Assembly: GCF_021028975.2 (NCBI RefSeq) | Contig: NC_059426.1 | Location: forward strand, 76,694,001 to 76,758,000 | Source of the DNA: Sphaerodactylus townsendi | Lineage: Eukaryota | DNA: 64,000 nucleotides | Reading direction: 5' to 3' | Shown here: positions 1-64,000 of the stretch, piece after piece | Numbering within the stretch: the stretch's first letter is position 1 | How the letters are laid out: each line of letters starts with the position of its first letter | Notes under the pieces: generated by a model | The model's database searches: none | Seen by the model: the letters and a program-made list of their open reading frames with translations, nothing else | What the model was told of the DNA's origin: nothing | Program-made: the position numbers and the translations under genes

Positions 1-11130: not shown

Positions 11131-12067
11131 TGTCAGAATGAATGTGTAAAGCGCCATAGAGTGTGGGTTGGGTATAAAGAACACATATGCTTTTTATATG
11201 TGTGTTTACTAACTATAAAGGGAGGGTTACATGGAGATAAAATAAATCCATTCCTGTTACACATCTACGTTACTGTAATTTTGGTTACATCTTACTACCT
11301 ATCTGCTGTCTCGTGCTCGAGGTGGCACTGGTGTTGTGTCTGCTCAAACAAATTCCAATGTACATGCTCACTAACGTGTAAGCAATGGCTATCTCACTGA
11401 CCAATAGCTAATCAATAGATCAGGTCATAAACAGAGACTTCAGCAACTTGTTTACATACAAACCTTTTATAACTGCGTTGTTGGCTCCAATTTTGGCAGG
11501 CCCTTGCCCTCCTAACTCCAAACTGAATTATCTCCTGAATAATCAGGATCCCATTTTATTGGAAATGGTGGTCAATTTCCTGATTAATACTCTGAAATAA
11601 TCCTCTGGGCTTCCTTCTCTGTATATGTTTGTACACTTTTGACATTTCTCCCAGTTCTCTTATTTTGTCTAATTTTATCTGGTGTATTTGATGCCTAATA
11701 AAGGTTACTGTACAACTGAGTTGGGACAGACACTTGCAAAATCCCAACAGTGTGTTTTACTGGGAGCAACCACACTACTGCAAAAATAGTGTACAAGCTT
11801 TCAGGACCCAAGGTGGATTGCTTACAATGTCAGTCTTTCAGAGTGCCAGGCAATTTGTTGTTTTGTTGTGTGTGTGTGTGTATGTATGTGTGCACCATTA
11901 CACAAAATCCTAAGAATGTCATTATGAAATTGCTTTTATGTTTTTTAAAAACCTGCTAGGTTTTTCTCTACAGTTTATTTTAGAAGTAGATATCTCTGCC
12001 TTTCTGCACAACTGCTGAAAAGAATGTCACAACCTCAACTTACCTATTGCATGTTTCATCCCTACGT

Positions 12068-12307
12068 AGAAGAAAAAGAGGTTTTTATACCCCACTTTTT
12101 TTCTATTTTCAGGAGTCTCAAAGGGTTTACAACCATCTTTCCTTCTTTCCCCCACAACGGATACCTTGTGAGGTAGGTGGGTCTGAGAGAGTTCTGAGGG
12201 GACTGTGACTAACCCGAGATCACCCAGCAGGCTTCCTGTGGAGAAGTGGGGAATCAAGCCCGGTTCTCCAGATTAGAGTCTGCTACCTGTAACCATTACA
12301 CCACATG
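12068..12307 (-). mobile_element. Squam3-type tRNA-derived SINE
   Basis: Reverse strand has an A-box head (gtgtaatggtta), gaaccgggcttgattcccc, body cacctacctcacaagg and a (ctt)n tail. Confidence 0.85.
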
Positions 12308-13756
12308 ATATCCTATCTGTACAAGTAGATAGTGTCATACAACATACATGTCAGCTGTTAAACCGTTCATATTTTTTTTAAAAAAATGGTTAGGTCTGCA
12401 ATTAGATGTATGCTTATTTAAGTTCCACTTAAGCTGGATTGACTTTGGGTTGCCTGTCTGTGCTCCTACAGAGATAACAGTAAGAAAGAAATCTAGTGAT
12501 CCCATGCATGTGTGATCCAGAAGTCAAATCCACTGATTTCAACATAACACCACAGTATATCTAGAAATAGTGTTATGAGGCCATTGTAGGCAACATCAGA
12601 CAATGAGTTGCATTTGGTATCTGGAATTAGAACAGAATTTTAAAAAACTTCTACTTCACATTCAGCCAGTAACACAAAGATTATTTCTCATCCTGACCAG
12701 TGGCAACCAACAGCACCTTTCTGGTTTTCTAGTTTTACTGATTATTTCACCCCCAAGATTTCAGCAATGACTATGACAGTTGCAATAAACATGAACATTT
12801 TGTTCAAATTGTTTATTTAAACAGATTAGTAAAGATAACAGTTTCTTTTACTCCTTTCCACAAGAATTTCTCAAGAGAAATTACAAAATGAAATTACAAA
12901 ACCAGTTCAACAAATAGTATGATAAAATGGGCCCTGAATAACACTACAGCATATGTGTTTCTATGAAGAGTAATTTTATTGTGTTGAGGGGAACAAAGCT
13001 GATGTGGATCCAGCTGTCCCACATCTCAAACTACTAGGTCACAATTAGCAGTTCTCCTCTTCAGCTTTATTCCCCTCAACACAAGCGCCTCGGAAGTGTT
13101 TCTAAAAAGTGGGCAGGCCCAGGTAGGACTCTTCCTAGTTCTGATTGGCAGTGCCTAGGAAGGGAAAATGGTGCCAGGGACAAAATCACCCCCGCCCCAA
13201 AACACCTCACTTACTTTTTAAAGCCCTAAACCTTTTAAAGAGCAGCCTGTTATGGGCTGCGGAGGCAGCCTGAGGGGGAGGGGAGATATCCGGCCCCTTG
13301 GTAGCTCCACCTATGCTGATTGGCCATGAGTGAGTTAATTAACTGTGCAGATTTAAAAAAAAAACACTTGGTAGCAGCTGCCATCTGTATTGTATGATTG
13401 CAGGCAGGCTGTGGCAGCCATTTTGTGGCTGGCTCTGCCTCCTGATGTAGCCATTTTGTGCATATTCAATAGTATTAATCTCGTACACATCTCATACACA
13501 ATAGTATTAATCTCTTACCACCTTAATCTCAAAGCAGTATGGAATTTAAAGGGGGCTCTTCTGAATGGCCCTCTGTCCTCAAGTGGTGGATGGGCTGATT
13601 TGAACTCCTTCCCAGAGCTAGCTTGGACACAGTGTTGACCCAAGAGTGTGAGTTGCAATGAAATGCTTTGGGTCACATTGGACCAATCGCTCACTTTCCA
13701 TCTAATCTGTTTTACTGAGTTGTTGTGGTGATAAAATGGGGATGGGAAAAAATGAC

Positions 13757-14029
13757 NNNNNNNNNNNNNNNNNNNNNNNNNNNNNNNNNNNNNNNNNNNN
13801 NNNNNNNNNNNNNNNNNNNNNNNNNNNNNNNNNNNNNNNNNNNNNNNNNNNNNNNNNNNNNNNNNNNNNNNNNNNNNNNNNNNNNNNNNNNNNNNNNNNN
13901 NNNNNNNNNNNNNNNNNNNNNNNNNNNNNNNNNNNNNNNNNNNNNNNNNNNNNNNNNNNNNNNNNNNNNNNNNNNNNNNNNNNNNNNNNNNNNNNNNNNN
14001 NNNNNNNNNNNNNNNNNNNNNNNNNNNNN
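13757..14029. other. Assembly gap
   Basis: Run of N. Confidence 1.
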
Positions 14030-14034
14030 AGCTT

Positions 14035-14301
14035 AGAGACCCAGAATGATGCAGTGGTTAAGAGTGGTAAAAACTGGGGAACCAGGTTTGATTCCCCACT
14101 CCTCCACATGAGTGTTTCCCCCACTCTTGCACAGGAAGTCTGCTTGGTGACCTTAAACTAATCAGAGTTCTCTCTGAACTCTCTCAGCCCCACCTACATC
14201 ACAAGGTATCTGTTGTGAGGAAGGGAAGAGAAGTTTGTAAGCTGCTTTGGGACTCCTTATGGTTGAGAAAATCAGAATATAAATTGAAACTCTTCTTCTT
14301 C
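14035..14301 (+). mobile_element. Squam3-type SINE
   Basis: gcagtggttaagagtgg head, ggtttgattccccactcctccacatg, ctctcagccccacctac, (ctt)n tail. Confidence 0.85.
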
Positions 14302-14470
14302 ACAGCATGCTGTCAGGATTCTGAAGATGTCGGTACTGTAAAAATGGTTGGAGATGTGTCCTAGTCTTGCTGCATACTATTGTATACTGCTGCAGTTCCA
14401 TTTTCTGCACTGGTTATCTCATGTCTGATTCTTTTGGCATTGTTTTGCTAACTATTGTCATCCTATTTCT

Positions 14471-14769
14471 GATGGTTTCTGCACAGCCCAAATATATTGG
14501 GCTAAGGAAGCTATTTATCTCGTTTTGGGGACAAACTTCGCACAGGGCTATTCCCCAAAACGGATTCAGCCCGATATAGTTTCCTCAAGCACATTAACAA
14601 TCTTTTTGGAGAAAGCAAAGCAAAGAAGCCACACCAACCCAGACAGTCCAGACTGTCTGCAGCCTCTTTCTGGAGGGGTGAAATCTGCAGTGCAAAGGCA
14701 AACAGGGGAAACCGGGTTCATTACCAACGTGTCACACATGCGTTATTAGTGTGCTGTGCAGAAACTACC
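14471..14769. mobile_element. Old Harbinger-like MITE
   Basis: Terminal IR gtttctgcacagc / gctgtgcagaaac; TSD not clear. Confidence 0.45.
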
Positions 14770-15699
14770 ACAATGTTTATTACATGTTCTGTGCTATTTG
14801 ACAGCAGTGTTTTATATTACAACTAATCTGCAGGCTTGAAGCATGCAATAAAGGTTTTCTAGGAGGCACTGTTTCTTACAAGATCTGAGCCCAAAGCATA
14901 AATAATGCCTTGAAATACAAAAACAAAAAAACGGGTTAACTTCTAACTTGAATTACTCAGCCTCCTGACTCAACCTCATGAGCTGGCGAGGAGAACCCAG
15001 CAGTCATCTCCTATTGGCGTTTCCTTGTAGCTGGGCGAGTCCCCTAAGTATTTCCAGCCCTTGGGAAAACTCCAGGGCGTCGCCACAGCAGAGAATTTCA
15101 TGGACCTCCCTGGCATCGAAACCCGAGGTTAGGGCCAATTTTTTTTCAAGAGTCCAGACTATTGTGTTTTTGCCTCCTGAAAATGCATAGCAACACCTCT
15201 TCCTGCTGCCTGCTTGTTTCTTAATTGAAACAGATTCCTGTTCAGCCTCTCAGATCTAATGACGGTGGACCGATATAAACTATTAATATTAACATAAATT
15301 AGTTCGTAAGCGATTGGCGTCCGCACGTCCTCGCCCCTTTCTTCCCTTTACTCCACTATTTCCCTCGAAAAAAGTTTCTCATAACTTTCTCATCACACAA
15401 CCCAGAAAACCCACAACAATCAGTTCTCATAACTTTGCCTGACAAAGTTTAGTGAGCTGGGATCTCTGAAACGGAAGTTTCTGGAAAGATCAGCTAATAA
15501 CTGCCTGGGGTCTGGAATCCACGCAATTGCATTCGAGGCAAGTGAATCTCTGTTATGAATTCGGTACCATGGGACTCTGAAGACTCAGAATTTTATTCTA
15601 GAATAAATCTACACCTGATCTTCAAATATGGTGCAGTAACTCCTCACTTCGGCAGTCCTTCCCACGTAAGAGGAAAAACAGGGTTAAGTAACATGGTGA

Positions 15700-16460
15700 C
15701 ACAATTATGTAAAATTCAAATCGAATGTCGAAAACTGACTGTTCACTAGTTTTCCTTACCGACGCAATCAGCGGGGAGTCCCGGATATTGCAAACATAGT
15801 TACACCTATCATGACTCAGAAATCCCGAGAGCTCGTTCAACGCTGTAGGCGGAGACATATTGTGTTAAACTTTCCGTTTCCACCTTTGCATTGGATTTTC
15901 ACTCCCAGGGATTTCTTCTTTTCTTCTTTGGCTGGAGACTGTTTGCTCTTAAAATATTACTAGACTTATGTTTATTTTTGTTGCAACCTACTGACCAGAC
16001 GACCCTTCAAGAATGAAGAACATGTGTTTTTTTAATCAGCCTATTTATGCCCCGATCATAAACTCAGTTCGAGTAAGATTAAATCAGTGCGGGTTCTGTG
16101 GGGAAAGGAGCACCAATGGAATACGGTATCGTCTTTCTTTCTAAAGGAAAGAGGTGTCATGAAATGAAGAGGGTCGCTTATTATTTTAGTAGTCCCTCAT
16201 ACCTTCACGCTCGCCAGATGGCGCTGTGGAGCCAATACCGTCTACTGCATTTCTGATTTATACATTCTCAGTCGCATTCGTCCTGACGTCATGTCTAAAA
16301 GAAAGCAACGCTTAGCCTTAGATGTTGCCCCGCAACATCTCTGATTGGTTACAAGGGCAGCAGTTCAAGCTGCGATTGGTAGAATGCTGACGGTATTCGC
16401 ACATCATGGGGCATCTGAGTTCCTGACCGTTATTTGAAATTTCCCTATGCCTGATGTGTC
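15700..16460. promoter_or_regulatory. Orphan CpG-enriched promoter/insulator block (CTCF, CRE, three CCAAT, MYB+CHR, ISRE-like, kB-like, AP-1)
   Basis: CTCF tcgccagatggcgctg 16211-16226; TGACGTCA 16284-16291; CCAAT 16232, ATTGG 16344 and 16375; CCGTTA-TTTGAA 16427-16438; GGAAACGGAAAGT (-) 15869-15881; GGGGAGTCCC 15773-15782; TGACTCA 15812-15818. Confidence 0.6.
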
Positions 16461-17951
16461 TATTCCACCCTTCAGACGAAGAGCTGTTGCGGCATGAGTG
16501 GTTCTTCCATCCTCATCATCATGAGGTAGCGTAGGCTGACAGACTGGCCCAAGATCACCCAGAGTTCACAGAGATATGAACCTAAACCTCCCCAGTCTTT
16601 GCCGTTTATACCGCCGTCAAATATACGTTTCTGCTCAATCCACAGCTTCCTGTTAAAAACATGCTCAAACAGCATTGCGCTAATCCCCCAACCAAGTGAT
16701 CCCCCACAAACACAAAGTGTCTCTTATTTAGCGAGGGAGTTGCTGTTTTTTCCAGTCTGATGATAAAGTGAAACAAAAACTTCATTCTTATTTTCTAATG
16801 CAATCAATAAAGGATATTACACTGCTTTTGTTTTTGTATTTTTTGTAATTTTGGGAAATACAAAATGTAGAGGAAATTGAGTTGATTAGGGATGTAATGA
16901 TGGGGTCCTCCACCCATCCACTAAGTATTATTAACCAGTTGGGTGGCCCTTGATTCTTTAGCTAGTGTATAATCTAAATTACAGTCCAGTTCTGTTAATA
17001 CAATGATATCTTCCTCCAGTCTTGCCCTTATAAGGGACTCTTATATTTCATTTACATTTATATTTCATTTTACACTAGAGAGATATTTGCTCAACTGCTG
17101 ATTTTGATATTTTCAAATGAAGGCTGCCATTTTCCCTAAGATTAAGGCTAAGGTATAGTTCCAGCCTCCACTCAGCACCTCCTGCAGCCTATCCAGCAGA
17201 AGATGCAAATACAAAGCATTCACTACAAATTAAAGGAAGATGCCCATAATCTCCATGCATCCCCAATGGCACTGTAAATGGTTGGTATTGGGCACATGAG
17301 ATGAGATGTTGTCTTGATGCTTCTGTTAGACTGGCATTGAATTAACACACACACAAAAAGCTGATTTTTTAAATTAATATTTTAAGGGTTCCATAGACAT
17401 GAGAGAATAATGCTGTCATAAGGTCTGATTTCAAGATGACAGCCCTAATTCAAGATGGCAGCTTACTGCTTCTGAGGCCAGTATCTTTAAGAGTAATTAA
17501 TGGGAGAGTCTTGAGGCAAATACTGAATGAAATCTGAAAGCTGTGAGAGATGTTTATAATGACATAGGAATGGAGCATCATGTCATTAGATAAGAAAAGG
17601 CATAGTTGAAAACTGCTACCATACATTTGGATCAAGTCATATTGTAGATTGCAAGAAATATATTACAACAAATCAGAACAATCTTCAGGTAAATAAACAC
17701 ATCATGAGCAGCATGAATCACACAGTTTATAGCAGCATCATAAATTTTAAATTACAGAAAAATTCTGCATGTAAAATTTACACAACACTGAAACAAACAC
17801 CTCTTACCTCGTCCCAGGACTATTGCTCGGTGGCATCAATGCAGTCCTTAATAGGAAGCATAAGTCTGAATATTTAACACCTAGCAGAGGCTCAGTACAG
17901 AATAAAAATTAAATATGCTTTTAACCCCTAATTCAACGTATAGGTCTGATC

Positions 17952-18021
17952 CATTGGTTTTAGTACAACACAGTATTAAAGCACATCTCATTGGTTTTAG
18001 TACAGCACAGTATTAAAGCAC
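17952..18021. repeat. 37-bp tandem duplication (cattggttttagtaca[a/g]cacagtattaaagcaca)
   Basis: Direct reading. Confidence 0.9.
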
Positions 18022-18844
18022 AACCCATGGAATTTAAAGAATATGACCTTACTGAGTCAGCAATCTATTCTGTAGATTTTGTTATCAGCTCCTCCATTTG
18101 TTTAGTGGTAGACTCTCTGGTGAAATAGCAGCCATTTTAATATCACTGTTTCATACTGATTTGTGGAGCAGTTATAATTATGATCCTGATGACATTGCAT
18201 TGTACTAGTGTAACCCCCATGCCCAGAATGGGTTGACCCAGTAAGGGGGTGGAGACTCGGAGCAGCAGAGAGGCTGCAAGAGCTCTTTTGCAGAAGAACA
18301 AGGCTACCAGACTTGGACCTTGATTTCTATAAGCCCTTAACACCTTGTTAAGGTAATTTCAATATTGTTGGGAACTACTGGGAAGGTAGTTGTTGTTTTG
18401 CTATGTTGTAAATGTTGGAGTTTATTGTTTCAGGGTTTTCTTGTGTGGTTGTAATGGGTGAGAGTTCTCCTGGAAACCTTCATCATGTTGCAACCTGTTC
18501 ATCAAGCCCTTGGAGTCTTCAAAACCAACCACCAGCAAAGAAGAATTTGGACTTGGCAATATCAGTAGACTGTAAATAGAAGGACTTGAAATGCAACCTG
18601 AACAGGACCTTGAATTGTAACGTTAAATGTTGATGTTTTACAAGTGTTAATTGTAAAGAAAAGTAAACCATTTTGTTGTTTAAAAATTGGTTCTTTGCAA
18701 CTCCTTCCAAGTACTGCCCCACAGAACCCACAAGCTGAGGTTACACTAGCATTTCTGATGAGACTTTTTTTGCTCTCTATTGTAAAAAACACCTGCAAAT
18801 GCAGTGTGTTCTGAATTGTTCACATTGGACAAAGAGCATGTGTA

Positions 18845-19085
18845 GGCCAGCATGGCCTATAGCAGTTAAGAGTGGCAGACTCTGAACTGGAGAACCACTT
18901 TTGATTTCCCACTCTTCCACATGCAGCCTGCTTGATGTCCTTGGCCTAGCCACAGTGGTCTCAGAAGTCTCTCAGCCTCACCTAACGCACAAGGTGACTG
19001 TTGTAGGGAAGGGAAGATGATCTGAGACTCCTTAAAGGTAGAGAAAAGCAGCATATAAAAACCAACTCCTCCTCGTCGTCGTCTC
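18845..19085 (+). mobile_element. Squam3-type SINE (diverged)
   Basis: gcagttaagagtggcagactctgaactggagaacc head; gagactccttaaaggtagagaaaagcagcatataaaaaccaactc tail. Confidence 0.82.
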
Positions 19086-21168
19086 TGCTGCCTGTTGCAT
19101 TTTGAGTGCAAAGTATAAAAACTTGATAGATTTTGCCACAAAGCGCAGCTGCTACTTTCATTTACTACAAAATGTTTACAAGAGATCAGACTGAAAAGTA
19201 AATGAGAGTCACATGTCAAACAATGTCATCCATGGCTGGGGGGAGGGCTGTGGAGCCAGTGTGATCCTGGTGCTAATCTCATTGCCAGTCCATGTGGCAT
19301 AAATGGCCCTGATGCTGCTGTGGTGGCCACTGAGGCTGGCACTGGGGCTCTGTATTGCCTGGTGCTAATTTGCTGCTGGAGCCCATGCCAGCACCAATGG
19401 GGGTGTTCTCAGGGGCAGAACCAACTTTAGTCAGCTCCCTGACGGTTTTCAGCCCAGAACATCTCCTTTGGTTGGCATTAACTTACACCAGCTAAAAGTG
19501 TGGCATAGCCCATTGGCAGCCCAAGTGTGGTGCAACTGCATAGGAGAGTTTCAGGGTGGCTGGAATATTTCCCTCTTTGTGGCAGCGTGTGGCACTGGGA
19601 ATCTCTTGGGTGGTGGTGGGGCTGTGCTGGCCCAGCCATGAAACTACCCCCCCCCCCCGCCCCCGGTGGACTGGACTGAAAACAATATACAGCTTTTCCA
19701 GGGCTACATATCATGTTTCATAAAAAATTAGTTGCAATGGAATCATTCACAACTAATAGCTGCTCTCCTGTCTACTAGCAATATAAGCAATTTCATGCAT
19801 TCTGAGATGGGGATATGACTGAGGGTTAATGCCTAGATGTAAAACAAGAGTTTCAGGGTGTGTAGTCTTTAGAACTCTATTCCTGGGATTGGGAATAAGC
19901 CCCATCAAATAAAATGGGACTTCCAAGCAGATAGTGAAGCTGACATGGCCAGCTATGAATTAAAGGACCAGACGGTGGATGAAATTAATCAAAAATCAGG
20001 AAAAATCACACTATCCCACTAATGCCTGGATTGCAAATGACTAAGAGTGTTTGCCACACCATTTCTAAAGTCCAGGAGAATATCATGCTGAGAGGAGGGT
20101 CTGTGACTTAGAGGCTGAGCACACACCTTGCATGCTGCTGGTTTCAGGAACAGTCTTCAGCAACACCTTGGGGGTGTCTAGATAAAAATGGGGGGCTGGC
20201 AACATGCAATCCAATAAAGGACAGGGTGCTACAGTTCTGGTTTTCTGCAAACTCTGTACAACAGATGTTAAGAGAGCATTTTCCTTAAAAAGGAATAGGG
20301 CTGCAGTGTAACAGAATGATTCAGGAAGACAAGTAGAGGGAATGGGTCTGTGGACTATACTACTATGTTTTATTTGTTGTTGTATATTTTTAATATTTCT
20401 CTCACAGCATTATATTTCTATTATTAAATATTAATTAAATATTAAATATTATTTCTTGCATTGCTCAACATGTCATGTTGAATACTTATGTCAGGCAAGA
20501 CAGACAAGACAAGACAGAAACCTTTACTGGCATAATGTTTATGCCTAATTGCAGATTTCTGCTGTCCTAGTCCTGTTACATGGTTTGTTAGATTTCCTCA
20601 TCCTTTTGATTTACGTTATCTCTCAGTGAGAAAAGTGTCTATAAGTAACATAAATTAAATAAATATGCAGTAGATGCTAAGCTTACTACTAGTGTAGCAA
20701 TACCAGTCCTAACGCTCTACACTAGTAGTTAGATGGATGTTATAGCTATCCTCCGTTGCTTTGTTAGGTGAAAGTATTTTATTCTGTCCCTTTGAAGTTT
20801 CAGGGCAGCGTTGATCCACCAAAGGAGAAAAGGAACAAATAACCATAACCAAATAATTATTAGGGTTCTTAGGACTTCTGGGGAATTGGCAAGAAAACTA
20901 ATGCATGAAAAACTGTCTTCCAGGCCTGTCGTCATTCATGCAAACTCAGGAATTGAGTGTTCATGAGACATGCCAGTCTAGTGTAAATATTCATGATCAA
21001 AACCGTATGTTTGGTGGGGAATACAACTGACACCCCTAGCAGTGATAGCTTGCTTTTCCCTAGTTTCCCGGAATCACATTCCTTTTTTTTCCCCAACTGT
21101 ACTTGCTTATTAAACCAAAAGATTACCCAAATACCTATACGAGTAAAAAATGGTTTTAACACTCGCCG

Positions 21169-21173
21169 AAAAA
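21169..21173 (-). terminator. Pol III terminator (TTTTT) of the tRNA-Ala gene
   Basis: T5 run immediately 3' of the tRNA on the minus strand. Confidence 0.85.
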
Positions 21174-21175
21174 GC

Positions 21176-21248
21176 TGGAGAATGCGGGCATCGATCCCGC
21201 TACCTCTCGCATGCTAAGCGAGCGCTCTACCATTTGAGCTAATTCCCC
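21176..21248 (-). tRNA. tRNA-Ala (anticodon AGC)
   Basis: GGGGAATTAGCTCAAATGGTAGAGCGCTCGCTTAGCATGCGAGAGGTAGCGGGATCGATGCCCGCATTCTCCA: 73 nt, full cloverleaf, G3:U70 alanine identity pair, Pol III T5 terminator 2 nt downstream. Confidence 0.97.
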
Positions 21249-21399
21249 ACTGTCAGAATACTCCGCTTACTACATGATCTTATCTAACATTACCTTTTGA
21301 TCGGTCTCCTGCTGTTTCTTACTGATCTTGTTTTTGGTATTATTGTTTCTCTCCAGTCTTCAGACAACTCAGCAAATCAAGCAGAGGAGCCTCTGCCCT

Positions 21400-21900
21400 T
21401 TTGTCACCGCGAAAAAAGACTATAGGACACAAGACCACATTTCCCATGATGCCTTAGAGTGCGCCTGCGTGGCATCGTCCTGGGGTGTCTCAAGGCGCAG
21501 TCAGCGAGTTTCTGTAGCGCGGGGGCTGCCAGCGTTGCGCGAGGCGGGGACTGTTTGTGCTGCTCTCGGCGCGCGGCGGCATCCTTGGCCAAAGAAGGAT
21601 GAAGAGCGCGCGCGAGAAGAAGGAGGAGGAAGGAGGGCTTCTCGCCAGCTTTGCGCGCCTCTCTTGCCCTGGTCTGAGGTAAGGAGAAGAGAGCCGTCTT
21701 CCCTTCCCAAAAGCGGCGCAGCGGTTGATGCCCGGAGCGGTACCGCCGGAGGGGCTATGAGAGGTTGCCTGCGACTGCGAGCAAGGTAAGAGGCAGCGCG
21801 TGCTCTGTCTGCCTGCCTCCGTCTGCAGGAGCGGAGCGACAACGGCGGCGAATTGTGGTGTGTTTGGAAAAGGACCTGGTGGCTGGCAGCCTGGGGGAAA
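21400..21900 (+). promoter_or_regulatory. CpG-island promoter and non-coding first exon(s) of an unidentified plus-strand gene; candidate donors after 21678 and 21785
   Basis: Dense CpG; ZNF143/SBS-like accacatttcccatgatgcctt 21434-21455; NRF1-like tgcgcctgcgt 21460-21470; GAG|gtaagg and AAG|gtaaga donors followed by G/T-rich intron-like sequence. Confidence 0.75.
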
Positions 21901-23145
21901 GATGAGCCTGCATCAGGGATGGGGAAGGCGGCTCTCTGCGCAAGTGTGGTGTGGGGCGAAGAGAGGCTCCTCGTGTGTTAACGAGGGAGGCTGCAAGGAG
22001 GGTGTGTGTTCAGGAGTGGGAGTGTGGAATTTGTCTTCTCTGGGTATGGGCGTGCTGAGGGTGTATGATGCCAGTGGTGGAGTAGTAGAAACACTTTGGG
22101 TTGAGAGGTCGGTGGTGCTTATGCGATCCCGCGTAGATCTTGCCTTGCCTTGGGCCGTGAATGGAGGGGTACAGCTGCTGGAAGGCATAAAAGTTCATTC
22201 TACCGTTGGAATAAGTAAGGATGTCCTGAGAGGTAAATAATGGGTCAAGCTATGATCTATATTGCTTATGTCTGTATTTGATTACACCCACCAGGAGTGG
22301 AGTCGCTGCTAGTTGGACCTTTGTGAATATTCTTTTTCAGATTTTATGCTTGCTTTGCTTAGTTGGCACTTTGCAAGGGGAAAGAGGTTGTACAGGAGAG
22401 TTATGTTGTGGTTAAATTCCTACCACTGGAATAGAAAGGATGTGTTTTCTTTATGAATAGGATGCTCAGATATTAAAGAAGAGAATGCAGTACACTTTTT
22501 CTAACACCCAAAAGATAGGGTTGGACCTCTTTATATCAACATACAAAAAGTTTATTGTTCTCTGCAAAGTATGTTGTAACAGCCACAGATCAATTAAGAT
22601 GGCTTCTTGTTATGCTTTCACAGAACCTTGCAAACATTTGTAGGTGACTTCGTGCTATGTGAAAGGATTTGCATGTTAGTAACATCTGGGCCACTGTGAA
22701 TACAGAAGACTTAATGGAAACTGTAAAACAGCTCATCATGGAATTTTAGGGTTTTTTCTGACAAATGGGACGTTTTGATTTTTCTGAAATAGGAATGCTC
22801 ACATAGAATTGTGATGTAGCTGAACTTTCATAATGAAACTATTTTTCATGGTTAGAGGAGGATGTTATTGGAAGACATAGATAAAATAATGGAATTTATC
22901 AACTGTATTTTAAGATCTGTTTTCACAAAAGAAACTGTTGCAGTATGTTCTCAAACAATTGACATTGTATGTAACAAGATAGACAAAGATTACAAGTCAT
23001 AAAACAGTGACCAATTAAACCTATTATGTTACATTCCATTGGTTTTGTTGTAGAAAACTTATTTCGTGTGATTTCTGCTGTGGATATCAATAAGCAGTGT
23101 AATTATAATGGGATGGAATATCTGATGTAGTATATACAAATGAGA

Positions 23146-23227
23146 CTCTAAAAACATTGAGTGCAACCCACAGAAAGGCAGTTAGACTCAACTGCCTTTC
23201 TGTGGGTTGCACTCAATGTTTTTAGAG
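23146..23227. repeat. Perfect 38-bp inverted repeat with 6-nt loop
   Basis: ctctaaaaacattgagtgcaacccacagaaaggcagtt-agactc-aactgcctttctgtgggttgcactcaatgtttttagag. Confidence 0.97.
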
Positions 23228-25322
23228 GCAGACCTTGACATGTTTTAAAATTTATGAATCACCCCCCAATATGTAGAAGCCAGGCTGACTTTTAAGCCTT
23301 CAGGGATTGTATTTTAATGAGAATACTTTCTAATTAATGCTTCCACAAAACCTAATCCTAAACCACTCATACTTTAGAAAAGTTATAACATAATAGTTAT
23401 AGAATAAAAATAAATATGGATGTCATCACAACAAACAGCTAACCTCTGTCTATCACCAAACAGATTTGTCCATGTACTGAAGATCACCAGTAGGCAGTAA
23501 GTGAAAATACCAACTGCTGAAAATGCTAGGCGTCACTATGAATTTTCTAGGAGCCATAGCCCCTAGAGTTTGTTGCACTGTGTTCTAAGTGGCCTTTATG
23601 TTCTGGTTGTTAGTTAAAGAATACTATTTGTGCCCAAGTGCTGTTGAAATCAGCAGATCAACTTAGTTTCACATAAGTTGTATTGACTTTATACACTTTA
23701 TGACTATCTTCCTTTGTACCACAGAATGTGAAAATGTATTTGGCTTTTCTGTGGATTATACTTACAGGTCATACAGTCACATCCTTACTTATTACTTTGT
23801 TCATGAGATCATTGGGCATTATTTTATTTTTGTACCTACTTACCCTGGCAATGAGCCACACATTTTAATTCTGTTTAATTAAATTGTGAAGTCATGCTTT
23901 TTGCATTAATGCCTGTATACAAAAGTGTATTTTCTTCTTACTGTTATCAGCTGTTGAAGCATTTCTCATAGTTATGCAATTATTATAGTAATTTACACAA
24001 TATACTCTCTTTATAATAATGCTGTATTTAATTTGCTTTTAAAATATGCATGTTAGTAGGATCAGTTTGCAGCTGCAGGATCCTTCTAACTCTTGTTCAA
24101 GTTTTCAGAACTGACGACTTATCAGTACAGTATGGTCTGCATATCTGATGGCCTCAGTCCTTTGTTTGATGCTTTCCTAAAACTATAAAAATGGGGAGAG
24201 AAGTTGTGAAGAGAGTGGATTGGCTGCTTACAAAGCTGATAGGCTGTGTACGGTTTGGTGAACTGTGCGCGTTAGATGCCTGGCCTAGCTGCTCAGTAGC
24301 ATGCATTGTAAAGTCTGGCTGCTACCTTAGCATGTTATCTGGATTGGCTAATCTTACTCATGTATTTTTCATCATGATTTTGTTAGTCTTTTCAATACTC
24401 CTTGGTTAATGTACTTTATTTTAGTCATCACATTCTAGCCTTACAGTTAAGTTTCTTTTAATTTATCGATGTCCTCTACTGGCATGTAATTCATATGTGT
24501 TAAGGTCACAGTGAGCCTGGGAAGATCCCTACCTAGAATAAATGGTTAATCATCCATGGAATATAACAACAGAACTGTTGCATTCCAGGAGAAACATGGT
24601 AGAAAATGTGTGTGGAGGCATTTCAAAAGCGTAATCATATCAGACAATACAAACAAAATAGATATGCTTGCTTGGTCCCCCACCCCCCTTCAGGAACTTA
24701 ATTACAAATATACTGATTGTGTTGAGCTAGAAGCTGAATTTCATATGGGACAAATGAGCTGAGAGTGTACACATATTGCTTTGACTTCATGCTTTGCTTG
24801 TTTTGTTGCTTGTCCTTGGCTCACTACTGATCCCTGGGGTATTATGCTTTAATACCTATCTCCATGGAGTATAAAGGCTGACCTGCTGAACTATTCTTAC
24901 CTAATTAACTCTGAGGAAAGAAGGCTGCCTAATTTTTTTAGCTTCCTTTGACTGTCTTATCCTTTTTATCACTTGCATTCTCTACTAATGAAGAAGAGCT
25001 TGTGAATTTACTTGTAGCCCTTTTATTTTATTGTACCACAGCATTATGACTGTTTTTCTTACGTTTCTACTATAGACACAGTGCATGGATGATACCGTGT
25101 TGCTGAAATTCTCAAGTCTACTAAATAAGCTTAATGGCTAAAGCAATTTTTGAGCCCTTAGACAGCGTGAATAATTGTAGACGTATTTTGCTCTGATAAG
25201 AATAGATTAAGGTACTTTAATTTATGTGATTCTTAACTCTTCAAATTCTGCTGAAGTCAAAAGTGCTTATGTATTGTAAGTGATGAAGTGCAGATGTGTC
25301 AGGGAATTAGTTTACTTTCATC

Positions 25323-25750
25323 CAGTGGCGTATCTGCCTAGGGACAAGGGGTACCCCTTGTCCCCGGGCGCCACTCTTCTGGTCACGTGGGGGCGCAAAA
25401 TCGGGGCCCCACGTGACCAGGAAGTCCTGCTGTCTCATTGTTTTTGCGTGCCTCGACCCCATCCGAGGCACGCAAAAAAACAACGAGCACCCTCAACCCC
25501 ACCCTGAACTCCCCCCTCTTCAGAAGAGACTGCAGGCTGCCGGCTGGGAACCCAGCCAGCAGGGGGAGCCTGGGGGGGAGGTGGGCACCCTAGACCTTGC
25601 CCATGTCCATGGTGACATGGGCAGGGTTGAGGGCAGTGGGGGTGGAGCCTGGGGGCATTAGGGGTGGAGCTAGGGTGTGGGGGGCAGAGCCTGGGGGGCG
25701 TCCTGGAGACAATTTGTCTCCGGGCGCCATTTGCCCCTGGTACGCTTCTG
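25323..25750. mobile_element. Non-autonomous hAT element (GC-rich)
   Basis: Exact 8-bp TSD ctttcatc; TIR cagtggcgta / tacgcttctg. Confidence 0.88.
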
Positions 25751-26508
25751 CTTTCATCAGCCCAGATTATTACCTTAATAGTGCACCTATGTCTTTGGGT
25801 TTACAGTGGCTTTAGATGGATCTAAGCCTTGTTGTATGTCTGATTTAATTTAAACATTTCATCCCTTAAAAGGATGGGAATGTATTAAAATTATACTGTA
25901 AGATTTTTGTTTATATTTAGTAATTTTGTTATTAATGGTAATCTCTTCATATAATTTCCTTTTTCTTTATTGCTTGTTAATAGTTTTATACATTTAGTTT
26001 TGTACAACCTCTACCTATGTTATAAATGACAAGCTAATTTTGCACAGAAGTTATACTCTTGTTTGGCATTCAAACTGGAGTTTTGTTTGTTTGCATATCC
26101 AACATGTTTGTGATCTCCAGCCTTTTTTGTATAATGACATGCGAGGCCAAAGTTACTTGGTATGGTGACTCCACACACAAATCAATAACATTGCAAAAGC
26201 CTGAGGCCTATTTTCATAGTCTTGCCAACCCACTTTTGGGTTAGGATTCACAGACTGAGAGGCACTATGCTGATCATCCACAATCCAGATTGTCCCCTCT
26301 TTTCTGATTTTTCTCGCGCCTGAATTGGAACAACTTCAGAAAGACGGCACTCAAAGGTGTGTTTGCTTGCTGTATGGATGGGAAGTGACAATTTTTACAG
26401 GTCCCCCCCCCCCCCATATAGCACCCTTTTCCTTGACTTGGCTTCTCCAGCACTGTCCCCTCCCCTATTTTGTTTTAACCCCATAATGATACAGCAGATT
26501 GTTTAAAG

Positions 26509-26686
26509 CAGTGGTTCTCAACCTGGGGTCAGGACCCCTCGAACGACCCTTTCACAGGGGTCGCCTAAGACTCTTTGCATCAGTGTTCTACATCTGTAAA
26601 ATGGATTAAATGTTAGGGTTGGTGGTCACCACAACATGAGGAACTGTATTAAAGGGTCGCGGCATTAGAAAGGTTGAGAACCACTG
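26509..26686 (+). mobile_element. SPIN (Space Invader; URR1-like) hAT MITE
   Basis: cagtggttctcaacct...cgaacgaccctttcacaggggtcgcctaagac...ggtcaccacaacatgaggaactgtattaaagggtcgcggcattagaaaggttgagaaccactg matches recalled SPIN/URR1 ends; exact TSD gtttaaag. Confidence 0.9.
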
Positions 26687-26702
26687 GTTTAAAGAAAGCT
26701 TG

Positions 26703-27204
26703 GGCCGTTTCTGCATGGCCAGGAGGCGCCCCCACGCCGGCAGGAGTTCTGCCGGCGTGGGGGCGGGAGCCTGCTCGCACGCAAGCGTGCGAGCAGGCGA
26801 AGGGGAGGCCGGCAGACGGCAGGCGGCTCCGCACGGAGCCGCTTCAGCGCCGCCACCACGGTGTCCTCCTCGTCGCCTGCAGGGCGTTGAGTTCAGCCCA
26901 CGCTGCCGTCCGACCCCTGGAGGTCGGAGGACAGTGTGGGCGTGGCGACGCCCTGCAGGCTACGCAGGAGGACACCGTGAGTGGGCGGAGATTTGGAGAC
27001 AGCGTCGCCCGGCGGCGCGGTTCGCACCGCGCCGCAAGGAAGACGCTCCCTCCCCAACAACAACCCTTTAAAGGGGTGTTGTTTAGGGCGGCTTGACGCC
27101 GCCCTGGGGGGAGGGAAGAAGAGTCAGGCCTGTGCGAACGGCGGCCTGGGGGCGCCTTTTTTGGCGCCCCCAGGCCGTCATAAATGGGCCGTGCAGAAAC
27201 GGCC
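26703..27204. mobile_element. GC-rich PIF/Harbinger-type MITE
   Basis: ttg|ggccgtttctgcatggcc ... ggccgtgcagaaacggcc|ttg. Confidence 0.82.
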
Positions 27205-28229
27205 TTGGAGAAGCTTTTTGGTAGCTTAGTTGGTGGTGGTGTCTACAAAGGACTGATTCAATCAAAGTACTGGGAAAACCAGTATATTTTGTACACAGTA
27301 ACTTCATGTTCAGTTACAGAGAACAGACTGGGACAATTCCAGTAAAATATTATCAAGTTTCAGAAAAATATTTCACACACATGACTCAAACTTGAACTAG
27401 TAGTAGTATAACACAAGGGTTCTAGGAAAACACATAAATACTGGCGTACCTTACAATGATGTTATAATGGTTACAATTATTTGTAACATGCTTCAAACAT
27501 TGAAAACGCTGTATCTAAATGCTTGTTGTTATTCCTACTTTGGCTCAGAGTCCTACTTCAAATCAAATTATGCAGATAGGAAAAATCAACCCTCTTAAAT
27601 ATTGTAGCAACAGATTTTTTTTAGTGCAACTCTGCAGTTAAGTCAGAAGTGCACAACTGAAGGAAGGTTCACATATGGGAACCAGCTGTGTTGAGATCAT
27701 ATGACAAAACCTCCATGGAAACCAGATTGTACATGGAAACAATCTGAAGCCATTTTTTGTGATTAGACCACTGTAAAAAAAAAGTCCCCATAATTGCACA
27801 AATGACTGTGGGCTGTTTCTTTGTACAAACTGTCTAAAGACAAGATTTTCCACACCATTCCCTACACATTATTCGTTGCAAAGGGTGAGGGAGTGGCTTG
27901 TTCTCCTGCTAATCTCAAATGTTTACGAATGAGTCCCCTAAAATAATTTACTTAGCTTTGACAACAATTGTTAGCATATTGGATTTAGTTGTACTAGTCC
28001 CCAGGAATGAGACTGGCTACTGGTAGAAGCGTGTCTTTTTTCATTACTCACAGTTCTAATAAAAGGCATTGCCTTCTCTTCTTTATGTAGCTCAAACTGC
28101 ACTGATTTGTGTTTCCAGTTGCCTTCGTTTGTTTCATTGTTGCCTCCTTAGGGCTCTCAGACAAGGTGCCTTCAGTGGTATTTTTGGATATAAGGATTTT
28201 TTGTCACTGCCTCTGGTCTTTGGGCGCTT

Positions 28230-29510
28230 TGTGCAAAGGAAAAGTAGCTCTTGGAATGATGACACTTTCCAGTTCAGCAAAGAAATTCTACCATCTTGAT
28301 AGCCAGGCTATGAAAATGCTGCAACTTCCACTTGTAGATTTCCCCATAGCTGCCCTTCAGTCCTCCAACCTCCTCTCAGTGGACGGAAGGGGCACCATCA
28401 AGGACTCATTAGATAGATAAGCAGAGTTCGTTGCCAAAAAGTCCCATGAAGCCTTGGCCAATAGGGCTGCTACAGTATCAGCTCTAATCTCCTTAGCCTC
28501 TGTTGTCTGGTCACTCAAACTCATCCAACTCATTCTCCCTGAGAATCACAGGATCCTAGAGGGCATGAACAGGATGTTGAAGGCAATGTCCATAATGACC
28601 TATGCAGCACACACCGTGGTAGCTTCCACTGTGTCCAGAAGGGCATCTTGGCTCAGAACCTGGCTAGTGGACTTCGAATCTAAGGCTATTCTCATGGCAT
28701 ACCCGTTTGAGTGTGGTAAGCTTTCTGGGGAGGAGCTAGACAAAATCCTTGTAATACAAAGGATAAGAAAAGGCTATTCTCAAGAGCTGCAGGAGGTAAG
28801 ATAGGAGACTGAATACAAGTTGAATACCATTGCCTCAGCAGACGCTGCCTTCAGCCGGAGGGTACTTCAGCATGTAATAGAATACTGTAATCCCAACTTG
28901 CATCAGGAAGATGCCATTCTTGGGCATCCCACATTTGAAGATATCCTCCCGCTTAGAGAGAGAGAGTGGAACTTTGATTACTTGCTGAGAAGGTTCCTTC
29001 TGCTCTGAGGGAGGGAGGGCATCTTTTCCACCTGCAAACCACATTGCACCAAGAGAATCTCAAGAGAGGAAACACAAATGGCTCAACCGAGAGCTTCCAA
29101 TTGCTAATCAACATAGAAGAGGCAAGAGCCAAAAATATACAGGGCACATCAGCTCAGAAAAGTAGAATCATAGAGTAGGAAGAGACCACAAGGGCCATCA
29201 AGTCCAACCCCTTAACTACTAAGTACTATTCTGCTTTCTTACCTCTGTTCTTCGCTAACAAACTATGCTATCTGTGTTCTAGTTATAAGGTTCAAATGTT
29301 AGTAAAATCAAGTTAAGTCAAGCCAAGTTGACTGTTTCTCTATACTGCTTGGAAAAAACTAAAGTGTTCTGCAGTAGCCCAATAGGGGGAGCAAAAAAGC
29401 AGAGTTTAGTCGCACCTCCCTGAGCAACCAATGGGAACAACCACATTTGAAGATGCCCTCCCTTCCTCAGAACAGACTAAACCTTCTCTGTAAGTAATCA
29501 TGGTTATGTT
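28230..29510 (+). mobile_element. Old, internally deleted DIRS1-type tyrosine-recombinase retrotransposon (gag remnant, YR C-terminus, ICR and right ITR)
   Basis: ORFs 28109-28804 give a DIRS ORF1/LAP2alpha-like peptide (LPLVDFPIAAL...IKDSLDR...RRASWLRTW...YPFECGKLSGEELDKIL); SADAAFSRRVLQ resembles a YR C-terminus; 28975-29025 is complementary to 29450-29500. Confidence 0.8.
29161..29212 (-). mobile_element. CR1 LINE 3' tail fragment inserted in the DIRS remnant
   Basis: Reverse strand ggggttggacttgatggcccttgtggtctcttcctactctatgattcta. Confidence 0.75.
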
Positions 29511-30210
29511 CTTTCAGTGAGGAATATTGCTGACTTATTTCAGCCCTTTCTATTCCTTTGTACTTGAGAAGTTACGGCTTACAAAATTGAGGAATAGAAG
29601 GGATAACAGTGATATTCTGGACGTTGTTTTCTATTGATTCTTGAATGAATATGGGGACATCTACAAGGCTTGCAGCTGCTAGAGTTCTACCATTTGGTCT
29701 AATGTTTTAGTCTAACCAGTGTCTTTGTTAGAGTACCACATGTAGGAATATAAGGATATTTATAGATATATACATTAGACCTTGTTCTGTAAATGTCATA
29801 TTCATAGAACTTCTATTAGATTCATGGCAACAGAACATGGCAACCCATGTGCCTGTTCAATTGGGGTCTTTATTCCTTAACTAATGCAATTTTGTCCCCT
29901 CCAGCTGTTGCTCACTTATGTGGAGGGATTTCCTATACCAATAAAGGTGAAAAACTGCTATAATTGAATTATGTTTTAGGTGAGACAGGTTCAGGAACTT
30001 CATTTCCATCATGATAAAAACTCTGAAAAGAAGGCCTCAAATTGTTTTATATTCTGGGTTAGATATCAAACTGTTACCTTCTGTGTACGGGACACTCTTT
30101 TGAACCAATGGACATCTGAATCTGCTTGTCTGAAATCATATGTTACTCATCATTGAAATTATAAATCTAGTGTGTGTTGATTTTTTTTCTTTCAGTTCTG
30201 CTGCTGTTTT

Positions 30211-30794
30211 TGGGTGCAGAGTGGTAAGAAGAAGAAGAGTTTGGATTTATATCCCCCCTTTCTCTCCTGTAGGAGACTCAAAGGGGCTTACAATCTCCTT
30301 TCCCTTCCCCCCTCACAACAGACACCCTGTGAGGTAGGTGGGGCTGAGAGAGCTTTGAAAAGCTAGCTCAAGGTCACCCAGCTGGTGTGTGTGGGAGTGC
30401 ACAGGCTAATCTGAATTCCCCAGATAAGCCTCCACAGCTCAAGCAGCAGAACTGGGAATCAAACCCGGTTCCTCCAGATTAGAATGCACCTGCTCTTAAC
30501 CACTATGCTACTGCTGTTCTCAGTACTGTAAGCTACAGTACTGTAGTCAACACTCTGCTCGTGACCTGAGTTCAATCCCAGCAGGAGCCAATTTCAGGTA
30601 GCCAACTCAAGGTTGACTTCCATCTTTCTGAGGTCAGTAAAATGGATACCCAGCTGACTGAGGGTAAAGTACAGACGACTGGGGAAGGCAATTACTAACC
30701 ATCCCATAAACATAGTTTGCCTAGTAAATGTCATGAAATGATGTCGCCTCATGGGTCAGTAATGTTCTTGTACAGGAGACTACCTTTATCTTTT
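30211..30794 (+). mobile_element. Sauria SINE (Squam1), split by the Squam3 insertion
   Basis: Head gggtgcagagtggtaag at 30212; resumes ~30527 with gacctgagttcaatccc, ctcaaggttgact, gaggtcagtaaaatggatacccagc and tail tacctttatcttt. Confidence 0.8.
30226..30514 (-). mobile_element. Squam3-type SINE (long subfamily) inserted in the head of a Sauria SINE
   Basis: Full head-to-tail copy with the gcttatctggggaattcagattagcctgtgcac insert. Confidence 0.9.
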
Positions 30795-33569
30795 TTGATT
30801 ACTTTTAAAGTATAGATTTTTTTGTTTTATAATTTATGTTTGTAAGAAATAATATTAGTGAATTATCAGATCAGTGTTCAAAAACATTGAGCATAGACTG
30901 AAGATATTTTGTTCTCCTACCCATCCTCTCCTCAAGTTTATTTGTTTGGCTGTTCATTGTTTTGTCAATCTAATTTTGATTTAAAAATTGATATAAAGAC
31001 ACAAGTGTTGTGATTGGGGTTCCTGAATCCATGGGAAACTGTCTATTTTCTCAGGAGTGGAGAGTCGGGAGAACTGTGGCTCAGCCATTTGGGGCCTTTC
31101 TGTCAAAAAGGATCTGATGGATAGGCATCATAAAATATGATCAAGGAAAAAAAGATGAGGGTCAAGGACCCTACAGACAGAGAGCAGAGCAGCTCCTACA
31201 AGGGACAGGATTCCTAATTCTGTATAGGAGGGTTTCACCTAAGGAGGCAGAAATATTAAAAAGTGAACTTTTACTTTGTTCTGTGTACAAACACTTCTCC
31301 CAGATGTAGTGGAAATGTCTGGTAAATTATTTGATACAAATAATTGCTGAAACAACAGCTCTGAAAATTGACTTCTTTATTAAATTAGCTGGTTCCTCAT
31401 TTATTCTTTTATACACACTTTATGTCTTGTTTTGAGAGGCACTTAACTGTTTGCTGAAGTTAGTTTTCTAAAGCTTTAAAAGGAAAGCTCTCTAGATTAA
31501 CAGAGCAAGAGGATTGAAGTACAACATTTTAGTTTAATAGTGGGATACCCTTAATTTTCTCAGAATTCAAAAATTTAGAACTGAATGCAAGCTAGCCTAA
31601 TGAATTGCATACAAGTAATGCTTTGTTTTTCAGAAGTTAATGCTAGATTGTGTGGCCAATGAAATTCACCTTTGTTTTAACAAATACCTTTGTAGAAGTA
31701 TTCCTGTGTACTGGGTTAATTCAAGCTATTTTCTACCTCCAAGCAAGGTACTCTGCCCCTGTTTAGTTCATCAGCAACAGTTTGGGTTCGAGAATGTAAT
31801 TCCTGGAATATAATTTTATTTTTAATTTTTTACACATTTACTTATGAATTGCAAGAGATTTTAATTCCAGGGCAGGATGCCACAGCTTTTTTGTTTGAAA
31901 TAAAAGAGAGCAAGTCTGACTTATATTGTAGCATGTTGAATTAAAATCTTAGCAATGTAGTTTGTATTAAGCAAGACTTATATGCGCCATTACAGCTATT
32001 GTGAATGCTTGCTGTGCTTACCTTGTTCTTTTGATTTTTGCACAGAAATGTTGCTGTACCTTTTGCATTTCATGCTCTTGTAATCTAACTGTTCACAATT
32101 TCCCACCTTTAGATATTTGTGTGTATCAAATTTGCTGACTAAAGATTTACTTAATTCTTCTCATAAAACAGGCTCCAGCACAAAATACTTAATTTTACAT
32201 GGCACAAGATTGTGTTTTGGTTTTGCTATAGAATAACATGACTGGAATTATTGACTTAATTTGTGCAAAGGCTTCAGCAGTGCTTAGTCCAAGAGACTAT
32301 TTGCAACACTAGGACTAGAAGAAAAATACCTTGCTGTCACAACTGAATCGCATCTCTTGTCTCCATGTGCATTCAGTAGTTTAGGAGCTAGTTGTATCTG
32401 AGCAGGACTTAGTCAAACTGTCCTTTCTTCCAAGGAAGGGAAAAAAATCCCTGTTCATTACTCATTTTCCATGTCACGTCTTGCTAATTTCAAGTCACTG
32501 AAAAAACAAATACATATAAAAAACAGAATTCCAGTGCCATACGGCAGTTTAATTTATCAGTTTTGATTTTGCTTCCTTATTAATAACTTTGTGTGTGTAG
32601 AAGCTGGGAGAGAACAGACCCCCCCCCCCCCTCAAAGTCTCCCTCCTCCATTTCCCATCCCCAGAAACTTCCATTGAAGTCCTGGCTGGCTTACTCAGTC
32701 TAACTGAAAAGGAGCTGAAAGTTGCCAACAGTAAGTGCATAATCTGATTTGCATTTAACATTGAAACATCTGAGGGGAAAAATCAAAGAGAGAGGTCAGC
32801 GAAGGCATTTTTCAAAGTATTTATTTTATGTCAGTTTCTTTACATACTTTTGTAACTTCCATTCATCTGTTATAAAGGGAGTAGAGTCCTTACAGTATAA
32901 TTTTGAAAGGTTTGAAAAGTTATTGGCTTCAACGTACTCATTATACTGTGGAAGAACCCTTAAAAGGTGATTGTCCCAATAATCATAGAGCAGTCCTCCA
33001 CAACCGGCCAGATAACCAGCTCCAAAGGGAAATGAGGAGAGAGGAACAAAAAAGAAGCAATGATTGGAAGGACAGCTGTGGTTGCTATGGCATCTCAGGT
33101 GAGCTGCTTGTTTTTGGTTGCATATTGAATGGGCACTGCTGCTCTTGTAGCTGAAGCCAAATCTCTGTTTCTCATTCACTATTTGAGGTTATAGATCTTC
33201 CACCTTTTCACAAACCAGGTTTTAGTGAGGAAAGAAATGGTACATTACTTTTGTTTGTAATTATAATGTAAGAGCTTTATATCTTTTGAAAGGAATAATC
33301 ACTTTTACTGTCTTTTTGCCCTTCCCCCTTCCACAAATCAGCTTTGCTGCATTGACAATCTAAGGTAGGAGTCTTTTCAACTGACTCTGTAGCTTGCCAG
33401 CTGCTGAAGCGTAACCCCCAGAATATTCAGGGAAAGACTGCTAGAGAGAATGCTCTTGGAAGAGTCAGATACCTTAGAATGCTGAATGAACGGACCTAAC
33501 ATCTTTCTTTATGCAAAAGGAGTTGGAACCAGTGCAGCTGTTAGCTCTTCCTCTTGTCTCTGTTGATAG

Positions 33570-33725
33570 AGAAGAAGAGTTGGATTTATAACCCCCCTTT
33601 CTCTCCTGTAAGGAGACTCAAAGGGGCTTGCAAACTCCTTTCCCCTCCCCCCTCACAACAAACATTTTGTGAGGTAAGTGGGGCCCAGAGAGCTCCAAAG
33701 AACTGTGACTAGCCGAAGGTGATTA
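33570..33725 (-). mobile_element. Squam3-type SINE, 3' half
   Basis: gaagaagagttggatttataccccc...ggagactcaaaggggctt...cctcacaacaaac. Confidence 0.85.
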
Positions 33726-34762
33726 GCCCAAGAAAATGAATAAGAATAGGAATAACTTCCTCAAGTGGACATCAGGAAGGAACTTCATGCCCTCATGCAG
33801 GGACTTGTGTCACTCAAGAATGTGGAAGGGGCAAATGTGTAGAAAGGGCAGCTGGAATTGGACAGTTGCAAGGTTATCCATTTGGACAGTGGTGGTTTGT
33901 CTTTTTGTAATGGTGGTAATTAATTTTATCATCTTCCAGAGATCCCTGCTATCAGCAATATGCTGCTCTGCTTTAAAGCAGTCTTTTCAACAGTTTTTAC
34001 TTGAGCTTTAGGGCTTGGGGTATTTAGATTTCTTTTCTCTTAGCAAAGTGTAATAGCATGTTAATCTCTGCTTTCATGGAAATACAGCCCAGGGCCTTTT
34101 TTCAATAAGGAAAATGGCGTGGAGAGGAAAATTTCAAGCCTCTTTTCCTTGTGCCACAGTCCTGATCTGAAGTAGTCCATCACATCCTTGATTTTTCAGG
34201 GAAGACTGCTGGAAACTCTGTCTTCAGAGCTTCCAATATCTCAAATAGTTGAGCCCAGTCTTAGGCAGGAATGGGACCCCAACTCTTTTCTGACCTTCCA
34301 GCCATTACAAATTCTCCTTATCAAAGTTTTGTTGTATGTAATACAGAATACGCAAGAAGAAGAAAAAAACAGATACCCAGTACAGGTGTAATCCATTAGC
34401 AGAGTGAATAATGACCAGACATGATGGGTAACTGAAATATTTAGTAGTCACCCTTCAGTATGAGTTCTATTTATTAATAATTGCATCTGTCTTATCTAGG
34501 CCTTGCGTAGTATTTATTATTATGAAGTTAATGCAGCACTATTTCTCTTTTAATTCTTATTCCATCTTTTATTTAAGGTCTTTTTTTAGTCCCAAAAACC
34601 ACTCTGATGTACAATAGACTGAGAGAAAGCAACTGGTCTAAGATCACCCTGAGAGGTTTATGGCTGAGCTGGAATTGTTTTACTGAGGCAGAACACCTTT
34701 GGAATGTTTGAAATCGTTTTTTCCCCCTTTGCTTTAAGTATTTGCAGAGGCCAGAATACATT

Positions 34763-34995
34763 AAGGTTGTTCTAGAAAGAAGTTCAACTAGGAATGCAAG
34801 CTCCAGGTAGGACCTGGGGATCCTCTGGAATGATAACTCATCTCCTGACTACAGATATCAGTTCTTTTAAAGAAAATGGATGCTTTGGTGGGTGGACTCT
34901 ATGTCATTGTTATGGTTTTGTACCTTGTAGAATTCCCTGCCTTCCCCAAGCTCCGCCCCCGATCAAGTGTTTCCCAACTAGGAGCTAGCAACCCG
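34763..34995. mobile_element. Degenerate interspersed repeat (probable non-autonomous DNA transposon)
   Basis: Recalled gecko repeat motif ctccaggtaggacctggggatcctctggaat...gaaaatggatgctttgg...ggagctagcaacc. Confidence 0.45.
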
Positions 34996-36016
34996 ACCAT
35001 CCTACATGGCCCCACATGCCTGATGACCAGGGAAAACCTGACAGCCCATAGTGTAATACGTACTCCCTCAACAATTAATATTTGCTAGTTTGTGAAAATT
35101 AGCTGTCTAGTCTATCCAAAAAAGGGCTATGGTGATCAAGGAGTTACTCTGCTAAACCATTATACCATTAATGTCAACCTCTTCCTGGTTCTTGTTGTCC
35201 TTCAATGTGAAGGAGCCTTGTTCTTCTGTAATATTAAGTGTCACTAATGCGAATGTAGAATTAGCAGTTTGGCTGCAATCTGTACCATTTTTGTGCCATT
35301 TTTACAGAGTTAGAAAGCAACTTGAAAACTTGAACTGAGTCCAGAGTTTTCAGTGAGCTAGTATCTGGAAGGAAGATGGTTAGAAAACCATGGTGTATAT
35401 ATGTATGTATAATAACGGAGAGAGTTCTGTCCTCCAGTCTTAGCACTCTGTCTATTGGGGGGAAAAGAAGAGAAGGAAGGTGCAAGTCTGATAATAAATC
35501 AGGTCTGTTCCCATGATTAACAAACTCTGGTTTGATTGTCAATGTCTGAAGTGAGGCTTTTTGAGTTTAATACCATTTTGAGTTTGTTTAGCAGTATTTT
35601 GTGTTGCATTAAGGAATATCATGCTTACCTAAAATCATACTATAAATAGCAACAGAAATGGTAAGAGACTTACAGTGAAACTACTATCAACAAAGGACTG
35701 TCTAAAATTAGTAAGGACCCAATAGGTCACTGGAATTCTCAAGTTAGGAATAAACAGATGTAAGAGTGTTTGCACAGTACTGAATTTCTCAACATTCTTG
35801 GATCAAATCATAATTGCATCAAACTAGGGTTGGAGCTATTAGTGTCTCAGACCAGGGATTGATTAATCCCAAGTGCCAGGGCATCTAGAAATTTCATTGT
35901 GTTCTCATCTCTCATTTATTGTTAGCGCCTCTTCATAATTCTCAGTACAGGTACGAAGGAATAGAGGGTTAGTTTTTTGTTTTGATGACAGCTAAGTTAC
36001 CCCATATTTATTTATA

Positions 36017-37033
36017 TACTAGCGGGGCCCATCCATGCGTTGCTGTGACAATTGTCCTTCTCATCACAGTCCGCAACCCACACAGATGTCCATGCAGGTC
36101 CAATGATCCGCAGCATAGCCTTTTGGGGTGGTCAAATGGAATCCCTCTTTCCCTTTTCAATTCACATTGTTACATGGTGGTGTCTTGTTTTTTTAGTATA
36201 AGGTAACCCTTTCCTTTCTACAACGGAACTGTCCAGAGTGCAAATCCCGCTGTCCATGAGGCTGGTTGACATGCACAGTCCTGGCTTCGGGAAGGCAGAA
36301 CTGGGGCAAGGAGGCTATCTCAGTCAGGTAGCAGAGGCAGGGTGGTGAGGCGTTCAGATCGAGGCCAGCTCCCTGGGCCATGTGCAAAAGAAGCGGAGCC
36401 AGTAGTGTTGGTTCGCCCCCACCCCGTGGATTTTCTTAGAAGAAAAAGGCAAACTCCAGCTCGCTTTTAGTAAAAGAGAGCTGTGGCGAATATGGGTGAG
36501 GAAGTGGGTAAGTGGTGGTTGGATTTGAGGGAGGGCAGAGTGAGGCGTGTGAGGATGAGCTGGATGTGTATGAAAGTATGTGTGTTATGTGGTAGCAGTG
36601 GGTGAGGCACAGAGAGTGAAAGTTACCTGCGTGTGAGGGGGGAACCCCACCTGGTGTCTCACATGGCAAAGTGTGTATGTGTTTCACTTCCAATCGTATT
36701 TCTACCAGTATTACCTATTTACTGTTTTCACTGCTCATCTCTGCCCATCTGAGCGAACATTGTAAGCCATCATCCCAAGCCCTCAGGCCACAGACAGACA
36801 GGCTGCATGGACATTCTAAGGGTGACAGTTAAACAGAGGCAGCTTCATGGCCTGGTGCGCCAGGAAAAAGACGTTTTACCTGGCTCGGGTATGGACTTTT
36901 GGCGATTTGAAGGTCCGATTACCAGCCCGCAACAGGGAGGAACGTCATGTGAAAATTTGGGGGCGATCCGTCCAGCCGTTTCGGCGTTAGGGAGTGACTA
37001 ACAAAGTCACTGTTTGCTTTTTATATATATAGA
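36017..37033 (+). mobile_element. Non-autonomous Helitron/Helentron-like element
   Basis: 5' tactagcggggcccatccatgcgttgctgtg and 3' gatccgtccagccgtttcgg...acaaag...ctttttatatatataga resemble recalled Helitron-derivative termini; no TSD. Confidence 0.55.
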
Positions 37034-37259
37034 ATTACATAAAAATGCTTGTATTAAAAAAATTGACAATCAACTGTAAGAATGTAGGAATAGGTTCTGT
37101 AGTAGCAGTAATGAGAAACTGTGGGGGGGGGGTCATTACAATATAAAATCCTGAAGGCTGAGAAATAAGTCTAGCTTTGAATTTTTTGTTGCCAAAGTTG
37201 GAAAAAGTTGAAAAAAAATGTTGAAGTTGAAAAAAGTTGGGGGGAAAAAGTGTCAAGGC

Positions 37260-38334
37260 CAGGGACGTAGGTATAGATTTTTTATGGGGGGGGTGTTTGG
37301 GGGGGGAGCACACCCCACCTGTCCCTAGGGCATGGCCATGCCTCCCCAAGCCCCGCCCCTGGCCTAGCGCTTATAAAAGCAGCTCTCCGAGGTCGGGGAT
37401 GGCAGACTCCCCTCCCCTCCCCTCTGGGCAGAGGCATAGAGGGAAAATGGAGCCTGGTGCAAAATCTGAGTTTTGCGCCCCCCTCCCGGGCAGCCGCTGT
37501 GATGCTGGAATCTACCCCCAAACAGCATCACTTTCAATGGTGTTTAAACTAGAGAGCCCAAATTCTCCTTTTAAATCCACCTTAAAAGGAGAATCTGGGG
37601 TCCCTAGTTGAACAACATTGAAAGTGATGCTGTTTTGGGTGGATTGTCCCCCACCCTGAAACAGCATCACTTTCAATGTGGCATAGTGGTTAAGAGCAGG
37701 TGCATTCTAATCTGGAGGAACCGGGTTTGATTCCCTGCTCTGCCACTTGAGCTGTGGAGGCTTATCTGGGGAATTCAGATTAGCCTGTGCACTCCCACAC
37801 ACGCCAACTGGGTAACCTTGGGCTAGTCACAGCTTTTTGGAGCTCTCTCAGCCCCTCACAGGGTGTTTGTTGTGAGCGAGCAAGGGCAAGGAGATTGTAA
37901 GCCCCTTTGAGTCTCCTACAGGAGAGAAAGGGGGGATATAAATCCAAACTCTTCTTCTTCTTCTAAACTGAGGACCTCAGATTCTCTCTTTAAATCCATG
38001 CCGAAGGGGGTGGATTTAAAAGGAGAATCTGGGGAAATTTGGGGGGTGCCTGCTGTCAGGGGTGCAGTTGTTAAGCTAGAAGCACCAAACTTTCAGGGTA
38101 TCCATAACTTTGGACCCCCTGAACCAAACCTCACCAAACCCGGGTAGTATCATCAGGAGAGTCCCCCAAACAATCCATGAAAGTTTGGTGCTGCTAGCCC
38201 AAACAGTGCGCCCCCTGCAGGCCAAAAACTGAAAAAGCACTAAAATGTTTTAAAAACCCACAAACGGAGGGGCGGAGCTTTGGACATGAATGAGGGGGTT
38301 CAAACCCGAGAACCCCCCCTTACCTACGTCCATG
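37260..38334. mobile_element. Non-autonomous hAT element with a nested SINE
   Basis: Exact TSD gtcaaggc (37252-37259 / 38335-38342); TIR cagggacgtaggta / tacctacgtccatg. Confidence 0.9.
37678..37964 (+). mobile_element. Squam3-type SINE (long subfamily)
   Basis: Full copy, gtggcatagtggttaagagcagg...aaactcttcttcttcttc. Confidence 0.92.
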
Positions 38335-38722
38335 GTCAAGGCGTGTCTTAGTCTCTGTTCTTAAGACCAGAGGCCTCGAATCTCCACAGCCCAGAGGAAA
38401 AGGCTGGACTGGTGCCAACTGAAGAATATAGCCCATCAGCTTAAGACATGTTCTTCCGGTGCAGTTGGCTCATGCATTGATGGAACTTGCACCTTATGGC
38501 TACTGTGAAAAAGGCAGATTCTATACTGGTCATAATTAGAATAGGAATAGAGAGAATAAAACTGTTACTTTCGTATTTCCCTTATAAAGATCTGTGGTGA
38601 AACCATACTCTGAATACTGTGTAAACTACTGCACCTGAAAAAGGACATTGTAAAGCTTGAAAAGGTGCAGAAAACAGCAGTCAAAATTATCGGGGCTGGT
38701 GTAGTGGTTAAGAATGATAGAC

Positions 38723-39019
38723 GCAGTGGCGTAGGAGGTTAAGAGCTCATGTATCTAATCTGGAGGAACCGGGTTTGATTCCCAGCTCTGCCGCCTGAGC
38801 TGTGGAGGCTTATCTGGGGAATTCAGATTAGCCTGTGCACTCCCACACACGCCAGCTGGGTGACCTTGGGCTAGTCACAGCTCTACGGAGCTCTCTCAGC
38901 CCCACCTACCTCGCAGGGTGTTTGTTGTGAGGGGGGAAGGGCAAGGAGATTGTAAGCCCCTTTGAGTCTCCTGCAGGAGAGAAAGGGAGGATATAAATCC
39001 AAACTCTTCTTCTTCTTCT
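38723..39019 (+). mobile_element. Young Squam3-type SINE nested in an older SINE (38695-39352)
   Basis: gcagtggcgtaggaggttaagagctc...(ctt)n; the host SINE head gtagtggttaagaatgatagac resumes as taatctggagagctgag. Confidence 0.92.
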
Positions 39020-39113
39020 TAATCTGGAGAGCTGAGTTTGACTCCCTGCGCCTTCACATGAAGTCTACTGAATGACCTTGGGACAGTTACTGTTCTCTCA
39101 GAACTCTCTTAGC

Positions 39114-39249
39114 CAGTGGTGGGATCCAAATAATTTAACAACTGATTCCGGTGGTGGGATTCAAATAATTCAGGAACTGGTTGTTTACAAGCACCATTTT
39201 AGCAACCAGTTCTGCCAAAGTGGTGCGAACCTGCTGAATCCCACCACTG
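39114..39249. mobile_element. hAT MITE
   Basis: TIR cagtggtgggat / atcccaccactg; near-identical 8-bp TSD ctcttagc / ctctcaga. Confidence 0.82.
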
Positions 39250-40233
39250 CTCTCAGACCATGCGGAACAGGCAATGACAAACTCTTTCTAAATGTCCCTT
39301 GCTTTGAAAACTCCATGGAGTTGCATAAATCATTTGTGACTTTACAGCACATATAACCAGGACTGGTTAAAACACTTAGGGCTGTTTAGCTTTAAAAAAA
39401 GATAAGGGGAGAGATACTAGAGGTCCATAAAATTATGCATGGTGTGAAGACAGCAGGAAGCTCCAGTCAGCTCAGCTGGGCTTGCTCAGCTTGGAGAGTC
39501 TCAGTTTTGGCAATAATCCCTCTGTAAAAGTCAGTTGTTAAAAGTAATATTGTTAAAATAATTGGTTGGAGGAAATGGGAAGCAGAGGAAATATTAACCC
39601 TATTTTATTCCTTGTGGAAGCAATTCTCATTACTTTTTCTCTAATGTGGTTAAGAACATGATGTCTTCATATTTAGGGCGCAAGAGAAACATTTGTTCTA
39701 TGGCATTAGTTATAAGACATTAATTTATTAATGGGATTAATTTATGAAGTTATTAGATAACATAGTGCTTTGAAGTTCACACTTCCCAAATATGGACTAA
39801 ATGGTTCCATCTTCAGGCTTGATCAACAGAGAGATTCATTTCAATGACACTGAGGAAAATTGGTTTCCTGCAAGCCAGTAAATAATTCACCACGGAAGTG
39901 GACAGGTGACCACATTAGATTCGCTCTGCTATTTTTATATTTGCTGTGTCTATCTCTGACTTCTCCACTGTGGAATGACATTCTCATTTCATAATGTGCA
40001 GCTGTAACTTTTTTAAAAAATTGGAATAGGCTTTTTTCCCCTGAAAATATAATTCTTGTTTTAAAGTAGTTAGTAATTTTGAATAGAAGAAATTAAGGTC
40101 ATTTATTATACTGGAAAATTTGCAATTTTAGAAAGCTGAAGCAGTAGCTTATGACTTCCCGTTTGTTTCTGTCTCATTAGAGAGCAGTATATTCACAGTG
40201 TCTGAAACTGTGGTCCTTAATCCTAGGGTTGCT

Positions 40234-40238
<5 letters not shown>

Positions 40239-40266
<28 letters not shown>
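40239..40266. repeat. (TG)n microsatellite
   Basis: Direct reading. Confidence 0.95.
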
Positions 40267-40269
<3 letters not shown>

Positions 40270-41212
40270 GGTTTTTTTGGAAATACTGCTAGTGCACCTG
40301 TGTAGAGAGCAAACGAAATCATGTCTCTTGCCTACCTTTGTACACTTGCTGAGAAGAACAGGATGGTATGATGGAGAGGTTCCTTTTTTGTGTGCAAGCA
40401 GACTTGGAAGTGACCCTTCCCCACAAAAGCTCTCTGTTCTTGAAGCCTGGTCACCCTGCTCCAGTGCACTATGTACATGCTTGTGGGCAGAGACCTTTTA
40501 CGAATTTTCCTTTACCTTCTCTCTTCCTCTTGCTGCTTGGTTTCCATCCGGTCATAACTGCCTGCCAGGTCTCCAGTATTTTATTCATTATGTGCTTATA
40601 GTGTGGATCTTTGTGCTTATGGAGGTGATCTTCCATAGGTAGCAGGACCTCCATGCTGTAAATGGGCTTGTGGCACTGGATGACTGATGGGATTAGCAGT
40701 TGACTGGATGGGAGATGGTAGGGGGCAAGGGAGAGCTTTTGTGGGAATGTCTCTTTGAAAATTCCTGTGTTGGCTTGTTCCTCACTAGAATATAACTCCT
40801 GGTCTTCAGTGATCTGTGATTCTTATACTTTGCTGTCTGGTTTTGTTGCCATGATCATGGCCTTGACATTAGTAAGGTCACAATACTGATTCCTCCTTCT
40901 CTTCCTATCATATGATGCTGATGCCATGTGACTTTTTGTCTCATGCTTGCAGGTGAATGCACCTCGTGCTACTGCCTGGAGTTAAAGATGTGTCCCAGTA
41001 TTAGAAAGGCTGAGGACAACTAGTTCAGTATATATAAATGTTCTCTTTTTTGTCACCAAAGTACAGCTGACATGGCAACCACGTAGGTTTTTCAAGGCAA
41101 GAAATATTTGGAGGTGGATTGCCATTGCCTCCTTCCATGTTACAGATTCTATTGGGGAGGATTTTTAACCACCTTGACAATGGAAGAATCTGTATAGAAT
41201 AATTTATTAACG

Positions 41213-41458
41213 NNNNNNNNNNNNNNNNNNNNNNNNNNNNNNNNNNNNNNNNNNNNNNNNNNNNNNNNNNNNNNNNNNNNNNNNNNNNNNNNNNNNNNNN
41301 NNNNNNNNNNNNNNNNNNNNNNNNNNNNNNNNNNNNNNNNNNNNNNNNNNNNNNNNNNNNNNNNNNNNNNNNNNNNNNNNNNNNNNNNNNNNNNNNNNNN
41401 NNNNNNNNNNNNNNNNNNNNNNNNNNNNNNNNNNNNNNNNNNNNNNNNNNNNNNNNNN
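41213..41458. other. Assembly gap
   Basis: Run of N. Confidence 1.
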
Positions 41459-41589
41459 GTTTTTCTCTTAATGTGGGTTCAGGGGATCATTTATAAGACA
41501 GAATTGGTGGAAAGGGGCGTTTAACCCTGATAATTAGAGGTGCTTTTCCTTCTGCCAGGTTGCAAATCTGTAGGCAACAAGTAAACATA

Positions 41590-42381
41590 CCGTATATACT
41601 TGAGTATAAGCCGACCCAAATATAAGCCGAGGCATCTAATTTTACCACAAAAAACTGGGAAACTTACTGACTCGAGTATAAGCCTTCGAACTTGACTCAG
41701 TAGCAGCTAAAAACAGAAGATTTGGGAGCAAGATGAGATAGAGCTGCTTAACAGAGTTTACATTAGGGATGAACAGCTTTCCAGCACTCTAGGAACACAA
41801 ATGAACCACTGTTTTCCTCCAAATGTAGAATAATTCTGGGATTCATTGCCATGTTAGCCTAAACTTTGCTCCAAAGAAAGTCTTTGTCTTCAGCAACATC
41901 AGTATTTGGCAGTAAACTACTGTATGAAGAATTATATTCATCTAGAATGCAATGCACCAATAACCCTTAGGANNNNNNNNNNNNNNNNNNNNNNNNNNNN
42001 NNNNNNNNNNNNNNNNNNNNNNNNNNNNNNNNNNNNNNNNNNNNNNNNNNNNNNNNNNNNNNNNNNNNNNNNNNNNNNNNNNNNNNNNNNNNNNNNNNNN
42101 NNNNNNNNNNNNNNNNNNNNNNNNNNNNNNNNNNNNNNNNNNNNNNNNNNNNNNNNNNNNNNNNNNNNNNNNNNNTAAATCTATGCAGGCTGTCCTTACA
42201 GCTTGTTTTTACAGCTTTCTGGTGAGTTAGAAAAAAAGCAGCAACATGCTTACTGGATCCCCACAGCAACCCCAACTCCGGCCGCTGGGGGTTGCCGTAT
42301 ATACTCGAGTATAAGCTGAGGGGGGCTTTTTCAGCGTAAAAAATGTGCTGAAAAAGTAATCTTATACTCAAGTATGTATGG
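41590..42381. mobile_element. Non-autonomous Tc1/mariner-type element (CCGTATATACTCG family), spanning the assembly gap 41973-42175
   Basis: TA|ccgtatatacttgagtataagccga ... cttatactcaagtatgtatgg|TA. Confidence 0.8.
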
Positions 42382-44124
42382 TAATCTACAACCAGAGGCA
42401 TTTATAGGGGTGAACTGAATGAAGTGGAAAGAGTTGAATCCGCTCTTTATTGGTCTTGCCCTAAAGTTGTCCTTTATCCCTCCATTTTTTAACTTGTAAC
42501 TAATGAAGGATTGGCAATTACTTTTACACAGGTTGCCTATAGAGTCCTACGTGCTGTACTGGATTTGGATATTTAACTGATGCTGAATTCATTTTAGTGA
42601 CCAATTCAGTTCTGGTCAGAATAATTTATATATTGTGATGTGCACTGTAATACACAGCAAGGTAAAAAAAAAGACTTTACTATGACTGCAGCTGTATGAT
42701 TAGTTATTGCATGCCCTCTCTGATTCTTGGAGAATGTACGTATGAGTTAAAGTAGATGAGGTTGGAATAATTGTTTTCATCTTTTAAAAAAACTTCTTAG
42801 TATAGAGTACTAAGTATATAGTATCTTGGTTTGGATTGGAGCTGCAAAGGAAGATGCTCATTTGTTGCCTTCCAAAAGTTAATAACAGCAGAAAGGGGGC
42901 TGATCAGCAAAAGTAAAGCCACTTTTCCCATATAGCTCCACCTTTGGTCCTTTAAAGATGATTAGACAACCTAGCTCTGCCTTAACCAGTTTCAGCAAAT
43001 CATGGAGTTTGAAGCAGCCAAGAATAGGTCTGTTGGTTGGGGGTGGTGAATGTAACCATGCCAAAGTGTGAGTTTATCTGCTAGGGAGAATAAATTGTTT
43101 GTTTATGTCTGTAATCCAAGTGAGGTTCTTCTTTCAAGTTGTACCATAGATATCAGTAAATACTAGAAAAGAGCATTCATACGTCCTTTATGTAGAGTGG
43201 TTTGACATGCATACACCTTCTTGAATGAGGACTGAAATAGCCTGATTATTCAGAGTTTTAACAAATCAGCGTGGGCAGAAAAAAACTGAGCAAGGCTTCC
43301 AAGTTATATCATCAAAGCTGAACTTCTTGTTTCCTTCCTATCTGCTGCTATAAAGCCTAGGCATAGCCATAGGCATGAACATTTTGTCTTGAGCCAAAGG
43401 GCTCTTGGTCCTTGGCTGTTAGCACATACAACCCATGGCCTCTAATGAATCTGGACACAGAACCTGCCTGGAATCGGGGTTTTTTAATATTTATTATTTA
43501 AACTGTTTATTTAAATTGTATTTCTGCATGTTTATAAGCTGCTTAAAGTGCCTATTGGGGGAAAAGATGGGGTAATAAATTCCCTAGATAAATTAAACTT
43601 TGGATTTTGATAAAGTGTACACTAGCACATTACAGGCTACTAGACAGCAATACCACACACTGCCTGATTATCTAACCTTGATATTATTCTTTCCCATTGT
43701 ATCTGTAGAGAATAATGTGGTGGATCACTACTGATCCTTCCAGCATTGAAGCCAGCAGCTAAACATGCTTTGTTTGATTGGTTGGGAAGAATTGCTGAAC
43801 AAATCAAAACAGATTGTCCGAGAAGAGGCTGCCTGAAATGAGTGTGTTCTTGTCTAGCTTTTTCCAATTCAAAGATTTAGATTAATGTGTCAAATACCTT
43901 TGACAGTAATTTCCTTGGAATTATTACTCAGCGCTGATTTGTACAGCCTTATTTATCAAGCGGCAATTGCTACTGTTATAGAACAAAATGTTACAGCTTA
44001 GCTGCTGTGATTGGGGATTTTGCAGCATAAATACAATTTATACTTTGTCTCTGCTAAAGGTAAAAATGTGGTCGTGGTGGTGCAGCAGGAAATGGCAGCC
44101 ATGTCTTGCTGCCATTTAAAGAAG

Positions 44125-44464
44125 TCCCAATTCTCTGGTAGGTTTTAAAAAATTATTTTAAGTGCCTCTTGTGCCGCTTGTGTTAGAACATTTAGCCTGA
44201 GCACTATTAAGCTCGCTACCTTGATAAAAGAGCATTTTTAGTGCCTCTAAAGACTAATAGTGGAACTTGCCTATTGTGTCCACCATTTTGAGTTCGTGTC
44301 AGCACTCAAAATGGTGGACACAATAGGCAAGTTCTACTAATAATCTTTAGAGGCACTAAAATGCTTTATCAAGATAGCTTAATAGTACTCAGAATAAAGG
44401 TTCTGACACAAGCAGCACAAACAACACTTAAAATAACTTTTTAAAATTTACTGGAGAATCGGGA
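44125..44464. repeat. ~340-bp imperfect palindrome with a perfect 31-bp inner stem and 10-nt loop
   Basis: 44263-44293 is the reverse complement of 44304-44334; alignable arms extend outward with mismatches and indels. Confidence 0.95.
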
Positions 44465-44704
44465 TGGAGGAATAAGAGAGACTGTTTTGGTGTTAAATTC
44501 ATGTAGCATTGAGGCTCTTTCTTTCAGTGAAAGAACCTCAATGCTACATGAATTTGCAGCACCAAGACCTTCATGCAGTGGAATACTCCGCTGTGGTCCT
44601 AGTGCCTGCCCAGAGTATAGACACAAAATTGTTGAATCTGTGTTGTTTGATCCAAAACTAGTCACATTAATTGGGTTTATTCTTATGAAGCACTTCAGTA
44701 TTAT

Positions 44705-45554
44705 TGGAAACAATAAGGCAAGCAGATAAGAAACAAAATCAGACCGGGTAGCCAACCCCCCCAAAAAACTTGCCAAAAATTCAAGGAAGCTTATACTATG
44801 ATGAAACTATATTAATACATTCAATGAACATACACACATAATCATAAGAGAAACAAGTTCTACCATGAAATCATTCAAACTTAGTTGTAGTTCATTGAGA
44901 AAGAGTGCAAAGAGCGGTGGGACCTCTGTCCACTCACCGCACAGTCCAATGTTGGAAAACGGAACAGCCGGTGTCCGCAGCGAAGTAATCGCTGCTTCTG
45001 TTGTTGCTGCAAGTGTGCTGTTGGTGCTGCAAGTTTCTGTTTTTGCTGCAAGTGAATGCTGTTGGTGCTGCAAGTTTCTGTTGTAGCTTCAAGTGAAGAT
45101 TGCTGTTGGTGCTGCAAGTTTTGCTGTTGGTACTGCAAGTTTCTGTTGTTGCTGCAAGCTGCTGTTTCTGCTGCAAGTGAAGATTGCCTCTGTATATTGC
45201 TTTGCACATTAAAATTATCAACTTACCACTGCGGCTTGGCACACTTTAAATTGTCAACTTACCACTGCGACTTGGCACGCTTCAAATTAGACTCTTTGAT
45301 TACTTCGCTGCGGACACCGGCTGTTCGGTTTTCCAACATTGGACTGTGCGGTGAGTGGACAGAGGTCCCACCGCTCTTTGCACTCTTTCTCAATGAACTA
45401 CAACTAAATTTGAATGATTTCATGGTAGAACTTGTTTCTCTTATGATTATGTGTGTATGTTCATTGAATGTATTAATATAGTTTCATCATAGTATAAGCT
45501 TCCTTGAATTTTTGGCAAGTTTTTTTGGGGGGGTTGGCTACCCGGTCTGATTTT
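44705..45554. mobile_element. Young foldback insertion: 257/258-bp inverted arms, minisatellite spacer, 14-15-bp TSD; probably Penelope-like
   Basis: 44734-44990 vs 45298-45555 differ by about two substitutions and one indel; gcacttcagtattat at 44690-44704 and 45555-45569. Confidence 0.75.
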
Positions 45555-46939
45555 GCACTTCAGTATTATGCCACACAATTTGGGTGTAAGAGAGATTATT
45601 TCATTTTTATTGGATATCATAGCGTTGTACTCTGTAACTGGTGACTTTTGAAGGTCACTACTCTGAATCCTGAAGTAGGTAGTGTTACCATGGATGGTAA
45701 AGGGAAATGTTGAATAAACATGTGTTCATCTTAATCCAGAATACTTCAGCCCATTCAGATATTTGAAATTTGGCCATCCCATATGTGTGACACGCATCAT
45801 AAATTAACAGGTGGATATTCTTCATTCCTGCAATATCTCCATCTGTTTTTGTATTGGAAGGATCATACAAAATAGATTGGATGATGTGTAAGATTTCCAC
45901 AGGTGGAAGAGGGACCATTTTTGCTAACTCACACTTTTATATTATCATTGGTGGTTGGTCCAGTATTCCCCAGGAAGAGCTTGGGGATGCATTTTGAGTT
46001 GCAGTGGGAGTGGGTGAGAAAGTTGAGCTCCACAGGCAGATATCCATTCAATCCATAGACATTTTTAGTTGATCATAGTTACTAAATGCTTGCAGATTTA
46101 CTAAGACATGTATGTTCAATGTTACGTGAGGAGGCAGGCATGCTGTCTTCATGCCCCACTATACAGATAGGACTGTTAAATGTCTAAACTGGCCCTACCT
46201 TGCTTTGAAGATGTTCCCAACTCCTTTACACTTGTCAACGTAATGCAGCATTTTGGTCTTGTATGTTAAGATGGTGTCTTCTAGCATGTATAGAAAAGCC
46301 TTGTACTTGTTTCATAGTCTTCTGGTCACATACATCCTTGTGGTTTTACATACTCATGAACAGGATGTTACACCGGTTGCATTTGGTGACATGAACAAGT
46401 ACCTACAAATAGAACATACTTTGCAGGCAAAACAGGCTAATTACTGTTTTGTTCAGATTGGAACCCGTTGTATGGATATCACTGCTTCCTTGTTTGAGGC
46501 AGTAGGATTAGGCAGTTTAGCAAATGATTAAAACAAGTTCAAGTCTCTTTGTATTTGGAATGTGTTCACGTTTAATTACTGAAAATCTAAAATACTCTTT
46601 CAGTTGCCAAATGGAAAAGTTCTAGTAAACAAAAAGTGTATTATTTGGACAGAAACAGCCTTATACAGTTGCAGTTCGATTAGCAGCAGTAGTTGGATAT
46701 GGGATTAAACTTTGTAACATCAAAAACACTGAACTCTTTGGCAGAGTATATAAATGTTACAGCAGGATTAAGTGTTATCTAATGCTCTATATCATTTTAC
46801 ATAATTTTCATACAATGCATATGACTGATTAAAACAAATAACTTACAGGAGGGAGGCTCTACAGTAAAATCACTGCTGAAAATTCTAGATTCCATGGTGA
46901 CCTGGTGCCTGGCATTCATTGTTCTCAAACCTACTGTAG

Positions 46940-47135
46940 ATATATCCAATGTATCCACACTCACACACTTCACTCTCACATACGCATGTATTGGGTATAC
47001 GTTCAGGGTATTTTTTGTGAGTGTGTAACAGACTTCTCTCTGTGAAACACTGCTGAAGATGCAGCCACAGATGCAGGCTAAATGTTAGGAACAAGATCTA
47101 CCATAAACGGCCACACAGCCTGGAAAACCCACAAG
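46940..47135 (+). mobile_element. Penelope-like pLTR remnant with degenerate hammerhead motif
   Basis: CTGAAGAtgcagccacagatgcaggcTAAAtgttaggaacaagatctacc...ggccacacagcctggaaaacccaca; same family as 7551. Confidence 0.72.
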
Positions 47136-50070
47136 GCATTTATAGTTTTAAATTTTATAAATAAACCAGTTCTTAAACCATGATAACTTTTGTCTCCTCC
47201 TTAACACATGATAAAAGTGAGTCTGAAGCCTATTTTATTCTCCATAAGCCACAATCCAACGTCAGCATTTCAATATTCTGTCTAGAAATAACAGACGGAG
47301 CAGCAGACTTCTTCAAAGGATGCACTGCTACCACTTTCAGGTGCTGATCTTCATGCTTACTCTAATGTTGCATTTTTGCACGTGCTTGTTTATTTTAGGA
47401 ATTGGTGTTTGGCTGAAATTTAGTTTCTAAATCTTATTCCTAGGATGGAAGATGCTCAAAATGGATTTGGTAGTAATATTACCATGCTCATTCATATTTT
47501 ATTAATTTAGAGACTGTGCTTGGTGAGTATTAGTAGTACTGGCCTCATCACATTCAAGTTAGCAGTTCAGAAAACTAGACAGTAAAATGCCTTTGGGAGA
47601 AATTCTAGGAACAATGTAGAGCTCAATATAATAAGCTAAAACAGGATTTACTTCCAAATGGAGGATTTACTTCCGAAAGGGAATGCAGCTAATTTCCATC
47701 TATTTCCTTGCATTACCAGAAAACTACATCTCAGTGTCTCAACGTTGTTGGTTTCCAGATGAATGGGATGCTGTAGTACTGACTGAATTGGAGATGACCT
47801 TTTCCATGGTCTTACATTCTTAATTTTTTAAAGTTAACAGATTCACATGATTCAAGTGGTGGAGAAAGATTTCTATTAGTATTCCTAATACTCAACCTGG
47901 CAGTTGAGTATTTGTGAGAAATAATTCTGTATGCCGTGGGATTTTTAATGCCATTTTAATATCCCCTGGAGCTAAATGATTAAGTATATCTTGCAAACCT
48001 GGTTTGACTATAAACAGTATAGAGTATTGAGGTTTGTTTTGTTCAGCTGCCTTTGTGGAGTAGGAGCAGGGTGTGGCTGTTCTGACTGAGTTCTTAATGT
48101 AGTTCAGTAGTCTGTATAAATCTTTATTATACTTAGTACTGGTGTTGAGAATAGAACAAATTGGCGTCTGGAAACAGCACCGCCCTCCTAAAATGGAATT
48201 GTGAGTTCTTGGAGTTTGATTTAAAGGGACAGTAGTAGCAGAAAGAAAATCGCAGATACAAATATTTTATCCAGTTGTTAAGAACCTTAGTTTAAACTGA
48301 ATTGTATCAGAATGTGTACAAACCAGCCAGTTGGATTAGCAAGGGGCCAGTGAAACCTTCCTTGTTCCCGAAACAGGAGAAGTTTTTTCCTTAGTATCTA
48401 GAGTTCACTATTGTTGTCGTGAAAAATAATCAGATCATTCCATCACAGAGTGTATTTAAATAATGATAATTACCACAGCAGCCAATCAAGATGGCTCTAA
48501 GTCAATCAAGCAATTGAACTAGTGTATGCTTCTAAGACTTCCATGTGAACAGAAGCTAAGTTACTGGATATCTAGCTTCTTCTGTACTTTACTGATCAGT
48601 ATTTAACAACTCAGCTGAGCTTCACACAACTGCTAAGAGAATCAGGCTTGCTTTGTTCTACATAAATCCTGAAAAATGTGTCATGTTGCCTGTACAGGCA
48701 TAAGCAGTTGTTGTTAGGACCCAGTTAGCTTAAGTGCTGCCCATTTACATCAATAATCTCTTTGTCACTGTACCGTAAGCGTTAGCAGGGAGTTAAATAG
48801 TGTTCATGTTAACAAAAGAAGCCAAAGAAGAACACTTGTTTTACTTCTGTACTGTTCTGAAACTTTTGGTATGGGCATATTACACATTATTACTGTCCCC
48901 TAGATTTTCCTCAGATGTGGAAAATTGGGTTCAAGTTTAGTAAATTTATCATGATAGATCCTTTGCGAATTCCCCTCAACACTTATCAAGATGTTGATAA
49001 AAAGTTGTTAGGATGGCCTGGCAGATTTCTTCTTCCTTCCCTCCTTTAAACATCCTGCTTGATGAAAGATCTTGAAAGCTTGCACATTGTTGTTTTGGTT
49101 GGTCTTAATAAATGGACTTACATGGCTTTTGGTTTTTGATTTTAATGATCCAAACGTTTACCTACTTTATTGTTTCACATTATTGTCTACAGGCACATCC
49201 ATGGAAGGCTGTCACTAAAGTGACATTTTTGTATTCAGCAACTGAGATGTGGGGGATATATTTGAATATTTCTGCTCCAGCAAACATACATGTACATAAG
49301 GGGGCGCACATAGAACCAAACTAAAAATAATTACAATTTTTTACAAATTATTTGCATAATTTCCCTTTGATTTTAAAAAAATGAAAAGTAACCACTTGAG
49401 GCTGCAGTCAAAAATAGGACACAGGAAGAAAAACAGAAAAAAATTCCTCTTTTTTCTTGATGTAATACCTGAAGAAGAGGTTTCTATTTGTGATGTATGT
49501 TATCCAAAGCTACACTGCTGTCTTCAGTATATCGTTAACATGTGGATATACAAAGTTGAAGTCAAGTACAAAGGACTCCTGTAAGACTCTTGCCTTGTTA
49601 CCATCTGCATTTCTTCAGCCCACATGAAATAATACTACAAAATCTTTTGAATCTCGTCAGTGCATCAGGCTACACATGCAACCACCTAATCGGTTTCTGG
49701 ATACCCCATTAAATCAAGGTGCATAGATAGAAGACTGGCACAAATACTTTTGTTCTCAACTGCTTCTCTGTGTGAAAACCTGGCATTTTGACCTCTTGAG
49801 GTCTTCATATGCCTTGATCTAGGCAGGAGGTAGCAACTATTTAAATTTTTGTTTAATGTTCAGTTTCTGGTAAGTAATTACACATTTTTAAAGGAACTTC
49901 CTTTTTCCAACTGTTCCAATATAATTTCCACTCTGGTGCTTTGGATTTGGTTGTGGTTTTAGTGAAAACTTTTACAATGTCAAAATTTGGTTTGTGTGTA
50001 ATACATACACCATGTGTTTGACAGCTAAACAGTGGCTTCGGTCCGTCAATATTATGGTAGGTATATAGAG

Positions 50071-50219
50071 CAGGAGTCGGCAGACTCCAGGTTTCTCCAG
50101 GATAACATGGACTACAATTCCCATCAGCCCCTGCCAGCATTGCCAATTGCCATGCTGGCAGGGGCTGATGGGAATTGTAGTCCATGACCATCTGGAGAGC
50201 CGCAGGTTGCAGACTCCTG
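50071..50219. mobile_element. Palindromic hAT MITE
   Basis: Exact TSD atatagag; TIR caggagtc / gactcctg; internal 35-bp perfect stem catggactacaattcccatcagcccctgccagcat. Confidence 0.9.
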
Positions 50220-50305
50220 ATATAGAGGCTTAGCTTTTTTAAAAAACCTTTGTAGCTTATGGGAAGCCAAATAAAGTTGTTCCCCAATATTTCAATACAT
50301 TACAA

Positions 50306-50530
50306 CATTGCATTATGCAAACCTGAGCTGGATGGCCCCGGCTTGTCCGATCTCATTAGATCTTAGAAGCTAAGCAAGATTAGCCGTAGTTAGTAGTTAG
50401 ATGGGAGGCCACCAAGGAATATCATGGTTGGCAAAGAAAGCTAATCAACGGCAAACCACCTCTGGACATCTCCTACCTCATGAAAACCCCACAGAGTTAC
50501 CCTAAGTAGGCCGTGACTCAATGGCAAATA
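50306..50530 (+). mobile_element. 5S rRNA-derived SINE (SINE3 / 5S-Sauria-like) with an RTE-type tail
   Basis: ccgatctcattagatcttagaagctaagcaagattagccgtagttagtagttagatgggaggcc is a decayed 5S internal promoter; tail ggcaaaccacctctg...tgaaaacccc; 12-bp TSD aatacattacaa. Confidence 0.85.
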
Positions 50531-53500
50531 AATACATTACAAAAATGTATTTTATTGATCCCCAAGATGTTGCTTCCTGAAGTGAAATGCATTTTCAAAA
50601 CTCAACTATAGAGTAACTTTTTGGGTAAGTTTTAAAATATCAAAGAAATCAAGATCAAGGGCAGGGAAGAAAACACACAACTCACAGTGAGGGGGAAACG
50701 CCATTTTTCTTTTGCAAAGTCTTTTCTTCCCTAAGTTCTTTGCCTGGTCTTTCTCTTCGTGGTACTACCATTGGCTTGGTTTTTTTTCTCCCTCCCAGTC
50801 ATCTATGCTTCTGAAAACTTTTTAGTAGTTTTCCCTTGTCTCCTCATTTATGGTCCTTTCCACAAAACACAAAAAAGACATTTGTGAGTTGTCTTAAAAA
50901 GAAATGATTGCCTCTTTTTAGTTCACACACCCCAAATAAGACGTCTGGAGGTGTCTTTCCAGACAGCAAAGGTGTCAGAGGGGAAAAGAGGCTGTTTCCT
51001 GCCCACCCATTTTGCTTACTGGTCAGTTTCACCTTCAGCTTACGCCAAACTTTTTGTGTGCAACTGAAGGGATTCTCCCTCCCCCTATTTGCTGCAAGTT
51101 GCTCCAGGACACGTGCTGTGCGAGCTCTGATCCTGGGCGCTTTCTCCACCCAAAAAGTACATAGTTGTACTCAGCTGGTCCTTCTGGTTTCAGCAAATAT
51201 AGTTTTCCAGTTTTTAAATAAATTGATCAGCTATCTCCGTAGCTACACAGACACACATATGAGAATCTTAGCTGCTCAGAAGATTTGTTTTCCTCCCACT
51301 GAGAAACATTGGATTGATCTGCCTTCCTCAGACTGACAAGCTTTTAAGTTTTTCTGTACAATAAGAAAAAAGTTGCCAGTCCACATAGGGCAGGTCAACC
51401 CATTGCTTCTCAGCGGGAAGTAGACGGGTCTTCTGAGAGGCTAATATTCTAATATTTCTGACTGTGTAGCTATGGAGATAGCTTATATGGCCCCAGACAA
51501 ACTGTCTCTCTCATTGCATTTCTATGCCTGAAAGGAGGAGCAAATGATACGGTAAAAACCATGACCATTGTAATTATGTATAAATTACATAGAGAAATGA
51601 CTGATTTATTGCAGCCATTGTAAAGCTTCAATATGTAACACTGTCTTACCCACTAACATGAAATGCTCTCTAGCTGTCATTACTGAATAGTAAAGGTAGC
51701 TAATGAAAAAGTTAATGGAGAGGCCATTTATACATTTTAAGTATCTCACGAAAGGGTTGAGCCCCACAATTTGGGACATTTCAGTCATTTTTATTATTCT
51801 TTATATGATTTGCTCTTGCCATGCTCTTCTGTTTCTTTTCTTTCTTAACTCTCAATCTCATAATTTGAATTTTTATCTTTATGGTCTTAATAAAACATGA
51901 GATCTATGTGGATTGAAATAAATTTCTCTGCTTTCTTAAATTCTAACCTGTTTATTAGTTCAGTCTGTATATTTCTAAATATAGATTAGTTGGTTTTACC
52001 TGCTGTAGAAGATGGAGGGATCTGAAGCTGGTGAGAGGATCTGAGGGGAAGGTGTTGATAACATGTACAAACTGTAACTTCCTAATTCTAGTTGGTTTTG
52101 CATGTTAGAAAGTGTTTGCATAGAATGCAGGGCAACTGAAACAACACTTTGAAGAAAAAGCATTATTCTAAAAGAAAACAAGGCATTTTTCAACTTTTCA
52201 AAGTGTTCAATTTTTCTGTTTGGAAAATTAAAGACTTGTAAAAAATGGGAGGAATTTTTTTTTTATTTTCAATCAGTCTTTGCATAGTGTGTACTTTCTC
52301 TGATTCTGAAATTAGGGAGACCAGGCAATGTACTCTAATAACAGTAGCTTTAACTTTGGAATGAATACAATCTGCCCTCCAATGAATGTTTATATGTATT
52401 TTTTTAAAGCTCATAAATTGTTTTTTAGAATGACTAAGATATTTAATAATTTATGTGGACACCTGGCTACTTTTAATGTTTCTAGCAATGTGTACTGTGA
52501 AAGTAGAAAATAAACTAATTTAATTAATTAATTTAATTAGCTTAGTGATAGTGGTAGATCAGTGGTACTATACTGTTCAGGTTGCTTTTCAGGACTTTGG
52601 CAATCACTACCTCTTGTCACCTGAAGTAATCTCTTTTCATTTTCAGGGATTAGATGATGCGAAAGACCTCTGGCTGACCCTGGATAGCCACTGTCAGTCT
52701 GAGTTGATCGTACTGACTTTGATAGGCCATTGGTCTGATAGCAGGTTCATGTGTTTGTGTGTGTCAGTAACCAGGTTCTTGGGATGGTATCTGAAGTGTT
52801 ATTATTCTTTACAGAAAAAACTGAATTCAGTTTGCCTCAGCTGACATTTGGCTGAGGCTGTAAGAATAATTGAAAGCACCATCTTGAGTAAGGATTTAAA
52901 TGAATATTGTTTGTTCTCTAGTCTTAACCCATCTGTTGTAGAGACTTTGCTTGGTCTTAAAGGCAGTTGGTTCTTAGCTGAATTTGACTGGAACAGGTGG
53001 GGGGATTTCCTTGCTCCCCCAAACAGCTGTGCTGTTTTGATTATTCCTCTCTTTCCCATCTTTGTGCAATTGTTTGTGCTGTACTCAGTCAACAGAATCA
53101 TGTGGTTCAATGAAGGGTGAGGTATGTCTTGTTAATTGAAAGCTGAATTATAGCTCCAACTTCCAGTTTTCTGCTTAACATTTGAATAATCTTAAGCTTT
53201 TTCTCCTATGTGTTAGGCTAGTTTTTAAGCTGTGTTTTCCTCTGTCTTTCATCATGTGGCTTTAAAATCAGCGAGCTACATATTGCTAGAATGGGAATGC
53301 ATATTAACTATGTACTCTATAAATAACTGAAGTCTTAAACTGCTATGCCCTTTACAAAAAATCTTGGCGAAATATGTAAAATTTCTGTACAATGTGGCAC
53401 TTCCTTTTTACAATTTACCAGTTTACAGATATGCCCATATGAAGTATTTGCTCCAAAATTTACATCATTTGCTCATGAGTATTATAGTTTAGAAGTCTAC

Positions 53501-54748
53501 ATTGATATAATATGTAGACAGTGTCTATATACATTGTCTATATATGCTCTAGAATTACAAAAAGCCCAACCCAAATCAGGTACATAGTCATCTCTCTCAG
53601 CCCTGGTTTAATGGGCACCGGTTTCCTGTAATGGACCAGCTACACACACTGTTATCCACTGATTCATTGATACTGGGCACAAGCAGCAGGGGGACAACAG
53701 CAGGGAAGCAAGCTCAATATGCAGTGCAGCTTGAAAGCACAATTACTGTTCCATATCCAACTGATTGCAAACCAGTAATAACTGCACAGTTTTAATGGAC
53801 TTTGCTATGAAAGTATCTGTAAAAGTCAATATTACTCCTAAATATTCTGTCCGAATAAATTAAAGTCTTTTTAATTGGTCAAATTTGGGCACAGACATCT
53901 GGTTTTAGTAGCACTCATTTACCACAATTGGAATTTCTTAAAATACCTTTAACATACTACACATGCTATTCAAATGTTGATGAAAAACCGGCAGGCAAAT
54001 TATGAGACTTTTAAAAAAATCTTCAGAGTTACTGGTATCATTGAAAAAGATAGTATTGTCCACTGAAGATCTGTTTGCCTGTGCAGATTTTTTTAAGCTT
54101 TTCTTTGGCAATGGGTGCCACTGCAAACAAGGATCTCCACTGCATGGCTGATTGTTAGTCTCTCTGTGTGTGTGTGTGTGTGTGTGGTGTATAGCTATGT
54201 ATATCTTAAATGACATCCTGTTATATAGAATTTCTGCTTGAAATGTAATGTTGAAAAACTACTTCGAGAGTATTGTGTAAACTCACTTCCTGACATTTTC
54301 ATTTTCCTGACATTGGCTGCCACAGGAGGGGATTGTTCTCACCGTTCTGTCAGAATTCTAAGGATGCCACAGCATCAAAAAGATTAGGGACCCCTATTGT
54401 ATAATAGCATAGCTAGAAGACATGAGACATTGTTGATATGGAATAATTAAACCAGAACCTCAGTACTAGTTGAAAGCTTCAACACAAATCACTCACTGTA
54501 ATTCTTTCTTAGGAAATAAATAGTAACCATTCATTTTTATATTGCACAAAGGCAATGATTTGCTGATGAGCATGATTGAATTGATTGGAGAGTATATCAA
54601 GAACTATGCTAAACTGTTGAGCTGGGTTTGTAGGATTTTTTTTCATTGTCTCCACCTACCTGTTGCCTTTTCTGCTTGATTGTAGCTCTCTTCTCCTGAT
54701 GCACAAAGACTATGAGATCCCCCTTATCCTGGAGAGGAACTTAATGTA

Positions 54749-55845
54749 CCGTATATACTCGAGTATAACCCGACTTTTTCAGCATATTTTAATGCTGAAA
54801 AAGCCCCCCTCGGCTTATATTCGGGTCTTATGCTCGAGTATATACAGTATTTATATACAACTGTATGTGCCCTAGTCTGTGCTGATGACCTCACACCAGC
54901 TATAGCTGAAGCTCTGTTTGTGTAACCCAGGGTCCATTGGGGGAGCTAAAGAGCTCAGATTTTCCTTATAAGGAAGAAAAGGCTCCATTTCCTCAGAATT
55001 GTTAAGAGGAGTTCAGTTGTTATGAACTATATTTGCATATTTCATGTATGAGAGTATTGGTATTAATTGTTGAGAAGGGGATATTGTGTATATTGATTGA
55101 CTATTAGTTTGTATTTTGGTTTCCTGTTATAAAATGTTATCATGGATGCTATATAAATATTATTTTCCTCAGAATTGTTAAGAGGCCTGTAGCTGGAGCC
55201 AGTCAACTTCACAGAGTTCAGTTGTTAGTTTGTTTTGCATAGTAGGCCAGAACTATTTTATGTTGATTATTGTTTCTGTATTGGTTTGCCATATTAAATT
55301 GTTATACTGCACACTATTGTTTATGAAACAGAAAACAGATTTAAAGTTTCTTTTGTTGTAAGTCTGGTGAATGTTAAGGGTCACGAGATGGGATCACACT
55401 GTCAAAGACTTGAACTCCTTTTCCATTTCTGATAATATCCCTCTTAAAATCTAAGTTGGGTTACATTTGGACATACAGATGATAAGGAGGAATCCAGATT
55501 TGAAGGATTTTAACTCTTGTGTTTTAGCTTGGTTGCTGATTGAGCTACGGTTTTTGTACTTTTAAAGTTATTGTTGATACCATATTGTTTTTGTTGACCC
55601 TCTTTTCCGCTTACAGAGCTAGTTTACTGTTTTTCTTTGAAATAAATATTCAACAACATTTAACCTACTGATGCCTCAATTAATGTAATTTTATTGGTAT
55701 CTATTTTTATTTTTGAAATTTACCCGTAGCTGCTGCATTTTCCACCCCAGACTTATACTCGAGTCAATAAGTTGTCCCATGTTTTTGTGGTAAAATTAGG
55801 TTCCTCGGCTTATATTCGGGTCGGTTTATATTCGAGTATATACAG
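54749..55845. mobile_element. CCGTATATACTCG-family Tc1/mariner-type pieces: a 99-bp mini element (54749-54847) and a terminal segment (~55480-55845)
   Basis: TA-flanked TIRs; ~55610-55845 is the reverse complement of 1561-1795. Confidence 0.75.
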
Positions 55846-56039
55846 TAATCCTTTGTGATTGATGAAATTGTGATACAATTAGTGGATACCAAGGATTACA
55901 CGTCATGATGCTCTGAAATTCAGATACCAAAGTACTTCACTGTTCCTAAGAAAGGTGGAGATTTCTCCCCTATCCTCAGCCTTAGGGGAGAGATCAACAA
56001 AAACCAAAACCAAAAAATTCAGGATGATGACTCTAGCAT

Positions 56040-56333
56040 CAGTGGCGTAGTGGTTAAGAGCAGGTGCATTCTAATCTGGAGGAACCGGGTTTGATTCCCT
56101 GCTCTGCCGCTTGAGCTGTGGAGGCTTATCTGGGGAATTCAGATTAGCCTGTGCACTCCCACACATGCCAGGTGGGTGACCTTGGATAGTCACAGCTGTT
56201 TGGAGCTCTCTCAGCCCCACCCACCTCACAGGGTGTTTGTTGTGAGGGGGAAGGGCAAGGAAATTGTAAGACCCTTTGAGTCTCCTACACGAGTGAAAGG
56301 GGGATATAAATCCAAAACTCTTCTCTCTTCTTC
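56040..56333 (+). mobile_element. Squam3-type SINE (long subfamily)
   Basis: cagtggcgtagtggttaagagcagg...ggatataaatccaaaactcttc. Confidence 0.92.
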
Positions 56334-56869
56334 ATCTGTTCTTTCCTTTGTAACATCAAGAGCATAGTCTGCTTCTATCAACTTCAAAGTTGCCCACTTC
56401 TCCATTTCAGTTTGGAGCACAGCAAGGAGCACTTGAGGCCCACGGTGGTGGTTCTCAGCACACAGGTGAGCAGGAGGCAGCTGGAGAGCGCAGCACACTT
56501 CATCCGCTGCATCTTCTCTGCCCCCTGCACCTCCTCCTCCACCTCCCTGGCTAGCCCCTCACTGTCTGTGCTACCTTCCCCTCCCTCCTGTCCTTTGAGT
56601 CACTATAAATGCTCTTTTATAACTGTCCCATGCTTAATAGTACAAAGAATGATGGTTCTTGGATGGAAGTAAGTATAAGTGTTTCTTTAAAAAAAATGAA
56701 ATGTTTCAATGTCCATAGGATATTTCTGTGGGACCTGATATATCCACCCGTGGAAGGCACTACTTTCTCTTCTGCTGCAACACTATGACTGCACTTTTAT
56801 CTTTCAGTATTAGAGTATAGGTATATAACATCTGGATTTAAGTTGTTGCATTTAAGACTTGTGCATGTT

Positions 56870-57409
56870 TTGATTCTGGATCCCTCAAGCTCCGCAAGGG
56901 CGATGAAGCTGGTTCCCTCGACCCGGCCAGGGCTCTTTACTGGCCATGTCTAAGGCCCCTGCCTGGTGGAAATGGTCTACCTTAGTTGTAAAGCGGTCCT
57001 ATGCGCGACCTTTGGTGAATTCTCGCAGGGCTTGTAAAGCGATCTGAGCTATTCCATCTAAGCTTTTGGAGGCCTGGCTGCGGCTCATTGCCTGCTGCCC
57101 CAGCTTGAAACTGGAACTAAGCTGCTCTTTCCCATCTCTGGTAGGGCCCTGCATCTCCCATCCTGGGCCCTGCCTTCTCCTCCCATCTCTTTTGGCCTTT
57201 TAGACCTGGGCGCCTGTGGGTTTCTTACACAACCTTGTTGTTTAATTCTATTTATTGTTTAATTGCTGCTGAATTGTAATGGGTTAGATTTTATGTTATA
57301 TTGATTTCGTCGTTCTCGGAAACAGTTCATATATGTGAGTCAGCCTACCAGCCGCTTTGGGGGGAGGCCGAGCTGCCATAAAATTTATAATTAATTAATG
57401 AATTAATAA

Positions 57410-57410
<1 letters not shown>
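56870..57410 (+). mobile_element. L2-like LINE 3' fragment (indel-rich sequence)
   Basis: cctcgacccggccagggctctt...ggcccctgcctggtggaa...gagctattcc...AT-rich 3' UTR ending in (ATTA/AATA) repeats. Confidence 0.6.

Positions 57411-57490
<80 letters not shown>
57410..57490. repeat. (GACA)n microsatellite, ~20 units
   Basis: Direct reading. Confidence 0.97.
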
Positions 57491-58791
57491 GTTAGTTGGG
57501 AACTGGGATTGCCAAAAAGATTAAGTCTATATTTCTACCCATATGAGGCCAAAGAAGGAAGTTGCAGGGAAATAAAACAGATCAGCAAGGAAATCTCATA
57601 ATAATAATAGCACAGTATGGGCCAGGTTATGACCTCATGCAACCTAGTCTGGACAAGTTGGTGAACCTATTCTGCAGCTACCCGCAGAGCTCCTGATTAT
57701 GCCTGACCTCGTCTTACTTTGTGTTGCCCTCAGCTTGACTGAAGCCACAAGTTGAACAATGTTTGGTTTAGCCTGATCTGAGGAACAGACCAGCAGAACT
57801 GCTTTTGTTAAAAGTGGCAGCAGTTGCAAAAATCAGCTGTTTTTTTGGTTAAATATTTGTGGTATTTAAATCTTGGTTTCTTATAACAATTTTGTCTTAG
57901 TGACAGCAAGACTGACCTTTTCAAAGGACTCTGTTTCTAGATAACATTTACTACAACTTCTAGGGTTGCGGTTTTGTACTGGTTTCTTTCCCTACTAGAT
58001 ATGGAATAAGGCAAACGAAGGAAGCACTAGTGTTTAAGTATGCACCGTACACTAAGTGCTCACTTCTTAGTATAAAGAGAAGATCATTTGATCTGCCAGC
58101 ATGACATAGTTCCAGCACATAGAGTTTTAGTATGTGACACAGAGGACAGACTGCTTGTATTGGTTTTACTGTCAGTTCTCATTTTCACACAGCTCAGAGA
58201 CTATGAATAAACAGATCCCACTGGCAGGATGTCCTGGTTTTAACAGCTTCATATGTTAGATTTGTCTGCCCTGGAGTAAAAGATGCTTTACATATTGGGC
58301 CTTTGCTGTAACATAAAACAAACCCTGCTGTGTTGCTGAGGGTTCCAATTATCATGTCTTTATACAACAACTTTTGTAGGTTAAGTATGTTTTATGCATG
58401 TTTATCTGTAGTAGATATTAGAGTCCAAACCGATAGTCAAGTGCAAGCCTGTTTTTCTCTAATCTGTTGGTTAAGATGCTGAGATCAGTCCAGAGTAAAT
58501 TAAGCCAAAATGTTTTTTGCATCCACCTGTGCTGTAGTTCTAAGTGTTATATGTGGTAAGAATGTGTAGGATACCTTGGGTTGGAACCTACTGTCTCCAG
58601 TCAAGGTGAAATTTAAATATAACATGGGCTTTGGTCCAACAGAGCCCTCTTTAATTGAATAAGAAGTGTCTCCCTGGTTGGTACCTCATGCTGAGGGTAA
58701 AATTGCAAACACTTAGAAGTTAATTGGTTCATACAGCTGTCAGTTTTAGTACCCTTTTCTTTGACTCCAGGTGAAGCAGTTTATCATGAAT

Positions 58792-59128
58792 TAGGGGTCC
58801 CAAACCTGCAGGTCTCTTTCAAATTCTGACACACCATGGTGGACACAACTACAAAATGGCTACCACAGGAGGCAGAGCCAACCACAAAATGGCTACTGCA
58901 GTTTTCCTTCAATCACACAGTGAAGATTCATGTTTTGTGGTGGCAGCCACTACGAAAGCACTATTTTAAAATATCTGTACAGCTTATAAGGTCTCCAATG
59001 GCCAATCAGAAACCTTGCTGGTGAGAAGCCCCACCTGGCCCAATCCATTTTCTAAAGACTTGGCATGTGCCAGGAAAGTTGTCAGTGGGCACCATGGCAC
59101 CCACGGGTAACATATTGGGGATCCCTGT
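58792..59128. mobile_element. Old hAT/Charlie-like non-autonomous element (related fragment at ~13100-13460)
   Basis: Termini taggggtcccaaac / attggggatccctg; acaaaatggct repeats shared in reverse with 13417-13460. Confidence 0.5.
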
Positions 59129-59334
59129 CATAGGTAGTGGCTTTTGCAACTGCTGGTACTCCAAAGCTCCAGTTAGTTCCTTTGTGAGTGATGTGGTGTT
59201 TCCATTTTATCCCTCCAAATCTGTAGCCTAGTCAGAGGAATAAAATGCTCTAAGTTTGCTTCCCTTCAGCCCTTTTGAGGAAAGCCCAATGTTTACCTGC
59301 ATGGTCATATATATGAATTTGAGGGTATCAAGAT

Positions 59335-60290
59335 TAGGCTTGGAGATTTGGGTGCACCAAATCCTGGATTTGGTTCAAATCTGGGCATATTCGGTGCAAA
59401 ATCAGCCAAATATGTCCTGCCCGAATATGAACGAATTTGAATGCAAGGAATTCGAGCTTTTTTTTGACATTTTTGGTGGTTTTTGCATTTTGGCCTGCAG
59501 GGGGTGCATTTTTAAAGCTAGTAGCGCCAGAATTTCAGAGCATCATTCAGAAACTCTCCTGATGATGTCCCCCAAGTTTGGTGAAGTTTGGTTTAGGGGG
59601 TCCAAAGTTATGGGCCCCCAAAATGGGTGCTCCATCCCTCATTGTTTCCAATGGGAGCTAACAGGAGATGGGGGCTACCTTTTTGAGGGTCTATAACTTT
59701 GGACCCCCTGAACCAAACTTCACCAAGCCTGGGTGGTATCATCAGTACAATCTCTGGATGAGACTCTGAAAGTTTGGTGTCAGTAGCTTTAAAAATGTGC
59801 CCCTGACAGGCACCCCAAGAAATTTGCCCAGATTCTCTGTTCTGCAGTTCTTTGGCTCCATTGTAGCCAATGGGGAATTTCTGAGTGTGTAAGCAGGCTG
59901 CACATTTTTGAAGTTAGAGGCACCAGACTTTCAAGGTGGCTCCAGGAAGCTCTCCTGGTAATAGCATTTGGTGAATTTGGTGAATAGCAGGCTTGGTGAA
60001 TTTTGCTTCTGGGGGTTCAATTTTATGGGCCTCCAAAAGGCTTATTTTGTTTCCCCGCTCCTACACATGAAACCTGCTGGCTGATTTCTCTGAGAACTCT
60101 CTCAGACCACCCCTCTTACTGCCCCCAGAAGCAAAGTTCACCAATACTGGATGCTATTACCAGGAGGGCCTCCTGGAGCCACCTTGAAAGTCTGGTGCCT
60201 TTATCTTCAAAAATGTGCAGTGTGCACAGAAATTCCCCATTGGGTACAATGAAGCCGTTGTAGAACACAGAATCTGCCAGGCTCTTCAGC
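59335..60290. mobile_element. Non-autonomous DNA-transposon-like element carrying the ggaccccctgaaccaaac module
   Basis: tagg..attcgg/ccgaat-type end followed by copies of the module seen at 3620-4130, 5790-6040 and 38040-38260. Confidence 0.6.
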
Positions 60291-60428
60291 AACTTCTATG
60301 GTGGGAAAAATTAGATAACTTTTCTCACCATAGACTTCAGCGGGCTTTAATGTTATGCCCAGCTGGCTCTGTGCTGGAGATTTGGGGAGGGCTTGGGGGA
60401 GGGGGTTGTTCTGAATAGCAACATCTAA

Positions 60429-63400
60429 TTCTACTGTAGGTGTGGGGCATCTTGTATGGGTGTCTTCTCCACCAGTTGCAGAGAGGCAGGAAATGACAAA
60501 ATAATTATCCTTGTACTTCCTGTGCTATCTCCGGGGTAGCTTTGCCTCAGTATTTTCCTGCCACTGCAGAGAGCAGACGTGTTTTTTGGAGACTCTGACA
60601 AAAAACCCTCTGTTTGTCTTTGGCGCTATGTCTTCTGTGGGTCTGTCTGAGTATCTTCGTCTCAAACCCGGGTGAGTGCCGCGCTCCTGCTTAGGGAAGG
60701 GCCCCAGCCTAGAAAGGGGGGGGATCTTTACCAGCCAAATTGCCAGTTCCAGAGCTTAAATTCAGCTCTCCCCTTTGAGTCACGAAATGGAAGCTAGGTC
60801 TTTCTCCCCAGAACGGGAGACCTTCGTGGCCTCCGCTGCCGAGCGCACCCGCTCCACAAACCCCGGGAAGGCAAAGAAAAAGACAGGGGGAGCAAAATCT
60901 TCCGCGGCAAAAACAACCGCCAAAACGTCGGGCGCGGGAGAAACGGGCGCCCAGGAGCATGCGCAGTCGGCCGCGGATGCAAAAAAGAGACGTTTGCAAA
61001 ACGATGGGAGTTTCGCGCCTTCCCAGGGTGCGCCCCTTGAGGAAAACTCCACGGCCGACTCCTCCAGCCTTCCCAGGGCTACGGAGCAGTCGTGCCTCTC
61101 CGAGGGCGGCACAGATGACCGACTGCTGTTCTTCCCTGTGTTCCACCAGTGCAAGCACCCAGAATTGCAGAAACAAGGGAGGTTCATAGTCCATACCGCA
61201 AGCCTGACTGCCTGCTTCTAAGCTGGGATGAGGCGCCTCTGAAGCCTTTCGGCAGAGTTCCCTTCAGCAGGCAGATTGATCAAAGCTTTGGATGCAAGAG
61301 GATCTAAGGTTTGCTGTCGCCCGAGCTCCAGTCCTCAACTCTTAGGGGATCACGCGAGCGTCCCAGCAGTAGGGGAGGACTCCTGCTTTTCACAGAAGGG
61401 ATCCCTTAGCCCTCCCAGAAAGTGGAGGAGAGGAAGAAAGGTTATCTAGCTCTGGATGAGAGGCTGGACGGGAAAAAATTCTCTGATTCCCCAGAGGAAA
61501 CCACTGGAAACAATCCCCTGGAAACAATCAATCACCAATTTTTCTAAAATCTCTGGAGGAAAGCTTCACAAACCCTAATTCTCCAAAACTATTTCTGCCC
61601 TGGACTCCATGATCCTGAAGACGCCTGAAGAACTCCTTTCTATCTTCAGACTCTCGGGCACCTGCCCCCAGGAAACCAATTAAGGGGTTCCCTAAAGGGA
61701 AAATCTGATTACTTCCCCCCAAAGATAAATTGTAAGGAGTGAAAAGTTCTTTCCCAGTTCCTGAATGCTTTGTAAAAAGGATTCAAAGGCGGAACATGGA
61801 TGAATCCCACCTCCTGGCACAAAGTTACTTGCCCAACGTAATTTTAAGAAAAAATATTTTGGATGCCTCTAAACAATTCCAATGCCTTCCTCCAAAATCC
61901 TCCCGTGGATGCCCTCCCATGCTAATTTTTTGCGCGACTCTGGAGCCTTGGTGGCAAAAAGAAGGGGAAGGGAACATCAAAGACCCTTTGGATAGGAGAT
62001 CTGAGGCGTTGCCTTGCGCAGGTCCGGCGGGAATGGCTGGCAGCAGCCATTCACAAACCCTTTGACTTTCCCTCCCACTGTGGCCAGAGCCACATTGGCT
62101 GGTGAGCTGCAAAAGATGACTTCCTGGAAATGATACCAGTCCGAGGCTAAAGGTGTTAGAGGGCATAGAAAGAATTCTATCAAGACCGCTTTTAATTCTT
62201 TTATGCAGATGCCATCTCCTTCGATGCCATGCAGGCCTTAGGGGGGCAAGATCCATGGCTTCCAACATGATTACTGCTGTAGTGACCTAACGCGATGGAT
62301 CCGGCCCGTCGCAAGCTGGACATTCAATCTAAGCAACGTAGTGGCTGGTTACCCCTACTATGGAGAAGCATTGGTTTCGGTAAAGAACTCAATCTCAAGT
62401 CCTGGTCCAAACAAAAGATAACAAAAAGATGATGCGTCTAAAATCCAGTCTGGGACCAGACAGAACACCGTAAACACTGTAAACAAATTTCACTCCTTCA
62501 GATCTTCACAAGACCCCTTCCTAGGTCTCCAACGAGATGGACAAAGAAACGAATTGGCAAAACCAGCGAAGTCCTTTCGAAACCATAAGCAAACCGCCAA
62601 GCAGTTCAACAAACAAGGGAGAACCTTCAACTCCAACAAAAATAAGCAATGACTACCAAGACATTCCGGTGGGAGGTCGCCTCCAGTTTTTCCATACACA
62701 GCATCGGTATAAGGGAGTCAATGCGTGGACAGGGTGGACACTTCCAGACGCCTTTCCGTTTCCACAGGCTACGTGATAGAATTCAACATCATCCCGCGTC
62801 ACCACGTGTTGACTTCACCACTCTCAAACGACCCGATCAAAGCCAACAGAACCCTGGAGGCAATCTCTCACCTATTGAAAATTCATATGTATTTCGAAAG
62901 CCTGTTCCTACAGCTTTGAATCTGGTACTGGTAGGGACTTATTCACATTTCTTTACAGTCCCCAAACGCAATGGGGACTGGAGAGCAATTCTGAATCTGA
63001 AACGTCTCAACAAATTCATTCGGGTCCCAAAATTCAGGATGGAAACCCTCAGGTCAATTACAGCATCGCTCCGTCATCAGGACCTGTTGACATCACTAGA
63101 TCTGACCCTGGCTATTATGTTACTATTAACATTCCCATTCACAAATCACACAGGAAATAATTTGGAGTAGGGTTCATGTTCGTCCAGGATCAACACTACC
63201 AATTCAAGACCTTACCGTTCGGGCTGGCCACTGCCCCTCAGACTTTCTCGAAAGTCCTTCTAGCCTCGATCATTCTTCTAAGAGAACAAGGGGTACACGT
63301 TTACCCTTATCTCGACGATCTGCTGATACGCTCGCAATCTGTTGCCAAGGCAAATGAAGATACCAACGTAGTACAAATCATCTTGTCTCAACACGGCTTT

Positions 63401-64000
63401 ATCATAAACAAAGAAAAAAGTTCCTTAACTCCCTCTACTCGTCTAGAACACCTGGGCGCTGTGGTGGACACAGTTCAAGACATGCTATTCATTCCAGAAG
63501 AAAAGATCACAAAAATTCGTCGGACAACATTGGAAATCATGTCTGCCAAACGCAACTCCGTGCTGAAACTCGCAAGCCTGTTGGAACTTTTCATATCGGT
63601 AATAGACCTGACCCAGTGGGCACCTAATTACCACAGCGGTGATTCCACGTATACCGACACTTCCTTTCGGGCATACCACAACTTTGGACATCATCAACAA
63701 GAAAGACATCGCAAGCTTCTTAACACTACCCTCAGAAGTCCGGCTAAAGTCTGCGTAAATGGTGGACCACTCTGACATTCCAACCCATGGAGACGAGGGA
63801 AAACGATTATCTACGCACCCCTCACTCACCAACAAATATTTACGGATGCCAGCCTCCAGGGCTGGGGAGCAGCACTTCAACCGCCAACAATACGTTGCCC
63901 GCTGGGCACCTGGTCTCAGGAGGAATCCAAGTTACACATCAACGTATTGGAAACTCGCACAATTCTCCTAGCTCTTCAACATTTTCTGCCCCAAATTCGT
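60429..64000 (+). mobile_element. DIRS1-type retrotransposon (5' end, gag, RT, start of RNase H), frameshifted, running off the window
   Basis: gag-like KEGEGNIKDPLDRR; RT motifs YSHFFTVPKRNGDWRAILNLKRLNKF..FRMETL, YQFKTLPFGLATAP and YPYLDDLLI; RNase H TDASLQGWGA and HINVLE; 5' gggcatctt motif shared with the older DIRS terminus. Confidence 0.92.

What the first reader, a model, noticed from the sequence alone, without database searches (positions are those of the whole stretch)
44690..45569. Young foldback insertion with ~99%-identical 257-bp arms, a one-sided 29-bp tail and a 14-15-bp TSD
Seen in order: TSD, 29 unique bp, arm (44734-44990), a 307-bp spacer of degenerate gctgcaagt/ctgttg units plus a ~36-bp duplication, inverted arm (45298-45555), TSD. 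The arm retains CpGs and holds a donor-like GCG|gtgagt. Known: long TSDs suggest target-primed reverse transcription rather than a DDE transposase. Penelope-like elements often leave an inverted 5' pLTR with a short tail absent from the 3' copy. Inference: a recent insertion of a PLE family different from the 7551/47051 one (no hammerhead visible, possibly truncated away), or an undescribed foldback element. If transcribed in the intron it would form a ~257-bp dsRNA, a likely ADAR or Dicer substrate.
Basis: partly seen in the sequence, partly recalled or inferred. Interest (0 to 1): 0.7.

Follow-up and report, generated by a model that had tools for sequence, protein, structure and literature searches.

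The report
Foldback stump of Neptune-type retroelement
This 880-base hairpin is a real, recent insertion of the cut-short end of a Penelope-like jumping gene in its known mirror-image-plus-tail layout, which likely forms when both cut DNA strands start copying the element's RNA; it is mostly ordinary.

Summary
In detail: 15-bp TSD, 29-bp tail, 98.8%-identical arms. It is a true insertion: three samples of a related organism carry the empty site with one copy of the 15-mer, and short-read contigs bridge the inversion junction. It is no new foldback element. The 'spacer' plus right arm is the 3' end of a Penelope-like element. A longer copy continues upstream through a minimal hammerhead into an RT + zinc-finger linker + GIY-YIG ORF, the Neptune/Nematis architecture. 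The hammerhead is truncated away here, and the 7551/47051 family is unrelated in sequence. The layout is published for PLEs, and this scan noted it in other genomes. Added here: 21 of 21 foldback loci examined have a 12-17-bp TSD and exactly one tail, against TSDs in 4 of 16 single-arm copies; the tail lies on the shorter arm in 14 of 21. That argues against simple cDNA snap-back and fits priming from both nicks at two start sites (inferred). Intron location and transcription are unverified.

The parts
44690..44704 (.). Target-site duplication, left copy (15 bp)
   Evidence: Exact repeat at 45555-45569; single copy at the empty site in organism C (joint 44689 to 45555, 15 letters fit both sides)
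44705..44733 (-). 29-nt PLE tail on the inverted copy
   Evidence: Same tail ends the non-inverted copies L002, L003, L004 on the sense strand; in near-full sister element L063 the tail ends about 3 nt before the ORF's ATG
44734..44991 (-). Inverted, 5'-truncated copy of the element's 3' end (pLTR arm)
   Evidence: 98.8% to right arm; 3 of 258 differences, closer to the right arm than to other full-length arms, 6-13 differences
44992..45181 (+). Minisatellite of 19-22-nt units, part of the element's 3' UTR; in the long copy it starts directly after the hammerhead cleavage site
   Evidence: TRF and repeat finder; shared with L002, L003, L006, L007, L009; follows the hammerhead in L034
45182..45296 (+). 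Remaining 3' UTR with 36-bp duplication (45209-45280)
   Evidence: 9 matches at 8 loci genome-wide, 94-100%
45297..45555 (+). Sense pLTR arm, ending at the tail-less 3' site
45348..45374 (+). 27-nt two-helix hairpin that contains the donor-like motif (mirror copy in the left arm)
   Evidence: 13 sequences, 94.6% of cells paired, 4 pairs with two-sided change; 3 of the 4 cells are in L066
45555..45569 (.). Target-site duplication, right copy

Best explanation
This is a recent, 5'-truncated, non-coding insertion of the 3' end of a low-copy Penelope-like retroelement, likely of the Neptune clade, in the head-to-head layout with one tail and a 15-bp duplication, and it likely formed when both strands of a staggered cut primed reverse transcription. 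Shown: insertion into a 15-bp target; arm, spacer and tail belong to an element with RT, zinc-finger linker, GIY-YIG and hammerhead; every foldback copy examined has one tail and a TSD. Inferred: the endonuclease nicks the two strands about 14-15 nt apart. One 3'-OH primes at the start site at the pLTR end and gives the tail-less arm (here about 565 nt). The other primes about 29 nt further 3' and gives the tailed arm (here about 287 nt). Both cDNAs stop early and are joined head to head, and gap filling makes the TSD. The copy is dead: it has no ORF and no ribozyme. Identity as an EN+ PLE about 0.97, Neptune about 0.85, two-nick priming about 0.6.
For: L034 continues the spacer upstream into a hammerhead and a 443-aa open frame with YIDD, CxxCxxC and GIY-YIG-like motifs. 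Pfam GIY-YIG E=2.7e-4 and RVT_1 E=1e-3. All 8 long homologues found carry RVT_1; the zinc-finger cysteines and R, H, E, N residues are invariant in 8 aligned rows. Empty site with a single 15-mer in 3 samples of organism C. 21 of 21 foldbacks have a TSD (16 of 21 are 14-15 bp) and exactly one tail; chance 5e-7 if the two ends chose independently at p=0.5. TSD in 4 of 16 single-arm copies, Fisher p=1e-6. Tail on the shorter arm in 14, the longer in 7. Arms of one locus share private variants. In vitro, the anole Poseidon protein cuts and extends both strands, starts RT at two sites that bound the tail, and is predicted to be a dimer (PMC11167929, parts 1-2 of 4 read).
Against: Both Pfam hits are below the curated cut-offs. 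No tree against named Neptune and Nematis elements was built. [quoted passage not shown] That protein is from another clade. 4 of 16 single-arm copies do have a TSD, and 5' boundaries of single-arm copies are less sure. Two foldbacks (L014, L085) were recognised only after their TSD was found. The 37 loci are top hits of two searches, not a census. No intact autonomous copy of this subfamily was found: the L034/L069 copy is broken and interrupted.
Confidence: 0.65

Rival explanations
1. Same element, other route: a longer inverted DNA intermediate is made first (template jump or self-priming) and the GIY-YIG endonuclease then trims its two ends at two sites 29 nt apart and joins them to a staggered target.
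For: [quoted passage not shown] PMC11167929 recounts that the Drosophila EN needs the tail to recognise its substrate. It would explain the strict one-tail rule and the private variants shared by both arms.
Against: RT start sites mapped in vitro fall on the two tail boundaries without any trimming (PMC11167929). Arm lengths vary freely on both sides, from about 30 to 650 nt, as for two separately truncated cDNAs.
Confidence: 0.25
2. Snap-back or antisense self-priming: one cDNA folds back and copies itself, so the short arm is a copy of the long arm.
For: Proposed for Adineta PLEs from palindromes at inverted junctions (PMC3846280, passages). L004 has a short palindrome at its 5' junction, and the arms of L017 and L020 meet directly.
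Against: A copy cannot hold sequence its template lacks: the tail is on the shorter arm here and in 14 of 21 foldbacks. The window junction shows no palindrome, at most 1 nt of overlap.
Confidence: 0.08
3. An undescribed non-autonomous foldback or long-TIR DNA transposon, or an assembly artefact.
For: Long inverted arms; the region has MITE-like palindromes nearby.
Against: No two copies share the same foldback geometry; many are single-armed; TSDs are 12-17 bp; the sequence runs into an RT + GIY-YIG ORF. Junctions occur in short-read contigs of other samples and the empty allele exists.
Confidence: 0.02

Closest known systems
Complex insertions of EN+ Penelope-like elements (Penelope/Poseidon, Neptune, Nematis, Naiad): inverted 5'-truncated copy plus 30-40-bp tail at one end (PMC8557442, passages)
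   Same: Inverted 5'-truncated copy, tail at one end only, 5' truncation, tandem pLTR in the near-full sister copy L063, hammerhead in the 3' part
   Different: Tail is 29 nt; no ORF left in this copy; a minisatellite follows the hammerhead in this subfamily
Pen2a_Av and Pen2_Av of Adineta vaga (PMC3846280, passages)
   Same: Inverted pLTR, 31-bp optional tail, TSD in inverted copies; one non-inverted copy without TSD is described there too
   Different: TSD 8-10 bp there against 12-17 bp here; there the pLTR and tail include the first codons, here the tail ends at about the ATG
Poseidon of Anolis carolinensis, PAc (PMC11167929, parts 1-2 of 4)
   Same: Two 3' ends that bound a tail; AT-rich targets (65% AT in 21 TSDs); hammerhead
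   Different: Penelope/Poseidon lacks the zinc-finger linker found here; PAc start sites lie 111-118 nt inside the ORF; the main text read does not treat inverted copies
LINE-1 twin priming (recalled, no call)
   Same: Second nick primes a second cDNA, giving a 5' inversion inside a TSD
   Different: In LINE-1 the inverted piece is an upstream, mostly non-overlapping part of the RNA; here the same 3' end is copied twice and there is no poly(A)

Membership tests
EN+ Penelope-like elements | Single ORF with RT followed by C-terminal GIY-YIG endonuclease | tested here: met
   L034:5923-7251, contiguous with the spacer and arm: RVT_1 E=1e-3, GIY-YIG E=2.7e-4, both below Pfam cut-off; motifs conserved in alignment. 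Met in the family, absent from the window copy.
EN+ Penelope-like elements | [quoted passage not shown] | tested here: met
   C345, R362, H366, E419, N434 invariant in 8 rows; L034 has two cysteines between the two tyrosine motifs; definition from PMC8557442
EN+ Penelope-like elements | pLTRs from tandem or inverted copies | tested here: met
   Tandem pLTRs 97% alike in sister element L063; inverted in 21 of 37 loci
EN+ Penelope-like elements | Optional 30-40-bp tail at one end | tested here: met
   29 nt here; exactly one tail in 21 of 21 foldbacks
EN+ Penelope-like elements | Type I hammerhead motif in the terminal region | tested here: met
   14 motifs aligned, core conserved; the own-subfamily copy L034 has A for the conserved U of the core (1 of 14); Rfam did not detect it; absent from the window copy; cleavage not tested
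EN+ Penelope-like elements | RT clusters with PLE/telomerase RTs in a tree | not tested
   No named reference set was at hand; PDB search gave only weak RT hits, E 0.035 and 0.45
EN+ Penelope-like elements | Retained spliceosomal intron | not testable with these tools
   Donor-like motif conserved in several subfamilies but not found by motif in L063, L068 or L092; no RNA to test splicing
Neptune / Nematis clades | CX2-5CxxC zinc-finger linker between RT and EN | tested here: met
   C301, C304, C307 invariant in 8 rows; absent in Penelope/Poseidon per PMC8557442
Neptune (versus Nematis) | Phylogenetic placement of RT | not tested
   Assigned by host range only: a bioRxiv preprint (10.64898/2026.07.22.740005, passages) found Neptune and Poseidon as the vertebrate groups
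Naiad / Chlamys | N-terminal GIY-YIG, no canonical hammerhead | tested here: not met
   EN is C-terminal and a hammerhead is present
Long-TIR DNA transposon / foldback element | Symmetric termini, fixed short TSD, constant unit | tested here: not met
   Asymmetric ends, TSD 12-17 bp, variable geometry

The most novel reading that the evidence does not exclude
Foldback Neptune insertions record a strictly coupled two-strand priming reaction: one enzyme complex nicks both strands 14-15 nt apart and always starts one cDNA at the tail end and the other at the pLTR end. The 21-of-21 one-tail-plus-TSD rule, with the tail on either arm, would then be the in vivo footprint of how Penelope-like elements finish integration, a step still open after the first in vitro study. 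I did not find this model in four literature searches ('twin priming' occurred 0 times in the 20 papers listed of 32). Older subscription reviews were not readable.
Probability: 0.4. Interest if true: 0.55.

Novelty: new member of a known kind. Interest (0 to 1): 0.25.

Why it matters
As a locus it matters little: a dead 880-bp stump of a known element class. As a record of mechanism it has some use. How PLEs make inverted ends, tails and TSDs is unresolved. This family gives a young copy with a verified empty site and a counted rule (one tail and a roughly 15-bp TSD per foldback, tail on either arm) that disfavours simple snap-back. It also makes a prediction for the existing in vitro system. 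The insertion is a presence/absence marker among four related organisms.

Tried and rejected
Rfam on the 3' UTR of L034: 4 chance-level matches, no hammerhead model hit; the motif was found by pattern and pairing instead. PDB sequence search: two weak RT hits only. No RNA holder listed, so expression, editing and siRNAs were not tested. No long reads were offered. The right outer junction is covered by only 28-30 arm letters, below the tool's 31-letter bridging rule. Idea that short copies begin at the hammerhead cleavage site: the window copy starts early in the minisatellite, close to where cleavage would fall. But the other young copies start at scattered points, the repeat units make the register ambiguous, and only 3 exact matches to the subfamily hammerhead pattern exist; not supported. 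Search for an intact source copy: none found (searches give lower bounds). Host gene search: no exon recognised near the element. The homologue search covered only proteins longer than 776 aa and gave no clade name. Supplements of the papers were not opened; they may hold TSD or tail counts that bear on the novelty claim. L022, L023 and L071 were left out of the tally because their boundaries were not set; 8 matches came without loci.

Full report
Observation. The window shows, in order, a 15-bp repeat (44690-44704), 29 bp found only at this end, an arm (44734-44990), a 307-bp spacer, the inverted arm (45298-45555) and the second 15-bp repeat. The arms align over 258 columns at 98.8%. The spacer holds about nine 19-22-nt units and a 36-bp duplication. 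The arm keeps 7 CpG, observed/expected 0.65 against 0.32 for the window. As RNA the arms would pair as one long helix, -560 kcal/mol for the insert; this follows from the inversion and is no evidence of function.

It is a real insertion. No long reads were offered and all 8 listed runs are short-read contigs. In organism A, contigs span the central inversion junction (44931-45072) with no differences in runs X1, X2 and X3, which are two samples; one may be the source of the assembly. X1 also spans the left junction. Organism B has contigs reaching 28-30 letters into both ends, just under the bridging rule, with 4 differences in 774 flank bases. Organism D, from another study, spans the left junction at low depth. 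In all three samples of organism C (one study), one contig joins 44689 to 45555, skips 865 bases and keeps one copy of the 15-mer; its flank differs at 12 sites plus 3 gaps in about 745 bases. So the duplication arose on insertion. The arm-to-arm difference (3 of 258) lies between the flank distances to B and C, which fits an insertion after the split from C and before the split from B; ancestral polymorphism is not excluded.

The family. The arm finds 24 matches at 16 loci in the 1.81-Gb genome: 9 loci at 89-100% and older ones near 70%. An exact tail pattern finds 8 places. Spacer, right arm and tail form one sense-strand unit: L002, L003 and L004 are single, 5'-truncated copies ending in the tail. 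One copy runs further (L034). Upstream of the minisatellite lie a hammerhead motif, about 470 nt of AT-rich UTR and a 443-aa open frame with YIDD, a CxxCxxC linker and a GIY-YIG-like end. Pfam gives GIY-YIG E=2.7e-4 and RVT_1 E=1e-3, both under cut-off. Eight long homologues all carry RVT_1. An alignment of 8 rows keeps the linker cysteines and the R, H, E, N residues. PMC8557442 (passages) names that linker as the mark of Neptune and Nematis; Neptune is chosen by host range, not by a tree. This copy is broken and interrupted by another insertion, and no intact source copy was found. The hammerhead core is conserved in 14 aligned motifs from several subfamilies, with L034 alone altered at the conserved U; Rfam missed it. 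A near-full sister element (L063, 73-84% amino-acid identity) has tandem pLTRs, and its tail ends about 3 nt before the ATG. The tail is therefore read-through sequence towards the next tandem copy's start. The 47051 family is high-copy (1277 candidates) and shares no significant sequence with this one; that it resembles Poseidon is recalled, not tested.

The insertion rule. I examined 37 distinct loci: 14 of the 16 and 23. L022 and L023 were left out for unset boundaries, and 8 matches had no locus. Twenty-one are terminal foldbacks. All 21 have a TSD (12-17 bp; 10 of 15 bp, 6 of 14 bp; at most one mismatch) and exactly one tail. Random boundary pairs scored at most 8 against 11-17 for these. 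Of 16 single-arm copies, 4 have a TSD of 10-16 bp (L015, L084, L101, L110) and 12 have none found within about 1.4 kb or at the mapped 5' end; Fisher p=1e-6. The tail is on the shorter arm in 14 and the longer in 7 (not different from even, p=0.19). The two arms of one locus are closer to each other than to other copies: 3 of 258 against 6-13 for L001, and 1 of 192 against 10-13 in about 225 for L009. Cautions: the loci are top hits; boundaries were set by hand; L014 and L085 were recognised as foldbacks after their TSD was seen; arm lengths for L102 are rough; single-arm 5' ends are less sure.

Mechanism. Shown elsewhere (PMC11167929, parts 1-2 of 4 read): the anole Poseidon protein cuts and extends both target strands, starts RT at two RNA sites that bound the tail, and is predicted to dimerise. 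Inferred here: a 14-15-nt staggered cut, both 3' ends primed, one at each start site, two truncated cDNAs joined head to head, gaps filled. This accounts for the TSD going with inversion, for free arm lengths and for the tail on either arm. Simple snap-back (PMC3846280, passages) cannot put the tail on the shorter arm. Trimming of a preformed inverted intermediate by the endonuclease (PMC8557442) can, and stays the main rival. Against my reading, the in vitro paper saw no strand difference in start site, so the strict one-tail rule needs a coupling that has not been shown.

No host exon was recognised near the element, so 'in the intron' is open, and transcription, editing and siRNAs could not be tested. 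siRNAs from inverted Penelope copies are reported in transgenic Drosophila (PMC3681739, passages), so the idea is plausible but would not be new. The donor-like motif sits in a 27-nt hairpin kept in 13 sequences: 94.6% of cells pair and 4 pairs change on both sides, 2 of 500 shuffles reaching that. Three of those 4 cells are in L066, and the structure was drawn from these sequences, so this is a hint only. Other papers seen: PMC4209133 passages on minimal PLE hammerheads; the rest only as search listings.

Verdict. A confirmed, young, dead foldback insertion of a Neptune-type PLE: a new member of a known kind. Earlier notes of this scan describe the same layout in at least six other genomes; my reading was written before I saw them and I did not check their claims. 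Interest 0.25, resting on the empty-site proof and the counted one-tail-plus-TSD rule.

Noticed in passing
L034:~720-5920 (G000:C3:19602000-19611900): About 5 kb of another element interrupts the Neptune ORF; repeated ends and open-frame fragments look LTR/retrovirus-like (motif reading recalled).
   Followed up: no
window 45348-45374; L066:2394-2424: 27-nt hairpin around the donor-like motif, kept in several Neptune subfamilies, with two-sided changes mostly in L066; not found by motif in L063, L068, L092.
   Followed up: partly
L094:1501-1992: Foldback whose tailed arm holds only about 23 nt of tail joined to an internal segment further upstream, as if RT jumped soon after starting.
   Followed up: no
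L003 / L037:6369-6879: Single-arm copy inside a Gypsy-like pol; the flanks read as the start and the end of the RT region, so several hundred target bases seem lost (motif reading recalled).
   Followed up: no
window 44732 to 44998 (joint in organism C): Contigs of organism C join the inverted tail almost directly to the minisatellite: likely another foldback copy with a tail-only arm.
   Followed up: no
window 44125-44464 and 44484-44568: Two other palindromic, MITE-like repeats just upstream of the element; further palindromes at 3637-4086, 51226-51486 and 59493-59811.
   Followed up: no
window 824-991 and 4275-4442, minus strand: LRR exons (Pfam LRR_6) of a gene that looks like ribonuclease inhibitor (name recalled); first-exon candidate at 6865-6964.
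   Followed up: partly
window 28499-28750 and 62961-63164: LAP2alpha match (E=1.9e-5) and an RT-like frame without Pfam hit; probably DIRS-type retroelement remnants (recalled).
   Followed up: no
window 7551 and 47051: Hammerhead-bearing ends of a high-copy second family (1277 candidates); one locus, L121, has a weak GIY-YIG-like remnant (E 0.08).
   Followed up: partly
L022:988-1230: Two opposed hammerhead motifs of a sister subfamily within about 250 bp; boundaries not set.
   Followed up: no
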